From a phage, in NCBI GenBank assembly GCA_036439915.1, contig GCA_036439915.1_3065.1: a stretch of DNA of 64,000 nucleotides. One strand, written 5' to 3'. Under the pieces are notes generated by a model, which was not told the origin of the DNA, ran no database searches, and saw only the letters and a program-made list of their open reading frames with translations. The translations under genes were made by a program, and so were the position numbers. Shown here piece by piece: positions 1 to 64,000 of this stretch (positions are counted from its first letter, which is position 1; the number at the start of each line of letters is the position of its first letter).

Positions 1-1
1 C

Positions 2-838
2 GATAACCCATGGAATGAAATGGGCTTCCGTATCGATAAACAAGTTATCGAAGCTAAATCTCGTCAGCTGAAAGCTGCTTACTCTATCGAATTAGCACAA
101 GACCTCCGCGCTGTTCACGGTATGGATGCTGATGCTGAACTGTCTGGTATTCTAGCTACCGAAATCATGCTGGAAATCAACCGCGAAGTTGTTGATTGGA
201 TTAACTACTCAGCTCAGGTTGGTAAATCTGGTATGACCCTGACTCCAGGTTCTAAAGCTGGTGTATTTGACTTCCAGGATCCGATTGATATTCGTGGTGC
301 TCGCTGGGCGGGTGAATCCTTTAAAGCTCTGTTGTTCCAGATTGACAAAGAAGCAGTTGAAATTGCTCGTCAGACCGGTCGTGGTGAAGGTAACTTCATT
401 ATCGCTTCCCGTAACGTAGTTAACGTTCTGGCTTCAGTTGATACCGGCATTTCTTATGCTGCACAGGGTCTGGCTACCGGCTTTAACACTGATACTACCA
501 AGTCAGTATTTGCTGGCGTTCTGGGTGGTAAATACCGTGTATATATCGACCAGTATGCTAAACAGGATTATTTCACTGTAGGTTATAAAGGTCCGAACGA
601 AATGGATGCTGGTATTTACTATGCTCCATATGTAGCTCTGACTCCGCTGCGTGGTTCCGATCCGAAGAACTTCCAACCAGTAATGGGATTCAAAACTCGT
701 TACGGTATCGGTATCAACCCATTTGCAGAATCCGCTGCTCAGGCTCCGGCTTCTCGCATCCAGAGCGGTATGCCTTCTATTCTGAATAGCCTTGGTAAAA
801 ACGCTTACTTCCGCCGTGTATATGTTAAAGGTATCTAA
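2..838 (+). CDS. 23: Major capsid protein gp23, C-terminal part (5' end outside window)
   Basis: Open frame from window edge to stop at 838; translation matches T4 gp23 C-terminus as recalled; hairpin terminator follows. Confidence 0.9.
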   Translation, partial: DNPWNEMGFRIDKQVIEAKSRQLKAAYSIELAQDLRAVHGMDADAELSGILATEIMLEINREVVDWINYSAQVGKSGMTLTPGSKAGVFDFQDPIDIRGARWAGESFKALLFQIDKEAVEIARQTGRGEGNFIIASRNVVNVLASVDTGISYAAQGLATGFNTDTTKSVFAGVLGGKYRVYIDQYAKQDYFTVGYKGPNEMDAGIYYAPYVALTPLRGSDPKNFQPVMGFKTRYGIGINPFAESAAQAPASRIQSGMPSILNSLGKNAYFRRVYVKGI

Positions 839-852
839 TCTTTGACGATTTA

Positions 853-882
853 AGGGACCTTCGGGTCCCTTTAGTTGTTTTT
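853..882 (+). terminator. Intrinsic terminator after gene 23
   Basis: Stem GGGACC / GGTCCC with TTCG loop (854-869) followed by T-rich run. Confidence 0.6.
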
Positions 883-886
883 ATGG

Positions 887-894
887 TATAAATA
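887..894 (+). promoter_or_regulatory. T4-type late promoter (TATAAATA) for gene 24
   Basis: Exact TATAAATA about 28 nt upstream of the gene 24 ATG. Confidence 0.55.
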
Positions 895-921
895 AATCAT
901 ATAAACCAAAAGGAAAGCGCA

Positions 922-2205
922 ATGGCTAAAATCAACGAACTTCTGCGCGAATCAACCACAACGAATAGCAACTCAATCGGTCGCCCAAATCTCGTTGCTT
1001 TGACTCGCGCTACCACTAAATTAATATATTCTGACATTGTAGCAACGCAAAGAACTAATCAACCTGTTGCTGCTTTTTATGGTATTAAATACCTTAATCC
1101 AGATAACGAATTTACATTTAAAACTAGTGCTACTTACGCTGGCGAAGCTGGGTATATAGACCGAGAACAAATCACAGAATTAACAGAAGAGTCTAAATTA
1201 ACTCTCAATAAAGGCGATTTATTCAAATATAATAATATCGTTTATAAAGTATTAGAAGATACACCATTTGCTACCATTGAAGAAAGCGATTTAGAATTAG
1301 CTCTTCAGATTGCAATTGTTCTTTTAAAGGTTCGTCTATTTTCTGACGCAGCGTCAACGAGCAAATTTGAAAGCTCTGATAGTGAAATTGCGGATGCTAG
1401 ATTCCAGATTAATAAATGGCAAACTGCAGTTAAATCTCGTAAACTTAAAACTGGCATCACAGTTGAATTAGCACAAGATTTAGAAGCAAATGGATTCGAT
1501 GCTCCTAATTTCCTGGAAGATTTGCTTGCAACTGAAATGGCGGATGAAATCAATAAAGATATTTTACAGTCTTTGATTACAGTATCAAAACGCTATAAAG
1601 TTACAGGAATTACTGATACTGGATTCATTGATTTGAGTTATGCATCTGCACCTGAAGCTGGTCGTTCATTATACCGAATGGTGTGTGAAATGGTTTCGCA
1701 TATCCAAAAAGAATCAACTTATACAGCAACGTTCTGTGTTGCTTCAGCTCGTGCTGCTGCGATTCTTGCTGCATCAGGTTGGTTAAAACATAAACCAGAA
1801 GATGACAAATATCTTTCACAAAATGCCTACGGGTTCTTAGCTAATGGTTTACCGCTTTATTGCGATACCAACAGTCCATTAGATTATGTAATCGTTGGTG
1901 TAGTAGAAAATATTGGTGAAAAAGAAATTGTTGGGTCAATTTTCTATGCTCCGTATACAGAAGGTCTTGACTTAGATGACCCTGAACATGTAGGTGCATT
2001 TAAAGTTGTAGTTGATCCAGAAAGCTTGCAACCATCTATCGGTTTATTAGTTAGATATGCTTTATCTGCAAATCCTTACACTGTAGCAAAAGATGAAAAA
2101 GAAGCAAGAATAATTGATGGTGGAGACATGGATAAAATGGCGGGTCGTTCAGATTTGTCTGTTTTATTAGGTGTTAAGCTACCAAAAATTATCGTTGATG
2201 AATAA
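922..2205 (+). CDS. 24: Capsid vertex protein gp24
   Basis: 427 aa, same length as T4 gp24; capsid-protein paralog directly downstream of gene 23. Confidence 0.9.
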   Translation: MAKINELLRESTTTNSNSIGRPNLVALTRATTKLIYSDIVATQRTNQPVAAFYGIKYLNPDNEFTFKTSATYAGEAGYIDREQITELTEESKLTLNKGDLFKYNNIVYKVLEDTPFATIEESDLELALQIAIVLLKVRLFSDAASTSKFESSDSEIADARFQINKWQTAVKSRKLKTGITVELAQDLEANGFDAPNFLEDLLATEMADEINKDILQSLITVSKRYKVTGITDTGFIDLSYASAPEAGRSLYRMVCEMVSHIQKESTYTATFCVASARAAAILAASGWLKHKPEDDKYLSQNAYGFLANGLPLYCDTNSPLDYVIVGVVENIGEKEIVGSIFYAPYTEGLDLDDPEHVGAFKVVVDPESLQPSIGLLVRYALSANPYTVAKDEKEARIIDGGDMDKMAGRSDLSVLLGVKLPKIIVDE

Positions 2206-2207
2206 AA

Positions 2208-2236
2208 CAAAGGGACCGAAAGGTCCCTTTTTATTT
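2208..2236. terminator. Bidirectional terminator between convergent gene 24 and rnlB
   Basis: Stem AGGGACC / GGTCCCT with GAAA loop, T-runs on both strands. Confidence 0.55.
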
Positions 2237-3239
2237 AACTCACTAATTCAATCCAAGCCGGACGAAGTACATCTTGTACCATTTTAACTAATTCCTTTTT
2301 AATCAAAGAAGGATTATCCGCTTGAGTTAAAGTAATACCTTCACGAGAAGTTTCTTCCAAAATATCTTGAACAGTTAGTCCCATCACCTTTCCAAAATCC
2401 TTTGGACCAATTTCGCCAATTTTAGAAATAACGTTATTTACTCGGTTCAGTGTAACGTAGCAAGCTAAAATTCCCAGCAATTTATTATCAGCTTCTGACA
2501 GCTCAACTTTAGCTTTAATAGGCTTATCAGACTTTTTCTTTTCACTAAATTTAGAGTTCTTGCATTTAATAGCTACACGATTGCCATTAGGCATCCAAGA
2601 AGGATAACAAGGTTTCAATACATATCCTTCAGCAGTAAATACTTCGCCTTTTGCTTCGGCATTCCAAACGCATTTATTTGCATCAACTAATCCAGCATGG
2701 TCTACTGTAAAATTATAATCCTGGACGACAGAATCTAAATCATTTGGCAATTTAATAAGTTCTTCAAATTTACCACGACCCAAAAGTGGAGCCATTTTAA
2801 ATTTGAATGTATTACAGAATGATTCCATCATATAATCATCGACATAAGTCACATCACCACTTTCTGTAGTAACAATAATGTCAAATACATAAAAATCTTT
2901 ATCACCATAATCGACATTCTTCTGAATGCCAGGTCCAGCGAATTCGCCAAAGACTTGATAAGATACAACTGCTGAAGTTTCCATAATATCTTGTACTGCT
3001 TTAATGGAATCAGCGTAATTCTTTAGAATAATTTCATACCCAAAGAAATCTTCAGCAGGAAGAATAGGACCAGTACGTTTAGCGCAAGTTACTTTATCGC
3101 GCTCAATAATCAATGAGAAATTTGTGCCGTGAATCTTTTCACGAGCTACCCATTCCCCACCAGTCAATCCCAAGCTATAAAGTTTTTCAATAAATTTAGA
3201 GTTGTAATGATTTTCAAGACTGCTATACTTTTTAAACAT
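2235..3239 (-). CDS. rnlB: RNA ligase 2
   Basis: 334 aa (T4 Rnl2 length); N-terminus [14 protein letters not shown]; nucleotidyltransferase lysine motif KIHGTN. Confidence 0.9.
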
Positions 3240-3248
3240 AATTAATCC

Positions 3249-3527
3249 TCAAAATGTAATTTCTAACCAATCACCATCACGCTGGTCACTATTGACTTTA
3301 AAGCTAAATCCTTCTTTTCTCAGCCAATCACCAATTTCTTCAGTAATCAATTTATCGCGAGCAGTGCAATAATAACTAAAATACGTTTTACCTTGTTCAG
3401 CTGCTTTATTAGCAAGTTCCGAAAAATCTTTAATAAAACACTCTAGCTTAAACTGTTTGCTTTTAAGTGCTTTTTCGCGTAATTGATTAGCAAAAGATTC
3501 ATTTTCATAAAGATCATACTGTTCCAT
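3249..3527 (-). CDS. Hypothetical protein (position of T4 24.2)
   Basis: 92-aa ORF, overlaps neighbour start/stop, same strand as flanking early genes. Confidence 0.55.
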   Translation of the reverse strand: MEQYDLYENESFANQLREKALKSKQFKLECFIKDFSELANKAAEQGKTYFSYYCTARDKLITEEIGDWLRKEGFSFKVNSDQRDGDWLEITF

Positions 3528-3729
3528 TTTTCACCTTCTTATTAATATGTCTTTTTCTATAGACAACTTTTTCTCGAGTCTCAAATTTATTCTTAGCAGT
3601 CATAGCTCGAGCCCATAATACAGCCACTTCTTTCGCCTGTAAGTTCAATTCACGAGCAATTTCAATGAATGACTTTCCAGACTCATGGAGTGTAAACACC
3701 ACAACCTCAGTTCTCATAATCAATCTCAT
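3514..3729 (-). CDS. Hypothetical small protein, possible helix-turn-helix (position of T4 24.3)
   Basis: 71-aa ORF; segment SGKSFIEIARELNLQAKEV resembles an HTH. Confidence 0.5.
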   Translation of the reverse strand: MRLIMRTEVVVFTLHESGKSFIEIARELNLQAKEVAVLWARAMTAKNKFETREKVVYRKRHINKKVKNGTV

Positions 3730-3782
3730 GTTATCGAGTTGGTGCCATTATATACATCGTTTTCTGATTGTGTTTTGTGTGC

Positions 3783-3814
3783 TTTCAAAATGAAGAAAGG
3801 GGCCGAAGCCCCTT
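3783..3814 (-). terminator. Terminator-like hairpin downstream of hoc
   Basis: Stem AAGGGGC / GCCCCTT with CGAA loop; U-rich tract follows on minus strand. Confidence 0.5.
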
Positions 3815-3818
3815 ATGA

Positions 3819-4949
3819 TTATGGATAGGTATAGATGATACCAGTTTCTAAAGCAGTTTTATGAATGATGTATCCATTACGTGATTCTTGAACATCAACT
3901 TCTGGATAGTCTTTCATCATCTTCTGAAGAGTGTAACGATGCAAGTAGTACTTACTATCTGGATCTTCAGTTTTCCAATCTTTACCTTCTTCAGTCATTT
4001 TTTGGATTTCATCCATAACCCACCAACCGCACCAGATGTAAGCTGAAGTACGATGTGGAAGAGGATGAACATAAGGCAATTCACCTTCTGGTTCCGGAGC
4101 AACTTTATCAGTTACCTGAACTTGACCAGTCGCTTTAACTGTTTTGCTATCATAATCAGTCGCTGTAACGACAGCAGTAACTTCAATAGTTTGACTTCCA
4201 ACAGATGAGGTATCGACAGTATATACGTTAGTTGACCCTTCTACAGGAGAAGAATCTTTCTTCCATGAGTAAGTAATTTGTGCTGCGTCAGGTGCGCCAG
4301 TAACATTAGCAGTAAATGTAGCCGAAGCATCTTGCTGAACATTAATAGAAGGAGGAGTCAATGTAACTTGTGGATTCATTGACTTCTTATTAACAGTCAG
4401 TGATACTTCATTAGAAGTAACTTCCTTTGCATCATAATCTGTCGCTGTTACTTGGGCTACGCATTTAATTCTTTTTACTCCACTTGTAGTTGGAGTATAG
4501 CTAAATGTAGAGTTAGTTTCTCCACCAACTTGAGAATCATCAACATACCATTGATACGTAGCAGACGCTCCAGCCGGTTGAGAAGCTAAAGCAGCAGTAA
4601 ATTCAACAGGAGTTCCAATCACTCCAGCAGCAGGACTATCAGGAGTTACAGCTAAGGTAGTTGTCTGTGTCTTATTTTGAACTGTGATAGTTGTTGTCGC
4701 TTCAGCCGTTTCCGGGCCTCCTTCAGAAAGTGTATTTGTTGCAACAACTTTAATTGTTTTTGTTCCAGCAGGTCCTTTTAATACATAATCAAAAGTTGCT
4801 GCTGATCCTTCTTGGGGAGCATTATCTACGCTCCAAGCATAGGTAATAGTTCCACCTCCAGTTTCACCACTGGGTGTAGCAGTAAACTGCTTGGTTTCAT
4901 CAATAACCCCTGTTGGTGTTTTAGGAGTTATATCAACTGTAAAAGCCAT
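3819..4949 (-). CDS. hoc: Hoc, outer capsid decoration protein with Ig-like domains
   Basis: 376 aa (T4 Hoc length); repeated Ig-like segments and C-terminal capsid-binding region match recalled T4 Hoc. Confidence 0.9.
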   Translation of the reverse strand: MAFTVDITPKTPTGVIDETKQFTATPSGETGGGTITYAWSVDNAPQEGSAATFDYVLKGPAGTKTIKVVATNTLSEGGPETAEATTTITVQNKTQTTTLAVTPDSPAAGVIGTPVEFTAALASQPAGASATYQWYVDDSQVGGETNSTFSYTPTTSGVKRIKCVAQVTATDYDAKEVTSNEVSLTVNKKSMNPQVTLTPPSINVQQDASATFTANVTGAPDAAQITYSWKKDSSPVEGSTNVYTVDTSSVGSQTIEVTAVVTATDYDSKTVKATGQVQVTDKVAPEPEGELPYVHPLPHRTSAYIWCGWWVMDEIQKMTEEGKDWKTEDPDSKYYLHRYTLQKMMKDYPEVDVQESRNGYIIHKTALETGIIYTYP

Positions 4950-4958
4950 AAGTTATCC

Positions 4959-5639
4959 TTATTTTAATGTTACGAAAGAAGAGTTGCGTGTTTCACGAAT
5001 TAGAACTGATCCGTCACGATTAATGTAGTAAATTAAGCTAAATAAAGTTTGGTGTGCCGACGCGTGTTCAAAACTAGTTGGGTGAGATTTCCAATCCGGA
5101 GTTTCAGCAATCCACTGGTAAATCCACCAAGGAACAGTGCAGAATCCTGGATTTTTTCCAATCAGCTGAAGATTCGGGCTAAAGTTTTCCGGAAGAGTAA
5201 ATACAGACGGCTTTTCAGATTCAATAATCTCAGCTACAGCCTGTTCGAATTTTTCTTCAACAAAAGGAGTGTCTTCAATCAAAACATCGGTATTTTCGTG
5301 AATTTTATCCGTTTCTACTACTTCAATTTTAATGTCAGATTTAACAGGAGAATCAATCAGAAGTGCTGCTTCTGGATTGACTTCTTCATCGTCATATTTT
5401 AATCCCTCTGCAGCATCAGCAGCATTGATTAAGTCTTTAATAGATAACCCATCAGTCTCTGGCATAGGTTCACTAGCGAGCTTCTGGAGGGCTTCTTCAA
5501 TATCAATAACGATATTATCAAAAGATTTATTCTTTTTGACCTTTATACCAAACTGTTCAGCATATTCAGCTAATTTAGCCTTAGCTTCTTTATTATCATC
5601 AAGAGCCTTCAGCTCTGCAATATAATCTTTATCTATCAT
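4959..5639 (-). CDS. inh: Inh, inhibitor of prohead protease
   Basis: 226 aa, immediately upstream of hoc as in T4. Confidence 0.75.
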   Translation of the reverse strand: MIDKDYIAELKALDDNKEAKAKLAEYAEQFGIKVKKNKSFDNIVIDIEEALQKLASEPMPETDGLSIKDLINAADAAEGLKYDDEEVNPEAALLIDSPVKSDIKIEVVETDKIHENTDVLIEDTPFVEEKFEQAVAEIIESEKPSVFTLPENFSPNLQLIGKNPGFCTVPWWIYQWIAETPDWKSHPTSFEHASAHQTLFSLIYYINRDGSVLIRETRNSSFVTLK

Positions 5640-5652
5640 AATATTTCCTCAG

Positions 5653-5660
5653 TATAAATA
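5653..5660 (+). promoter_or_regulatory. T4-type late promoter (TATAAATA) for uvsW
   Basis: Exact TATAAATA about 30 nt upstream of the uvsW ATG. Confidence 0.55.
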
Positions 5661-5689
5661 TAGATATATTTATTACATGGTATTTAGAC

Positions 5690-7201
5690 ATGACTGACAT
5701 TAAAGTACATTTTTATGATTTTAGTCACGTGAGAATTGATTGTGAAGAAAGTACATTTCATGAACTCCGTGATTTCTTTAGCTTTGAAGCTGATGGGTAT
5801 CGTTTTAATCCGAAGTACAAATATGGCCACTGGGATGGACGAATCCGTCTTTTAGATTATAATCGCCTTCTTCCGTTTGGCTTAGTCGGGCAAATTAAAA
5901 AGTTCTGTGATAACTTTGGCTATAAAGCCTGGATTGACCCGCAAATTAACGAAAAAGAAAAATTATCAAGAAAAGATTTTGATGAATGGCTTTCTAAATT
6001 AGAAATCTATTCAGGAAATAAAAGAATTGAACCGCATTGGTATCAAAAAGATGCAGTGTTCGAAGGATTAGTTAATCGTCGTAGAATTCTTAATCTTCCA
6101 ACATCCGCAGGTAAATCTTTAATTCAAGCTTTGCTTGCACGTTATTATTTGGAAAATTATGAAGGTAAAATTCTTATCATTGTTCCAACAACTGCTCTGA
6201 CAACTCAGATGGCTGATGACTTTGTTGACTATCGTTTATTCAGTCATGCAATGATAAAGAAAATCGGTGGTGGAGCATCAAAAGATGATAAATATAAAAA
6301 TGATGCACCGGTAATTGTTGGTACATGGCAAACTGTAGTAAAACAACCAAAAGAATGGTTCTCACAATTTGGAATGATGATGAACGATGAATGCCATCTT
6401 GCCACAGGAAAAAGTATTTCATCTATCATATCAGGTTTAAATAACTGTATGTTCAAATTTGGTCTATCGGGTTCATTACGTGATGGCAAAGCCAATATCA
6501 TGCAGTATGTTGGAATGTTTGGTGAAATATTTAAGCCAGTAACGACTTCTAAATTAATGGAAGATGGACAAGTAACTGAGCTAAAAATTAATAGTATTTT
6601 TCTTCGCTATCCCGATGAGTTCACTACTAAATTAAAGGGAAAAACTTACCAAGAAGAAATAAAAATTATTACTGGACTCAGTAAAAGAAATAAATGGATC
6701 GCTAAATTAGCTATTAAACTTGCGCAAAAAGATGAAAACGCTTTTGTCATGTTTAAACATGTATCACATGGTAAAGCTATTTTCGATTTAATTAAAAATG
6801 AATACGATAAAGTTTATTACGTATCAGGGGAAGTTGATACTGAAACACGCAACGTAATGAAAACCTTAGCTGAAAACGGTAAAGGAATAATTATAGTAGC
6901 TAGTTATGGTGTATTTTCTACTGGTATTTCAGTTAAAAATCTGCATCACGTTGTTTTAGCACACGGTGTTAAATCTAAAATTATTGTATTGCAAACAATA
7001 GGTCGTGTATTACGTAAGCATGGTTCTAAAACAATCGCAACGGTCTGGGACCTCATTGACGATTGCGGTGTTAAGCCAAAATCTGCTAATACGAAAAAGA
7101 AATATGTTCATTTGAACTATCTTTTAAAACACGGCATTGATCGTATTCAGCGCTACGCAGATGAAAAATTTAATTACGTAATGAAAACAGTTAATTTATA
7201 A
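5690..7201 (+). CDS. uvsW: UvsW DNA helicase (SF2)
   Basis: 503 aa; Walker A PTSAGKS and DECH box (MMMNDECHLATG) visible. Confidence 0.9.
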   Translation: MTDIKVHFYDFSHVRIDCEESTFHELRDFFSFEADGYRFNPKYKYGHWDGRIRLLDYNRLLPFGLVGQIKKFCDNFGYKAWIDPQINEKEKLSRKDFDEWLSKLEIYSGNKRIEPHWYQKDAVFEGLVNRRRILNLPTSAGKSLIQALLARYYLENYEGKILIIVPTTALTTQMADDFVDYRLFSHAMIKKIGGGASKDDKYKNDAPVIVGTWQTVVKQPKEWFSQFGMMMNDECHLATGKSISSIISGLNNCMFKFGLSGSLRDGKANIMQYVGMFGEIFKPVTTSKLMEDGQVTELKINSIFLRYPDEFTTKLKGKTYQEEIKIITGLSKRNKWIAKLAIKLAQKDENAFVMFKHVSHGKAIFDLIKNEYDKVYYVSGEVDTETRNVMKTLAENGKGIIIVASYGVFSTGISVKNLHHVVLAHGVKSKIIVLQTIGRVLRKHGSKTIATVWDLIDDCGVKPKSANTKKKYVHLNYLLKHGIDRIQRYADEKFNYVMKTVNL

Positions 7202-7214
7202 GGGCTTCGGCCCT

Positions 7215-7457
7215 TTGGAGAAAAAGATGTTACTAGAATTTAAACAATTTCTTTATGAAGCTTCTATTGATGAATTTATGGGTAAAATTGCCTCTTGTCA
7301 AACATTAGAAGGTCTAGAAGAACTTGAAGCTTATTATAAGAAAAGAGTTAAAGAAACTGAATTAAAAGATACTGATGACATCTCAGTCAGAGATGCTTTG
7401 GCAGGAAAAAGAGCTGAATTAGAAGATTCAGACGATGAAGTAGAAGAAAGCTTTTAA
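7215..7457 (+). CDS. uvsW.1: UvsW.1 small acidic protein
   Basis: 80-aa ORF directly after uvsW, preceded by hairpin and SD. Confidence 0.7.
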   Translation: MEKKMLLEFKQFLYEASIDEFMGKIASCQTLEGLEELEAYYKKRVKETELKDTDDISVRDALAGKRAELEDSDDEVEESF

Positions 7458-7489
7458 ATTAAAAAAGGCCCAACCAAAAAGGAAGGGCC
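7451..7489 (-). terminator. Putative terminator at end of minus-strand uvsY operon
   Basis: Stem GGCCC / GGGCC with long loop, U-run on minus strand. Confidence 0.35.
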
Positions 7490-7512
7490 AAAACTATAGA
7501 CTAAAGGTCACA

Positions 7513-7680
7513 CTATAGCAAAAGTTGTGTTTCATTTAATTGTTCTTCAGAACTTTCTGAAACTGGTAGTTCTTTAATGTAATTATAGCAAGGCCCAGGA
7601 TGTACAGGACCTTTGTCTGTTTCAACAACCAATGCAGAATCGATTGGAGTTTTACAGACAACACAAATCTTATCTGACAT
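7513..7680 (-). CDS. Small Cys-containing protein (about 55 aa), not in ORF track
   Basis: ATG at 7680 to TAG at 7513-7515; contains CVVC; minus-strand TATAAATA at 7706-7713 upstream. Confidence 0.4.
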   Translation of the reverse strand: MSDKICVVCKTPIDSALVVETDKGPVHPGPCYNYIKELPVSESSEEQLNETQLLL

Positions 7681-7708
7681 GATTGTCTCCTCTAAATTAT
7701 ATATCTAT

Positions 7709-7933
7709 TTATATAACTCTCATATGCATATCAATACCCATATCTTTAGAATAAAAATATTCATCAAGATATCCGGCAAATTTTCCTTTAATATAAAGTA
7801 CATCTTCACCGCATGGGTGGTCGGCCAGGATACGAATATCCTGACGCTTGAGATTATACTTTTTCATTAAGAATTGAATTTCCGTTTCGAATTCTTCTTC
7901 ATAATTAAAAGCATCATCAATGCTATATTTCAT
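7709..7933 (-). CDS. Hypothetical protein downstream of uvsY
   Basis: 74-aa ORF, start overlaps uvsY stop. Confidence 0.6.
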   Translation of the reverse strand: MKYSIDDAFNYEEEFETEIQFLMKKYNLKRQDIRILADHPCGEDVLYIKGKFAGYLDEYFYSKDMGIDMHMRVI

Positions 7934-8346
7934 TATTTTCCAGCCTCAAATGCTCGCATGTCTTGAATATGCTTAATAGCAAATCCGCGTGATTTAATAG
8001 CATCAAGAGCTCCGCTACAGAAATCCAATAAAATTCCCCAATATTGTAATGAAGTATCAACTTTTAAAACGTCCTTATCAGCTGATAGAACTGTCTTCAT
8101 TTCTGATTTTTCATAACGATCCATACTAAATTCATCACCATCTCCTCGTCCCGAGTAGTAGTCTAATTTAGCTTTAAGAGCAACTTTTTTCTGTGCTTCA
8201 ATTCTAAGCATTTCCTTTTTAATACTTGAATGCTTATTGAGCCATTTACTATATAACATCACATTATTAGCTGCTTCATACTGTAATTTAGTCGAATCTA
8301 TAAACACATCTTTCTTCAATTCTTCTTGAAGATCTTCTAATTTCAT
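7933..8346 (-). CDS. uvsY: UvsY recombination mediator
   Basis: 137 aa (T4 UvsY length); MotA-type middle promoter upstream. Confidence 0.9.
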   Translation of the reverse strand: MKLEDLQEELKKDVFIDSTKLQYEAANNVMLYSKWLNKHSSIKKEMLRIEAQKKVALKAKLDYYSGRGDGDEFSMDRYEKSEMKTVLSADKDVLKVDTSLQYWGILLDFCSGALDAIKSRGFAIKHIQDMRAFEAGK

Positions 8347-8386
8347 ATTGTTCTCTATTCAATTGTTATTGGATGGACTTAGATTC

Positions 8387-8415
8387 ATTATACCACGTTT
8401 ATACGTGAAGCATTA
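8387..8415 (-). promoter_or_regulatory. MotA-dependent middle promoter for uvsY
   Basis: Minus strand reads TAATGCTTCA (MotA box), 13 nt spacer, then TATAAT. Confidence 0.55.
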
Positions 8416-8811
8416 TACTCTATTACTAGAAGCCAGTTGCAGTTTTATCTGCTCAATATCATCAGGGTTATCAATGACCGAAAAGCGTATTTCTACTATC
8501 AGAGTATAATCATCATAAACCGGTATTACATTAACTGCTAATTTATCAATACGTGGCTCGTAGTTTCTTACTGCGCTTTCAATGTTACGCTCAACAGTAT
8601 CAGCAGTAAGAGGAGTCATATTCTCAAAAAGTTGATCAGATAAATCGCATCCAAATTCTGGGTCAAATGGCCTTGACCCTTTCCTGGTTGTAATAATTCC
8701 CAAAAGGCTATTTTTAATTGACCTTAATCCAAGAGATCTGGAAACGTCTTTGTCCCAATCCATTTTCATTTCTGGGTCAATGTCAGAATAAAGCTTATTA
8801 ATATTTGCCAT
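8413..8811 (-). CDS. 25: Baseplate wedge protein gp25
   Basis: 132 aa (T4 gp25 length), adjacent to gene 26. Confidence 0.9.
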   Translation of the reverse strand: MANINKLYSDIDPEMKMDWDKDVSRSLGLRSIKNSLLGIITTRKGSRPFDPEFGCDLSDQLFENMTPLTADTVERNIESAVRNYEPRIDKLAVNVIPVYDDYTLIVEIRFSVIDNPDDIEQIKLQLASSNRV

Positions 8812-9437
8812 TACAATAGCTCAAAGAATTCTTTGAGTCCTCTTATTACATGAGCGTGAGTTTTTCCACACTCTGGACACTTAATTGGAACAGCCAAATA
8901 AACAGTAGGCTTTAAAAGCATATCTTTTATAGCTACAATATCTGACTCTGTGATGATAGAATATAAATCTTCCAACTCTTTTTCATTTAAGTCTTCAATT
9001 GGAATGCTTTCCCCGTTAGCATGAATTGTTTCTATACATGATACTATCATGTGGGCTATATTTTTATCATCAAAAATTTTAGGGTAATGGAACTTAATTT
9101 TAATGTCACCCAGTGTATACCAGAGGTCTTCTGGTGCATCTATTTGCGTATGTAATAGATTTATATGGGTTGGTATTTCAGTTCCGCAGGTGCACTTCCA
9201 GGAGTTTTCGTGATTAACTTCCCCAAGAGAATGCGCCCATAAATGAATCAACAAGAGTTCTGATTCTTGGCGGTTCAAATCTTTTGCATTTGTACAGTCT
9301 TTAATTAGCTTTTTAACGATCTCTTCGACTGAACCATTCTTTTTAGCAGTAATAAGTTCTAGATATTCTTTAAGAGTAAATGCGCGACAGTTGATTATTT
9401 TAGAACCAACTCTCACGTCAAATTTGTATTCATACAT
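8811..9437 (-). CDS. 26: Baseplate hub protein gp26
   Basis: 208 aa (T4 gp26 length), divergent from gene 51. Confidence 0.85.
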
Positions 9438-9458
9438 ATTTAGCTCCTTTATTTATCA

Positions 9459-9470
9459 TATTTATAAATA
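9459..9470. promoter_or_regulatory. Overlapping divergent late promoters for genes 26 (minus) and 51 (plus)
   Basis: Plus TATAAATA at 9463-9470 and minus TATAAATA at 9459-9466. Confidence 0.55.
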
Positions 9471-9487
9471 GAATAAAAGGAGCATCT

Positions 9488-10237
9488 ATGGCAAACATTA
9501 TTCGTTGTAAATTACCAGATGGTGTTCATCGTTTTAAACCATTTACGGTAGAAGATTATCGAGATTTTTTGTTAGTTCGAAACGATATAGAACATCGGTC
9601 ACCACAAGAACAAAAAGAAATAATTGCTGATTTAATTGCCGATTATTTTGGAGACTATCCGAAGACTTGGCAACCATTTATATTTTTGCAGGTATTTGTA
9701 GGATCAATAGGTAAAACTAAAGTACCGGTCACATTTGTATGTCCAAAATGTAAAAAAGAAAAGACAGTTCCATTTGAAATATATCAAAAAGAATTAAAGG
9801 AACCTGTTTTCGATGTAGCTAATGTTAAAATTAAATTAAAGTTTCCTTCTGAGTTTTATGAAAATAAAGCAAAGATGATTACTGAAAATATTCATTCTGT
9901 TCAAGTAGATGAAACATGGTATGATTGGAAGGAAATTAGTGAATCAAGTCAAATAGAACTTGTTGATGCCATCGAGATAGAAACATTAGAAAAAATTCTC
10001 GATGCATTGAATCCTATTAATTTAACGCTACATATGTCCTGCTGTGATAAGTATGTAAAAAAATACACTGATATAGTAGATGTGTTTAAGCTATTAGTTA
10101 ACCCAGATGAAATATTTACTTTTTATCAAATTAATCACACACTCGTAAAAAGTAATTATAGCTTAAATTCAATAATGAAAATGATTCCTGCCGAGCGCGG
10201 ATTCGTATTAAAACTGATTGAGAAGGATAAACAATAA
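9488..10237 (+). CDS. 51: Baseplate hub assembly protein gp51
   Basis: 249 aa (T4 gp51 length), starts baseplate operon. Confidence 0.85.
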
Positions 10238-11412
10238 TGAGTATGTTGCAACGCCCTGGATATCCAAATCTCAGCGTTAAATTATTTGATAGCTACGACG
10301 CTTGGAGTAATAATAGATTTGTTGAATTAGCTGCTACTATTACCACATTAACTATGCGGGATTCTCTTTATGGCCGAAATGAAGGAATGCTGCAGTTTTA
10401 TGATTCTAAAAACATCCATACAAAAATGGATGGAAACGAAATAATTCAGATTTCTGTAGCTAATGCAAACGATATTAATAATGTTAAAACAAGAATTTAT
10501 GGATGTAAGCATTTTTCCGTGTCAGTAGATTCAAAGGGTGATAACATCATTGCTATTGAATTGGGAACTATTCATTCTATAGAAAATCTTAAATTTGGCA
10601 GACCGTTTTTCCCTGATGCAGGTGAATCTATAAAGGAAATGCTTGGTGTCATTTATCAAGACCGCACGCTATTAACTCCAGCGATAAATGCTATAAATGC
10701 TTATGTTCCTGATATTCCGTGGACTAGCACATTTGAAAACTATTTGTCATATGTCAGAGAAGTTGCTCTAGCTGTAGGAAGTGACAAATTTGTATTTGTA
10801 TGGCAAGACATCATGGGGGTTAACATGATGGACTATGATATGATGATAAATCAAGAACCATATCCAATGATTGTCGGTGAGCCATCTTTAATAGGTCAAT
10901 TCATCCAAGAATTAAAATATCCATTGGCATATGATTTCGTTTGGTTGACTAAATCGAATCCTCACAAACGTGACCCAATGAAAAACGCTACTATCTATGC
11001 TCATTCATTTTTAGATTCTTCATTGCCAATGATTACTACAGGAAAGGGCGAAAACTCTATTGTAGTGTCAAGGTCAGGTGCTTATTCTGAAATGACTTAT
11101 AGGAATGGATATGAAGAAGCTATTCGTCTTCAAACTATGGCGCAATACGATGGCTATGCTAAATGTTCTACTGTCGGTAATTTTAACTTGACTCCTGGCG
11201 TTAAAATTATTTTTAATGATAGTAAAAACCAATTTAAAACAGAATTTTACGTTGATGAAGTTATCCATGAATTATCAAATAATAATTCAGTAACTCATCT
11301 ATATATGTTCACTAATGCAACGAAACTGGAAACAATAGACCCAGTTAAGGTTAAAAATGAATTTAAATCTGATACTACCACTGAAGAAAGTAGTTCTTCC
11401 AATAAGCAATAA
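10237..11412 (+). CDS. 27: Baseplate hub protein gp27
   Basis: 391 aa (T4 gp27 length). Confidence 0.9.
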
Positions 11413-11890
11413 AGAAGTTTCTATTCCTAAAATGGGTCTTAAACATTATAACATTTTAAAAGATGTTAAAGGTCCTGATGAAAATTTAAAACTTCTTATT
11501 GATTCTATTTGTCCGAATTTATCACCGGCAGAAGTTGATTTCGTTTCTATTCATTTATTGGAATTTAATGGAAAGATTAAATCTCGTAAAGAAATAGATG
11601 GTTATACTTATGACATTAATGATGTTTATGTATGCCAAAGATTAGAATTTCAATACCAAGGAAATACATTTTATTTTAGACCTCCTGGAAAATTTGAACA
11701 ATTTTTAACGGTGAGCGATATGTTATCTAAATGCTTGCTTAAGGTCAACGATGAAGTTAAAGAAATTAATTTTCTTGAGATGCCAGCATTCGTTTTAAAA
11801 TGGGCAAATGATATTTTTACAACTTTAGCAATTCCTGGCCCTAATGGTCCAATAACTGGAATTGGCAATATTATTGGATTATTTGAATGA
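11357..11890 (+). CDS. 28: Baseplate hub distal protein gp28
   Basis: 177 aa (T4 gp28 length); start overlaps gp27 3' end. Confidence 0.8.
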
Positions 11891-13659
11891 AAAAGCCACA
11901 AGAAATGCAAACGATGCGTAGAAAAGTTATTTCAGATAATAAACCAACACAGGAAGCGGCTAAATCCGCTTCCAACACTTTATCTGGACTTAATGATATA
12001 TCTACGAAATTGGATGATGCTCAAGCTGCTTCTGAATTAATAGCTCAAACTGTCGAAGAAAAATCGAATGAAATAGTTGGAGCAATTGGTAACGTAGAAA
12101 GCGCAGTGAGTGATACTACTGCTGGTTCTGAGTTAATTGCTGAAACTGTCGAAATTGGCAACAATATTAATAAAGAAATCGGTGAATCACTCGGAAGCAA
12201 ATTAGATAAATTAACAAGTTTACTAGAGCAAAAAATCCAGACAGCTGGAATTCAACAAACAGGAACTAGTTTAGCTACGGTTGAAAGCGCTATTCCCGTT
12301 AAAGTCGTTGAGGATGATACTGCTGAATCTGTGGGTCCTTTATTACCAGCTCCTGAAGCAGTTAATAATGATCCTGACGCTGATTTTTTCCCTACCCCTC
12401 AGCCAGTTGAGCCAAAGCAAGAATCACCAGAAGAAAAACAGAAAAAAGAAGCATTTAACTTAAAATTATCTCAAGCTTTAGATAAATTAACAAAGACAGT
12501 TGATTTTGGATTTAAGAAATCCATTTCAATTACTGATAAAATATCAAGCATGCTATTTAAGTATACCGTCAGTGCTGCTATTGAAGCTGCTAAAATGACT
12601 GCAATGATATTGGCTGTTGTTGTTGGAATAGACCTGTTGATGGTTCATTTTAAATACTGGTCAGATAAATTTTCAAAAGCCTGGGATTTATTTAATACTG
12701 ACTTTACTAAATTCTCTAGCGAAACCGGAACATGGGGCCCTTTATTACAGAGCATCTTTAGTTCTATTGATAAAATTAAGAAGCTGTGGGAAGCTGGAGA
12801 TTGGGGCGGATTGACAGCAGCTATTGTAGAAGGGCTTGGAAAGGTTCTTTTTAATTTAGGAGAGCTTATTCAACTTGGAATGGCTAAATTATCTGCTGCA
12901 ATTCTTCGAGTCATTCCTGGCATGAAAGACACTGCTGACGAAGTAGAAGGAAGAGCACTAGAAAATTTCCAAAACACTACAAATGCTTCTCTTAGCAAAG
13001 AAGACCAAGAAAAAGTTGCAAATTATCAATATAAAAGAATGAATGGCGATCTTGGTCCAATAGCAAAAGGACTAGACAAAATTGCGAACTGGAAAACTCG
13101 CGCATCTAACTGGATTCGTGGTGTTGATAATAAAGAAGCACTAACGACTGATGAAGAGAGAGAAGAGGAAGAAGAAAAATTAAAGCAACTTTCTCCGGAG
13201 GAAGCTAAAATTGCTTTAATGAAAGCTAATGAAGCTCGTGCTGCTATGAATCGTTTTGATGAATACGCTAATTCGGCTGATATGAGTAAAGATTCAACAG
13301 TTAAATCAGTTGAAGCTGCCTATGAAGACCTTAAAAAACGGATGGATGACCCGGATTTAAATAATTCACCGGCAGTTAAAAAAGAGCTTGCTGCTAGATT
13401 TTCTAAAATTGATGCTACTTATCAAGAGCTCAAGAAAAATCAGCCTAATGCCAAACCTGAAACTTCTGCTAAATCGCCAGAAGCAAAACAAGTCCAGGTT
13501 ATTGAAAAGAACAAAGCACAACAAGCTCCTGTTCAACAAGCATCTCCTTCGATCAATAATACTAATAATGTTATTAAGAAAAATACTGTCGTTCATAATA
13601 TGACACCCGTAACGAGCACGACTGCTCCTGGTGTATTTGATGCGACTGGAGTTAATTAA
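11887..13659 (+). CDS. 29: Baseplate hub / tail length determinator gp29
   Basis: 590 aa (T4 gp29 length); ATGA overlap with gene 28. Confidence 0.9.
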   Translation: MKKPQEMQTMRRKVISDNKPTQEAAKSASNTLSGLNDISTKLDDAQAASELIAQTVEEKSNEIVGAIGNVESAVSDTTAGSELIAETVEIGNNINKEIGESLGSKLDKLTSLLEQKIQTAGIQQTGTSLATVESAIPVKVVEDDTAESVGPLLPAPEAVNNDPDADFFPTPQPVEPKQESPEEKQKKEAFNLKLSQALDKLTKTVDFGFKKSISITDKISSMLFKYTVSAAIEAAKMTAMILAVVVGIDLLMVHFKYWSDKFSKAWDLFNTDFTKFSSETGTWGPLLQSIFSSIDKIKKLWEAGDWGGLTAAIVEGLGKVLFNLGELIQLGMAKLSAAILRVIPGMKDTADEVEGRALENFQNTTNASLSKEDQEKVANYQYKRMNGDLGPIAKGLDKIANWKTRASNWIRGVDNKEALTTDEEREEEEEKLKQLSPEEAKIALMKANEARAAMNRFDEYANSADMSKDSTVKSVEAAYEDLKKRMDDPDLNNSPAVKKELAARFSKIDATYQELKKNQPNAKPETSAKSPEAKQVQVIEKNKAQQAPVQQASPSINNTNNVIKKNTVVHNMTPVTSTTAPGVFDATGVN

Positions 13660-13667
13660 GGAATAAT

Positions 13668-14762
13668 ATGGCAATTGTTAAAGAAATAACTGCTGATTTA
13701 ATTAAAAAGTCCGGTGAGAAAATTTCAGCCGGACAGAGCACTAAATCAGAAGTAGGAACTAAAACATACACTGCCCAGTTTCCAACTGGGCGTGCTAGTG
13801 GTAATGACACTACAGGGGACTTCCAGGTAACAGATCTATATAAGAATGGATTATTATTTACTGCATACAATATGTCATCTAGGGATTCTGGAAGTCTTAG
13901 ATCGATGAGATCTAACTACTCTTCTTCATCTTCGAGTATTTTACGTACAGCCAGAAACACTATCAGTAATACAGTATCAAAACTGTCAAATGGATTAATA
14001 TCAGATAATAATTCAGGAACAATAAGTAAAGCCCCTGTTGCAAATATTCTTTTACCAAGATCTAAATCTGATGTTGATACATCATCACATAGATTTAATG
14101 ATGTTCAAGAAAGTCTTATCAGCAGAGGCGGAGGTACTGCTACTGGTGTGCTAAGTAATATTGCTTCAACCGCAGTATTTGGGGCACTGGAAAGTATAAC
14201 ACAAGGTATAATGGCTGATAATAATGAACAGATTTATACTACAGCCAGAAGTATGTATGGTGGTGCTGAGAATAGAACTAAAGTGTTTACATGGGATTTG
14301 ACTCCACGTTCCACAGAAGATTTGATGGCTATTATTAATATCTATCAATATTTTAACTATTTTTCTTATGGTGAAACGGGTAAATCTCAATATGCTGCTG
14401 AAATAAAGGGGTATTTAGATGATTGGTATCGTTCTACGTTAATTGAACCTTTATCTCCGGAAGACGCAGCTAAAAATAAAACACTATTTGAGAAAATGAC
14501 ATCGAGTTTAACTAACGTTCTAGTAGTTTCAAACCCGACAATTTGGATGGTGAAAAACTTTGGTGCAACATCTAAGTTTGATGGAAAAACGGAAATATTT
14601 GGCCCATGCCAAATACAGAGCATCAGATTTGATAAAACACCTAATGGTAACTTTAACGGATTAGCTATTGCTCCAAACCTCCCTAGTACATTTACTCTTG
14701 AGATTACTATGAGAGAAATTATCACGTTAAACCGTGCTTCTTTATATGCGGGGACTTTTTAA
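13668..14762 (+). CDS. 48: Baseplate tail tube cap gp48
   Basis: 364 aa (T4 gp48 length). Confidence 0.9.
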   Translation: MAIVKEITADLIKKSGEKISAGQSTKSEVGTKTYTAQFPTGRASGNDTTGDFQVTDLYKNGLLFTAYNMSSRDSGSLRSMRSNYSSSSSSILRTARNTISNTVSKLSNGLISDNNSGTISKAPVANILLPRSKSDVDTSSHRFNDVQESLISRGGGTATGVLSNIASTAVFGALESITQGIMADNNEQIYTTARSMYGGAENRTKVFTWDLTPRSTEDLMAIINIYQYFNYFSYGETGKSQYAAEIKGYLDDWYRSTLIEPLSPEDAAKNKTLFEKMTSSLTNVLVVSNPTIWMVKNFGATSKFDGKTEIFGPCQIQSIRFDKTPNGNFNGLAIAPNLPSTFTLEITMREIITLNRASLYAGTF

Positions 14763-15727
14763 TGTATTCTTTAGAGGAATTTAATAATCAAGCAATAAAC
14801 GCAGATTTCCAACGTAATAATATGTTTAGCTGCGTTTTTGCGACAACTCCATCAACTAAAAGCTCTTCGTTGATAAGTTCAATTAGCAACTTTTCTTATA
14901 ATAACTTGGGTCTAAATTCAGATTGGTTAGGATTGACTCAAGGTGATATTAATCAGGGAATTACCACGCTAATTACTGCTGGCACACAAAAACTGATAAG
15001 AAAATCAGGGGTTAGTAAATATCTTATTGGTGCCATGAGTCAACGTACAGTTCAAAGTTTATTGGGCTCATTTACAGTTGGTACATATTTAATTGACTTC
15101 TTTAACATGGCATATAACTCATCTGGATTGATGATATATTCCGTAAAAATGCCAGAGAATAGATTATCCTATGAAACTGACTGGAACTATAATTCTCCTA
15201 ATATTCGTATAACTGGGAGAGAATTAGACCCTTTGGTTATTTCATTTAGAATGGATTCAGAAGCATGTAATTATCGTGCGATGCAAGACTGGGTTAACGC
15301 TGTTCAAGACCCAGTAACTGGATTACGCGCTTTGCCACAAGATGTCGAGGCAGACATTCAGGTTAATCTTCATGCTCGTAATGGATTACCTCATACTGCT
15401 GTGATGTTCACCGGATGCATTCCAGTGTCAGTGAGCGCTCCTGAGTTATCATATGATGGAGATAATCAAATAACTACATTTGATGTTACTTTTGCGTATA
15501 GAGTCATGCAGGCTGGAGCAGTTGATAGACAAGCTGCGCTTGAATGGCTTGAATCTGCTGCTATAAATGGCATTCAAAGCGTTCTCGGAAATAGTGGAGG
15601 TGTTACTGGACTATCTAATTCGCTTTCACGACTTAGTAGATTAGGAGGAACTGCTGGAAGCATTTCAAACATTAATACTATGACGGGAATTGTCAACTCG
15701 CAAAGTAAAATATTAGGAGCAATATAA
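14762..15727 (+). CDS. 54: Baseplate tail tube initiator gp54
   Basis: 321 aa; start overlaps gp48 stop. Confidence 0.9.
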   Translation: MYSLEEFNNQAINADFQRNNMFSCVFATTPSTKSSSLISSISNFSYNNLGLNSDWLGLTQGDINQGITTLITAGTQKLIRKSGVSKYLIGAMSQRTVQSLLGSFTVGTYLIDFFNMAYNSSGLMIYSVKMPENRLSYETDWNYNSPNIRITGRELDPLVISFRMDSEACNYRAMQDWVNAVQDPVTGLRALPQDVEADIQVNLHARNGLPHTAVMFTGCIPVSVSAPELSYDGDNQITTFDVTFAYRVMQAGAVDRQAALEWLESAAINGIQSVLGNSGGVTGLSNSLSRLSRLGGTAGSISNINTMTGIVNSQSKILGAI

Positions 15728-15730
15728 CAA

Positions 15731-15760
15731 TGGGGACCGAAAGGTCCCCATATTTTTATT
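15731..15760. terminator. Bidirectional terminator between gene 54 and the convergent alt-region ORF
   Basis: Stem TGGGGACC / GGTCCCCA with GAAA loop, T-runs both sides. Confidence 0.6.
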
Positions 15761-16046
15761 TACGGAACGAAATAAAAGCAGCAACTGAAGCAACTAAACT
15801 GTCTTCAATATAAACTTCAATTTTTACCGGAGCTTCTGACTCAAATTTGCCTGTTACTACACCTTGGAAAATGCTTTCAGTCTGTTCTGGCTTTGAAAAA
15901 TTTTCAGAAGGAAAAATTCCGAACTTTTTATCTGTTCCAAAAATTTTGATAAATTCATCGTAAACTGCTTCATTAAAAGCGTTATCAGCAGGAATAACGC
16001 CTTCAACTACGAGTTCTTGACCTAAAAAGCGCAAAGAAGATTTCAT
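15756..16046 (-). CDS. Hypothetical protein (position of T4 alt.-3)
   Basis: 96-aa ORF with SD GAGGA and its own early-type promoter. Confidence 0.6.
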   Translation of the reverse strand: MKSSLRFLGQELVVEGVIPADNAFNEAVYDEFIKIFGTDKKFGIFPSENFSKPEQTESIFQGVVTGKFESEAPVKIEVYIEDSLVASVAAFISFRK

Positions 16047-16052
16047 TTTGTG

Positions 16053-16108
16053 TTCCTCATGTTATGTCAGTAAGATTATTATAACACAACACGAGGGACT
16101 TGTAAACT
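16053..16108 (-). promoter_or_regulatory. Early-type promoter plus leader, copy 1 of a duplicated cassette
   Basis: Minus strand GTTTAC, 18-nt spacer, TATAAT, SD GAGGA; near-identical to 31846-31902. Confidence 0.5.
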
Positions 16109-18164
16109 ACATTTTGAACTTTTTAGACATTCCGTTGATATTAACCAAAGAAGCCAAGATTTGAGAAACTTCGTTTTCCTCTTCTTTTGATTCTTCTACA
16201 AGGAATTGATTAAATCCAGCCATTGGACGAACTTCACCAGTTTCCATTAGATGGTCGCCATCATATACCGATTCTTCTAATTGTTCAGAAGGAGGAACGA
16301 TTGTGCCTTCGATTAGATACTTGTTATAAGCAGTTTCTTTCATCATGTACGTACTCACTTTATTAATCTTCAGCAAAATTCCACGCGGTAGAATAACTTC
16401 AGCTTCTGATGGAAATCCTGATAAATGTCCTGGAACGATAACTTTGATTCGCTCAGCTCCTTTAATTACCATACCCACGCTAGTTTCAGCATCTTCATTG
16501 GCATACGCAGAATGACTACCCATATGCATTAAATCTTCAGCGTCAACAGAACCTTCTCCTTCACCAGAAAATACTGCACTGGAATCATCTAGGGCCATAT
16601 AGTTTTTACCATACTCACCGAAGATATTTGGTTTAAGCGATGTGGATACGAAGTTCTTGAAATAGAACATTTTATTTTCAATATTATGACGTAAAGTTTT
16701 AAAGGTAACTTCTTGGCCACGGTAAAGCGTAGTTCCTGGAGGAAGAACTGATCCTTTGGCAAAAGCAGAATCCATCGTCTCGATGTGTTTAATAGCTCGT
16801 TCCATATATTCTTCACGGGTAGAATCCGGTTTACCTAAAAGGAACGAGTTCATTTCAACATATGAATCTGCACAATAATCTTCAATTACATCAGACTCAG
16901 CCTGAGTTAATCCTTTTGGGGGTACTTCAGTACTTGCATATTCATACGCTTGAGAAGCAGACTCATTAATCAATTTATAAACGCCATTCATGACAAATTG
17001 AATAATAGCTACCTTTTCATCTGGCGTGGCTTTAGAACCTTTAACTAAATCATTGACAATTTTCTTAATAACATCAAAGCTATTAGAAATATTAATGTCA
17101 GCAAGATCACTTAAAATTTTATCAGTTTTATAATCAAAAAATTCTTTATTCTTTAAATATTCTTGAGAACCTTGATATGATATATCGCTCTGTAACTTGA
17201 TAGATGGATCACGTAAACGCGCATGAGCCAATGCAATATGATTTCGGAAGCTTTCTAATTCATAATCACTAGATTTAAAACGGGAAGCACTTCTCATACC
17301 ACCGATAGCTCCTTTGCTGAAGTTTGAACCAACCTGAATAACGCCGGAGTTCATTGGTCCTTCTGCTTTATATACCGGAACTTTAGATTCAAACTCTTGG
17401 TATTTCTTAGCAGCGAAGCTATCACCCTGAAGCGAAGCATCGACAGTAGAATATTGAGCTTGTGCTGCTAATCGACGACTAATTTTAGTTTTCTGAATAA
17501 CAGCTTGATCCGTGCGCTTATCATTTTCTAAAGCAATAGAAGCGGCAACAGCGACAGCTTTAGGAACAGCATTACCTGTTTTAACATCTACATAAACATC
17601 ACCAACCTTTGATTCAACTTTTGTGAATAACTCAGTTGAAATAGGAGGTACACCTGGAATGTCTTCTAAATTGGCATTTTTACGGTAAACCATAATATAT
17701 GCATATTTCTTATCATAGTCCCAGATTTCTTTTAAAAGAACATATCGACCTGCTCCTTTAGTACGTACTAAACGGTCAGCAATAACTTGAATTTGTCGAG
17801 CTGCGCCATTTGTTTTACTCTTTAGTACGCGGAATAAGCATGCGTCAATTTTGTACTGTTTCATTGTCTGAAGAGCAGTATCAAAAACCGCATTAATGGC
17901 ACCAATTGGATTTCCACCCAAGTTTTTAAGTTTAACTAATGATAGTTTCTCATTGACACCTATCATTACGATATGCATCATTTTATCGCCTGGCTTAACG
18001 TTTTTGTTTGTATCACCGCCAGAGGTGTATGTACAAAATCTAAATCCAGGAAGCACGCTTTCTTCACCTGCTTGAATAGCAAAAATTTGAGGTATTTTAT
18101 GCTTAGGATTTAAGTTAACAACCGGCGCCGAAGCGCCGTCAAATAATTCTGTAATAAGTTCCAT
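16107..18164 (-). CDS. Alt-like mono-ADP-ribosyltransferase, second tandem paralog
   Basis: 685 aa; starts MELITELFD; ART motifs YRGQ, FVSTSL, AEVILPRG; 3 nt after upstream alt copy. Confidence 0.8.
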   Translation of the reverse strand: MELITELFDGASAPVVNLNPKHKIPQIFAIQAGEESVLPGFRFCTYTSGGDTNKNVKPGDKMMHIVMIGVNEKLSLVKLKNLGGNPIGAINAVFDTALQTMKQYKIDACLFRVLKSKTNGAARQIQVIADRLVRTKGAGRYVLLKEIWDYDKKYAYIMVYRKNANLEDIPGVPPISTELFTKVESKVGDVYVDVKTGNAVPKAVAVAASIALENDKRTDQAVIQKTKISRRLAAQAQYSTVDASLQGDSFAAKKYQEFESKVPVYKAEGPMNSGVIQVGSNFSKGAIGGMRSASRFKSSDYELESFRNHIALAHARLRDPSIKLQSDISYQGSQEYLKNKEFFDYKTDKILSDLADINISNSFDVIKKIVNDLVKGSKATPDEKVAIIQFVMNGVYKLINESASQAYEYASTEVPPKGLTQAESDVIEDYCADSYVEMNSFLLGKPDSTREEYMERAIKHIETMDSAFAKGSVLPPGTTLYRGQEVTFKTLRHNIENKMFYFKNFVSTSLKPNIFGEYGKNYMALDDSSAVFSGEGEGSVDAEDLMHMGSHSAYANEDAETSVGMVIKGAERIKVIVPGHLSGFPSEAEVILPRGILLKINKVSTYMMKETAYNKYLIEGTIVPPSEQLEESVYDGDHLMETGEVRPMAGFNQFLVEESKEEENEVSQILASLVNINGMSKKFKM

Positions 18165-18167
18165 GAT

Positions 18168-20264
18168 TTATCCTTGAACGAACTTGTAAGGCATGTTTGT
18201 AATATCTATGCAAGACGCAATAATTCCGAGAGATGATTCTGCTTTCTGTTTAACATTTGATGAAACAAATGATGCAAAGTCAACTCTGTCTTCTATTTCA
18301 ATATCATCTGTCATTGCAACTACTTCACCAGTTTCCATTAGACGGTCACCGTCATAAATTACTGATTCGGTGAGTTCTTCCGTAGTCATAACTTCAGTTT
18401 GAATGAGTTTTGTATTATTAGATGTTGTTCCGTCATTATTAGAAGCATCAGTTATTTTATTAACTTTGACCATCAATCCGCGTGGTAGAATTACTTCAGC
18501 TTCTGTTGCTATTCCGAGACTTCCTGGATATACAACATTAACTTTATGAGCTCCATCAATTGCCCATCCTATTTGAACTTTAACGTATTCAGGATTTTCT
18601 TTATACGCTCTTATTTCGTTTGGATTAATAGTTATTCCTTCTTCATTTTTATCAACTGTTAATTCATTACGAGCTTCTGGTTCTAAAAGACCGATACCAG
18701 CATGTGTAATTCCAAAACGTCCAAAAATGATAGGAGTTAAAGAAGTAGATACAAAATTTCTGAAATAGAACACTTTATTTTTAACTAGCGCTTCGTATAT
18801 AGGAGCAGTCATACTTTGAGCACGATAAACTGTAATGCCTTCTGGTATACGGTCACCATTTTCAAAAGCTGAATCTAAATTATTTATCGCAGATTCAATT
18901 TCTTTTTCACTCATTACATCATATCGTTCTGGATTGTAACGACCCAAAAGAAGATTATTGATGTCAGTATATCCTGAACCACAATACTCTCTAATGCCGC
19001 GCTTTTGTGATGGAGTATATTTAGAACCATCACGGGCAATAGTAATATCAATCATTGGACCTGCACCAATTCCAGAAAAGCTATAAATCATTCGTTTGAG
19101 GAATTTAGTTTTTGCTGCGTTCCAGGAATTTTTAGTTATTTCTTCCCAGACTTCATCTGACTGCCCTTTACGGGTTTTATTATGTTTATCAAGCCAATTA
19201 TCTTTATATTCTTCAAAGAATTTATTAATAGCTGCTGCATACTTCTCTAAACATTTTATTGAAGTGGTTGGTTCATTTTTAATCGCATTGAGAATTACAT
19301 CTTTAATTTTTTCAGAAACTTCATTAACCTCACTTTTTGAAAAGAATTTATAGTCATAGTGAAGTTCATCTGCGGTTCCTTCGGCAATAATTTTTGCTGC
19401 CTTAGTTTTAGAAGCTAATGAATTAATTCCAAGCTTCATTTCTTCTGCTTCGGGAATTAAAGGAGCTGTAGCAGGTTTATTGAAATTAGCTGCGGTAGAT
19501 TCATATTTCTGGAATAATTCGCTTTCAAATCTAGAAGATTCTAATGACTGACTTTGCGCAATTGCTCTACGGGAAATTTTAACTTTAACGATTACAGCTT
19601 GGTCAGAACGTTTATCATTTTCTTGCGCAATAGATGCAGCAATTGCCTCATTTTTAGTTACTTGAGCTCCAGTATCTTTATTGATATAAACATCGCCGAC
19701 TTTCGATTCAACTTTAGTAAAGAGCTCGGTACTAATTTCCGGAACTCCTGGAATGTCTTCTAGTGATACATTTTTGCGATGTATAAGAATATATGCATAC
19801 TTTTTATCATAATCCCAGAGTTCCTTAAGAAGGACGTATCTTCCACCTGAACGACTACGGATAAGTCTATCAGCAATAACTTGAATTTGTCGAGCTTGAC
19901 CAGCAGTTTTAGACTTAAGAATACGGAGCATACAGGCATCAATTTTATACTGACGCATCGTCTGCATTGCAACAGTAAAAACTGAATTGATGTAATTAAT
20001 TGGGCTTGGACCGAGACCTTTTAATTTAGCAATTGAACCTTTAGCAGTTAATGTAAAAGGAACAATATGCATCATTTTATCGCCCATTTTTAAATCGCGA
20101 TTAGTATCACCTCCAGATGTATAGGTACATAAACGAAAGCCTGGTTGTTCAATTGCGTCATCAACGTGAACTGAAAAAATTTGTGGTATTTTCTTCTTTG
20201 GATTTAAGTTTGTAATCGGAAGAGTAGTATCTTCGTCAAATAATTCTGTAATAAGTTCCATCAT
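18168..20264 (-). CDS. alt: Alt ADP-ribosyltransferase (virion-packaged)
   Basis: 698 aa; starts MMELITELFD; ART motifs YRAQ, FVSTSL, AEVILPRG; late promoter upstream; adjacent to gene 30. Confidence 0.85.
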   Translation of the reverse strand: MMELITELFDEDTTLPITNLNPKKKIPQIFSVHVDDAIEQPGFRLCTYTSGGDTNRDLKMGDKMMHIVPFTLTAKGSIAKLKGLGPSPINYINSVFTVAMQTMRQYKIDACMLRILKSKTAGQARQIQVIADRLIRSRSGGRYVLLKELWDYDKKYAYILIHRKNVSLEDIPGVPEISTELFTKVESKVGDVYINKDTGAQVTKNEAIAASIAQENDKRSDQAVIVKVKISRRAIAQSQSLESSRFESELFQKYESTAANFNKPATAPLIPEAEEMKLGINSLASKTKAAKIIAEGTADELHYDYKFFSKSEVNEVSEKIKDVILNAIKNEPTTSIKCLEKYAAAINKFFEEYKDNWLDKHNKTRKGQSDEVWEEITKNSWNAAKTKFLKRMIYSFSGIGAGPMIDITIARDGSKYTPSQKRGIREYCGSGYTDINNLLLGRYNPERYDVMSEKEIESAINNLDSAFENGDRIPEGITVYRAQSMTAPIYEALVKNKVFYFRNFVSTSLTPIIFGRFGITHAGIGLLEPEARNELTVDKNEEGITINPNEIRAYKENPEYVKVQIGWAIDGAHKVNVVYPGSLGIATEAEVILPRGLMVKVNKITDASNNDGTTSNNTKLIQTEVMTTEELTESVIYDGDRLMETGEVVAMTDDIEIEDRVDFASFVSSNVKQKAESSLGIIASCIDITNMPYKFVQG

Positions 20265-20284
20265 ATCCTCTCTAGTGTTTATTC

Positions 20285-20292
20285 TATTTATA
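20285..20292 (-). promoter_or_regulatory. T4-type late promoter (TATAAATA) for alt
   Basis: Minus-strand TATAAATA about 20 nt upstream of alt ATG. Confidence 0.5.
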
Positions 20293-20313
20293 AAATTAAA
20301 GGCCCGAAGGCCT

Positions 20314-20502
20314 TTAATAATCTAGTGGTAAGAGAGTACGATATATTTCAAACTTTGGCCCTTTTTCATAGGCATCAAATGTTTCTGTAAATTTATTATA
20401 AGCATATGCATCTACAAATTCAAGAACGATTTGTGATACAGAAGTAGAAACATCTCCACCTTCTTTTTGAGCCACGACAATTGTTTCTAAGTAAGCTTTC
20501 AT
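20314..20502 (-). CDS. Hypothetical small protein between gene 30 and alt
   Basis: 62-aa ORF; start overlaps gene 30 stop. Confidence 0.5.
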   Translation of the reverse strand: MKAYLETIVVAQKEGGDVSTSVSQIVLEFVDAYAYNKFTETFDAYEKGPKFEIYRTLLPLDY

Positions 20503-21959
20503 AGACCAGTTACCTCATGAAAATCACCAAATACATCCTCGAATGTATTAGCTTTAGTTTTATCTTCACGTAAACGAATCGCAATCGGAAGAAATAATTT
20601 AACGTAATCAGTGCGGCCATCAGATTTTAACCAACCGTTGCATTCGCACTCTAGAATTTTTCCAATATAATAATTTTGTTTTTCCATAATGCGAGTACGG
20701 TCAAGTTCATGTGATTTTACGCCAGCTTTATCTTTTAAACCTGAACCGGCATTTACTTTAATTTTTCCACACTCTGATTCAAGAATAAATCCACCTGCTT
20801 TAGTAGGATCTTTACGGTGAGGATAAATTCCTACAATTTTTAAATCAACATCAATTACTTCTTTAAATTTATAGAGATTTTTTGAACGAGCATTTTCCCA
20901 CAATCCATCGGTATTTTTGAGAATAATACCTTCAAGACCTTGGTCAATATATTTTTTATAAATTACCTTAGCTTCATCTAGGTTATTTACTACCTGGTTT
21001 TCAATTAAAATTACTTTATCATATCCTGATGTCATTTGTTCTAGTTTAGAAAAACGTACATCATATTTTAAACGAAACGCCGGAAGACCGTATATTTCTA
21101 CCAACGGAACATAATCCCAGACCTGAAACTTCATGCATTTGGCTTCTTTTTCGGAAATGGTTCCTTTTAAGGATTTATTGGCGATTCCATTAGAAGCAGT
21201 ACGAGATTCCGCTACTTCGGCGAATTCTTTAGCTTTACTAATTTCAGGAGCATCAAAAAGAAAATCTAGGCCTTCTGGTTCCTTTTCAACTTGCTCATGG
21301 TATACCAATTCGCCATCAATTAACACACCTTCTGGATGAATCTGGCGGGCTTCAGCGGTCATTTTGATTAACTCTTCCTTAAGAAGATCTAATCCTAGGT
21401 ATTCATTGCCAGCTCGCGATAAAAGACGAACATCATCTAATTCATCACCTCGGACTTCAGCAAAACACCGAGCTCCATCTGCTTTTAACTGCGCAAAAGC
21501 TGGAAATTTGATATTCTTACTAATGCCTTTTTCATCATAAGAACTTGCAAGCATTTGAGGTTGTTCAGGAATTAAACCTGGCCAAACTTTGTTTGCAATA
21601 GATACTGATGCACCGCATTCAAGGTCTCGCATCATCACCCGACGCAAAACTTCAACATCATCTTTTTTACCGTCAGTAATATATCCAGTTAATTCCTCAA
21701 TTGCCGCATTTCCAGTCAATTTCCGAGTAGCTAATGTGAATTCAATGAAGTCAAGCATATCGGTAAGAGTCAACATTCCAAAACTCTGGGTAGCAATACC
21801 AGGTTTAGGCCATTTCTTGATATAATACTGTAACCCACGAGAATAAGTCAGACGATATACTCGTTTGAGCAATTCATTATCTTTATTCTTTTCAAGAATT
21901 GCTTGCTTTTGCTTAGTTGAACCAATAGATGCTATTTCATTCAGAATTTTAAGAATCAT
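20499..21959 (-). CDS. 30: ATP-dependent DNA ligase gp30
   Basis: 486 aa; adenylation motif KADGAR; N-terminus matches recalled T4 ligase. Confidence 0.9.
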   Translation of the reverse strand: MILKILNEIASIGSTKQKQAILEKNKDNELLKRVYRLTYSRGLQYYIKKWPKPGIATQSFGMLTLTDMLDFIEFTLATRKLTGNAAIEELTGYITDGKKDDVEVLRRVMMRDLECGASVSIANKVWPGLIPEQPQMLASSYDEKGISKNIKFPAFAQLKADGARCFAEVRGDELDDVRLLSRAGNEYLGLDLLKEELIKMTAEARQIHPEGVLIDGELVYHEQVEKEPEGLDFLFDAPEISKAKEFAEVAESRTASNGIANKSLKGTISEKEAKCMKFQVWDYVPLVEIYGLPAFRLKYDVRFSKLEQMTSGYDKVILIENQVVNNLDEAKVIYKKYIDQGLEGIILKNTDGLWENARSKNLYKFKEVIDVDLKIVGIYPHRKDPTKAGGFILESECGKIKVNAGSGLKDKAGVKSHELDRTRIMEKQNYYIGKILECECNGWLKSDGRTDYVKLFLPIAIRLREDKTKANTFEDVFGDFHEVTGL

Positions 21960-22225
21960 TGTTCATCCTTTAGAGTTTGGTTTACAGCTCTATTATAAAT
22001 CAATTCATCATTAAGCTCAGGCAAAGACTTATGATATGTAGTTCTAACTTTATTTCCTTGCATCCAGTGCTTGACGTAAATGAAACCTTGTTCTACACAT
22101 TTTTTAAAAATTCGTTCGTCTTTTTGAGCACGGAATTCTGGATTGCATCTAAAAAATTGATTTACGTGACCGTAATCACGTGTAGTATTACCTTCATTTT
22201 CATAAATAGTATGAACAACAAACAT
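21956..22225 (-). CDS. Hypothetical protein (position of T4 30.1)
   Basis: 89-aa ORF coupled to neighbours. Confidence 0.6.
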   Translation of the reverse strand: MFVVHTIYENEGNTTRDYGHVNQFFRCNPEFRAQKDERIFKKCVEQGFIYVKHWMQGNKVRTTYHKSLPELNDELIYNRAVNQTLKDEQ

Positions 22226-23061
22226 TAGAATGCTCCTTGAAAAATATTATCACCACTAGTAGGTCTATTATACAAATACTCTATGCCACCAGGTTTAATA
22301 TAGTTCCATGTCTGAAACGGATATGGATGATATGGATGATATAGATTATAAGGATTAAATCCAGGCGTTCTCCAGGTAGTGTTCCAAGGAAAAGAATCGT
22401 TTTTAACCATCTTCTCAATTACATCTTTTATAGCTTTTTCACTATCAAAATTTTCTTTATTTTCCTTCGGTGAAAAAAGCTTATTTTCTACATCATTCCA
22501 TGTATAAACTCGCTGAGCAGTTTTTGGAATATTGTCACGTTCTCCTCGAGCCATCCAATAAACCGGAACATTTAATATTTCACTCGCGTGGTCGCAGTGG
22601 TGAGCGAGATCGTCAATATAACAAATTACGTTATATTTCTCTTTTGCCTTTTTAAACAACTCTTCTTTTGAAGAATCATGACCACACATCATTACTTCTG
22701 AGAAGGCACCAGGAAAAAGAGCATTCAAATTAAATTGACGATTTAATAGAGCATCAATAGAATCACCCAATGCTGTAACAGCTACAAAATTATAATCTTC
22801 TTTTAATTTGTTAATTACACACAGGGCATCTTTATACGGAGACAAGTAACGAATAAAATCTGAACGATTGTATTTTTCAATTAACTTGACGCCAAGTTCT
22901 TCGTCACAATTAAAGAGTTTACCTGGAGAAATAAATTTCTCATCTTGGATCATTTTTAAAATATGTTCTAATGGAAGATTATATTTCTGAGCAAAATAAG
23001 GAAGGCCTGATTGCCAGCTTAAACATACTCCATCAATATCAGTCAAAATAGTTGGCTTCAT
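22225..23061 (-). CDS. HAD-like phosphatase/nucleotidase-like protein (position of T4 30.2)
   Basis: 278 aa; N-terminal LTDIDGV resembles HAD motif I. Confidence 0.5.
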   Translation of the reverse strand: MKPTILTDIDGVCLSWQSGLPYFAQKYNLPLEHILKMIQDEKFISPGKLFNCDEELGVKLIEKYNRSDFIRYLSPYKDALCVINKLKEDYNFVAVTALGDSIDALLNRQFNLNALFPGAFSEVMMCGHDSSKEELFKKAKEKYNVICYIDDLAHHCDHASEILNVPVYWMARGERDNIPKTAQRVYTWNDVENKLFSPKENKENFDSEKAIKDVIEKMVKNDSFPWNTTWRTPGFNPYNLYHPYHPYPFQTWNYIKPGGIEYLYNRPTSGDNIFQGAF

Positions 23062-23522
23062 AGAGAGTCTCTTAATAGGTTTAACACATCAATAAATTCA
23101 GCTTCGGTTAGTATTGTATCATCTTTTGTTAGACCACTAGCCATGCTGTGCTTCAAAACTTTTCCTTTCGAGGCTTGTAATGCATCACGAAAGCCCCTGT
23201 TTTGGATCGCTGCTTCAAAATATGCATTTGTGTATAATTCTTTCCATGCTGGAGAGTATCTTGAAAATGGAACTCCAAGCCAGAACAACGTGCCACGGTC
23301 CTGAGCTCTAGCATAAGACCTTCCAGCTTGTTGAGCGGCAAGCCCGGATAACCCAAATATACGTCTTTGCTGTTCAACATTTTTCACCTTACACCCTTGG
23401 AGGAATCCTTCGAGACCTCCAAATTGGATACCGTCCATAACAAAAGGCCATTGGGCGAAATTGCTTAATGCACATGATGGCCATCTAAAATTGCTTCTTA
23501 TCTCTAGCTCAGACATTTTCAA
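23058..23522 (-). CDS. NADAR/YbiA-like (DUF1768-like) protein (position of T4 30.3)
   Basis: 154 aa; LSNFAQWPFVMDGIQF...EGFLQGCK resembles YbiA FSNFAAWP...DG...EHYFQAQK. Confidence 0.55.
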   Translation of the reverse strand: MKMSELEIRSNFRWPSCALSNFAQWPFVMDGIQFGGLEGFLQGCKVKNVEQQRRIFGLSGLAAQQAGRSYARAQDRGTLFWLGVPFSRYSPAWKELYTNAYFEAAIQNRGFRDALQASKGKVLKHSMASGLTKDDTILTEAEFIDVLNLLRDSL

Positions 23523-23715
23523 TACTTATAATTTCAACATCAGCCCAATGACCATAGCAAGGAAGACGAAATTCAACTGGCCAGTTAGGGTCCTTTTCTA
23601 ATATAATAGACTTAACTTGTGGTTCTTCATGTTCATCGGTATACGGACCTTTATACGTTACTTTATATGTGACCTTAATGTACTGAATTCCAAAAATCTT
23701 ATTAATTATATTCAT
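23509..23715 (-). CDS. Hypothetical protein
   Basis: 68-aa ORF in tightly packed early-gene run. Confidence 0.5.
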   Translation of the reverse strand: MNIINKIFGIQYIKVTYKVTYKGPYTDEHEEPQVKSIILEKDPNWPVEFRLPCYGHWADVEIISIENV

Positions 23716-23909
23716 ACTAATTCCTTTAATCCGTAAATAGGAGACAATTCATCACCCATACGAAGGTCTTCATTTCCATCTACCCAGGAAACAATATAAG
23801 CCTCTTTTATTTGAACACCACTCCATTTAAATGGAGGTAGAACCTTAGAAATTAATCCAGGTATACCAACTCCCTTTAATTCAACAGTTTGACCTAAAAA
23901 GAATTTCAT
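23712..23909 (-). CDS. Hypothetical protein
   Basis: 65-aa ORF, overlapping start/stop. Confidence 0.5.
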   Translation of the reverse strand: MKFFLGQTVELKGVGIPGLISKVLPPFKWSGVQIKEAYIVSWVDGNEDLRMGDELSPIYGLKELV

Positions 23910-24196
23910 TAGAACCTCATCTGAAAACCATGCGATTTAACATTACCGCCGCCAATATCAGAAATATTAATTTCACGCGCAATTGAAGGGTCAATGTCAA
24001 TTTCACGATTAAGTTTAGCGATAGCTAAAGTATCACGCCCATTTACTGTACGGAATTCTAAAGGACAAACCACATCAACGTAATTTTTAATCGATTCACT
24101 GGTAGGCTGCAAATGAGCAGGAAGGTCTTTAGGTGCCTTTGAGAAAACCACTTCACAAAAATTTTTGCGGGTGTCAAAATAAGTAGTCATAAACAT
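23909..24196 (-). CDS. Hypothetical protein
   Basis: 95-aa ORF preceded by hairpin and SD. Confidence 0.55.
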   Translation of the reverse strand: MFMTTYFDTRKNFCEVVFSKAPKDLPAHLQPTSESIKNYVDVVCPLEFRTVNGRDTLAIAKLNREIDIDPSIAREINISDIGGGNVKSHGFQMRF

Positions 24197-24237
24197 AATA
24201 TTTTCCTCAGTAAGGGGCCGAAGCCCCTCATTTTATT

Positions 24238-24603
24238 TTAAATATCAAATTCGTTAAGAACTACATCAAAGATTGCTTCAAGATGCTCAGGTTTAGCTCT
24301 GTTACTCAGAATATGACGAATCCAAGTTTTAACCAAAAGCTTGCGATTATCACCATTCCAGCAAGGATGAGTCCCTAAATCGCGTTGACGAAAATCATCA
24401 TCTAAAGCGATTTTAAAATTTGAACCTTCCACTGTGATTGAAACCGTGATGCCATTTTCAAATCGCATATAAACGTAGTTAGGAGTCATATACTGTTCAA
24501 TTTCGCATACTGATCCATTTTGATGTTTCCAAAGGCAAATAGTATCAATAGAACCTGCAATACCATTAGAAACATATTTACGTTCAAAGTTGATGTAGTT
24601 CAT
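24238..24603 (-). CDS. Hypothetical protein
   Basis: 121-aa ORF. Confidence 0.55.
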   Translation of the reverse strand: MNYINFERKYVSNGIAGSIDTICLWKHQNGSVCEIEQYMTPNYVYMRFENGITVSITVEGSNFKIALDDDFRQRDLGTHPCWNGDNRKLLVKTWIRHILSNRAKPEHLEAIFDVVLNEFDI

Positions 24604-24623
24604 TTTTGTTCTCCGAGATGTTT

Positions 24624-24669
24624 AATTGCGGTACAGGTATATAATATCATATCCTGTACCAAAGTAAAC
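24624..24669 (-). promoter_or_regulatory. Early-type promoter with its -10 inside an 8-bp inverted repeat
   Basis: Minus GTTTAC, 17-nt spacer, TATTAT; inverted repeat GGTACAGG / CCTGTACC flanks the -10. Confidence 0.4.
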
Positions 24670-24671
24670 AA

Positions 24672-25004
24672 TTATTTTACTACTTTCCAGTGCTTCATGT
24701 CAAGTTTACCGACTTTTTTCATCTTCTCAATTAAGCGTTCGGCACGTTGGCGAGCTGTAACATAATACCATTCACCTAATTCATTTTGTTCAATTTTTCC
24801 AACGATTACTGTATTCAATTCATAAATCCAACCAGTAAAGAAATTATGAACTTGAATTGTAAAGGTGAAATCTGTTCCCATACCTTCTGTTGTTTCTACT
24901 TCAATAATATCACCTTCAACTGCTATTAAGAACCACATAGTTTCGTTATATTCACCATTGAAGCATTTAGCTTTAACTGCAGCGTTCAGATTAATCGTTT
25001 TCAT
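24672..25004 (-). CDS. Hypothetical protein
   Basis: 110-aa ORF with early-type promoter upstream. Confidence 0.55.
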   Translation of the reverse strand: MKTINLNAAVKAKCFNGEYNETMWFLIAVEGDIIEVETTEGMGTDFTFTIQVHNFFTGWIYELNTVIVGKIEQNELGEWYYVTARQRAERLIEKMKKVGKLDMKHWKVVK

Positions 25005-25031
25005 TTTATTCTCCTTTGTTTGTGTAAGATA

Positions 25032-25061
25032 ATACTATCACAAAGGAACCATACTGTAAAC
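25032..25061 (-). promoter_or_regulatory. Early-type promoter
   Basis: Minus GTTTAC, 18-nt spacer, TAGTAT. Confidence 0.4.
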
Positions 25062-25075
25062 AACTTTATGCAATC

Positions 25076-25110
25076 TTTGGAAAATAAAAAAGGACTCCCG
25101 AAGGAGTCCT
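25076..25110 (-). terminator. Intrinsic terminator
   Basis: Stem AGGACTCC / GGAGTCCT with CGAA loop; long U-run on minus strand. Confidence 0.6.
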
Positions 25111-25114
25111 CAAC

Positions 25115-25333
25115 TTATGCTTTCTGCTTACCAAAACGAGAAGCATCATCTCGAAGAACCGCACGTGCTCGGCGCATGATCTTCTCAACAGTTTGATTGA
25201 TACGAGAGTTCGACCCACGCTTGTAGCCAGCGCGTTTAGAATCACCAACTTTCTTTTCAACTGCTTTCTTTGCTTTAGCTTGTTTTGCCATTATAAATTC
25301 TCTTTTAAATGAAAATGCAGGACTTATTGGCAT
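25115..25333 (-). CDS. Small highly basic protein
   Basis: 72-aa ORF (possibly 58 aa from internal ATG); Lys/Arg-rich; terminator follows. Confidence 0.5.
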   Translation of the reverse strand: MPISPAFSFKREFIMAKQAKAKKAVEKKVGDSKRAGYKRGSNSRINQTVEKIMRRARAVLRDDASRFGKQKA

Positions 25334-25534
25334 TGCCTGCGCAAGCCCTCAAGGGGAACATAGGTTTTGGATATTTAACGACAGGATAACCATAAACCCG
25401 TCATCATTCACATTCAAGAGGTACACCATAAAACTGCCGGGGTCTTAAAACTATAATGATTCGCAAATCATTAATCAGACAGTTCGATGGCTCCTCGATT
25501 TTAGCTCACACTAAGGCAGTGAATCTCCAATAAA

Positions 25535-25783
25535 TTACTTCAGTGTTACCACAAAGTGACGAACTGCTTTTCGTGCAGCAGAAGCCAGAGGCTTAGCATA
25601 CTTAAGTTCATCTTTTTCCTGAAGCTCAGCAGCTAATGCAGTTTGAGCAGGATTCAGATGTTTGAAATAACGCAGGATTTCAAGAGCTTCGGCTTCAACA
25701 TCAATAGATGCGCCATAGTTTTCGTGACCATTATTCCATGCGTTTCGTTGCAGTTCAAGAGCGTGTTGTAATTGTTTAATCAT
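25535..25783 (-). CDS. rIII: rIII lysis-inhibition accessory protein
   Basis: 82 aa (T4 rIII length), upstream of gene 31 as in T4. Confidence 0.8.
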   Translation of the reverse strand: MIKQLQHALELQRNAWNNGHENYGASIDVEAEALEILRYFKHLNPAQTALAAELQEKDELKYAKPLASAARKAVRHFVVTLK

Positions 25784-25930
25784 TTAAAAATTCTCGTTAG
25801 AGATTAAAACTCGGTAGTCACGTTCTTCTGAATTTCATCTTCTTTCGACAGATCTCTCAGTTGTAGACTACCACATAGAATTGTTCGGTTAACTTATTAT
25901 TCCGACACCCAATTCATATTATTATTTATA

Positions 25931-26266
25931 TCACTTATAAAGACACGGAATAGCTTTATAGTGACAAGTAACGAATTTTTGTTTAATTTCTTTTGGCTGC
26001 TTAAGACCCAGAGCTACAAAAGGATGCGGAACATTTCGAATTTGACCAACTGGAAGAGAAGTCAAATCACCAACTTCGCAGAAACCTTCAGGAACATCAG
26101 GACCAACAGAGTGAACTACACACAGTTCAGGAACTTCACCTTGAACACGTTTACCGATAATAAGTCCTGATTCTGTAACTTCTTCATCACCGGCTTGTGC
26201 AGGTTCAGAAACTAAAATAACATATTCACCGACAGCACGAATTGGTAGCTGTTGTACTTCAGACAT
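25931..26266 (-). CDS. 31: Co-chaperonin gp31 (GroES analog)
   Basis: 111 aa (T4 gp31 length). Confidence 0.85.
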
Positions 26267-26322
26267 CGTTTTTCCTTTTTGTTAACAGATGAATTAATAA
26301 TAACAAATAATTCTTAAAGCAT

Positions 26323-26631
26323 TTATTTACCAATAAATTGAAGCAAATGCTCAACTTTCATACCATTAACAGAAATCAATTTGTCAATAGAAAAACCTCG
26401 CCACTCGCCAAGCTCAACATCAAATACTGGAATCATATCAGTAGATTCTTTCCGAGCAGATTCAGTCAATTTACCAGTTTGCATGGTTGGCATAAAGTCA
26501 GCATCACGAGTACCTTTCATAGTACGAATAGTACCATCAGACTTTTCAAAAACTACGTTTGAAACACCCATGGACAATTTAGTTTTCAAAATTTCACGAA
26601 TTGCTACTTTCTTTTCAGTTGTCAGTTTCAT
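26323..26631 (-). CDS. Hypothetical protein (position of T4 31.1)
   Basis: 102-aa ORF. Confidence 0.55.
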   Translation of the reverse strand: MKLTTEKKVAIREILKTKLSMGVSNVVFEKSDGTIRTMKGTRDADFMPTMQTGKLTESARKESTDMIPVFDVELGEWRGFSIDKLISVNGMKVEHLLQFIGK

Positions 26632-26868
26632 TTATTTACCTATTACAGTTTTAATATGAGTTGTTCCACGTTCTTTAAGGGTGGAAAGTAATTTTTGGCA
26701 TTTTTCTAAATCAGATTTCCAACTATATGGTCTATCAATACTAGTCCAATCAGTTTTATAATACTGTTTCCATTTAGAGAAAAAATATTTCTTATACTCT
26801 ACAGCAAACGAGATGTTCTCATTAGAATAAGAACTAATTGCTGTGAGCTGTACCAAACGAAATTTCAT
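26632..26868 (-). CDS. Hypothetical protein (position of T4 31.2)
   Basis: 78-aa ORF. Confidence 0.5.
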   Translation of the reverse strand: MKFRLVQLTAISSYSNENISFAVEYKKYFFSKWKQYYKTDWTSIDRPYSWKSDLEKCQKLLSTLKERGTTHIKTVIGK

Positions 26869-27449
26869 TATTCACCACAGAATTCGTTGATATTTTCCCA
26901 GTTTAACTTATTCAAGTTTTTCTTAGGAACATTAAACACTTCAATACCTGCATTTCGCAGAATATCATCCCAGCCAGGTTTATTTTTATCGTATGTTTCA
27001 CAATAAACCAACTTTTTAATTCCAGATTGAGCTATTGCTTTTGCACAATCTGGGCAAGGAGAAAGTGTTACATACATAGTAGCACCTTCAATAGAAGAAC
27101 CATTTCGTGCAGCAAACAAAATTGCGTTTAGTTCAGCATGAATTTCATTTTTAGACGACCATTCAGAGTGAGCGCTACGGTGTTCTTTCGCCAAGACAAA
27201 GCGATCAGTTGAACCAAATGATACGCATTCAGGCTTATGGCCTTGGATAATAGTATGTTTAGGTTTATTCAGCAACCAACCTTGCTCAGCGGCATAATCA
27301 CAACAGTTCACACCACCAGCAGGTGAACCATTATATCCGGTAGAAATAATACGTCCATTCTTTTCAATTACTGCTCCTACCTTCCAGGAGCAACATTTTG
27401 ATTCTTGTGATACTAAATATGCAATTTGAAGTACTGTACTCGCTTTCAT
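26868..27449 (-). CDS. cd: dCMP deaminase
   Basis: 193 aa; zinc-binding deaminase motifs HAELNAI and SPCPDCAKA. Confidence 0.9.
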   Translation of the reverse strand: MKASTVLQIAYLVSQESKCCSWKVGAVIEKNGRIISTGYNGSPAGGVNCCDYAAEQGWLLNKPKHTIIQGHKPECVSFGSTDRFVLAKEHRSAHSEWSSKNEIHAELNAILFAARNGSSIEGATMYVTLSPCPDCAKAIAQSGIKKLVYCETYDKNKPGWDDILRNAGIEVFNVPKKNLNKLNWENINEFCGE

Positions 27450-27784
27450 TTCATAATCACCAGATAAGCAGATTTAGCAGTTTCAACACGATAAATTTCA
27501 TGACGAAGTTTAGTTATACTTTTAATAACAGAACTAATTATATTCTGCCCATCTTTAAAGCGGTTTTTCTTATCAATAAAAATTGCACCAGTCATCTTTT
27601 TGTGAAGCTCAACTGGATACTTCGTCACAATAATAGCATCATACACAGAAGGATGAATACTATTCACCAGAGTATCATTCATTAAAGTTATTCTAATGAA
27701 CTTTGCTGTTTCAGAGTCAAGCGCTCTATGATCGCCAGTATCATTTTCAAGACAATTATCAATTATATCAGTTAAATTCATCAT
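27446..27784 (-). CDS. Hypothetical protein (cd.x region)
   Basis: 112-aa ORF, start overlaps next gene. Confidence 0.5.
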   Translation of the reverse strand: MMNLTDIIDNCLENDTGDHRALDSETAKFIRITLMNDTLVNSIHPSVYDAIIVTKYPVELHKKMTGAIFIDKKNRFKDGQNIISSVIKSITKLRHEIYRVETAKSAYLVIMK

Positions 27785-28017
27785 AGTACGCCATACACCC
27801 TTTGTGCTTCAACTAATCCATCAAAATCTAATTTAAGATGCGATATTTGATCGCCATCACCTGGATTCACAATTACTAATACTGAACGAGGAGTTTCGGT
27901 AATAACACGAACCGATGTTTCAGGAAATCGTTCAGAAATCCTATTTACTAATTCCTGCGCAAATAGTTTAACTTTTTCTTGGAATTCTTTAACAGTAATT
28001 GGTTTTTCACTTAGCAT
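27781..28017 (-). CDS. Hypothetical protein (cd.x region)
   Basis: 78-aa ORF. Confidence 0.5.
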   Translation of the reverse strand: MLSEKPITVKEFQEKVKLFAQELVNRISERFPETSVRVITETPRSVLVIVNPGDGDQISHLKLDFDGLVEAQRVYGVL

Positions 28018-28538
28018 GTTGATCCCAGCTCCTTACTTTCAACGTTTTTAACTAATTTGACAGAAACTAATTCAGCATCTTGGGTAATCATTACCGGACC
28101 TTCTTCATACTCTTCAAGATATTCTAGAGCTTTCTTTTTAGCTTCTTCCTTCGTATCAGTTTGAGCATAGATATAGAACATACAACCAGTAATACCTACT
28201 ACTTTCCACTTAATTTCTTTATCAGTTTTAATTTCAAATTTACTTACAGAATCATCTTTTTGAACTTCTTCGAAAAAAGAATATTCTAACATATAAGCAA
28301 TTGAAAATAACGGGCTAACTTTATAGGATTCACCCATTACATCAACAGCTTTATACCAGCAGTCATCAATTTCGCGTTTAATGCTAATAACATTTTTCGC
28401 AGGGTCAATTTTTACTTTAAATGAATTTTCCCCAATAAACTGGGCAATTCGTTTATTAGCCCCGCAAGTTTCATTAAAAATATCTTTATATCCAGCTTTA
28501 AAGCGATAAACCTTATCTTCTTCAAACCATTCGCTCAT
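28011..28538 (-). CDS. Hypothetical protein (cd.x region)
   Basis: 175-aa ORF with early-type promoter upstream. Confidence 0.55.
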   Translation of the reverse strand: MSEWFEEDKVYRFKAGYKDIFNETCGANKRIAQFIGENSFKVKIDPAKNVISIKREIDDCWYKAVDVMGESYKVSPLFSIAYMLEYSFFEEVQKDDSVSKFEIKTDKEIKWKVVGITGCMFYIYAQTDTKEEAKKKALEYLEEYEEGPVMITQDAELVSVKLVKNVESKELGSTC

Positions 28539-28573
28539 TTCAATTTCCTCATTTGTTTTGGTAGAGCTATAAT

Positions 28574-28603
28574 ATCACAACTCTACCGTAAAGTAAACTA
28601 TTA
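28574..28603 (-). promoter_or_regulatory. Early-type promoter
   Basis: Minus GTTTAC, 18-nt spacer, TATTAT. Confidence 0.4.
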
Positions 28604-28876
28604 AATTGCTTTGAATTCTGATGTCTGTGATTCAAAGCGAATGTCGCCTTTGATAACTAGCTCAGCATCAAGACCGAATACGACAATGATATGCGCTGAA
28701 CCTGGATACAACGTGATGGCAACAGAATCCACCTGGTCTGGAAGCAAAGTATTCAATACATGAGTCACTTGAGCATGGATTCGAAGCTCAGCTGCATTAT
28801 CAAGTTTTTCAAACATATTATTAGCGATAATTTGGCTAAACACTACTTCTACGATTTTAGAGTAAGTCGGAAACAT
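28601..28876 (-). CDS. Hypothetical protein (cd.x region)
   Basis: 91-aa ORF. Confidence 0.5.
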   Translation of the reverse strand: MFPTYSKIVEVVFSQIIANNMFEKLDNAAELRIHAQVTHVLNTLLPDQVDSVAITLYPGSAHIIVVFGLDAELVIKGDIRFESQTSEFKAI

Positions 28877-28878
28877 AT

Positions 28879-29071
28879 TTACCTCACATAATTTTCTTCA
28901 AGCCAATCAATAACATCCAAAGCGTTATCAAAAGTTGAACCATCTACTCTGTCTTCTGTTTCATAATCAAGAACATCTAAGCCTACTCTTCCATCAACAA
29001 TAGGCCATAAACAAAATAGATATTTCTTTTCTTTTTCAATTTTATCACAAAGATGATAAATCTTTTCTAGG

Positions 29072-29079
<8 letters not shown>
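28879..29079 (-). CDS. Hypothetical protein (cd.x region)
   Basis: 66-aa ORF. Confidence 0.5.
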
Positions 29080-30469
<1,390 letters not shown>

Positions 30470-30473
<4 letters not shown>

Positions 30474-30700
30474 TTATTTTTCTCAACCAATGATTGAATA
30501 TAATCATGCAGGTCTTTAGATGCTTTACCCCACTTATTTTGATATTCATTTTTGAGATTAGCGCGTGATTGAGCTAATAAAACATCATTAGTTGGAGGTA
30601 AAGATTCTAATCGTTGAATCTGTCGTCCATAAATCATTGCAGCCATCTCGGATTCATAAATTAATCCTTTTAGATGTTCAAATTGATACCATGAAATCAT
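30470..30700 (-). CDS. Hypothetical protein
   Basis: 76-aa ORF. Confidence 0.5.
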
Positions 30701-30996
30701 TTACATTTATCCTCTTTTAGCTCTTGGCGATAATAACATATCATAGTTTTCTGGTCATGTACATATCGTTTTACATCATTAAGCCAAATACGAAATTCCT
30801 GAGAATCTTCAAATGGCATACCTACCCAAGCTTTACCATCAATAACTTTAACTTGCCAAGATAGTTTAGCTTCGTCATATGACTTTATTTGCACAGGCCA
30901 ATTAGGATGAACTGTTTCTTTCTTTACTTCTAGAGGCTTTGTCGAACAACCAACTAGAAGACCAATAGATAATATTACTGCAGATAATTTAATCAT
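30697..30996 (-). CDS. Putative o-spanin (outer-membrane lipoprotein)
   Basis: 99 aa; signal peptide with lipobox LLVGC; directly downstream of i-spanin-like gene. Confidence 0.6.
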   Translation of the reverse strand: MIKLSAVILSIGLLVGCSTKPLEVKKETVHPNWPVQIKSYDEAKLSWQVKVIDGKAWVGMPFEDSQEFRIWLNDVKRYVHDQKTMICYYRQELKEDKCK

Positions 30997-31346
30997 TTAG
31001 AAAGGTCCTGGATGTCTTCTGCGAACTTGTTGAAGGAGTTGTTGATTTGTTTTTCAACCAATCCTGGCTTACGAGCCACCACATCCGCCTTCTTTGCATC
31101 TTTGCGCAGTTTTTCATTTTCACGCTCAATAGCAGCAATCGCCTCACGATTTTTATTATTCATCGCATCAATATAATTATACTGAATTCGCAAATTATTT
31201 AATGCTAAGGCGTTTTCATTGGCCGTTTTTGTAATTTCTACAACAGACGTTTCTAATCTTTCTACCTTATTTTTTAAAATAATAGATGTTCCGCCAAATG
31301 CTATTACAAGTAATAGCAATCCAGCTGTAAAATTACTTACATGCAT
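30993..31346 (-). CDS. Putative i-spanin (Rz-like)
   Basis: 117 aa; N-terminal TM helix then charged coiled-coil-like region. Confidence 0.55.
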   Translation of the reverse strand: MHVSNFTAGLLLLVIAFGGTSIILKNKVERLETSVVEITKTANENALALNNLRIQYNYIDAMNNKNREAIAAIERENEKLRKDAKKADVVARKPGLVEKQINNSFNKFAEDIQDLSK

Positions 31347-31840
31347 AAAGTTTTAATAACCTCTATAATATCGTCTTGAGAAAGACCGTTAATTAAAATA
31401 TGATGTTCAGCTGGAGATTTAGAAATTTTAAAGCATGCCTCAACATCTTCTGCCATATCCGATGCACTACGATTTGGATTACTAATTCCAAGACGATGTT
31501 TTCCCGTCAAAGGATTAACGATGATATAGCATTTGCAGCTATTGATATGAACATTAGGCTGAGTCTGATTAATGAATACTTCGCACTCATACTTAGCGAG
31601 TTGATTTTCTAAAAAGACTTTCATCTCCTCAACCGCATCAGGAAGCATATCACGGGCTTGCTCAAGACGACGATTTCGATATTCTTTAATGGTCGTTTTC
31701 CGTTTGACTTGCTTAGCTAAATCTTTCTTAAGATCGGTGATATATCCAACTCGACGATTTCCTTTAAATACAGAAATCCCATCCGTAGTATCACCGTATG
31801 CTTCAACAACCATTTCAGTAGTAATAAGCTGCAAATCCAT
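31337..31840 (-). CDS. alc: Alc, host transcription shutoff protein
   Basis: 167 aa from second ATG (T4 Alc length); upstream of pseT cluster as in T4. Confidence 0.75.
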   Translation of the reverse strand: MDLQLITTEMVVEAYGDTTDGISVFKGNRRVGYITDLKKDLAKQVKRKTTIKEYRNRRLEQARDMLPDAVEEMKVFLENQLAKYECEVFINQTQPNVHINSCKCYIIVNPLTGKHRLGISNPNRSASDMAEDVEACFKISKSPAEHHILINGLSQDDIIEVIKTLCM

Positions 31841-31845
31841 CATAA

Positions 31846-31902
31846 AGTCCTCATGTTATGTCAGTAAAACTACTATAACACAACACGAGGGACTTGTAAA
31901 CA
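31846..31902 (-). promoter_or_regulatory. Early-type promoter plus leader, copy 2 of duplicated cassette
   Basis: Minus GTTTAC, 18-nt spacer, TATAGT, SD GAGGA; near-identical to 16053-16108. Confidence 0.5.
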
Positions 31903-31904
31903 GC

Positions 31905-33492
<1,588 letters not shown>

Positions 33493-33519
33493 AATAAAAT
33501 GGGCCTTGCGGCCCACTCC

Positions 33520-34698
33520 TTAAAAGTATTTTTTAAAACTCATCATAACTTTATCATCAACATCATTATCAATCTGTGCAACAAGATAAGATGACAGTTC
33601 TACTTCTTGTGGCGCGGATTGAACATTATCAGAATTAAGGTATTCACGAATCCAAGGATATGGATGTTTAACCGGAGCATCGGTAATTGGGCATGGAAGA
33701 CCACACTGTTTCATACGAGATACAGTTAAATAATCAATAAAGCTCCACATGCTATTTGTATTTAATCCAGGAACATCGCCATCTTTAAATAAATGAACTG
33801 CCCAATCTTTTTCTTGGCGGTTAACTTCCATGAAAATATCAACTGCTTCTTGTTCACACTCTTGAGCAATTTTAACCCATTCATCACCATCAGTGCCAAG
33901 TTGAAGTTGACGAATAATATACTGGGTGCCTTTAAGGTGAAGCTGCTCATCACGTGCAATGAACTTCATAATCTTCGCATTACCTTCCATGATTTCCATA
34001 TTTTTATGGAAGTTGAAAGTACATGCAAAGGATACATAAAAACGAATAGCTTCCAGGGCATTGATAACATGAAGGCAGAGATAAAGCGACTTCATCAATG
34101 CATATTTACATTCTTCCACATGCATAAGACTATTTGAATATGCATCTAAATCATATTCATTTTCGGAAAAACATTTAAAAATTTCTTTTGCATTTTCCCA
34201 TTCGCGCGTCTTAACCAGAACATCATCATAATAACGACCAATAGATTCAGCACGTTTCATGATAGCTTTATCTAATACAATCTCATCAAATACCTTTGAC
34301 GGATCAGTATAAAGATTTCGCATAATATGAGTGTATGAACGACTGTGAATAGTTTCACTAAAAGTCCATGTAGCAACCCATGTATCAAGACTTGGGTCTG
34401 AAATTAACGACATAAGTACAGCAGACGGTGCACGACCCTGAATGCTATCTAGAAGTGATTGATACTTCAGGTTATTAGTAAAAATATCTTGCTGATATTG
34501 AGGAAGCTTGTTAAATTGCGCAGCATCCATCATTAAGTTTACTTCTTCAGGACGCCAGAAAAATGACAATTGCTTTTCGGTTAAATCTTCAAAAACTTTA
34601 TGACGTTGAATATCATAACGCGCAATACCAAGACCTGAACCGAAGAACATAGGTTCTTTTAAAACATCAACTGGATTTGTATTAAAAACTGTGCTCAT
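33520..34698 (-). CDS. nrdB: Ribonucleotide reductase beta subunit, uninterrupted
   Basis: 392-aa continuous ORF starting MSTVFNTNPVD; no intron. Confidence 0.9.
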   Translation of the reverse strand: MSTVFNTNPVDVLKEPMFFGSGLGIARYDIQRHKVFEDLTEKQLSFFWRPEEVNLMMDAAQFNKLPQYQQDIFTNNLKYQSLLDSIQGRAPSAVLMSLISDPSLDTWVATWTFSETIHSRSYTHIMRNLYTDPSKVFDEIVLDKAIMKRAESIGRYYDDVLVKTREWENAKEIFKCFSENEYDLDAYSNSLMHVEECKYALMKSLYLCLHVINALEAIRFYVSFACTFNFHKNMEIMEGNAKIMKFIARDEQLHLKGTQYIIRQLQLGTDGDEWVKIAQECEQEAVDIFMEVNRQEKDWAVHLFKDGDVPGLNTNSMWSFIDYLTVSRMKQCGLPCPITDAPVKHPYPWIREYLNSDNVQSAPQEVELSSYLVAQIDNDVDDKVMMSFKKYF

Positions 34699-34749
34699 AA
34701 ATTTTCCGCTTAGTTAATAGTTGGTGACTCGTCCGTGAGTCAAATTATA

Positions 34750-37014
34750 TCATAATTTACAGGATGAACAATCTTCAGCTTTTGGAGTTTCTATTTCATA
34801 ATCATCAGTACCAGAACCGTCACGGGTATTATGATAATAGAAATTTTTTCCGCCAAAATACCAAAAATACAAAAGGTCATCAATCATTATTGACATTGGA
34901 ACCTTTCCTTTTGGAAAAATCTGTGGGTCATAATATGTATTCGCCGAAGCTGATTGACAAACCCATTTCAGCATAATAGCTACCTGCGTAAGATAAGGTT
35001 TATTACCTTTCTTAGCTAATTTCCATGTATAATCATAAAGGTCTATGTTATGCTCAATATTGGGCACGACTTGATTAAAGGAGCCCTCTTTTGATTCTTT
35101 AACAGAGACTGGTCCACGTGGAGGCTCGATACCGTTTGTACTGTTAGAAACTTGGGAAGATGACTCACATGGCATAAGTGCTGATAATGTGCTATTACGG
35201 ATGCCAAAGAGCTTAAGGTCTTCCCGCAGCGACGACCAGTCACAAACGTATTTTGGAGCTGCGATTTGGTCAATCTTTTTATTGTACCAGTCGATAGGTA
35301 ATTCGCCTCGAGACCAACGAGTGTCTGAATAATATTCACAAGGTCCTTTTTCTTTGGCGAGTTTAATGGATGCTTTAATGAGTCCATACTGTAATCTCTC
35401 AAATAGTTCATGTGTTAAATCGTTAGCATCTTCATAAGAAGCAAAGTTACTTGCCAACCAAGCTGCATAGTTAGTAACACCTACACCGAGGTTACGACGC
35501 TTTTTAGCTTTTTCTGCTTCAGGAACTGGATATCCTTGGTAATCCAAAAGATTATCAAGAGCACGAACCTGGACTTCTGCCAATTCATTAATTTTATCTT
35601 GGTCTTGCCAGTCAAAATTATCCAGTACGAATGCAGAGAGAGTACACAATCCAATTTCAGCATCAGGACTATTCACATCATTTGTTGGAATAGCAATTTC
35701 ACAGCACAAGTTACTCTGACGAATAGGTGCCTTTTCACGAATAAACGGAGTATAGTTATTCGTATTATCAATGAACTGTACATAAATCCTTGCTGTTCCT
35801 GAGCGTTCAGTCATGAGCAATTCAAATAGTTCACGAGCTTTAATACGCTTTTTACGAATATTAGGGTCTTTTTCTGCGGCTTCATACAATTCACGGAAAC
35901 GGTCTTGGTCTTTAAAATAAGAATAATAAAGCTCTCCGCCCATTTCATGGGGACTGAACAAAGTAATGTAATCGTTCTTTCCGAATCGTTCCATCATCAA
36001 ATCATTCAGCTGAACACCATAATCCATATGACGAATGCGGTTTTCTTCTACGCCTTTGTTATTTTTCAAAACAAGAAGATTTTCAACTTCCAAATGCCAA
36101 ATAGGATAATAAGCAGTAGCAGCGCCGCCACGAATTCCACCCTGTGAGCATGATTTAACAGCAGTCTGAAAATGTTTCCAAAAAGGAATAACACCAGTAT
36201 GGCGTACTTCACCCATGCCAATCTTAGAACCTTCAGCACGAATCATACCAACGTTAATACCAATTCCAGCGCGTTTAGAGATATATTCAACAATTGAAGC
36301 GGAAGCCTTATTGATAGACTTTAATGAATCACCTGCCTCAATAACAACGCATGAACTAAACTGCCGGGTTGGAGTACGGCAACCAGCCATAATAGGAGTT
36401 GGCAATGAAATCTGTCGAGTAGATACTGCTTCATAAAAACGGATAACGTGTTTTAATCTATCAACAGGTTCATCTTGATGCAATGCCATTCCAATAGTCA
36501 TAAATGCAAACTGTGGAGTTTCATAAATTTGACCAGTGGTTTTATCTTTAACTAGATATTTTTCTTTTAATTGCATCGCCCCGGAATAAGTAAATTCCAT
36601 ATCCCGCTCGTGCTTAATTTTTGATTCTAAAAATGTAATTTCTTCTGCAGAATATTTTGACAACAATTCAGGGTCGTATTTACCTTCATTTACACAGTAA
36701 GAAATATGGTCAATAAATGAACGTGGTTCATACTGCCCATAAACATGCTTACGAAGAGCAAACATTAAACAGCGTGCAGCTACATATTGATAATCAGGTT
36801 CTTCAACCGAAATAGAATTCGCAGCGGCCTTAATGACAATAGTCTGAATATCATCAGTTGTCATTCCATCACGGAGATATGATTTAATATTTTCATATAA
36901 TTCATAAGGATCTACAGATGTTCCTTCAGCTGCCCAAGATAAAACTTTAATAATTTTTTGCGGGTCAAAGCTCTGAGAAACACCACTACTTTTGATAACA
37001 TTAATTAATTGCAT
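34750..37014 (-). CDS. nrdA: Ribonucleotide reductase alpha subunit
   Basis: 754 aa (T4 NrdA length); 51-bp gap to nrdB. Confidence 0.9.
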   Translation of the reverse strand: MQLINVIKSSGVSQSFDPQKIIKVLSWAAEGTSVDPYELYENIKSYLRDGMTTDDIQTIVIKAAANSISVEEPDYQYVAARCLMFALRKHVYGQYEPRSFIDHISYCVNEGKYDPELLSKYSAEEITFLESKIKHERDMEFTYSGAMQLKEKYLVKDKTTGQIYETPQFAFMTIGMALHQDEPVDRLKHVIRFYEAVSTRQISLPTPIMAGCRTPTRQFSSCVVIEAGDSLKSINKASASIVEYISKRAGIGINVGMIRAEGSKIGMGEVRHTGVIPFWKHFQTAVKSCSQGGIRGGAATAYYPIWHLEVENLLVLKNNKGVEENRIRHMDYGVQLNDLMMERFGKNDYITLFSPHEMGGELYYSYFKDQDRFRELYEAAEKDPNIRKKRIKARELFELLMTERSGTARIYVQFIDNTNNYTPFIREKAPIRQSNLCCEIAIPTNDVNSPDAEIGLCTLSAFVLDNFDWQDQDKINELAEVQVRALDNLLDYQGYPVPEAEKAKKRRNLGVGVTNYAAWLASNFASYEDANDLTHELFERLQYGLIKASIKLAKEKGPCEYYSDTRWSRGELPIDWYNKKIDQIAAPKYVCDWSSLREDLKLFGIRNSTLSALMPCESSSQVSNSTNGIEPPRGPVSVKESKEGSFNQVVPNIEHNIDLYDYTWKLAKKGNKPYLTQVAIMLKWVCQSASANTYYDPQIFPKGKVPMSIMIDDLLYFWYFGGKNFYYHNTRDGSGTDDYEIETPKAEDCSSCKL

Positions 37015-37331
37015 AAGTCCTCAACTTGAAAATCGTCTTTAAACAATCGGTTAACTATATGAGCTATTATATCACCATGACACGGCTTTGGTTTACATGT
37101 GCATCCTAGCCTCATTCCACGTAAAGGCTCTAAATGTGCTTTAGTTATTTCTCCGGATTTAATTCGACGTATAAAATCTTTTTTGAATAATTCAATGGCA
37201 GCCTCCCGGCTGCCAGCATCTTTACCGACGTAATTTCCCCAAAATGTACCACGGTGAATATTAACATCAAAGTCGGATTTATATTTATTCACTACCCGGC
37301 ATAGACTGCCCGCGCGGTTGTAGGTGTTCAT
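37005..37331 (-). CDS. Hypothetical Cys/His-motif protein (nrdA.1 position)
   Basis: 108 aa; motif [11 protein letters not shown]. Confidence 0.5.
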
Positions 37332-37560
37332 ATTGTTCTTCCGTTAAAACAGTAATATCGTAGTAACAGTCAGAAGAAGTTTTAACTGTGGAAATTTTAT
37401 TATCAAAATACTCACGAGTCATTTTATGAGTATAATATTTTTTGCCATAAATGATAATAGGCTGATTTGGTCCTGGAACTTCTAACTCACTTGGATTAGG
37501 AAGTGTAAAAAGAACTACACCAGAAGTATCTTTAAATCGTAAAATCATATATCCTCGCAA
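37285..37560 (-). CDS. Hypothetical protein (nrdA.2 position)
   Basis: 91-aa ORF between td and nrdA. Confidence 0.5.
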
Positions 37561-37568
37561 TAATAAAA

Positions 37569-38429
37569 TTACACCGCCATCTTTCCTTTAATAGGAGGAT
37601 GTGATTCATAGTTGTTAAGAACAAAATTATGAGGCTTTGCAAATTGACTCAACCAAAATACCTGCGATTCTGTGTCCCATTCATCAAATTCATCTGGAAA
37701 TTTTAATTGTAATTCGCATAAATCCATAGGTTCACGACATAAAATTTCTTTACATTGTTCTACGTGATTCATATAGATATGAGTATTACCACCAGAAAAT
37801 ATCAAATCTCCCGGAATAAGATTACACATTTTAGCTACAATATGAACTAACGTAGCATATGATGCAATATTAAATGGAAGACCGAGGAAAACATCTACCG
37901 AACGTTGATACCACTGAAGGTCAAGGTATCCATTACGCACATTAAACTGATAGAACATGTGACAAGGCGGTAATGCCATTTGCTTGAGTTCAGCTGGATT
38001 CCATGCTGAAACAACTTGACGTCTATCATTTGGCAGTTTTTTAATACGATCAATAACTTCTACAATTTGGTCTACACCGCCAAAATCACGCCACTGTTTT
38101 CCATAAATTGGACCAAGTTCACCGCTATGGTATCCTAAATCTTTTGCTTGATTTTCGTAATTTTCATCCCAGACTGTTTTGCCTTGAATTAATGAATCAT
38201 GTTGAATTAATCGCAAATCATTTACATTTGTGCTTCCTGATAAAAACCATATTAGCTCAGCAATGCATGCATTCCAGGCGAGCTTTTTAGTTGTTACTGC
38301 AGGAAAACCTTTAGTTAAATCCCAACGCAATTTAGTACCGAACAGAGCAATTGTTCCTGTGCCTGTTCGGTCATCAGTTTCATAACCATTTTCAAAAATG
38401 TCTTTAATTAAATCTTGGTATTGTTTCAT
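37569..38429 (-). CDS. td: Thymidylate synthase, uninterrupted
   Basis: 286-aa continuous ORF; no intron or intron endonuclease ORF. Confidence 0.9.
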
Positions 38430-38474
38430 TTAGTACCTTATATAAATTATAATACATTTTATGAAGCTAAATAA

Positions 38475-38822
38475 TCAATACGGTTTAGCATCAAATTTTC
38501 TCTCAATTTCAGGCGTGAAATATAATTCTTTACCGCGTTTGGAAAAGCGACCAATAATATGATAATTATTCTCATCAAACGTGATATTACCAATATCCAT
38601 AGCTTTCAACCAAATATCGATATTTCTATCCAGCTTTATGTCAAAATTCCAATACGGAGAACTATTACCGAAAATACTACAAGCGGATTCAGTGAAACAA
38701 CTGCTATAAATCTTGTCTTTAGGAACTACTAATTGATAGACACCTTTAATAAACTGAGGACCCTGCCACTTTGGCTGTTTCTCATCTTTTTCTAATAGAA
38801 TAGGGTAATAATTAAAATTCAT
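38475..38822 (-). CDS. Hypothetical protein inserted between frd and td
   Basis: 115-aa ORF in the 412-bp frd-td spacer; ATG 19 nt after frd stop. Confidence 0.55.
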   Translation of the reverse strand: MNFNYYPILLEKDEKQPKWQGPQFIKGVYQLVVPKDKIYSSCFTESACSIFGNSSPYWNFDIKLDRNIDIWLKAMDIGNITFDENNYHIIGRFSKRGKELYFTPEIERKFDAKPY

Positions 38823-38841
38823 ATTTCCGCCGCGCGTTATT

Positions 38842-39668
<827 letters not shown>

Positions 39669-39679
39669 ATTATCTCCTA

Positions 39680-40012
39680 TTAAAAAGGATCAGGAACATA
39701 TCCGCTAGCTTTAATCATTTTAATTAACGTTAACATTCCTTTGTTAACTGCTCGTGAGATTTCATCAAAAACTTCATCACTAAAAAGTTCTAACACGCCC
39801 TTCTGAACTTTTAATTTACAGCCAACAATTTCTTCATCGCCTATAGTAAATTCATTACCACCAATTCCACCGAAAAACTTAATTACACCAGTTAACTGTC
39901 TTCCACGAGAATATGGGTCGTGTGATAAAGTAATATGAGTCACCCCGGGTACAGTTTTAAATTGACAGCGAATGTTTACTTGAGCAATTCCAGTTACATG
40001 AATGTCAGACAT
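39680..40012 (-). CDS. Hypothetical protein (frd.2 position)
   Basis: 110-aa ORF. Confidence 0.55.
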   Translation of the reverse strand: MSDIHVTGIAQVNIRCQFKTVPGVTHITLSHDPYSRGRQLTGVIKFFGGIGGNEFTIGDEEIVGCKLKVQKGVLELFSDEVFDEISRAVNKGMLTLIKMIKASGYVPDPF

Positions 40013-40022
40013 AATATTTTCC

Positions 40023-40265
40023 TCAAACAGACTTTTTCACAATTTTCCAGTCAGCTTTAAACTGATCAACGTCAGAGTGATAAATCCAAAATCCTGCACT
40101 TTCTCCATCTTCATAAAGCGGACATCCATCACATTCATCTTCCCATCCCATGCCACGTAAAAGATGTTCAGCTTTTTCAACAAGTTCAGAATCTTTACCG
40201 ATAATATTAAAATACCATTTACCTCTAACTTCTGAATCTTTGATGCTCTGACGTTGTAATCTCAT
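40023..40265 (-). CDS. Hypothetical protein (frd.3 position)
   Basis: 80-aa ORF. Confidence 0.5.
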   Translation of the reverse strand: MRLQRQSIKDSEVRGKWYFNIIGKDSELVEKAEHLLRGMGWEDECDGCPLYEDGESAGFWIYHSDVDQFKADWKIVKKSV

Positions 40266-40364
40266 TTTATTCTCCTTAGCAAGCTTTAATCAAAAGATAT
40301 AAACAAACTAACATAACTGCTGCCATAATATAAGGTGCGAACATTTTCTTTTCTCCATTAGTTT

Positions 40365-40394
40365 TGATAGGGTAATAGTATCACACTACTACCC
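40365..40394 (-). promoter_or_regulatory. Early-type promoter (cassette family)
   Basis: Minus GTTTAC, 18-nt spacer, TACTAT. Confidence 0.4.
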
Positions 40395-40403
40395 TGCTGT
40401 AAA

Positions 40404-40781
40404 CTACTTTTTGAAAGTTTTTCGCAAAAGTTCAATGATTCGATCTACATTGTTTTCGTCAACGATGCAGTGAATTTTTGTTACGCCAGAAATCGTGTCT
40501 TCGCCTTCATCTTCAGAAATCGGTTCTTTATACTCGCGAAAGCAATAAAATTCGTCTTCGCAAATTTCTGAAAGTCTATCACAAAAGTAAAAATGTTTTC
40601 CATTGGCGCATTCAATATGTTTTACTGCTTTAAATCCATTATTAAAGAAAACTTCTTTAACTTCAAACCATCCACCATTTTCTTTGATAATTTTAACTAT
40701 CGATCCATTAGAACGTGGGCTATGACTAATAAATGCGTCAATGAGACTTGGAATAAGTTCATACTTTTTACCGATATACAT
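40404..40781 (-). CDS. Hypothetical protein, extra ORF between frd region and gene 32
   Basis: 125-aa ORF preceded by hairpin and SD. Confidence 0.5.
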   Translation of the reverse strand: MYIGKKYELIPSLIDAFISHSPRSNGSIVKIIKENGGWFEVKEVFFNNGFKAVKHIECANGKHFYFCDRLSEICEDEFYCFREYKEPISEDEGEDTISGVTKIHCIVDENNVDRIIELLRKTFKK

Positions 40782-40826
40782 TTTCTTTTCCTCATTTTTA
40801 AGGGGCTATCAATAACCCCTTGATAA

Positions 40827-41054
40827 TTATCGTTCAATCAGTCCCATGTAAAACTCTGCGTCTTCGGCATCCATACCATCACAGTATTCATTAGCCATAA
40901 AGCGTTCAAGAACTTCTAAAGGACCTTCAACAACAATTTGAATACTCCAAAATTTAGAATCTTGCACACTTGTGATGCTAAGTTCAGGATAACGATTACG
41001 AATAATTTCTTCGATGTATTCAAAATCAACGATGTCAATATCAACTTTAGCCAT
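40827..41054 (-). CDS. Hypothetical protein, extra ORF between frd region and gene 32
   Basis: 75 aa from internal ATG (SD AGAGGAAA); track N-terminus reads through the promoter cassette. Confidence 0.5.
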
Positions 41055-41087
41055 ATTATTTTCCTCTTTAATCATCAACAGTATTGC

Positions 41088-41117
41088 CGATAGTTGTATA
41101 GTACCATGGAACGACAA
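41088..41117 (-). promoter_or_regulatory. Early-type promoter (PeSL-like cassette)
   Basis: Minus GTTTAC, 18-nt spacer, TACTAT, A/T-rich upstream; directly 3' of gene 32 terminator. Confidence 0.5.
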
Positions 41118-41144
41118 GGATGTAAACAGTTTTGTGAAAAAATT

Positions 41145-41176
41145 TTTGAAATAAAAATGGGGACCTCTAGGGTCCC
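41145..41176 (-). terminator. Intrinsic terminator after gene 32
   Basis: Stem GGGGACC / GGTCCCC, 5-nt loop, U-run on minus strand. Confidence 0.6.
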
Positions 41177-41199
41177 CGATTAATTAGTAATATAATCTA

Positions 41200-42108
41200 T
41201 TAAAGATCATTCAAAAGATCATCCAGATCCGTGTCATCAGCACTAGATGAACTGTTAGAGCTTGAACTCATAAAATCATCTTCAGTTTTTGTGTTAAAAT
41301 CATCAACATTGAATGCATCCAAATCATCAGCAACTTTATCGGCTTTCTTAGCAGCTGTTGCCGCAGCACCACCCATAATAGCAGTTCCCATAACTTGACT
41401 AAATTTAGTATTCAGTTCTTCAAATGATTTGAACTTATCTTTAGAAGTCATTTCAGAAAGATCAACCATTTGCTCAAACAGTTCTTTCTGGAAAGATTCA
41501 TTATCAATGTTTGGAATTGCAGACTGATTCAAGAATTTAGATTCGTCGTAATTACTGAAACCAGAAACCTGTTTGACTTTCAGTACAAAGTTAGCACCTT
41601 CCCACGGACAAGTTACATCAACCGGAGTTTCACCCATTTCAACATCAACTGCAATCATTGCATTGATTTTATCCCAGATTTTCTTACCGAAACGGTATTT
41701 AAATACTTTACCTTCATTTTCTGGAGCAGCTGGGTCTTTTACTACAAGAATGTTAGCCCAGTAAGAAGTTTTACGTTTAACAAGACCGTACTCTTTATTG
41801 TCAGTGTTGTATAAATCATTTTTACTGATGTACTGACATACTGGACAAGAATCGTAATCACCGTGGGTAGATGAACAGTTTTCAATATACCATTTACCAT
41901 TTTTCTTGAAACCGTGATTTACAAGAATTGCGAATGGTGCTTGTTCATCATTTTTAGACGGAAGAAAACGAATTACTGCTTGACCGTTACCCGCATTGTC
42001 GAGTTTCAGTTTCCACTCGCCTTTATCTTCAGAAGAAAAACCACCTTTATTTCCAGCCAGTTTAGCCATTTGTGCAGCGAGTTCAGCAGTAGATTTACGT
42101 TTAAACAT
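41200..42108 (-). CDS. 32: Single-stranded DNA-binding protein gp32
   Basis: 302 aa; starts [17 protein letters not shown]; zinc-site Cys/His; acidic Ser/Asp-rich C-terminus. Confidence 0.95.
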
Positions 42109-42191
42109 TTTTATTTCCTTTTTAATTTAATTAACAGTTGGTGCTATGACGATGTATGACCTCATAGCTGGTCAGTGAGATAATTATAATT

Positions 42192-42199
42192 TATTTATA
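42192..42199 (-). promoter_or_regulatory. Possible late promoter (TATAAATA) upstream of gene 32
   Basis: Minus-strand TATAAATA about 85 nt upstream of gene 32 ATG. Confidence 0.35.
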
Positions 42200-42207
42200 A
42201 TAAGCAA

Positions 42208-42861
42208 TTAATACTTACAAGATTTCACAGTTTCAATAAAAACTTTTTTAGCTTCCTGTGAATCGATATTTAAAATTTTTCTATAAGCTTTTAACTTTAT
42301 AGAATAATTATTCCAGACTAAATTATCAGTCTGTTCATCGTGTTTATCAATTATATTTAAAAATGAATCAAGCAAGATAAACGTCTCAAACGAAATTATG
42401 TTCGATTGCAGAAGTTTAAAAATATAACTTGACTGAACCTTTGGATTATATTCAAAGATTTCTTTAAAAGCAGAAACTTCAACTTTTTTACTAAAATAAT
42501 AAATGTTGCGAATATCTTCTTCAAACTTAAATTTAATTTGCTTTAAGCGTCCGATATATTCACGATAAAACACAAGTGCATCAGCGTCAGAGATGTCACC
42601 AATCCAAGCATCCTGGTTAGCAACAAGATTGCTTATAAAGATTAAAGCAAGTTCCTTTAATTTATATTTTTCTGATAACTTCTGGAAAAAATACTTATCC
42701 CTTCGCTTTTGATAAGCGGCATCAGACACCCGCATGCACCAATTATACTTAATAACATCATACTTTCCATTCATATGTTGTTTTATCATTAAGTATAATT
42801 TATAAACTGATTTACCATCAATATATCTTTCACCACCAGCAGGCATGCGGAGTTTAATCAT
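42208..42861 (-). CDS. 59: Helicase loader gp59
   Basis: 217 aa (T4 gp59 length); directly upstream of gene 32, nothing in between. Confidence 0.85.
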   Translation of the reverse strand: MIKLRMPAGGERYIDGKSVYKLYLMIKQHMNGKYDVIKYNWCMRVSDAAYQKRRDKYFFQKLSEKYKLKELALIFISNLVANQDAWIGDISDADALVFYREYIGRLKQIKFKFEEDIRNIYYFSKKVEVSAFKEIFEYNPKVQSSYIFKLLQSNIISFETFILLDSFLNIIDKHDEQTDNLVWNNYSIKLKAYRKILNIDSQEAKKVFIETVKSCKY

Positions 42862-43196
42862 AGTAGAAAATCTAATGTATTAGTTTTTTCACAACGAACA
42901 ACAGAAGGACGTAAAAGATTTTCGTCAATAGCTTCTGACTGAATTTTTTCAATTATACCCGAAGGAATAAATTTAGCAAATTGAGTTTCAGGAATAGAAT
43001 TTTCTTCTAAGAATGCTGTTGTAGCTTCAAGATAACTCATTCCAAACTCTTCTACCATTTTTTCAATAATAAATCCATTTTCTTGACGGTCAAGAAGCTT
43101 TGCAATTTCATCCTTTTCTTTCTTAATTGAAAGTTCTTTTTCTGAAAGACCGGTCTCATCGACCGGACGAATATCATTTAGAGAAAACTGTGTCAT
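42858..43196 (-). CDS. 33: Late transcription co-activator gp33
   Basis: 112 aa from MTQFSLNDIRPVD (recalled T4 gp33 start). Confidence 0.8.
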   Translation of the reverse strand: MTQFSLNDIRPVDETGLSEKELSIKKEKDEIAKLLDRQENGFIIEKMVEEFGMSYLEATTAFLEENSIPETQFAKFIPSGIIEKIQSEAIDENLLRPSVVRCEKTNTLDFLL

Positions 43197-43443
43197 AAAG
43201 TTCAACTACCTCTTCGGTTTCAGCTTCAAACACATCACGGTTATCTTTATGATACAAAGCTAATAGACGATTAAACATCTTACCATCAACGCCAAGTTCA
43301 TCTTTGGCACGAATTCGAATATCTTTAATCAATTCATTATAACCGGAAATTTTCAGTTTATGATCAGATGCTTCTTTAATAAATTTAGCCAAGTCTTCGC
43401 CATGGATAGCTTCATCAAATTCAACCATTTCTTTTTTAGCCAT
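43174..43443 (-). CDS. dsbA: DsbA dsDNA-binding protein
   Basis: 89 aa (T4 DsbA length) between rnh and gene 33. Confidence 0.75.
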   Translation of the reverse strand: MAKKEMVEFDEAIHGEDLAKFIKEASDHKLKISGYNELIKDIRIRAKDELGVDGKMFNRLLALYHKDNRDVFEAETEEVVELYDTVFSK

Positions 43444-43451
43444 TATTCACC

Positions 43452-44369
43452 TCAAAATTCATTAATGCTATTAGTTAATTTAGAAAGACCCGCTTTTACA
43501 AAATATGAATAAATTTTGCCACGCGGTGGTAATTTATATGAATTATAGTAATTCACAATGTTTGAAGCAATATTATCAGGAATATAATCAAAATCAATTA
43601 GAACTAAATTTTCTTTATAACGATTATATTCAGATTCTGTGAGAAGCACCTTAGCTTGCTCACGGTCATTAGCAATAGCTTCAACGATTGAAGTTTTCAT
43701 TGAAGGAGTTCGTTCACCTTCAACTTTGGTAAACCAAAAGTCAGATCGTACTTTAACTGAAGCAACGTTATCCTTTTTGTCGCCTTTAAGGATTTTAGTC
43801 ATACAGTCAATTTCAGCAGAACCGCTTTTAATTTTAACCCATTTCTTATGCATCGGTGACCATTGCTTAACATTTGGGTATTTGTGAAGCTGTGTAAAGT
43901 CACCATCCGACGAAATGATTAAAATTTTATGTCCTTCTAAAGAGAACTTTTTAACAAGAACAGCAATGTGGTCATCTGCTTCATACTTATCAATATCCAT
44001 AACAATGTATGGCATATAAGCTTTCAATTCATCTATAACTTTATGACTGGATTCAAAATAACCTTCCCAGTCCCAAGTAGATTCTTCTCGTGCTTTTCCG
44101 CGGTTTTTCTTATAATAATACGCGAAATCACGACGCCAGTATCCAGATTTCGCGTTATCAATACACAGTACAATTTTAGTGTATCCAAGCGTTTTTGCTT
44201 TTTTAACATTAAACTTAATTGAGTTCAATATCAAATGACGAACCATTGATAAATTAATTTTTTCTTTATCTGGGAAGTTTACCAAAGCAGTTGAAAGCGC
44301 AATTTGACTAAAGTCAATTAAGCAGATTCCTTCTTTGTAATCTTCATCCAGCATCATTTCTAAATCCAT
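43452..44369 (-). CDS. rnh: RNase H (5'-3' exonuclease / flap endonuclease)
   Basis: 305 aa from second in-frame ATG; position as in T4. Confidence 0.85.
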   Translation of the reverse strand: MDLEMMLDEDYKEGICLIDFSQIALSTALVNFPDKEKINLSMVRHLILNSIKFNVKKAKTLGYTKIVLCIDNAKSGYWRRDFAYYYKKNRGKAREESTWDWEGYFESSHKVIDELKAYMPYIVMDIDKYEADDHIAVLVKKFSLEGHKILIISSDGDFTQLHKYPNVKQWSPMHKKWVKIKSGSAEIDCMTKILKGDKKDNVASVKVRSDFWFTKVEGERTPSMKTSIVEAIANDREQAKVLLTESEYNRYKENLVLIDFDYIPDNIASNIVNYYNSYKLPPRGKIYSYFVKAGLSKLTNSINEF

Positions 44370-44431
44370 ATGAACCTCGTTCAATTAGTGAGATTTCTAT
44401 TATATACCATCCGAATCTTAAAGTAAACAAG

Positions 44432-44439
44432 TATAAATA
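44432..44439 (+). promoter_or_regulatory. T4-type late promoter (TATAAATA) for gene 34
   Basis: Exact TATAAATA about 35 nt upstream of gene 34 ATG. Confidence 0.55.
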
Positions 44440-44473
44440 CTTATTATTGAAAACACAATAGGAGCCCGGGAGA

Positions 44474-47400
44474 ATGGCCGAGATTAAAAGAAAGTTCAGA
44501 GCAGAAGATGGTCTGGACGCAGGTGGTGATAAAATAATCAACGTAGCTTTAGCTGATCGTGCCGTAGGAACTGACGGTGTTAACGTTGATTACTTAATTC
44601 AAGAAAACACAGTTCAACAATATGATCCAACTCGTGGATATTTAAAAGATTTTGTAATCATTTATGATAACCGCTTTTGGGCTGCTATAAATGATATTCC
44701 AAAACCAGCAGGAGCTTTTAATAGCGTACGATGGAGAGCGTTACGCACTGATGCAAACTGGACAACTGTTTCGTCAGGACCTTATCAATTAAAATCAGGC
44801 GAATCGATTTCAGTTAACACCGCAGCGGGTAATGACATTACATTTACTTTGCCATCTTCTCCAATTGATGGTGATACTATCGTTCTCCAAGATATTGGAG
44901 GAAAACCTGGAGTTAACCAGGTTTTAATTACAGCTCCGGTACAAAGCATTGTAAACTTTAGAGGTCAACAAGTACGCTCAGTACTAATGACTCATCCAAA
45001 ATCACAGATAGTTTTAATTTTTAGTAATCGTCTGTGGCAAATGTATGTTGCTGATTATAGCAGAGAAGCTGTAGTTGTAACACCGGCGAGTCTTTATCAG
45101 GCGCAATCAAACGATTTTATCGTGCGTAGATTTACTTCTGCTTCAGCAATTAATATTAAACTTCCTAGATTTGCTAATCATGGGGATATTATTAATTTTG
45201 TTGATTTAGATAAATTAAATCCGTTATATCATACTATCGTTACTACATACGATGAAACGACTTCAGTACAAGAAGTTGGAACTCATTCCATTGAAGGCCG
45301 TACATCTATTGATGGTTTCTTGATGTTTGATGATAATGAGAAATTGTGGAGATTGTTTGACGGGGATAGTAAAGCACGTTTACGCATTATAACGACTAAT
45401 TCTAATATTCGTCCAAATGAAGAAGTCATGGTATTTGGCGCGAATAATGGAACAACCCAAACAATTGAACTTCAGCTTCCAACTGATATTTCTATCGGTG
45501 ATACTGTTAAGATTTCCATGAATTATATGAGAAAAGGACAAACAGTTAAAATCAAAGCTGCCGGTGAAGATAAAATTGCTTCTTCAGTTCAATTGCTGCA
45601 ATTTCCAAAACGTTCAGAATACCCACCTGAAACTAAATGGGTGACTGTTCAAGAATTAGTTTTTAATGGCGAAACCAATTATGTTCCAGTTTTACAGCTT
45701 GCTTATATCGAAGATTCCGATGGAAAATATTGGGTTGTACAGCAAAACGTTCCAACTGTAGAAAGAGTAGACTCTTTAAATAATTCTACTAGAGCAAGAT
45801 TAGGCGTAATTGCTTTAGCTACACAGGCTCAAGCTAATGCTGATCTAGAAAATTCTCCACAAAAAGAACTGGCAATTACTCCAGAAACGTTAGCTAATCG
45901 TACTGCTACAGAAACTCGTAGAGGTATTGCAAGAATAGCAACAACTGCGCAAGTAAACCAGGATACCACATTCTCTTTTGCAGATGACCTTATCATCACT
46001 CCTAAAAAGTTGAATGAAAGAACTGCTACAGAAACTCGTAGGGGTGTCGCTGAAATTGCTACGCAGCAAGAAACAAACACAGGAACAGATGATACAACCA
46101 TCATTACTCCTAAAAAGCTTCAAGCTCGTCAAGGTTCTGAATCATTATCTGGTATTGTAACTTTTGTATCTACTGCAGGTGCTACTCCGGCTTCTAGCCG
46201 TGAATTAAATGGTACAAATGTTTATAATAAAAACACTAATAACTTAGTTGTTTCGCCAAAAGCTTTGGACCAGTATAAAGCTACGCCTACTCAACAGGGT
46301 GCAGTAATTTTAGCAGTTGAAAGTGAAGTAATTGCTGGACAAAGTCAGGAAGGATGGGCAAATGCTGTTGTAACGCCAGAAACGTTACATAAAAAGACAT
46401 CAACTGATGGAAGAATTGGTTTAATTGAAATTGCTACGCAAAGTGAAGTTAATACAGGAACTGATTATACTCGTGCAGTCACTCCTAAAACTTTAAATGA
46501 CCGTAGAGCAACTGAAAGTTTAAGTGGTATAGCTGAAATTGCTACACAAGTTGAATTCGACGCAGGCGTCGACGATACTCGTATCTCTACACCATTAAAA
46601 ATTAAAACTAGATTTAATAGTACTGATCGTACTTCTGTTGTTGCTCTATCTGGATTAGTTGAATCAGGAACTCTCTGGGACCATTATACCCTTAATATTC
46701 TTGAAGCAAATGAGACACAACGTGGTACACTTCGTGTGGCTACACAAGTTGAAGCTGCTGCTGGAAAATTAGATAATGTTTTAATAACTCCTAAAAAGCT
46801 TTTAGGTACTAAATCTACTGAAGCACAAGAAGGTGTTATTAAAGTTGCAACACAAACCGAAACTGTTGCTGGAACATCGGCAAATACTGCTGTATCTCCA
46901 AAAAATTTAAAATGGATTGTGCAGAGTGAACCTACTTGGGCAGCTACTACTGCAGTAAGAGGCTTTGTTAAAACTTCATCTGGTTCAATTACATTCGTTG
47001 GTAATGATACAGCCGGTTCTACTCAGGACTTAGAGCTATACGAGAAAAATAGCTATGCAGTATCACCATACGAATTAAACCGTGTATTAGCAAATTATTT
47101 GCCATTAAAAGCAAAAGCTGCAGATAGTAATTTATTGGATGGTCTAGATTCATCTCAGTTCATTCGTAGGGATATTGCGCAGACGGTTAATGGTTCACTA
47201 ACCTTAACTCAACAAACGAATCTGAGTGCCCCTCTTGTATCATCTAGTACTGCTACGTTCGGTGGATCAGTTTCAGCAAATAGTACATTAACTATTTCTA
47301 ATACTGGAACAGCAACTCGATTGATTTTTGAGAAAGGACCTCAAACTGGAACAAACCCAGCCCAAACGATGACTGTTAGAGTGTGGGGAAATCAATTTAG

Positions 47401-48343
47401 TGGGGAATTAGATACAACACGTTCTACCGTATTTGAAGTTAGTGATGAAACATCTAGTCATTTTTATTCTCAGCGCAATAAAGCCGGAAATATAACATTT
47501 AATATCAACGGTACAGTAACACCGATAAATGTTAATGCTTCAGGAACATTGAATGCAAATGGCGTAGCAACATTTGGTAATTCAGTCACTGCAACTGGTG
47601 AAATTATTTCTCGAAGCGCAAATGCTTTCCGTGCTATTAACGGAAATTACGGTTTCATTGTTCGCAATGATGGATCAGTAACGAATTTTATGCTTACTGC
47701 ATCGGGTGATCAGACTGGTGGATTTAATGGATTACGCCCATTAGCTATTAATAATGCATCTGGCCAAGTAACGATTGGTGAAAGCTTAATCATTGCCAAA
47801 GGTGCTACTATAAATTCAGGTGGTTTGACTGTTAACTCGAGAATTCGTTCTCAAGGTACTAAAACATCTGACTTATATACACGTGCGCCAACATCTGATA
47901 CTGTAGGATTCTGGTCAATTGATATTAACGATTCAGCTACTTATAACCAGTTCCCAGGTTATTTTAAAATGGTTGAAAAAACTAATGAAGTGACTGGTCT
48001 TCCATATTTAGAACGTGGCGAAGAAGTTAAATCTCCTGGTACACTGACTCAGTTTGGTAACACACTTGATTCGCTTTACCAAGATTGGATTACTTATCCA
48101 ACAACGCCAGAGGCGCGTACCACTCGCTGGACACGTACATGGCAGAAAACCAAAAATTCTTGGTCAAGTTTTGTTCAGGTATTTGATGGAGGTAACCCTC
48201 CTCAACCGTCTGATATCGGTGCTTTACCATCTGATAATGCTACAATGGGTAATCTTACTATTCGTGATTTCTTACGAATTGGTAATGTTCGCATTATTCC
48301 TGACCCAGTGAATAAAACTGTTAAATTTGAATGGGTTGAATAA
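44474..48343 (+). CDS. 34: Long tail fibre proximal subunit gp34
   Basis: 1289 aa (T4 gp34 length). Confidence 0.9.
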   Translation: MAEIKRKFRAEDGLDAGGDKIINVALADRAVGTDGVNVDYLIQENTVQQYDPTRGYLKDFVIIYDNRFWAAINDIPKPAGAFNSVRWRALRTDANWTTVSSGPYQLKSGESISVNTAAGNDITFTLPSSPIDGDTIVLQDIGGKPGVNQVLITAPVQSIVNFRGQQVRSVLMTHPKSQIVLIFSNRLWQMYVADYSREAVVVTPASLYQAQSNDFIVRRFTSASAINIKLPRFANHGDIINFVDLDKLNPLYHTIVTTYDETTSVQEVGTHSIEGRTSIDGFLMFDDNEKLWRLFDGDSKARLRIITTNSNIRPNEEVMVFGANNGTTQTIELQLPTDISIGDTVKISMNYMRKGQTVKIKAAGEDKIASSVQLLQFPKRSEYPPETKWVTVQELVFNGETNYVPVLQLAYIEDSDGKYWVVQQNVPTVERVDSLNNSTRARLGVIALATQAQANADLENSPQKELAITPETLANRTATETRRGIARIATTAQVNQDTTFSFADDLIITPKKLNERTATETRRGVAEIATQQETNTGTDDTTIITPKKLQARQGSESLSGIVTFVSTAGATPASSRELNGTNVYNKNTNNLVVSPKALDQYKATPTQQGAVILAVESEVIAGQSQEGWANAVVTPETLHKKTSTDGRIGLIEIATQSEVNTGTDYTRAVTPKTLNDRRATESLSGIAEIATQVEFDAGVDDTRISTPLKIKTRFNSTDRTSVVALSGLVESGTLWDHYTLNILEANETQRGTLRVATQVEAAAGKLDNVLITPKKLLGTKSTEAQEGVIKVATQTETVAGTSANTAVSPKNLKWIVQSEPTWAATTAVRGFVKTSSGSITFVGNDTAGSTQDLELYEKNSYAVSPYELNRVLANYLPLKAKAADSNLLDGLDSSQFIRRDIAQTVNGSLTLTQQTNLSAPLVSSSTATFGGSVSANSTLTISNTGTATRLIFEKGPQTGTNPAQTMTVRVWGNQFSGELDTTRSTVFEVSDETSSHFYSQRNKAGNITFNINGTVTPINVNASGTLNANGVATFGNSVTATGEIISRSANAFRAINGNYGFIVRNDGSVTNFMLTASGDQTGGFNGLRPLAINNASGQVTIGESLIIAKGATINSGGLTVNSRIRSQGTKTSDLYTRAPTSDTVGFWSIDINDSATYNQFPGYFKMVEKTNEVTGLPYLERGEEVKSPGTLTQFGNTLDSLYQDWITYPTTPEARTTRWTRTWQKTKNSWSSFVQVFDGGNPPQPSDIGALPSDNATMGNLTIRDFLRIGNVRIIPDPVNKTVKFEWVE
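45839..46934 (+). repeat. Tandem ~35-aa coding repeats in the gp34 shaft
   Basis: About 8 units of pattern ITPKKL...ATE..G.A.IATQ.E.N.GTDDT. Confidence 0.6.
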
Positions 48344-48351
48344 GAGGTATT

Positions 48352-49467
48352 ATGGAAAAATTTATGGCAGAGTTTGGACAAGGATATGTCCAAACGCCAT
48401 TTTTATCGGAAAGCAATTCAGTAAGATATAAAATAAGCATAGCGGGTTCTTGCCCGCTTTCTACAGCAGGACCATACGTTAAATTTCAAGATAATCCTGT
48501 AGGAAGTCAAACATTTAGTGCAGGTCTTCATTTAAGAGTTTTTGACCCTTCTACAGGAGCATTGGTTGATAGTAAGTCATATGTTTTTTCTACTTCAAAT
48601 GATACAACATCTGCTGCTTTTGTTAGTTTCATGAATTCTTTTTCAAGCAATAGACTTGTTGCTATATTAACTAGCGGAAAGGTTAATTTTCCTCCTGAAG
48701 TAGTATCTTGGTTAAGAACGGCAGGAACATCTGCTTTTCCATCTGATTCTTTATTGTCAAGATTTGACGTATCATATGCTGCCTTTTACACTTCTTCTAA
48801 AAGAGCTATCGCACTAGAGCATGTTAAACTGAGTAACAGAAAAAGCACAGATGACTATCAAACTATATTAGATGTAGTATTTGATAGTTTAGAAGATGTT
48901 GGAGCGACAGGATTTCCTAAAAGAACATATGAAAGCGTTGAGCAATTTATGTCAGCTGTTGGTGGAACTAATAACGAAATTGCATGTCTACCTACAGCAT
49001 CTGCAATAAGTAAACTTTCTGACTATAATTTAATTCCTGGAGATGTTCTTTATCTTAAAGCACAACTATATGCTGATGCTGATTTATTAGCGTTGGGAAC
49101 TACTAATATTTCAATTCGTTTTTATAATGCGTCGAATGGATATATTTCCTCGACACAAGCTGAGTTTACCGGACAAGCTGGGTCTTGGGAATTAAAAGAA
49201 GATTATGTAGTTGTTCCAGAAAATGCAGTTGGATTTACGATATACGCACAGAGAACTGCACAAGCGGGTCAAGGCGGTATGAGAAATTTAAGCTTTTCTG
49301 AAGTGTCAAGAAATGGTGGCATTTCAAAACCTGCTGAGTTTGGCGTCAATGGTATTCGAGTTAATTATATCTGTGAATCTGCTTCACCTCCGGATATAAT
49401 GGTACTTCCTACGCAAGCATCGTCTAAAACTGGTAAAGTGTTTGGACAGGAATTTAGAGAAGTTTAA
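48352..49467 (+). CDS. 35: Tail fibre hinge protein gp35
   Basis: 371 aa, directly after gene 34. Confidence 0.85.
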   Translation: MEKFMAEFGQGYVQTPFLSESNSVRYKISIAGSCPLSTAGPYVKFQDNPVGSQTFSAGLHLRVFDPSTGALVDSKSYVFSTSNDTTSAAFVSFMNSFSSNRLVAILTSGKVNFPPEVVSWLRTAGTSAFPSDSLLSRFDVSYAAFYTSSKRAIALEHVKLSNRKSTDDYQTILDVVFDSLEDVGATGFPKRTYESVEQFMSAVGGTNNEIACLPTASAISKLSDYNLIPGDVLYLKAQLYADADLLALGTTNISIRFYNASNGYISSTQAEFTGQAGSWELKEDYVVVPENAVGFTIYAQRTAQAGQGGMRNLSFSEVSRNGGISKPAEFGVNGIRVNYICESASPPDIMVLPTQASSKTGKVFGQEFREV

Positions 49468-49472
49468 ATTGA

Positions 49473-49499
49473 GGGAGCCTTCGGGTTCCCTTTTTCTTT
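49473..49499 (+). terminator. Terminator-like hairpin after gene 35
   Basis: Stem GGGAGCC / GGTTCCC with TTCG loop and T-run; overlaps late promoter for gene 36. Confidence 0.5.
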
Positions 49500-49506
49500 A
49501 TAAATA
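49499..49506 (+). promoter_or_regulatory. T4-type late promoter (TATAAATA) for gene 36
   Basis: Exact TATAAATA about 24 nt upstream of gene 36 ATG. Confidence 0.55.
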
Positions 49507-49529
49507 CTATTAAAATAAAGGGGCATACA

Positions 49530-50186
49530 ATGGCTGATTTAAAAGTAGGTTCAACAACTGGAGGCTCTGTCATTTGGCATCAAGGAAATTTTCCATTGAA
49601 TCCAGCCGGTGACGATGTACTCTATAAATCATTTAAAATATATTCAGAATATAATAAACCACAAGCTGCTGATAACGATTTCGTTTCTAAAGCTAATGGT
49701 GGTACATATTTAAATAAAGTAATTTTTAATAAAGGAATGACTGTTCCTGGTGCTGGGTCAGGTGACAACGGTATTTTTGCCGGTCCTGGTGATAATGCTA
49801 CATATGATACTACAAATATGGATATTGTTTCATGGTATGGTATCGGCTTTAAATCATCACAAGGGGCAGCAGGTAGAACTGTAGTAATTAACACACGAAA
49901 CGGAGATATTAGCTCAAAGGGTGTAATTGAAGCATCACAAATACGCGCAACTTCGTTATCACCAGTAAATAATTATGACCTTACGAGAAAAGATTATGTT
50001 GATGGAGCAATAAATATTGTTACAACAAATGCAAACTCTAGAGTATTACGCTCTGGAGACACTATGACAGGAAATTTAACTGCGCCAAACCTTTTTTCAC
50101 AGAATCCTGCATCTCAACCCTCGCATGTTCCGCGATTTGACCAAATCGTAATTAAGGATTCTGTTCAAGATTTCGGCTATTATTAA
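49530..50186 (+). CDS. 36: Tail fibre distal connector gp36
   Basis: 218 aa, position as in T4. Confidence 0.85.
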   Translation: MADLKVGSTTGGSVIWHQGNFPLNPAGDDVLYKSFKIYSEYNKPQAADNDFVSKANGGTYLNKVIFNKGMTVPGAGSGDNGIFAGPGDNATYDTTNMDIVSWYGIGFKSSQGAAGRTVVINTRNGDISSKGVIEASQIRATSLSPVNNYDLTRKDYVDGAINIVTTNANSRVLRSGDTMTGNLTAPNLFSQNPASQPSHVPRFDQIVIKDSVQDFGYY

Positions 50187-50194
50187 GAGGACTT

Positions 50195-53100
50195 ATGGCT
50201 ACTTTAAAACAAATACAATTTAAAAGAAGCAAAACGGCAGGTCAACGTCCAGCTGCTTCAGTATTAGCCGAAGGTGAATTGGCTATAAACTTAAAAGATC
50301 GTGTACTTTTTACTAAAGATGATCAAGGAAATATTATTGACTTAGGTTTTGCTAAAGGCGGTAGTATTGATGGGAATGTTATTCATAAAGGCAATTATAA
50401 CCAAACTGGCGATTATACTTTAAACGGTACATTCGCCCAGACTGGTAATTTTAATTTAACCGGTATTGCTCGAGTAACTCGTGATATTATTGCTGCTGGG
50501 CAGATTATGACTGAAGGCGGAGAACTTATTACAAAAAGTTCAGGAACGGCACACGTTCGTTTTCATGATTCCGCCGACCGTGAACGCGGTATTATTTTTT
50601 CTCCTGCTAATGACGGTTTAACTACACAAGTAGTTAACATCAGAGTTCAAGATTACAAAGCTGGTTCAGAAAGCACTTTCGCTTTTAATGGAAATGGTTT
50701 GTTTTCTTCACCAGAAGTTTTTGGGTGGAAATCTGTATCAACTCCGGTAATTTATACCAATAAAGTTATCACCAATAAAAAAGTTAAAGATGATTATGAC
50801 ATCTATTCGATGGCAGACAATGTTCCATTGTCTGAAAGCACTACTGCTATTAATCATCTTCGTGTTATGCGTAATGCAGTTGGTTCTGGTATTTTCCATG
50901 AAGTTAAAGATAATGATGGAATAACATGGTATAGTGGAGATGGATTAGACGCTTATCTTTGGTCATTTACTTGGAGCGGCGGAATTAAATCAAGTCACTC
51001 AATTTCCATCGGTTTAACACCCGGACCTAAGGATTACTCAATATTAGGACCGTCTAGTATCGCTTTAGGAGATAATGATACTGGATTTAAATGGCATCAA
51101 GACGGATATTATTTCAGTGTTAACAATGGCACAAAAACGTTTTTATTTAGTCCCAGCGAAACAACTAGCCTAAGAAAATTTGTAGCTGGATATTCTACTA
51201 ACGGAACCGATTTAACTACTCCTCCAACTGAAAATTATGCTCTTGCTACTGTAGTGACATACCATGATAATAACGCGTTTGGGGATGGTCAGACTCTTTT
51301 AGGATATTATCAAGGCGGTAACTATCATCATTATTTCCGCGGCAAGGGCACTACAAACATTAATACTCACGGCGGTTTGTTAGTTACTCCAGGCAATATT
51401 GACGTTATTGGTGGTTCTGTTAATATCGATGGTAGAAATAATGCTTCTACAGCGATGTTTAAAGGTAACACAACAGGTAGTAGTTCTGTGGATAACATGA
51501 CAATTTCTGTGTGGGGTAATACATTTACTAATCCTAGCGAAGGTAATCGCAAAAATGTCATGGAAATTTCCGATGCAACTAGCTGGATGAGCTATATTCA
51601 AAGACTTACTACTGGTGAAGTAGAAATGAACGTTAACGGTTCATTTGAATCATCTGGTGTTACTGCTGGAAATAGAGGAGTTCACACAACAGGCGAAATT
51701 TCATCTGGAGCAGTGAATGCTCTTCGCATTTGGAATGCAGATTATGGAGCCATTTTTAGACGTTCAGAAGGTAGTCTTCATATTATTCCAACTGCTTATG
51801 GTGAAGGCAAAAATGGTGATATTGGTCCACTTCGTCCATTTAGCATAGCTTTAGATACTGGTAAGGTTGTTATTCCAGATTTAGAATCAAGTTATAACAC
51901 GTTTGCTGCAAATGGCTACATTAAATTTGCTGGTCATGGGGCTGGTGCCGGCGGTTATGATATTCAGTATTCACAAGCTGCTCCTATTTTCCAAGAAATC
52001 GATGATGCTGCTGTAAGCAAATATTATCCTATTGTTAAACAGAAGTTTTTAAACGGTAAAGCTGTCTGGTCTTTAGGTACTGAAATTAATTCAGGTACAT
52101 TTGTTTTACATCATCTAAAAGAAGATGGTTCACAAGGCCATACATCAAGATTTAATGCTGATGGTACAGTTAATTTCCCCGATAATGTTCAAGTCGGCGG
52201 CGGTGAAGCTACTATTGCTCGTAATGGTAATATCTTCTCTGATATTTGGAAAACATTTACTTCTGCCGGAGAAACCACAAATATTCGCGATGCAATAGCT
52301 ACTCGTGTTTCTAAAGAAGGCGACACGATGACTGGTAAATTGACTTTATCAGCAGGCAATGATGCTCTCGTTTTAACTGCGGGCGAAGGTGCTTCATCAC
52401 ATATCCGTAGTGATGTAGGTGGTACAAATAACTGGTATATAGGCAAAGGTGGCGGCGACAGCGGTCTAGGTTTTTACAGTTACATTACACAGGGTGGTGT
52501 ATACATAACAAATAACGGCGAAATATCGCTTTCTCCTCAAGGTCAAGGAACATTTAATTTTAATAGAGATCGCATTCATATAAATGGCACACAATGGACT
52601 GCACACCAAGCTGGTGATTGGGGAAACCAATGGCGACAAGAAGCGCCGATATTTGTAGATTTTGGCAATGTCGGTAATGATAGTTATTACCCGATTATCA
52701 AAGGAAAATCTGGTATTACTAATGAAGGATACATATCGGGTGTTGATTTTGGTATGCGACGCACTACTAACCAATGGGCTCAGGCTATTATCCGTGTTGG
52801 TAACCAGGAAAATGGTTCTGACCCACAAGCTATCTATGAATTTCACCACAATGGAGTTCTGTATGCTCCTAATATGGTTCAAGCTGGAGCAAGATTATCA
52901 GCTGGCGGTGGTGACCCTGTATGGACCGGCCCGTGTCTTGTTATTGGTGATAATGATACTGGATTAGTTCATGGTGGTGACGGCCGAATCAATATGGTTG
53001 CAAATGGTGTGCATATTGCTTCGTGGTCTTCATCTTATCAGTCTCATCCTGGCCTTTGGGATTCAAACGGTGCTTTTTGGACAGAAGTTGGAAGAGCTAT

Positions 53101-53506
53101 CGTTTCTCATGGGCATCTCGTTCAGGCAAATGATAGTTATTCAACGTTTGTCCGTGATGTTTATGTCCGTTCTGATATTCGTGTTAAAAAGGACCTAGTT
53201 AAATTTGAAAATGCTTCTGAGAAGCTTTCAAAAATTAATGGTTACACTTATATGCAGAAGCGAGGCCTAGATGAAGAAGGTAATCAGAAATGGGAACCAA
53301 ACGCTGGGTTAATTGCTCAAGAAGTTCAAGCTATTTTACCTGAATTGGTTGAAGGCGATCAGGATAGTGAAGCTTTACTTCGTTTGAACTATAACGGTGT
53401 AATTGGTTTAAATACAGCTGCAATCAATGAGCATACTGCAGAAATTGCAGAACTTAAGTCAGAGATTGAAGAGCTTAAAAAATTAGTTAAATCATTGTTA
53501 AAATAA
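50195..53506 (+). CDS. 37: Long tail fibre distal subunit gp37 with C-terminal intramolecular-chaperone-like domain
   Basis: 1103 aa; C-terminal ~110 aa has coiled-coil tail [21 protein letters not shown] typical of auto-cleaved chaperone domains. Confidence 0.85.
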
Positions 53507-53537
53507 AATGAGGGGCTTCGGCCCCTTGGAGGTTTAT

Positions 53538-54311
53538 ATGGCAGTTGAAGGACCGTGGGTAGGATGGTCTGCGAGGGTACAAACTGGAGACCCTTGGATG
53601 GGTGGTGCCGCACAGAGATTGAGAATGGGAATTCCGTTTTGGATGAGTAATATGATAGGTCGATCTGTTGAAGTAATTCACACGCTTGGAGCAGACCATA
53701 ACTTCAATGGTCAATGGTTCCGAGATAGATGTTTTGAGGCAGGTAGTACACCTATAGTGTTTAATATCACTGGAGATTTAGTATCATATTCTAAAGATGT
53801 TCCTTTATTCTTCATGTACGGAGATACACCGAATGAATATGTTCAGTTGAATATACACGGCGTAACGATGTATGGACGTGGCGGGAATGGCGGTAGCAAT
53901 AGTCCCGGATCGGCTGGGGGTCATTGTATTCAAAATGATATTGGTGGAAGACTAAGAATTAATAATGGCGGAGCTATTGCAGGCGGCGGTGGCGGCGGCG
54001 GCGGCGGTAACTACGGTAGACTATCATTTGGTGGTGGTGGTGGTCGCCCATTCGGTGCTGGCGGGTCTTCCTCTCATATGGGTGCTGGTGCAACCGCTGG
54101 CACCATTTCCGCTCCGGGTGCAGGATCTGTCGGTAAGGGGTCTCTTTGGGTATATACAGGCGGGAATGGCGGTGAAGTTGGCTCAGCAGGAGGTAGATGT
54201 AATATTCATGGGAACGGTACAGAATATAACGGTGGTGCTGCTGGTTATGCCGTCATAGGGTCTACACCGACATGGCAAAACGTTGGAGCAATATATGGTC
54301 CAAGAGTATAA
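53538..54311 (+). CDS. 38: T2-type tail fibre tip adhesin gp38
   Basis: 257 aa from MAVEGPW (SD GGAGG); Gly-rich motifs alternating with variable segments. Confidence 0.85.
53982..54045 (+). repeat. GGC/GGT triplet runs encoding poly-Gly in gp38
   Basis: ggcggcggtggcggcggcggcggcggt and ggtggtggtggtggt. Confidence 0.7.
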
Positions 54312-54341
54312 TTTGAATAAATATCCTTAAAAGGAGGGTCT

Positions 54342-54998
54342 ATGGCAGCACCTAGAATATCATTTTCGCCCTCTGATATTCTGTTGGGTGTTCTAGATCG
54401 CTTGTTCAAAGATAACGCTACCGGGAAGGTTCTTGCTTCCCGAGTAGCTGTCGTAATTCTTTTGTTTATAATGGCGATTGTTTGGTATAGGGGAGATAGT
54501 TTCTTTGAGTACTATAAGCAATCAAAGTATGAAACATACAGTGAAATTATTGAAAAGGAAAGAAATGCACGCTTTGAATCTGTCGCCCTGGAACAACTCC
54601 AGATAGTTCACATATCATCTGAGGCAGACTTTAGTGCGGTGTATTCTTTCCGCCCTAAAAACTTAAACTATTTTGTTGATATTATAGCATATGAAGGAAA
54701 ATTACCTTCAACAATAAGCGAAAAATCACTTGGAGGATATCCTGTTGATAAAACTATGGATGAATATACAGTTCATTTAAATGGACGTCATTATTATTCC
54801 AACTCAAAATTTGCTTTTTTACCAACTAAAAAGCCTACTCCCGAAATAAATTACATGTACAGTTGTCCATATTTCAATTTGGATAATATCTATGCTGGAA
54901 CAATAACCATGTACTGGTATAGAAATGATCATATAAGTAATGACCGCCTTGAATCAATATGTTCTCAGGCGGCCAGAATATTAGGAAGGGCTAAATAA
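54342..54998 (+). CDS. t: Holin T
   Basis: 218 aa (T4 holin length); N-terminal TM segment VAVVILLFIMAIVWY; large periplasmic domain. Confidence 0.9.
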   Translation: MAAPRISFSPSDILLGVLDRLFKDNATGKVLASRVAVVILLFIMAIVWYRGDSFFEYYKQSKYETYSEIIEKERNARFESVALEQLQIVHISSEADFSAVYSFRPKNLNYFVDIIAYEGKLPSTISEKSLGGYPVDKTMDEYTVHLNGRHYYSNSKFAFLPTKKPTPEINYMYSCPYFNLDNIYAGTITMYWYRNDHISNDRLESICSQAARILGRAK

Positions 54999-55271
54999 TT
55001 ATTTGTTTGTATACATCTCTAGATATCGATATACACCCTCAAAACCCTCGTTGAATTCGTCGATGAGGGTTTTCTTATCTTCTTGGGTTAATTCAGAAAC
55101 AATTTTACGGAATGAATTCTGATTTAACTTTCTACCTTCATGCGTTACTCCAATCTCATTCAGAAATGCAATAAAATTAGCACGATTCTCAACAATATCT
55201 TCTCTGGAAAATTTAATCAAAATAGATGCAACAGTAATAATTTCACGAACTGTATCAATGTTTTTATTCAT
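54999..55271 (-). CDS. asiA: AsiA anti-sigma-70 factor
   Basis: 90 aa; starts MNKNIDTVREIITVASILIKF as recalled for T4 AsiA. Confidence 0.9.
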   Translation of the reverse strand: MNKNIDTVREIITVASILIKFSREDIVENRANFIAFLNEIGVTHEGRKLNQNSFRKIVSELTQEDKKTLIDEFNEGFEGVYRYLEMYTNK

Positions 55272-55283
55272 TAACTATACCAC

Positions 55284-55436
55284 TCAATTAGTTGACTTTA
55301 TTATAATATCATCAGACACTCGATTTGTAAACTGGTCTGTGTTATTTTCTTCAAAAATTTTTTCTACGAATTCCTTGAACGACTCGCGTTCCTGAGCTAC
55401 ATTATGCTCGATTACCTTTTCAAGATTATGACTCAT
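55284..55436 (-). CDS. Small acidic protein (50 aa), not in ORF track
   Basis: ATG at 55436 overlaps arn stop (ATGA); TGA at 55284-55286. Confidence 0.4.
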   Translation of the reverse strand: MSHNLEKVIEHNVAQERESFKEFVEKIFEENNTDQFTNRVSDDIIIKSTN

Positions 55437-55711
55437 TCGAAATAATCTTCAATTTCGTAATCATGGACGTAAAACATTATAGTTTTTAATACATCATCAA
55501 TACTTTTTCCTGGAGCTGGAATTACATAAAAATATCCCGCCTTTGAGTTATCTTTATAAGTTCCAACCAAGAAATCATTATTCTCGAGATGTAGTTCTTC
55601 AACTAATTCATTAACAATTGAGTGGTATAAATTTGGTAGAAACTTATACAGCTTTTCTAGAATATCAATTTTGATTGTGTATTGAACCACAGACTGAGAA
55701 TCAATAATCAT
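55433..55711 (-). CDS. arn: Arn, anti-restriction (McrBC inhibitor) protein
   Basis: 92 aa (T4 Arn length), between asiA and motA as in T4. Confidence 0.75.
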   Translation of the reverse strand: MIIDSQSVVQYTIKIDILEKLYKFLPNLYHSIVNELVEELHLENNDFLVGTYKDNSKAGYFYVIPAPGKSIDDVLKTIMFYVHDYEIEDYFE

Positions 55712-55794
55712 AGACCTTCCCCTTATGTTTCTGTTTGCGATTAGATTCTTTAAACGCTTTCTTCTTATCCTTATGAACAGAAGCTTTATTAAAA

Positions 55795-56013
55795 TTATGT
55801 TTTGCGACTAAATTGTTCATAATGCTGAATTACCTCTCTTAAACATTTGCATGTGAATGAGAACTTTTTAGCTACACCACATTCAAATATATGTTCTCTT
55901 AAATCACGTGTATCAGTATATCCCATCTCAACAATAAAATGCCTTATTAGATTTTTATCTTTATCATTGAGAGAATTAAAATAATCAGATTTTGAATTAA
56001 TTTCCCTGGCCAA
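55795..56013 (-). CDS. Hypothetical protein (arn.x region)
   Basis: 72-aa ORF. Confidence 0.5.
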   Translation of the reverse strand: MAREINSKSDYFNSLNDKDKNLIRHFIVEMGYTDTRDLREHIFECGVAKKFSFTCKCLREVIQHYEQFSRKT

Positions 56014-56293
56014 ATTGAATCACCTTCAGTTGACGTTTTAATTCTTTTATCATTTCTTCGTTCATCGCAATATAAAGATCGCGTAAAGCAGGTTTTAGCA
56101 TTCCATTTACCGGAGAACTAAATGGGCATACATAATCTTTTCCTACAAGCTTTTTGGTAAATTCCATATCACAAAATTTAAATGCTGGCTCATTCGCATA
56201 AATTCCCCAATTAGTTGACATCATTTTATTGGCATATTCCAGTGCCTGAATTTGATTCATAATTCCATCGATTTGAAACTTTTTAATATTCAT
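55997..56293 (-). CDS. Hypothetical protein (arn.x region)
   Basis: 98-aa ORF. Confidence 0.5.
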   Translation of the reverse strand: MNIKKFQIDGIMNQIQALEYANKMMSTNWGIYANEPAFKFCDMEFTKKLVGKDYVCPFSSPVNGMLKPALRDLYIAMNEEMIKELKRQLKVIQFGQGN

Positions 56294-56754
56294 TAGTAAA
56301 GGTCCTCAGAGTAAAGTTCTTTTTCACTACCACCCCGTTCAATACGTACTTGTCCAGCGTAAGTTGCAATAATCATTGCTTCTTCACGTGTCCAATAATT
56401 ACTATATTGGTCAATAAACCCTTGGTCATCATCACAAACTTGTTGAGTAACTAATTGAGGTTTAACTACATCTAAAACTTCGGCCATATCTTTAGAATAA
56501 TGACGAGCACCTGGAATAATAAGAGTTCGTCCATCTTTTAATTTAAAACGGTTGGCCGCGCAGACAATTCGTCGTTGATACTTTTGGTTTTCATCCCAAT
56601 ATGCAGTCTGCCAACATATTTCAGGAACTTCTTTTAGAATATCTTCTTCTGTGCATTTATAACCATGCGCTTTAAATTTTTCAGCAAGACTTTCTGGAGT
56701 TTCACGAGATAAAGGAACATTCAGCATTTTTAAACGATTGATAAATGGGTTCAT
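56293..56754 (-). CDS. Hypothetical protein (arn.x region)
   Basis: 153-aa ORF. Confidence 0.55.
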
Positions 56755-57080
56755 TTAAACCATCCTTTAATACGTTGCCACAAAGTTTTCTGTTGAGCTT
56801 TGTTAACACCGATTGAGCGAATAACTGGTTGAGATTCCTGGAATTCTTTATAATCGGCAAGGTAAATTTCGTAAGCTGCATCTGTAAAGGAACTTATCGC
56901 TGCCATGAAATTATTGCGAATACCTACTGGAGCATCTTTACTTTCACGAATAATCATGTATTTACCAGTCTTAATCTTTACAATAGTTCCAAGATAAGCT
57001 CCATGGTACCAAATATCCCAACCCTCTTGAGTAGGTTCTGCACAACGACGAAGTTCATTGATAATTTCTAACTTGTTCAT
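56751..57080 (-). CDS. Hypothetical protein (arn.x region)
   Basis: 109-aa ORF downstream of motA. Confidence 0.55.
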
Positions 57081-57090
57081 TATTTATTCC

Positions 57091-57726
57091 TCACAGTTCA
57101 GATGCTACAGTGATTACTGCTTCAATGTTTTCTTCCGAGCGTTTAATGTCAAGATACACATTACCGTTTTTAGCGATTTTACATGACATTCCGATATCAG
57201 TAAATTTCTGAATATGATGTTCCATCATTTTGTATCCAAAAATTCGCATATTTCCATTGTTGTTAATTTCAAAATTACGAATTCCGTGAGTGCGTTTTTC
57301 TAAAATAGCGAGATAGTTACTACGATAAGTTTCGACCTTTTTAAGAACAAATCCATTTTCATCTAAAAGTTTTAACATGAGGTCTTTATCTTCTTCCATA
57401 TCAGAAGTAATCTCACGAGCTTTACGAGTTGCTCGTTTTTTCAGTAGTTCCGGAGCATTTTCCTGTGCGTATAAAGTTGCTGCATTTGAAATAATATCCT
57501 GAGCTTCACCAGTAATGATTAATCCATCACCTGATTTCTCCACCAGGCCTTTTTTAATCAACACCCCAATATTACTATTAACTACTGCGTTACCTAAATC
57601 TGGATGCACCTCACGAACTTCTGCAGCTGTAATGAAATCTTTCTTAGCAATAGTAATTAAAATCGCAGCAGTTTTTTCATTCAAAACATCGTTAGAAGCT
57701 TTGATGATGTAAGTTACTTTAGACAT
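57091..57726 (-). CDS. motA: MotA middle-transcription activator
   Basis: 211 aa; starts MSKVTYIIKASNDVLNEKTA; early-type promoter upstream. Confidence 0.9.
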   Translation of the reverse strand: MSKVTYIIKASNDVLNEKTAAILITIAKKDFITAAEVREVHPDLGNAVVNSNIGVLIKKGLVEKSGDGLIITGEAQDIISNAATLYAQENAPELLKKRATRKAREITSDMEEDKDLMLKLLDENGFVLKKVETYRSNYLAILEKRTHGIRNFEINNNGNMRIFGYKMMEHHIQKFTDIGMSCKIAKNGNVYLDIKRSEENIEAVITVASEL

Positions 57727-57767
57727 TTTCTAATCTCCGTAATTCTGTATCAGTAGTTGATAGTTGT

Positions 57768-57797
57768 ATAGTACCACAGTATGCTTTGGTTGTAAAC
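57768..57797 (-). promoter_or_regulatory. Early-type promoter for motA (PeSL-like cassette)
   Basis: Minus GTTTAC, 18-nt spacer, TACTAT, A/T-rich upstream; sequence near-identical to 41088-41117 cassette. Confidence 0.55.
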
Positions 57798-57814
57798 CGT
57801 TTTGTGAAAAAAAT

Positions 57815-57849
57815 TTTTGAAATAAAAAAGGGAGAGCCTCGGCTCTCCC
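57815..57849 (-). terminator. Intrinsic terminator after gene 52 operon
   Basis: Stem GGGAGAGC / GCTCTCCC with CTCG loop; U-run on minus strand. Confidence 0.6.
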
Positions 57850-57855
57850 TAAAAA

Positions 57856-58005
57856 TTACTGCATGACTGTGATAACTGTCATGATAACACGTTGAATGCC
57901 GAACGCAAGAAGACCTCCTGCTACGGCTGGAACAACACCTAAACCCGCCAGTAAAATGCTACCGGATACTAATGCAGCGCTTGTAATACCTATGAATGGA
58001 CTCAT
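57856..58005 (-). CDS. Small hydrophobic membrane peptide (49 aa), not in ORF track
   Basis: ATG at 58005 overlaps gene 52 stop; almost entirely hydrophobic. Confidence 0.45.
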   Translation of the reverse strand: MSPFIGITSAALVSGSILLAGLGVVPAVAGGLLAFGIQRVIMTVITVMQ

Positions 58006-59330
58006 TTGATTTCCTCTAAATCTTTAGTGTATTCGGTAACTACATTAGTAGTTTTCCAATATTCGTTTTCTTCTTTCTTAGCTTTAGCTTCTTCAGCAAG
58101 TTTCTTTGCTTCGTCGGAAGTCATATGAAAAATATTCATTCCAACTAGTTTATCAACATAAGAAGAATACATATCGATTTTCGAAAGTTCTTCGGTCAGT
58201 TCTTTGCGAGTTTTACCTTGCACAACGATTTCACCTGAAATTACTTTCTTAATGAAATGTGCCTTGGCAAAGGCTAAACGAAAAGCTGACTCAGTTTCTT
58301 TGATTTTGTTATCAATTCGTTTTTGGACATAAGTTTTACGAACTTCAACAAAGTCTTTAATTAAATCGACTACGTTATCGTAAACTTGTAGTTTTCCTTT
58401 CTCATTAATAACCGTAATATTCTGAGAACGGCGCTCAATTAACCCAAAGTCTTTCATAATTTTTGCATGGCGTTCTTCTTCATTATCGCTCAAAGAATAT
58501 TCTTTACGGAATTTAACTTTAAAGCCAAAACCATGCTCACCACAAGCATCATCCCATGTAATGAAGCCTTTATCTTCAAGTGGGTCTAAGATTTTACTCA
58601 CATAAGTTTCACGATCATACTTATACGGAATCTCAGTGATATGCATTTGAGTTCGTGAAGTAAACTTATATGTTCCACGAATTTCATATTGCCCATCAAT
58701 CTCAACGACTTCACCACGAAATTCTGGGAATTCTACCTTCGGTTTAGTTACTTTCTTTCCTTGAAGAGCTTGTAATACAGCTTTCTTAACAGAAGAAACA
58801 CTATGAGGAAGAATGTAAGTTGCATAACCAGTTGCAATACCGGAAACACCATTAAGAAGAACAGTAGGAATAATAGGCAAATAGAAAGCAGGCGGAATGT
58901 GTTCTTTATCTTGATGTACCGGAGCATATTCAGTATCTTTATATACGTTATAGAAATTTTTACTTACACGAGCAAAAATATAACGACTTGCTGCTGCTTT
59001 TTGGACGGTACGAGAACCAAAGTTTCCTTGACCATCTAACAGAGGAAAATTATTATTCCAAGTGTTAGCCATCAAAGCACCTGCGTCTTGCGCAGAGTTT
59101 TCACCATGATGATATCCAAGGTCCGCTACACCACCTGCAATAGAAGCGAGTTTGTGAAACTTATCTTTATTTCCTCGTGCCAAATCAAGAGCTCGAGCAA
59201 TAACAAATCGTTGAACTGGCTTAAATCCGTCAATCATATTTGGAATGGCACGATTTTCAACCGTGTACATAGCATAAGCCAATGCTTCATTATCAATGAT
59301 ACTTTTTAAATCGCGATTATTCAGTTGCAT
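58002..59330 (-). CDS. 52: DNA topoisomerase II medium subunit gp52
   Basis: 442 aa (T4 gp52 length); GyrA-like N-terminal region. Confidence 0.9.
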   Translation of the reverse strand: MQLNNRDLKSIIDNEALAYAMYTVENRAIPNMIDGFKPVQRFVIARALDLARGNKDKFHKLASIAGGVADLGYHHGENSAQDAGALMANTWNNNFPLLDGQGNFGSRTVQKAAASRYIFARVSKNFYNVYKDTEYAPVHQDKEHIPPAFYLPIIPTVLLNGVSGIATGYATYILPHSVSSVKKAVLQALQGKKVTKPKVEFPEFRGEVVEIDGQYEIRGTYKFTSRTQMHITEIPYKYDRETYVSKILDPLEDKGFITWDDACGEHGFGFKVKFRKEYSLSDNEEERHAKIMKDFGLIERRSQNITVINEKGKLQVYDNVVDLIKDFVEVRKTYVQKRIDNKIKETESAFRLAFAKAHFIKKVISGEIVVQGKTRKELTEELSKIDMYSSYVDKLVGMNIFHMTSDEAKKLAEEAKAKKEENEYWKTTNVVTEYTKDLEEIK

Positions 59331-59334
59331 AAAT

Positions 59335-59481
59335 TTACCATACTAGTGAATGTAGTGCCATAATAACATCAGAAATGAAAAGCACGACTTGAATTAATCC
59401 GAACATTACTCCATAATATAGTGCTACTAATAAAGTAGCAAGGGTTAATGAATAGCCCAAGATTTTCTTAATCATTTTCAT
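59335..59481 (-). CDS. Small membrane peptide (48 aa), not in ORF track (52.1-like position)
   Basis: ATG at 59481, TAA at 59335-59337; hydrophobic. Confidence 0.45.
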   Translation of the reverse strand: MKMIKKILGYSLTLATLLVALYYGVMFGLIQVVLFISDVIMALHSLVW

Positions 59482-59620
59482 TTAATAGCCAAAACAATGA
59501 TAAAATTGCTAATACGCCTTGAGCTGTTGCTTGTAAAAATACTGAAGTTTCTCCAGTTATTACTGTTCCGGCGAATAAAAAGGACCAGCAGAAAAAGGCT
59601 ATACCATAAACAAATTTCAT
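59468..59620 (-). CDS. Small membrane peptide (50 aa), not in ORF track (ac-like position)
   Basis: ATG at 59620, TAA at 59468-59470; hydrophobic; between stp and gene 52. Confidence 0.45.
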   Translation of the reverse strand: MKFVYGIAFFCWSFLFAGTVITGETSVFLQATAQGVLAILSLFWLLNEND

Positions 59621-59627
59621 ATTTTCC

Positions 59628-59708
59628 TCACTGGCGTCCGAAGACGCCTTTAGTTTTAAAATTATTACGATAGAACTGCATCACATGTTCGTTATGGAAA
59701 TTACTCAT
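59628..59708 (-). CDS. stp: Stp peptide (26 aa)
   Basis: Translation [26 protein letters not shown] matches recalled T4 Stp at all but one position. Confidence 0.8.
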
Positions 59709-60166
59709 TAATATGCCTGCAAAACGAATTTAAAGTTATCAGCCAACATACGGTTCATTTCTTCAAGTGTTTGATACTCAGAATGATGATTACGAGTAAA
59801 CGCTAAAGCTAACTGTCCTTTTCCAAATCCCGTCGTCAGAGGTTTCATCTTAGAAGCAGGCAGATAAAACACTGTGTATGGAACATTGTTATTTGCAATA
59901 GTACGTGCAAGCTGAGACCGACGTTGACGAATATGACTTAGAACTGCACTGAATCCTTGCTTAGAACGCTGATTACCTACATAAAATCGTGCTGACACAC
60001 ATGGATTACTAAATGGACGACCATCTAATTTACTCACTAAAAAGTAAAATCCAGGTTTAGATAAAAAGTCTTTATGTGGAACTCCCAAAAACCATTCACC
60101 GTTCTTGATTGTACCAATAACAGTAGCGCCCGCATTATTCAGATCAGTAACAGTCATGTATTTCAT
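59708..60166 (-). CDS. ndd: Ndd nucleoid disruption protein
   Basis: 152 aa (T4 Ndd 151 aa), directly upstream of stp as in T4. Confidence 0.7.
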
Positions 60167-60225
60167 ATTAATTTCCTCTAATTATTTTCTACTCCAAGGC
60201 CGCATGAATACGCGCGGCCATTAAA

Positions 60226-60441
60226 TTAATCGTCGCAGTCGACGCTCAATTCCCAAAACTCTTCTACAGTATAAGTTTCAGTATCATTTTCAATACAGAA
60301 ACGTTCATTACTGTTATTTGCTAAAGTAGCGTTAACTGTCATTTTCTCGCTGGCGCTCTTAAGAGGTGAAATACGAATTAACTGATCACCGTTATCTAAA
60401 CAGAAAATTTCACCAACTTTTACATCTTTAAAGATTTTCAT
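60226..60441 (-). CDS. Hypothetical protein (ndd.x region)
   Basis: 71-aa ORF. Confidence 0.5.
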   Translation of the reverse strand: MKIFKDVKVGEIFCLDNGDQLIRISPLKSASEKMTVNATLANNSNERFCIENDTETYTVEEFWELSVDCDD

Positions 60442-60556
60442 AATTCACCTCAAGGAGTATAAAATCCGAATGCAGTTGTTGACCATCCCATCCAATATGG
60501 GAAATTTGCACCAATGTAAAACATAAGAATATAAAACCAACCGCTCAGTAAATTCA

Positions 60557-60775
60557 TCATTTTACACCATTCCAAATTGTTTCAACTACGGATTTTAAAC
60601 CATTTTGATGAATATCCATTCCGACTACCGCCATCAAATAGATTCCAACTACAACTGAACCTAAGGCAAAAATCAGCATGAAAATGAATAAAGCCGGAAA
60701 AATATTATCGAAAAACCATTCAATAAATGTAAAAGCACTGCGTTTACGCTTCATATTTTCCTCACATAAATCCAA
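60557..60775 (-). CDS. Small membrane protein (ndd.x region)
   Basis: 72-aa ORF (start may be internal MKRKRS); hydrophobic core. Confidence 0.45.
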   Translation of the reverse strand: MDLCEENMKRKRSAFTFIEWFFDNIFPALFIFMLIFALGSVVVGIYLMAVVGMDIHQNGLKSVVETIWNGVK

Positions 60776-60875
60776 AGTAAACGTTTAATACATCAATCAT
60801 TAAAACGATTGGGAATATACTCAAAACTATTAGTATTATAACTACATTCCATATAGCTTTAACAATCTTTTTCAT
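60762..60875 (-). CDS. Small membrane peptide (37 aa)
   Basis: Internal ATG with SD GGAGG just after promoter cassette; track N-terminus reads through promoter. Confidence 0.45.
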   Translation of the reverse strand: MKKIVKAIWNVVIILIVLSIFPIVLMIDVLNVYFGFM

Positions 60876-60903
60876 TTTCTGTTCCTCCGTAGTTGATAGG
60901 GTA

Positions 60904-60933
60904 ATAGTACCACGGAAGAACAGTCTTGTAAAC
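60904..60933 (-). promoter_or_regulatory. Early-type promoter (cassette family)
   Basis: Minus GTTTAC, 18-nt spacer, TACTAT; leader CAACTACGGAGG shared with 61391-61415. Confidence 0.45.
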
Positions 60934-61117
60934 AACTTTTTAAAAATATTCGTAATAAATGTGAATACCAACTACTACCGCTGAAACCTGTGCAACCCAC
61001 CACGCGCAAGCAATAAGTACAGAATTCATAATTTTCATAATAACCTCATTACAAAAGTAAATGTTAAACAAATTACTGGAATACTAATTAACCAAACAAA
61101 ACACCACCACAGTGAAC

Positions 61118-61381
61118 TCATAGCTCAATCTCAGCGATTTTCATTTCATTACTATTAATAGCCGCTTTAAGACTATCTGAAAGAATTACATTCCAATGGT
61201 CATTCATATGACCACTAACTAAGCGTGTAATTTCTTCGGGAGTTGAAAAATAAGGCGTATCAGACTCCCAATGCGATAATCCTAAGCGAGTATAAATCAT
61301 ACCTTCATCATCGCTAGAATATTCAACTGACACAAACTCATCAGTTATTTTATGTTTAGCGTAATGAAATTTAAATTTCAT
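61118..61381 (-). CDS. Hypothetical protein (ndd.x / denB-proximal)
   Basis: 87 aa from internal ATG with SD GGAGGAG. Confidence 0.5.
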   Translation of the reverse strand: MKFKFHYAKHKITDEFVSVEYSSDDEGMIYTRLGLSHWESDTPYFSTPEEITRLVSGHMNDHWNVILSDSLKAAINSNEMKIAEIEL

Positions 61382-61409
61382 TTTCCGCTCCTCCGTAGTT
61401 GATAGTTGT

Positions 61410-61439
61410 ATAGTACCACGGTCCTTGTGGTATGTAAAC
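61410..61439 (-). promoter_or_regulatory. Early-type promoter (cassette family)
   Basis: Minus GTTTAC, 18-nt spacer, TACTAT, A/T-rich upstream. Confidence 0.45.
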
Positions 61440-61455
61440 CGTTTTGTGAAAATTT

Positions 61456-62013
61456 TTAAATGGAAAGATACCATCCGTTGTAGTTGCTTTTTCTTACAAC
61501 CTTACGAAGGTCTTCTCTGTCACCGATGAACTTCGGAGTGTACTGGATGACACCTGGGTGAATTTCTTTAGTGTTGAATATAATTATACAGTCAGCGACT
61601 TGATGATTTAGAATGGGCCCTAAATTTATTCCAGAACCATATGGATACTCTCCGCTGCATCCCGTTGTTACCGAAATCCAACGCGAGTCAGTTTGATGTG
61701 TCTTAACTTCTACACGAAGCCCGCAGTATCTTGGATGCGCCAATACATCCCATGCGTATGTATACGGGTCATTAACGTCCTCTTGGCCTTTGTTAACATA
61801 CCCGCTTAGCCAATCTGCCACAAAAAACTCTGCGTACACCGCGATACGGCATCTTTCGATAACTTCTGCTTTATCCTGGTTCGGGTTTTGTTTTAAAGAG
61901 TATCTTGCTGTATCAGCAATTTTGACCTTCATTTCACTAGTCAAGTCACTGTTCGATAGGGTAAATGTCGGAATCTGAAATAGTCTCTGTAAACCCGGAT
62001 TCGTTTTCTGCAT
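61456..62013 (-). CDS. denB: Endonuclease IV
   Basis: 185 aa (T4 DenB length), between ndd region and rIIB. Confidence 0.65.
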   Translation of the reverse strand: MQKTNPGLQRLFQIPTFTLSNSDLTSEMKVKIADTARYSLKQNPNQDKAEVIERCRIAVYAEFFVADWLSGYVNKGQEDVNDPYTYAWDVLAHPRYCGLRVEVKTHQTDSRWISVTTGCSGEYPYGSGINLGPILNHQVADCIIIFNTKEIHPGVIQYTPKFIGDREDLRKVVRKSNYNGWYLSI

Positions 62014-62275
62014 TTAGACTTTCCTTTTTACCGCTGAGATAAGCGTTATATACTTTAAGAGTGCCGTAATAAATTCGGTCATTTTCATCTAAAGACTCAC
62101 GGTCAAGTTCATCGAGTTCCTTTTTATCCATGACTATAACATCATTGCAATAAAGAAACCCAAGTTTTTTGTGTCCAAACTCAAATTTATTACAGTACAC
62201 AATATTAGCGTGATGATTACCATGTAGAGAAATTTCTTTTATGTCGGAATCACCGATATTCATACAATAAATCAT
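61946..62275 (-). CDS. Hypothetical protein overlapping denB 5' end
   Basis: 109-aa ORF with SD AAGGTGA; 68-nt overlap with denB. Confidence 0.45.
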   Translation of the reverse strand: MIYCMNIGDSDIKEISLHGNHHANIVYCNKFEFGHKKLGFLYCNDVIVMDKKELDELDRESLDENDRIYYGTLKVYNAYLSGKKESLNAENESGFTETISDSDIYPIEQ

Positions 62276-62292
62276 AATTCACCTTAAAACAA

Positions 62293-62310
62293 AAGGGCCG
62301 AAGCCCTTAT
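62293..62310. repeat. Hairpin AAGGGC-CGAA-GCCCTT, copy 1 of direct repeat
   Basis: 18-bp identity to 62521-62538; flanks the 64-aa ORF. Confidence 0.8.
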
Positions 62311-62311
62311 T

Positions 62312-62506
62312 TTATTTGAATTGTGCAATTCTTTTCTCTAGACACTCAGCATAAGATTTCATTGAGATGAACTGTGAAAGCAGCAGTTCTTGCTCAACTG
62401 CACTAACCGTTAGAAACTTTGCGCTTTCTAAAAATTTGCTCAGTGCATTAATTTTGAGCATTAATTGGTCGTATTCTTCTTTTACTCGTGCTTGATAACC
62501 TAACAT
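62312..62506 (-). CDS. Hypothetical small protein between rIIB and denB
   Basis: 64-aa ORF with SD AAGGAAAA, flanked by identical hairpins. Confidence 0.5.
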   Translation of the reverse strand: MLGYQARVKEEYDQLMLKINALSKFLESAKFLTVSAVEQELLLSQFISMKSYAECLEKRIAQFK

Positions 62507-62520
62507 AATTTTCCTTAGTT

Positions 62521-62540
62521 AAGGGCCGAAGCCCTTATTT
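62521..62540. repeat. Hairpin AAGGGC-CGAA-GCCCTT, copy 2 of direct repeat (overlaps rIIB stop)
   Basis: 18-bp identity to 62293-62310. Confidence 0.8.
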
Positions 62541-63473
62541 AAATTGTTCAGTAACGTCTTCAATTACTTCGTATTGGCAGGTACGCATTTTAGCGTCGTT
62601 GTAATCAATCGGAATTGATACTACATCACGAGGATGAACTTTAACTTTTACAACTCGGCTGGTTGAACCACCGAAGTGACGAATATAAGATTTAGAACAC
62701 ACATGCAGACCACGAGAACAAGTTTGTGTATCATCGTCATTCACACGAGTACGCGGCATTTTAACTACTTTACCAGGACTGTTATCAAAGGTATTTGAGT
62801 GACAGTCAAAGTAATTGCTACGAACTACTTTCCAAGCATAGAAGTAACCATCTTCTGTAATTTCAATATCGTTTGCTACCAAGAAATCAAAAAGTCGAGA
62901 TACCGCTTTCTGGCTTGGGTTTTCCAGCAGATTTTCCAAGAACGGAAAATAAAATTCAAAGTTTTCGCCTTTTTCCATCGAATCAAGAATACGATCAACC
63001 AAACCAGACCGCAATTCAATATTTTGATAGAATAAGCTTCCACCTTCAATTCGAACTTCGCCGGAAATATATTTTTCAACAGCGCGACGAACATTAATTT
63101 TTTGTGCCGCTTCTTCCAGCTTATCCGCTACAAGCAGATTGAGAATTTCCTGGAAGTTTGAATGAGTATTAGGCGTTGCATTATAAGTTACACCATCAAC
63201 AGTAATCGAAATGAATTTTTTAGATGCATTCCAAATAATGTCAGATTTAGCAACTGGAGCAATAACTGCATCGCTATTAACTTTAACTGTAATATCACCG
63301 CTAATAGTAATTTTAGAGTGTTTAGCTTCTTCAGCATTTTTCAAAACACGACGGATTGTATCAACCGATACACCTTGCCAATCAGCCAATTCTTGCTGAG
63401 TATAATTACCGCTTGAATACAGTTTAACAATTTCAGCTTGTTCATTTTTGGTCAGGCATTTAATATTGTACAT
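62535..63473 (-). CDS. rIIB: rIIB
   Basis: 312 aa (T4 rIIB length), downstream of rIIA. Confidence 0.85.
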   Translation of the reverse strand: MYNIKCLTKNEQAEIVKLYSSGNYTQQELADWQGVSVDTIRRVLKNAEEAKHSKITISGDITVKVNSDAVIAPVAKSDIIWNASKKFISITVDGVTYNATPNTHSNFQEILNLLVADKLEEAAQKINVRRAVEKYISGEVRIEGGSLFYQNIELRSGLVDRILDSMEKGENFEFYFPFLENLLENPSQKAVSRLFDFLVANDIEITEDGYFYAWKVVRSNYFDCHSNTFDNSPGKVVKMPRTRVNDDDTQTCSRGLHVCSKSYIRHFGGSTSRVVKVKVHPRDVVSIPIDYNDAKMRTCQYEVIEDVTEQFK

Positions 63474-63484
63474 AATTTTCCTTA

Positions 63485-64000
63485 TTAGGCCGCAAGGGCC
63501 TTCATAGTTTTAGCGATTTGGGAGACTTCATCATCGCTTAAAGAGCTGCGATAACCGATGAAGTCGGAAACAATACGGAATTTCTTGGTAAACTCAGCAA
63601 CCATTTTATCACTGTTTTTTGAAGCATTATTTGATAATACATCAAAAAGATTAGTTACTGTCCAGATGTCATGACCGATGGTATCTTTTCCACCATTAAA
63701 ATATACACCGCGCAATGAACTAACTATATTAGCGAGTCGTGTATATTCTTCAGAAACTTCATCTGTACTGAAGTACTTCATCATAAAATCTAATTCAGGA
63801 TGCTTGATAATTTTATCAATATATCGTTGAGCTGAACTTGAATAACCTACATACTTATCATAATCTACATCATCAAAAGCATCTACATATAAATCACGCA
63901 AAGCTTCAAAAATACATTGGCACTGACCGAGTTCTTTTACCTTTTTCTGTAAAAGCGGACGAATAACATAAAATTCATTAATGCCAATAAGATTAGCCAT
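63485..64000 (-). CDS. rIIA: rIIA, C-terminal part (5' end outside window)
   Basis: Open frame to window edge; adjacent to rIIB with short hairpin-containing junction. Confidence 0.8.

Follow-up and report, generated by a model that had tools for sequence, protein, structure and literature searches.

The receptor-recognition end of the long tail fibre of T2/T6-like E. coli phages is well studied, and its architecture, its fold, its self-cleaving chaperone and its recombination mechanism have all been published. In phage S16, the gp37-gp38 tip of which has been solved (PDB 6F45; Dunne et al. 2018), the last 113 residues of gp37 are removed by a cut at DLNVS^SDRRIKK (PMC7917993), and for T2 and T6, proteolytic processing of gp37 followed by capping with gp38 has been reported (PMC3157838). 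Conserved tryptophans of gp38 have a role in attachment to gp37 (PMC6851490). With regard to receptors, phages FL12 and FL18 require OmpA (PMC12032242), a swap of the EV240 gp38 confers OmpA specificity, and in RB68 a single substitution in a hypervariable segment (HVS), Q206L, changes the receptor from OmpF to OmpW (both bioRxiv 10.64898/2026.04.02.716166). For phage SP1, K-12 single-gene mutants revealed no receptor, and adsorption is periodate-sensitive (bioRxiv 10.1101/2022.07.04.498734).

The window, i.e. the whole 64,000-nucleotide stretch of phage DNA that was analysed, is of Tequatrovirus type and shares approximately 97% identity with phages JY01 and Sf23. Very probably, the locus at 50195-54311 encodes the distal, receptor-recognising part of the long tail fibre in a Tequatrovirus of the T2/T6 type, including a self-cleaving gp37, a gp38 cap and a mosaic ancestry; as a type of locus it is ordinary. 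Its genes and the elements flanking them are as follows:

49499-49506, forward strand: TATAAATA late-promoter consensus, upstream of gene 36, 24 nt before the ATG
50195-53506, forward strand: gene 37 (1103 aa), after the genes for gp34, gp35 and gp36; stop codon at 53504-53506
53509-53528, forward strand: intercistronic RNA hairpin given by folding (8-bp stem, UUCG loop), between the gene 37 stop and the gene 38 Shine-Dalgarno
53538-54311, forward strand: gene 38 (257 aa), stop codon included
54342-54998, forward strand: gene t, holin (PF11031, E 8e-118), the canonical neighbour 3' of gene 38

Indeed, the open reading frame list and Pfam give the gene order 34-35-36-37-38-t, in which gene 38 has gene 37 before it and the holin gene after it, as in the T-even long-tail-fibre operon; the same 37-38-t order is found in T2, T6, AR1, Sf23 and Ac3. 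The TATAAATA copy upstream of gene 36 is the likely start of the 36-37-38 late transcript, judged from its position and T4 precedent only; across the window the motif is not enriched (11 found for 9.4 expected). Gene 38 is listed as a longer open reading frame (53508-54311, 267 aa), but its start was reassigned to the ATG at 53538, 5 nt downstream of a GGAGG (53528-53532), a start from which homologues are also annotated; the ATG at 53508 has no Shine-Dalgarno and falls inside the intercistronic hairpin. This hairpin is also present in T2, T6, HMD-9, EV240 and T4, with differing stem and loop sequences. Antisense and out-of-frame open reading frames across 50195-54311, which nothing supports, were discarded. 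No NCBIfam model matches gp37 or gp38. The exact gp37 and gp38 proteins are already present in NCBI, and the gp38 has no exact match in any phage record.

Gene 37 is divided into two parts:

50195-53170, forward strand: predicted mature part of gp37 (residues 1-992), the trimeric distal half-fibre (open reading frame, Pfam, structure matches)
53171-53503, forward strand: intramolecular chaperone of gp37 (residues 993-1103, 111 aa; PF13884 and S16 gp37 alignment)

The N-terminal ~640 residues of gp37 align with gp37 of T4 and T2, residues 449-551 correspond to a Gp34_trimer-like domain, and residues 914-1103 match the tip and chaperone of S16 gp37 (6f45_A, E 4e-43), a shorter protein; by analogy, residues 914-992 would be the tip on which gp38 docks. 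The initial annotation had described a gp37 of 1103 residues whose last ~110 residues resemble auto-cleaved chaperones. This is borne out by a Peptidase_S74 domain (PF13884) at residues 993-1052 (E 1.2e-12; 48.4 bits, cut-off 22), followed by a heptad-repeat C-terminal helix, part of which is encoded by a 21-nt tandem repeat (53439-53478). The domain contains the motif Ser993-Asp-Ile-Arg-Val-Lys998, in which the lysine lies five residues after the serine; this S-D-x-R-x-K motif and the two-protein architecture are shared with S16, and the domain aligns with the self-cleaving chaperone of S16 gp37. The window sequence DVYVR^SDIRVKK aligns with the S16 cleavage site, and T2 gp37, the classical example of processing, has VYIRSDIRLK at the equivalent site (31% identity over the C-terminus, including VY(V/I)RSDIR(V/L)K), although it is longer (1341 aa). 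These alignments predict a cut between Arg992 and Ser993, and in line with the MEROPS S74/endosialidase literature we take Ser993 and Lys998 to be the catalytic dyad. The chaperones of the endosialidase/T5 pb1 type (PF13884) are similarly placed C-terminally after a trimeric beta-helix, with Ser and Lys five apart and a helical bundle next, but the window domain is remote from them in sequence. Among solved structures, a sequence search with this region found only S16 gp37 and, as a weak match, the self-cleaving domain of Peptidase_S74 type in MYRF (7dc3, E 0.012). The AF2 model of the C-terminal 230 residues as a single monomer was poor (mean pLDDT 43, with confidence confined to the last helix); the fold search was therefore dropped, and the argument is carried by the sequence homology with 6f45_A.

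Gene 38 comprises three domains:

53538-53669, forward strand: N-terminal attachment domain (residues 1-44; PF21721, E 5e-20)
53670-53873, forward strand: beta-helix domain (residues 45-112), conserved among relatives
53874-54311, forward strand: specificity domain (residues 113-257) and stop codon (structure matches, alignment, AF2)

Judged from its sequence and its modelled fold, gp38 is a full-length T2/T6-type adhesin, with a three-tryptophan attachment domain and a beta-helix/polyglycine-II fold. Indeed, (i) Gp38_N (PF21721) matches residues 1-40 (72 bits, cut-off 25) and GP38 (PF05268) residues 45-257 (232 bits, cut-off 25), the latter with an E-value (7e-69) that rules out a chance match, (ii) the sequence matches PP01 gp38 (9v85, E 7e-79) and, over its full length, S16 gp38 (6f45_D, E 1e-52), with which it shares the three domains and the tryptophans, and (iii) the AF2 model (pLDDT 88.8, three N-terminal helices) matches only these two structures, namely 9v85 (rmsd 1.9 A over 223 columns, TM 0.83 by target, 67% structural-alignment identity) and 6f45_D (TM 0.74-0.76). 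The three tryptophans, W7, W20 and W35, do not vary in an alignment of 10 sequences; in a wider set of 74 diverse adhesins W7 again never varies, and conservation of W20 and W35 is at least 90%. Glycine accounts for 25% of gp38 and for 36% of residues 113-257, where glycine motifs form the core of a polyglycine-II sandwich from which hypervariable loops project (GSNSPGS, NYGRLSF, SSSHMGA... and two further loops, as defined for PP01 gp38 in PMC12892980). The poly-Gly motifs split by variable segments that had initially been noted in a 257-residue gp38 are all found in the translation, including the three that were quoted, and the alternation of motifs and segments is visible in the alignment. 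The variable segments had also been proposed as the likely host-range determinants, which agrees with the literature on S16, T2, PP01 and the FL/EV240 phages. By homology with S16, PP01, FL12 and EV240, gp38 would be carried on the virion and would bind an outer-membrane receptor.

Only the name and position of the gene would fit the T4 scheme, where gp38 serves solely as an assembly chaperone that is missing from the virion and the receptor is bound by the tip of gp37; some public records are indeed labelled 'distal long tail fiber assembly catalyst'. However, BLASTP of gp38 against the 183-aa T4 gp38 gave no similarity (best E 1.4 over 9 residues), which refutes this reading at the sequence level, the C-terminal 460 residues of gp37 do not significantly match the needle domain of T4, and gp38 aligns over its full length with adhesins that crystallography shows in place on the gp37 tip. 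A T4-type arrangement is thus considered practically negligible, and the initial identification of gp38 as a T2/T6-type adhesin distinct from the T4 chaperone holds.

For the adhesin arrangement, homology with S16 and T2 suggests the following assembly. The 1103-residue gp37 would trimerise with the aid of its own C-terminal chaperone (residues 993-1103), which would release itself between Arg992 and Ser993 through the Ser993/Lys998 dyad, and this cleavage would expose a flat beta-helix tip. One gp38 monomer (257 aa) would then cap the tip, docking by its N-terminal three-helix domain with W7, W20 and W35 inserted in pockets of gp37. In the model, the remainder of gp38 forms a short beta-helix bearing the polyglycine-II sandwich made of the glycine runs, and the five hypervariable loops on this sandwich would bind an outer-membrane protein.

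The module is recombinant: gp37 is of the JY01/Sf23 type, as is the attachment domain of gp38, and the specificity half of gp38 belongs to the Ac3/HMD-9/FL12 lineage. The JY01/Sf23 lineage has adhesins of its own that are AR1/PP01-like (OmpC type). The attachment domain is 100% identical to those of Sf23, Ac3 and FL18. The nearest relative changes from JY01/Sf23 to HMD-9 within the beta-helix domain, HMD-9 being nearly identical from 53685 on and Sf23/JY01 diverging sharply from 53891. A further exchange is visible in gene 37:

52795-53170, forward strand: patch of different ancestry in gene 37, at the fibre tip just 5' of the cleavage site

This patch is 74-93% identical to JY01/Sf23, against mostly ~100% to one or both for the rest of gene 37, and its best match is phage NBEco003 (97%). 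AR1 shares the fibre backbone (gp37; 94% DNA identity across the module) and has a similar gp38 attachment domain (82% protein identity), and PP01/AR1 gp38 (OmpC of O157) has the same fold, but identity falls to 56% in the specificity domain, where each receptor loop has another sequence and four of the five also have another length. S16, a user of Salmonella OmpC, is more distant (~44% identity in gp38, other hypervariable loops). T2 gp38 is only 46% identical overall, and the window phage is therefore not a close T2 relative; the gp38 lies within the Ac3/T6/FL12 branch. The 'T2-type' label given initially is thus right for the adhesin class (T2/T6) and for the class of mechanism, but not for the nearest kinship; the T2 receptors are FadL/OmpF.

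Two glycine runs stand out in the specificity domain:

53982-54008, forward strand: 9-Gly run (residues 149-157), imperfect GGC/GGT triplets
54030-54044, forward strand: 5-Gly run (residues 165-169), (GGT)5

The GGC/GGT triplet runs that had been noted inside gene 38 are confirmed by Tandem Repeats Finder (GGC x8.7 at 53982-54007; TGG x5.3 at 54029-54044), and both are short. They had also been called slippage-prone, and their presence could suggest a contingency-type element that alters adhesin length and host range by slippage; the first run does span 4 to 9 glycines across distant adhesin subtypes, and one homologue of the same type, P0103, has 4 glycines instead of 9. An IMG/VR scan gave 17 loci, too few for statistics on the runs, and a protein search was therefore added. 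Despite synonymous variation, the first run has exactly 9 glycines in 45 of 46 adhesins of the same HVS type, and the second has 5 in all 46, as in nearly all of the 129 proteins surveyed. Since the codons vary freely (GGC/GGT/GGA) and the length does not, purifying selection appears to act on length, and this conservation among relatives argues against slippage-driven variability. The longest perfect triplet repeat has only 5 units, the codons of the 9-Gly run being interrupted (GGC GGC GGT GGC GGC GGC GGC GGC GGT), and the equivalent runs in the S16 and PP01 structures are core polyglycine-II helices in a saturated hydrogen-bond lattice. Furthermore, the variation actually seen is recombinational, with breakpoints in conserved sequence and, in L015, a duplication of one HVS+GRM unit; recombination in conserved stretches both next to and inside the glycine motifs is a documented route, according to the account of Tetart 1998 in PMC3157838. 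Slippage as a source of host-range variation is hence very improbable here.

With respect to the receptor, similarity of the loops points, with moderate confidence, to OmpA as the most likely candidate. In residues 113-257, the gp38 is 93% identical to FL12 and EV240, 84% to FL18 and 80% to T6/FL23 (Tsx), against 56% for AR1 (OmpC), 50% for T2 and 46% for RB51 (OmpF); OmpA is proposed because the specificity half is 93% identical to two OmpA-requiring adhesins and only 46-56% to OmpC, OmpF and FadL types. The OmpA-dependent 'type 2' adhesins FL12, EV240 and FL18 (a group that also includes FL20) and Ac3, which are 84-93% identical in the specificity domain, share the loop lengths and both glycine runs with the window. 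FL12 and EV240 carry another attachment domain, which goes with a different gp37. The loops nevertheless differ from these adhesins in sequence (NYGRLSF for NRGRLVF, SLWVY for SLSAY, NIHGNG for NTHGAG), with about 10 residue substitutions relative to FL12 and EV240 and one residue that is unique to the window:

54135-54137, forward strand: AAG codon of Lys200, in the loop that corresponds to loop-D of PP01 (alignment)

Each of the eight aligned adhesins with this loop segment has Glu at position 200, among them UoN_LDJ77_1, HMD-9, F25, Ac3, FL12, EV240 and FL18.

These differences leave a tentative place for a receptor that is not OmpA, or not OmpA alone, within the same adhesin architecture: another porin, one specific allele of OmpA or a carbohydrate of the LPS. 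Besides the ~10 loop substitutions and K200, such a reading draws on the fact that one residue is enough to switch receptor in the gp38 family, on the Tsx-type adhesins, which are still 80% identical in the specificity domain, and on SP1, the specificity half of which has 97.8% DNA identity to that of the window and for which the K-12 mutants and periodate gave the results cited above. Against it, the three closest receptor-tested adhesins are all OmpA users, the loop lengths and a 4-residue insertion equivalent to loop-D are common to the OmpA types and not to the Tsx, OmpC or OmpF types, and in published phylogenies close gp38 relatives share receptors. The window shares the loops NYGRLSF/SLWVY/NIHGNG with HMD-9, UoN_LDJ77_1, IME340 and SP1, and it may be speculated, as a rather unlikely case, that this subgroup binds a non-K-12-type OmpA, another porin or an LPS sugar, and that E200K is a recent host-range mutation. 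If its target were indeed other than K-12 OmpA, the recombinant would combine a fibre backbone of the O157/Shigella type and a new specificity.

In summary, the locus decides which E. coli strains the phage adsorbs to, which gives it a practical value only, and the loop sequences of gp38 yield a testable receptor prediction, namely OmpA. The mosaic is a further natural example of a gp38 specificity half swapped onto a different fibre backbone, a route that is now used to re-target T-even phages.

The region 44474-54998 encodes, according to the ORF listing and Pfam, gp34, gp35, gp36, an 1103-aa protein, a glycine-rich ORF and a T holin match, all on the + strand:

within 44474-54998, + strand, gp34, 1289 aa
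48352-49467, + strand, gp35 (hinge protein), 371 aa
within 44474-54998, + strand, gp36, 218 aa
50195-53506, + strand, gp37 (distal long-tail-fibre protein), 1103 aa
53538-54311, + strand, glycine-rich ORF (gp38, tip adhesin), 257 aa
within 44474-54998, + strand, T holin, 218 aa (PF11031, E 8e-118)

Residues 58-127 of gp35 match PF15711, the Pfam domain ILEI (interleukin-like EMT inducer fold), with 31 bits, just over the cut-off of 27. The start of gene 38 is ATG 53538, located 5 nt downstream of GGAGG and equivalent to the start from which the homologues of phages Ac3 and UoN_LDJ77_1 are annotated; it yields the 257 aa given in the initial annotation. The ATG at 53508 (mechanical ORF, 267 aa) was rejected as a start, being devoid of a ribosome-binding site and situated inside a hairpin. 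This stable hairpin (53509-53528; 8-bp stem, UUCG tetraloop) lies between the stop codon of gene 37 and the Shine-Dalgarno sequence of gene 38, its 3' end touching the first G of GGAGG. A hairpin is kept at this position in T2/FL12, T6, HMD-9, EV240 and even T4 with differing stem and loop sequences, so that a conserved function, in mRNA stability or translational coupling, is suggested. No statistical enrichment of the late-promoter motif was found across the window.

The protein gp38 has every sequence-testable property of the T2/T6-type gp38 adhesin family, as initially annotated, and lacks that of the T4-type assembly chaperone. Indeed (i) it matches the Pfam families GP38 (E 7e-69) and Gp38_N (E 5e-20), (ii) among solved structures it matches the receptor-binding domain of PP01 gp38 (9v85, E 7e-79) and, over residues 1-254, the full-length gp38 of Salmonella phage S16 (6f45_D, E 1e-52), and (iii) its AlphaFold2 model (74 homologues, mean pLDDT 88.8) is matched by Foldseek to 9v85 (rmsd 1.9 A, TM 0.83 by target) and 6f45_D (TM 0.74-0.76), with no structure other than these gp38 entries below E = 1. 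BLASTP against the 183-aa T4 gp38 chaperone, an alignment to which would have spoken against the adhesin reading, gave no match (best E 1.4 over 9 residues), and an NCBIfam search found no family for gp38 or gp37. The three glycine motifs quoted initially are all present in the translation, whose glycine content is 25% overall and 36% in residues 113-257.

The first ~640 residues of gp37 align with T4 and T2 gp37 (33-35% identity) and include a Gp34_trimer-like domain (residues 449-551); its C-terminus does not significantly match the needle tip of T4. This C-terminus has every sequence-testable property of a Peptidase_S74 intramolecular chaperone: residues 993-1052 match the Pfam 'chaperone of endosialidase' domain (48 bits, cut-off 22) and a wider stretch, residues 914-1103, can be aligned with the S16 gp37 tip construct solved by crystallography (6f45_A, E 4e-43). 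Ser993 and Lys998, which we take to be the S74 dyad of the endosialidase literature, show its S-x4-K spacing. S16 gp37 is reported to shed its last 113 residues by self-cleavage at DLNVS^SDRRIKK, baring the gp38 docking surface (PMC7917993). Because this site corresponds to DVYVR^SDIRVKK in the HMMER alignment, a cut is predicted between Arg992 and Ser993, releasing 111 residues, close to the last ~110 residues noted initially; T2 gp37 has VYIRSDIRLK at the equivalent position. The tail of the chaperone is a heptad helix, part of which is encoded by a 21-nt tandem repeat (53439-53478, Tandem Repeats Finder). Single-sequence AF2 of the C-terminus gave a poor model, with the C-terminal helix as its sole confident part.

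By homology with the S16 crystal structure (PMC6851490), one gp38 would cap the trimeric gp37 tip, docking via three N-terminal helices, each presenting one tryptophan. All three tryptophans (W7, W20, W35) are invariant across 10 aligned sequences; in an alignment of 74, this holds for W7, with W20 and W35 reaching at least 90% conservation. The glycine-rich motifs (GRMs) would form a three-layer polyglycine-II (PGII) sandwich and the hypervariable segments (HVSs) distal receptor-binding loops.

A sliding comparison with relatives revealed that the module is mosaic. Over 25 kb, phages JY01 and Sf23 share ~97% identity with the window, and no phage record was found to match the complete module at 99% or above. 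Most of gene 37 has ~100% identity to JY01, Sf23 or both, save for 52795-53170 (residues ~868-992, the fibre tip directly before the cleavage site), where the best match is NBEco003 (97%) as against 74-93% for JY01/Sf23; this patch differs in ancestry from the rest of gene 37 and makes a second site of recombination within the module. Gene 38 is dissimilar to HMD-9 through 53684 and nearly identical from 53685, whereas it is near-identical to Sf23/JY01 to about 53880 and diverges sharply from 53891, directly past the first glycine motif, GRGGNG. From these two switches, the attachment domain (residues 1-44) matches the JY01/Sf23 fibre and the specificity half (residues 113-257) is of a different, HMD-9/UoN_LDJ77_1/Ac3 type; the adhesins of Sf23 and JY01 themselves are AR1/PP01-like, of the OmpC type. 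The gene 38 mosaic is a modular exchange at conserved motifs, as described by Tetart et al. 1998 and Trojet et al. 2011. In a 303-aa database protein (P0098), encoded on a 25.7-kb contig in an E. coli assembly, the N-terminal ~150 residues are those of a gp38 adhesin, to the poly-Gly run, and are fused to a gp37-like tip and Peptidase_S74 chaperone; this protein reflects either a genuine rearrangement at the glycine motif or a chimera of the assembly.

The GGC/GGT runs at 53982-54045 had been considered slippage-prone. The triplet runs are real (Tandem Repeats Finder: GGC x8.7 at 53982-54007, TGG x5.3 at 54029-54044), but both are short, the first is interrupted (GGC GGC GGT GGC GGC GGC GGC GGC GGT; the second is (GGT)5), and their lengths are conserved: among proteins of the same HVS type, the first has exactly 9 Gly in 45 of 46 and the second 5 Gly in all 46. 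In 16 gene sequences, GGC, GGT and GGA codons vary freely while run lengths follow the adhesin type, which points to purifying selection on run length and fits their role as PGII helices of the core. In a survey of 129 cluster representatives, nearly all had 5 Gly in the second run, and the first varied from 4 to 9 when distant subtypes were compared; occasional in-frame indels have clearly taken place in the course of evolution. The sole recent-looking length change found is in an IMG/VR locus (L015, UViG_2974787500, 1501-2331), whose 277-aa gp38 has a whole HVS+GRM unit duplicated in tandem (YYSPFSQMRLTF-GGGGG-YYSPFSQMRLTF); this Tsx-type adhesin is thus a naturally occurring variant with a doubled loop, produced by unequal recombination and not by triplet slippage.

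The receptor was approached by aligning gp38 with adhesins of receptor-tested phages, residues 113-257 being scored on their own.

Identity of gp38 residues 113-257 to adhesins of known receptor
FL12, OmpA, 93%
EV240, OmpA, 93%
FL18, OmpA, 84%
FL23 / T6, Tsx, 80-81%
AR1, OmpC, 56%
T2, FadL/OmpF, 50%
RB51, OmpF, 46%

FL12 and FL18 lose plating on ompA deletion (PMC12032242), and EV240 gp38 confers OmpA specificity on a Tsx-dependent phage (bioRxiv 10.64898/2026.04.02.716166). The loop lengths of gp38, including a four-residue insertion in the PP01 loop-D equivalent, are common to the OmpA group only. From this likeness, OmpA is the candidate receptor, at a moderate level of confidence somewhat above an even chance. 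Confidence is kept moderate because ~ten loop residues differ between this subgroup (NYGRLSF, SLWVY, NIHGNG) and FL12/EV240, because Lys200 (AAG, 54135-54137, in the PP01 loop-D equivalent) is Glu in every aligned adhesin having this segment, because single HVS changes can switch receptor, such as RB68 Q206L (bioRxiv 10.64898/2026.04.02.716166), and because K-12 mutants gave no identifiable receptor for SP1 (bioRxiv 10.1101/2022.07.04.498734), whose specificity half shares 97.8% DNA identity. The E-to-K charge reversal at 200, by which alone this gp38 differs in amino-acid sequence from that of UoN_LDJ77_1, is a possible host-range mutation.

The exact 1103-aa and 257-aa proteins are present in NCBI (EOK6610691.1; EOK6610692.1, 'receptor-recognizing protein'). 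They share a 165,642-bp contig listed as Escherichia coli, so that the window is probably part of a complete T-even phage genome contained in a bacterial assembly. The gp37/gp38 module is a textbook system, correctly read in the initial annotation.

Follow-up and report, generated by a model that had tools for sequence, protein, structure and literature searches.

The two identical elements that flank the small gene between rIIB and denB in this phage are probably ordinary intercistronic C(UUCG)G mRNA hairpins of the T4 class, and not a dedicated boundary of a mobile element. The window, that is, the whole 64,000-nucleotide stretch of DNA that was analysed, was approximately 99% identical to Tequatrovirus genomes and is, by similarity, that of a T4-like phage (Tequatrovirus). 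The region from 61400 to 63500 matched about 500 Tequatrovirus genomes with 90-99% identity, the best matches being O157 typing phage 7 and wV7. The element class is already known, and precedents exist both for the element and for the recombination mechanism proposed for it. The modest addition made here is comparative: a hairpin conserved directly 3' of rIIB and supported by covariation, in an interval where genes are exchanged one by one. The features of the interval, and the third copy of the element, are listed below.

62535-63473, minus strand: rIIB, 312 aa (ORF list; annotation of close relatives and of T4)
62521-62540, minus strand: hairpin HP2, at the rIIB/denB.1 junction, mRNA UAAGGGC-UUCG-GCCCUUA
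62503-62517, minus strand: denB.1 translation-initiation region UAAGGAAAAUUAUGU, a 15-nt exact repeat of that of rIIB at 63470-63484
62312-62506, minus strand: denB.1, 64 aa, PF21825 (crAss001_48-related) (identity with T4 DenB.1; Pfam)
62293-62312, minus strand: hairpin HP1, 3' of denB.1, mRNA AAGGGC-UUCG-GCCCUU, the same sequence as HP2
62294-62286, minus strand: U-tract UUUUGUUUU (sequence; terminator scan)
62285-62280, minus strand: Shine-Dalgarno (SD) sequence AAGGUG ahead of the 109-aa ORF (sequence; segment 62276-62294)
61946-62275, minus strand: 109-aa ORF (ORF109), DUF7418 (PF24193) (Pfam, E = 4.3e-37)
61456-62013, minus strand: denB (endonuclease IV), 185 aa (PHROG, E = 2e-97)
7198-7215, plus strand: third identical hairpin, at the uvsW/uvsW.1 junction, in the sense orientation for those plus-strand genes

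Homology searches with the 64-aa and 109-aa proteins, which the first-pass annotation had proposed, identified both as members of known families, PF21825 (denB.1) and DUF7418. The 64-aa ORF was identical to T4 DenB.1 at 63 of 64 residues (98%) and matched PF21825 over residues 4-61 (E = 4.1e-19; 68.7 bits against a cut-off of 24.8). By homology it corresponds to denB.1, a gene that had been annotated in T4 before and was present as ORF64 in an old T4 entry (GenBank D16359). The PF21825 family comprised 204 representatives in an HMMER scan, mostly stand-alone proteins of 60-75 aa. The structural model of DenB.1 (pLDDT 97) was an antiparallel two-helix hairpin. A sequence search of the PDB gave a single match at chance level (E = 0.5) and a Foldseek search of the PDB with the model returned generic helical hairpins only (best E = 0.7); the fold gave no indication of function. 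Many GenBank records name denB.1 'endonuclease', a label that apparently was transferred from denB; DenB.1 matched no nuclease family and none of the searches that were run supported this name. The literature found under the name 'denB.1' consisted of a genome note, and a word-indexed protein search returned close relatives only.

The DUF7418 match covered residues 1-109 of the 109-aa ORF (127 bits against a cut-off of 27). This ORF is, as far as homology can tell, a DUF7418 gene that is ancestral in T4-like phages and was lost from the T4 reference, and in the ORF list it overlapped denB by 68 nt, as originally described. T4 endonuclease IV has been expressed from the same denB start as a protein of 185 aa, and expressing denB kills E. 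coli (PMC1635256). Region D is non-essential (PMC12115623).

An 18-bp element had been described as occurring twice in direct orientation, with the rIIB stop codon in the second copy and one 64-aa ORF with a good SD sequence between the copies. On the plus strand, the 18-mer AAGGGCCGAAGCCCTTAT was found exactly at 62293-62310 and 62521-62538, and the full exact direct repeat was 20 nt long (62293-62312 and 62521-62540). It could be stretched to 26 nt with 24 of 26 positions identical, at a spacing of 228 nt. The stop codon of rIIB (62535-62537) lay inside the second copy, where UAA (62537-62535) formed the base of the 5' arm of HP2, and the only ORF between the copies was denB.1 (62312-62506, minus strand), preceded by UAAGGAAAAUUAUG. 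A third exact copy of the 18-mer was located on the opposite strand at 7198-7215, where the flanking ORFs matched the Pfam families UvsW_N and UvsW-1. The chance expectation was 0.01 matches, and three copies were seen in none of 100 shuffles.

The element had also been described as a 6-bp stem with a tetraloop. The stem does fold, but it had been given on the plus strand; on the mRNA of these minus-strand genes the element reads AUAAGGGC-UUCG-GCCCUU and the loop is UUCG, not CGAA. Both copies folded into a 6-7-bp stem with a tetraloop and four G-C pairs, with predicted energies in a 46-nt context of -11.6 kcal/mol for HP1 (z = -2.8) and -10.9 kcal/mol for HP2 (z = -2.9). In both the UUCG loop was closed by a C-G pair, giving GGGC-UUCG-GCCC on the minus (coding) strand. 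HP2 was followed immediately by ACUAAGGAAAAUUAUG and had no U-tract. The ribosome-binding site of rIIB, like that of denB.1, was located directly 3' of a GC-rich hairpin.

About 12 GC-rich UUCG hairpins were found in the window, where they marked gene junctions; 11 of the 12 were intergenic, and in all 12 the UUCG was on the sense strand of the flanking genes, whichever DNA strand these occupied. UUCG was the dominant loop among the GC-rich tetraloop hairpins of the window (13 TTCG, with mirror-image CGAA counts), the next loop type being represented by two. A second pair of identical hairpins was present at 24211 (minus strand) and 53509 (plus strand), and UUCG hairpins also occurred at junctions of conserved genes, such as uvsW/uvsW.1. 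An Rfam scan of 61400-63600 (E ≤ 1) detected no family.

These properties are those of the C(UUCG)G hairpins of T4 mRNA, which reportedly were the subject of a paper by Tuerk et al. in 1988 (PNAS 85:1364). The two elements shared with them the loop, the C-G closure, the short G+C-rich stem and the phage group, and the T4 hairpins are likewise intercistronic, in early and late messages of the T4 type. Each mark of the class was found here, namely the loop and closing pair on the sense strand, a stable GC stem, an intercistronic position and compensatory changes, and T4 itself carried both hairpins at the same two positions. Nothing essential separated the elements from this class; added to it here were the covariation, across genera, of the hairpin 3' of rIIB and the presence of two identical copies that bracket one gene. 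It was in T4 mRNA that CUUCGG hairpins were discovered, and their stability is exceptional (PMC4371310). The main yield of the analysis is a tidier annotation, in which denB.1, the DUF7418 gene and the T4 CUUCGG hairpins are named.

Since a scan of IMG/VR for rIIB yielded only eight loci, diversity was taken from GenBank phage records. The interval was read in 30 loci from 13 lineages (Tequatro-, Mosig-, Dhaka-, Gapriver-, Kanagawa-, Marfa-, Winkler-, Kagamiyama-, Karam-, Gelderland-, Moon- and Tulanevirus, and phage Roth76). A UUCG hairpin was present between rIIB and the DUF7418 gene in all 13, and was directly 3' of rIIB in every lineage except Moonvirus. UUCG counterparts at the HP2 position, with compensatory stem changes, were found in 12 other lineages, and a hairpin at the HP1 position also occurred in Winklervirus, Kagamiyamavirus and Moonvirus. 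Four layouts were observed.

Layout A: rIIB-hairpin-DUF7418, without denB.1 (Mosigvirus, Karamvirus, Gelderlandvirus, Klebsiella phage Roth76); in a variant, Tulanevirus, rIIB-hairpin is followed by an unrelated ORF
Layout B: rIIB-hairpin-denB.1-DUF7418 (Dhaka-, Gapriver-, Kanagawa- and Marfavirus)
Layout C: rIIB and denB.1 overlapping, then hairpin-DUF7418 (Moonvirus)
Layout D: rIIB-hairpin-denB.1-hairpin-DUF7418 (Tequatro-, Winkler- and Kagamiyamavirus)

The first-pass annotation had held that its proposal of a mobile cassette would fall if both ORFs and both hairpins were universal in T4-like phages; the four layouts demonstrated that they are not. The order rIIB, denB.1 where present, DUF7418 gene and denB is, judged from these genomes, ancient. 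The ORF after the rIIB hairpin of Tulanevirus was not recognisable as a DUF7418 homolog, and the interval of Krischvirus was altogether different.

The stems varied widely across the layouts and included AAGGGC, GGAGGC, GGGGC, GGGGAC, GGAGAC, AGGAGCC, AAAGCCC and AUAAGCCCUC. By comparison, C-UUCG-G was constant in the 16 distinct sequences, barring one UUUG. In the alignment of these sequences 97.9% of cells were paired, and compensatory changes on both sides were present in five of the six stem pairs (29 cells; 16 sequences). The covariation score was 0.80, as against 0.24 when shuffled (reached in 0 of 500), and it collapsed when the partner was slid by one column. These comparative data are strong evidence that the hairpin structure itself is under selection and, taken with the sense-strand polarity, they point to the RNA as the level at which this selection acts. 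Among the RNA structures conserved in T4-like early messages, the UUCG hairpin that follows rIIB ranks with the better supported.

It had been suggested that the hairpins act as mRNA-stabilising or processing structures. That they are mRNA structures was borne out by the covarying stem and by the UUCG that was always on the sense strand, whereas the stabilising or processing role is one that may be inferred from them. HP1 with its tail UUUUGUUUU was called terminator-like on the minus strand; the same scan made no such call there for HP2, which has the tail AACUAAGGAA. HP1 thus resembles intrinsic terminators and 3' stabiliser hairpins in having a G+C-rich hairpin followed by a U-tract, but HP2 differs from them in having no U-tract, and both stems are short. 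In phages Melville and Moon the equivalent hairpin is annotated as a terminator, and in layout A the single hairpin carried a U-tract. The U-tract followed the rIIB hairpin in Winklervirus and Kagamiyamavirus, and in Dhakavirus and Gaprivervirus the interval contained no hairpin with a U-tract. Since the U-tract moves between hairpins across genera, termination cannot be the universally conserved function. A stem of 6-7 bp with four G-C pairs is short for a strong terminator. On the plus strand, which carries no genes here, both hairpins were called terminator-like. A literature search on T4 3'-end mapping and on intercistronic UUCG hairpins turned up nothing on transcript ends, half-lives or translation at this junction.

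In the proposed mechanism both hairpins would fold co-transcriptionally, and with unusual stability, in the early rIIB - denB.1 - ORF109 - denB message. HP1 (62293-62308) with UUUUGUUUU would serve, before transcription reaches ORF109 and denB (the gene of the toxic nuclease), as a leaky intrinsic terminator or attenuator, an arrangement that is plausible because denB is lethal in E. coli, and it would shield the resulting 3' end. HP2 (62520-62537) would form a barrier to 3' exonucleases that closes the rIIB cistron, and may also act as an insulator that leaves the ribosome-binding site of denB.1 (UAAGGAAAAUUAUG) unpaired. As a side effect, such conserved junctions would provide short patches of homology for the recombination-proficient phages of the T4 type, so that small accessory genes between them would occasionally be deleted or swapped, as for denB.1 between genera, not within Tequatrovirus. 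What the sequences establish are the hairpin structure and its covarying conservation, its sense-strand polarity and positions, and the identity and distribution of the genes; the functions, whether in terminating transcription, in protecting or insulating the mRNA or in recombination, are inferred.

The original proposal had been that denB.1 forms a mini-cassette gained or lost by recombination between the hairpins. In its full form, in which the hairpins are primarily recombination joints and a promoter-less analogue of the PeSL (described below), their RNA role is secondary, and denB.1 can be cut out (possibly as a mini-circle), inserted or exchanged, this explanation is unlikely. The comparison of the interval across genomes supported it in part, in that denB.1 comes and goes between genera, but the gene that was polymorphic within the genus was the 109-aa ORF. 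Three pairs of genera or phages that are sisters by rIIB identity, Tequatrovirus/Mosigvirus (76%), Marfavirus/Roth76 (86%) and Moonvirus/Gelderlandvirus (85%), each had denB.1 in one member only (the first-named), which indicates at least three independent gains or losses. The single hairpin of Mosigvirus adjoined the rIIB stop codon, as HP2 does, and had an upstream flank of the HP2 type; the sequence after it, UUUUUUUCUUUAGGGGUAAUUAUGAUU, is a homolog of the segment 3' of HP1 in the window, UUUUGUUUUAAGGUGAAUUAUGAUU. A junction that combines the upstream side of HP2 with the downstream side of HP1 looks like what recombination from hairpin to hairpin would leave. As all of the next-closest genera have denB.1, the simplest account would be an ancestor with two hairpins and a loss in Mosigvirus by recombination between them, the alternative being an ancestor with layout C.

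Within Tequatrovirus, however, the mini-cassette proposal failed. At 80% identity or more, denB.1 was present in 497 records and rIIB in 500, so that the gene is essentially fixed. The junction predicted for a hairpin-to-hairpin deletion was absent from the 30 best records, in all of which the match was split into two pieces approximately 228 nt apart. Both hairpins were retained in all 12 Tequatrovirus sequences that were inspected, and the two copies had changed independently of each other (HP2 carried UUUG in two phages, and T4 had 1-nt indels); no sign of their concerted evolution was detected in these 12 sequences.

Moonvirus provided further evidence for exchange. Among phages with 100% identical rIIB, denB.1 was only 45-80% identical at the DNA level and the DUF7418 gene was swapped independently. 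Between the divergent alleles was a 55-nt island, identical in all three phages, that contained the denB.1 stop codon, the hairpin, the U-tract, the SD sequence and the next start; shuffling of alleles at such a hairpin-centred island favours the mini-cassette, as does the discordance of denB.1 similarity with that of rIIB. Across genera this discordance was observed for denB.1, the DUF7418 gene and even denB: Dhakavirus FB and NC-G were 99% identical in rIIB and 41% in DUF7418, Kanagawavirus and Marfavirus were 78% identical in denB.1 as against 66% in rIIB, and the Moonvirus alleles were 54-62% identical in denB.1 as against 98-100% in rIIB. The rIIB-denB interval offers a compact natural experiment, with modular exchange one gene at a time. 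Against a hairpin-bounded cassette, five genera had denB.1 with one hairpin only, the Marfavirus/Roth76 indel was bounded by SD and ATG sequences and not by hairpins, and identical or similar hairpins were present at conserved-gene junctions elsewhere in the genome. In addition, the sense polarity of 12 of 12 hairpins would be unexpected for a DNA recombination site. In junctions that lack denB.1 (Gelderlandvirus against Moonvirus, Roth76 against Marfavirus), noise in the alignments precluded the calling of any remnant of the gene.

The identity of the two adjacent stems was considered separately. From the pair frequencies in the alignment across genera, the probability that two independent members of the family have the same 6-bp stem was roughly estimated at 0.02, so convergence is unlikely, which again favours the mini-cassette. 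In the other genera with two hairpins, by contrast, the stems were unlike each other (GGAGAC versus AAGGCC or AAGGGC). Among 12 hairpins about 1.4 identical pairs would be expected, also a rough estimate, and identical hairpins somewhere in the genome are consequently unremarkable. The identity of HP1 and HP2 is mildly unexpected and suggests that copying or gene conversion, at the DNA level, probably occurred in the Tequatrovirus lineage. Extension of the repeat into coding sequence, where both rIIB and denB.1 end in QFK-stop, was rejected as a sign of duplication, because the 25/26 match in Sf23 is derived (AATA lost) and F is ancestral in DenB.1 homologs.

A known system with similar cassette geometry is the PeSL (promoter-early stem-loop), a mobile regulatory cassette of T4-type phages in which a stem-loop is coupled to a sigma-70-like early promoter upstream of the next ORF; PeSLs flank accessory ORFs and recombine to excise them (Arbiol et al. 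2010, PMC2839356; Comeau et al. 2014, PMC4122927). Its promoter in T4/PST is of the type TTTACW-N17-TAYWAT (PMC2839356, PMC4122927), recombination was mapped within the stem-loop (PMC2839356), and exchange of ndd.4/ndd.5 via a PeSL took place in the same region D, a few genes downstream (PMC4122927). The present elements resemble PeSLs in being stem-loops with G-rich and C-rich arms between small accessory ORFs of the hyperplastic region D (rIIB to gene 52), and in being direct repeats around one small ORF that is inserted, deleted or replaced between related phages; a 20-nt repeat flanked the variable gene denB.1. They differ in that they also occur at conserved-gene junctions. No early promoter was called between either hairpin and the next ATG, where only 14 nt (HP2) and 17 nt (HP1) are available. 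Given these gaps and the lack of the adjacent promoter, the hairpins are not PeSLs in the strict sense.

A second precedent is the group of T4 deletions associated with GGGC. According to the summary in PMC2839356, GGGC motifs lay at roughly half of the 13 deletion endpoints in T4 described by Mosig et al. 1998, in some cases paired with GCCC inverted repeats, and a sequence-specific protein was proposed for these deletions (Mosig, Colowick and Pietz 1998, Gene 223:143, via PMC2839356). Both hairpins have a GGGC...GCCC stem, and the deletions, in that summary, removed small non-essential ORFs from a T4 hyperplastic region; they differ in lying between genes 56 and dda and in being laboratory events, whereas a denB.1 deletion was not seen in about 500 natural genomes. 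Together with PeSL recombination (PMC2839356) and the ndd.4/ndd.5 exchange (PMC4122927), these deletions, as far as that summary describes them, are the precedents on which the mini-cassette can draw.

A reading that combines the two roles may be offered tentatively. The UUCG hairpins, promoter-less and selected as RNA, might double as preferred crossover points, as 'SL-only' PeSLs, with denB.1 and the DUF7418 gene being rapidly exchanged, possibly as counter-defence genes, and with the Mosigvirus loss having occurred via two such hairpins. If they are preferred crossover points, an RNA regulatory element would be linked to genome plasticity and the PeSL concept would extend to promoter-less elements.

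It is very improbable that the GGGC...GCCC palindrome acts at the DNA level, as a protein-binding site or a cruciform that serves as a recombination, replication or packaging signal. An inverted repeat is present on both strands, and the protein proposed by Mosig et al. 1998, as reported in PMC2839356, could be such a ligand. However, the orientation was sense in 12 of 12 hairpins on either DNA strand, and it was the asymmetric UUCG that was kept, while the stem, which would be the presumed binding site, varied with compensation (GGAGAC, GGGGC, AAGCCC, CCCUC). G-U pairs also occurred, including in HP1 of T4, and these correspond to C-A mismatches on the other strand. A chance repeat without function, for which the shortness of the element might speak, is refuted by the excess of copies (3 observed against 0.01 expected) and by the cross-genus covariation.

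The gene that did vary within Tequatrovirus was the 109-aa ORF. A synthetic junction query indicated that about 228 of 521 Tequatrovirus records match the 5' part of this ORF. The other Tequatrovirus records, including T4 and T2, retained only a remnant of 37 codons (ORF37; GenBank D16359). All five remnant variants that were inspected had the same in-frame deletion, which was approximately 216 nt long and occurred at an AAAAG(G)AAA microrepeat, and several independent deletions within the genus were ruled out by this single endpoint. As its endpoints indicate, T4 lost the 109-aa ORF by a microhomology deletion and not at the hairpins. In slur07 a further 22 nt had been lost.

The 5' end of denB overlaps the DUF7418 3' end in a different reading frame, and in most genera the shared stretch is approximately 29-80 nt long. 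DUF7418 has a conserved C-terminal motif, DIYP(V/I)E, which is encoded within the denB coding sequence. The DIYP(V/I)E-coding end of the DUF7418 gene was kept after the T4-type deletion because it is also part of denB. In Moonvirus, denB.1 and the DUF7418 gene were found to be hypervariable allelic modules that assort independently, while rIIB was 98-100% identical between the same phages; this pattern points to diversifying selection, or to frequent exchange of alleles, at both small genes.

61946-62013, minus strand: DUF7418/denB overlap, with equivalents in comparison loci L011, L014, L015, L023 and L026
~900-1440 of loci L008-L010 (Moonvirus; L009 is Citrobacter phage Moon): hypervariable denB.1/DUF7418 modules

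Homologs of DenB.1 are frequently labelled "endonuclease" in phage GenBank records (matches H42, H45, H49 and H51, among others), a label that apparently was propagated from the name of the neighbouring gene. A family search with the 64-aa DenB.1 protein returned no match to a nuclease family, and the protein is predicted to be a two-helix hairpin.

denB.1 and rIIB have translation-initiation regions that repeat each other exactly over 15 nt, reading UAAGGAAAAUUAUGU in the mRNA; immediately 5' of each copy there is a GC-rich hairpin.

62503-62517, minus strand: initiation-region repeat, denB.1 copy
63470-63484, minus strand: initiation-region repeat, rIIB copy, an exact match
~63487-63501: rIIA 3'-end hairpin, AGGCC-CUUGC-GGCCU

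In the T4 reference sequence (NC_000866, locus L002), the G/C runs of each of the two UUCG hairpins (L002 positions 3224-3241 and 3453-3470) differed from those of other Tequatroviruses by 1-nt indels. The hairpin that follows denB.1 is perfect in another T4 record (D16359, locus L017), whereas NC_000866 is one C short. These indels represent either a legacy compression error, made in sequencing hairpins of such high stability, or a genuine difference between strains.

Just downstream of denB, a 46-nt repeat was observed that includes promoter-like TTTACA-N17-TACTAT hexamers and a Shine-Dalgarno sequence. The repeat pair has the look of an early-promoter module present in two copies. Exchange of ndd.4/ndd.5 mediated by promoter-early stem-loops (PeSLs) has been published for the region that holds the repeats (PMC4122927). 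The starts of the long ORFs called there (118 aa and 69 aa) are probably internal ATGs.

60870-60915 and 61376-61421: 46-nt repeat copies, 87% identical
60932..60904 and 61438..61410, minus strand: promoter-like sites

Elsewhere in the window, another pair of UUCG hairpins was identical, flanks included (aaaataaaaTGAGGGGCTTCGGCCCCTT). The two copies are separated by 29 kb and lie in opposite orientation, each being in the sense direction for its local genes.

24211-24230, minus strand: second identical hairpin pair, first copy
53509-53528, plus strand: second identical hairpin pair, second copy
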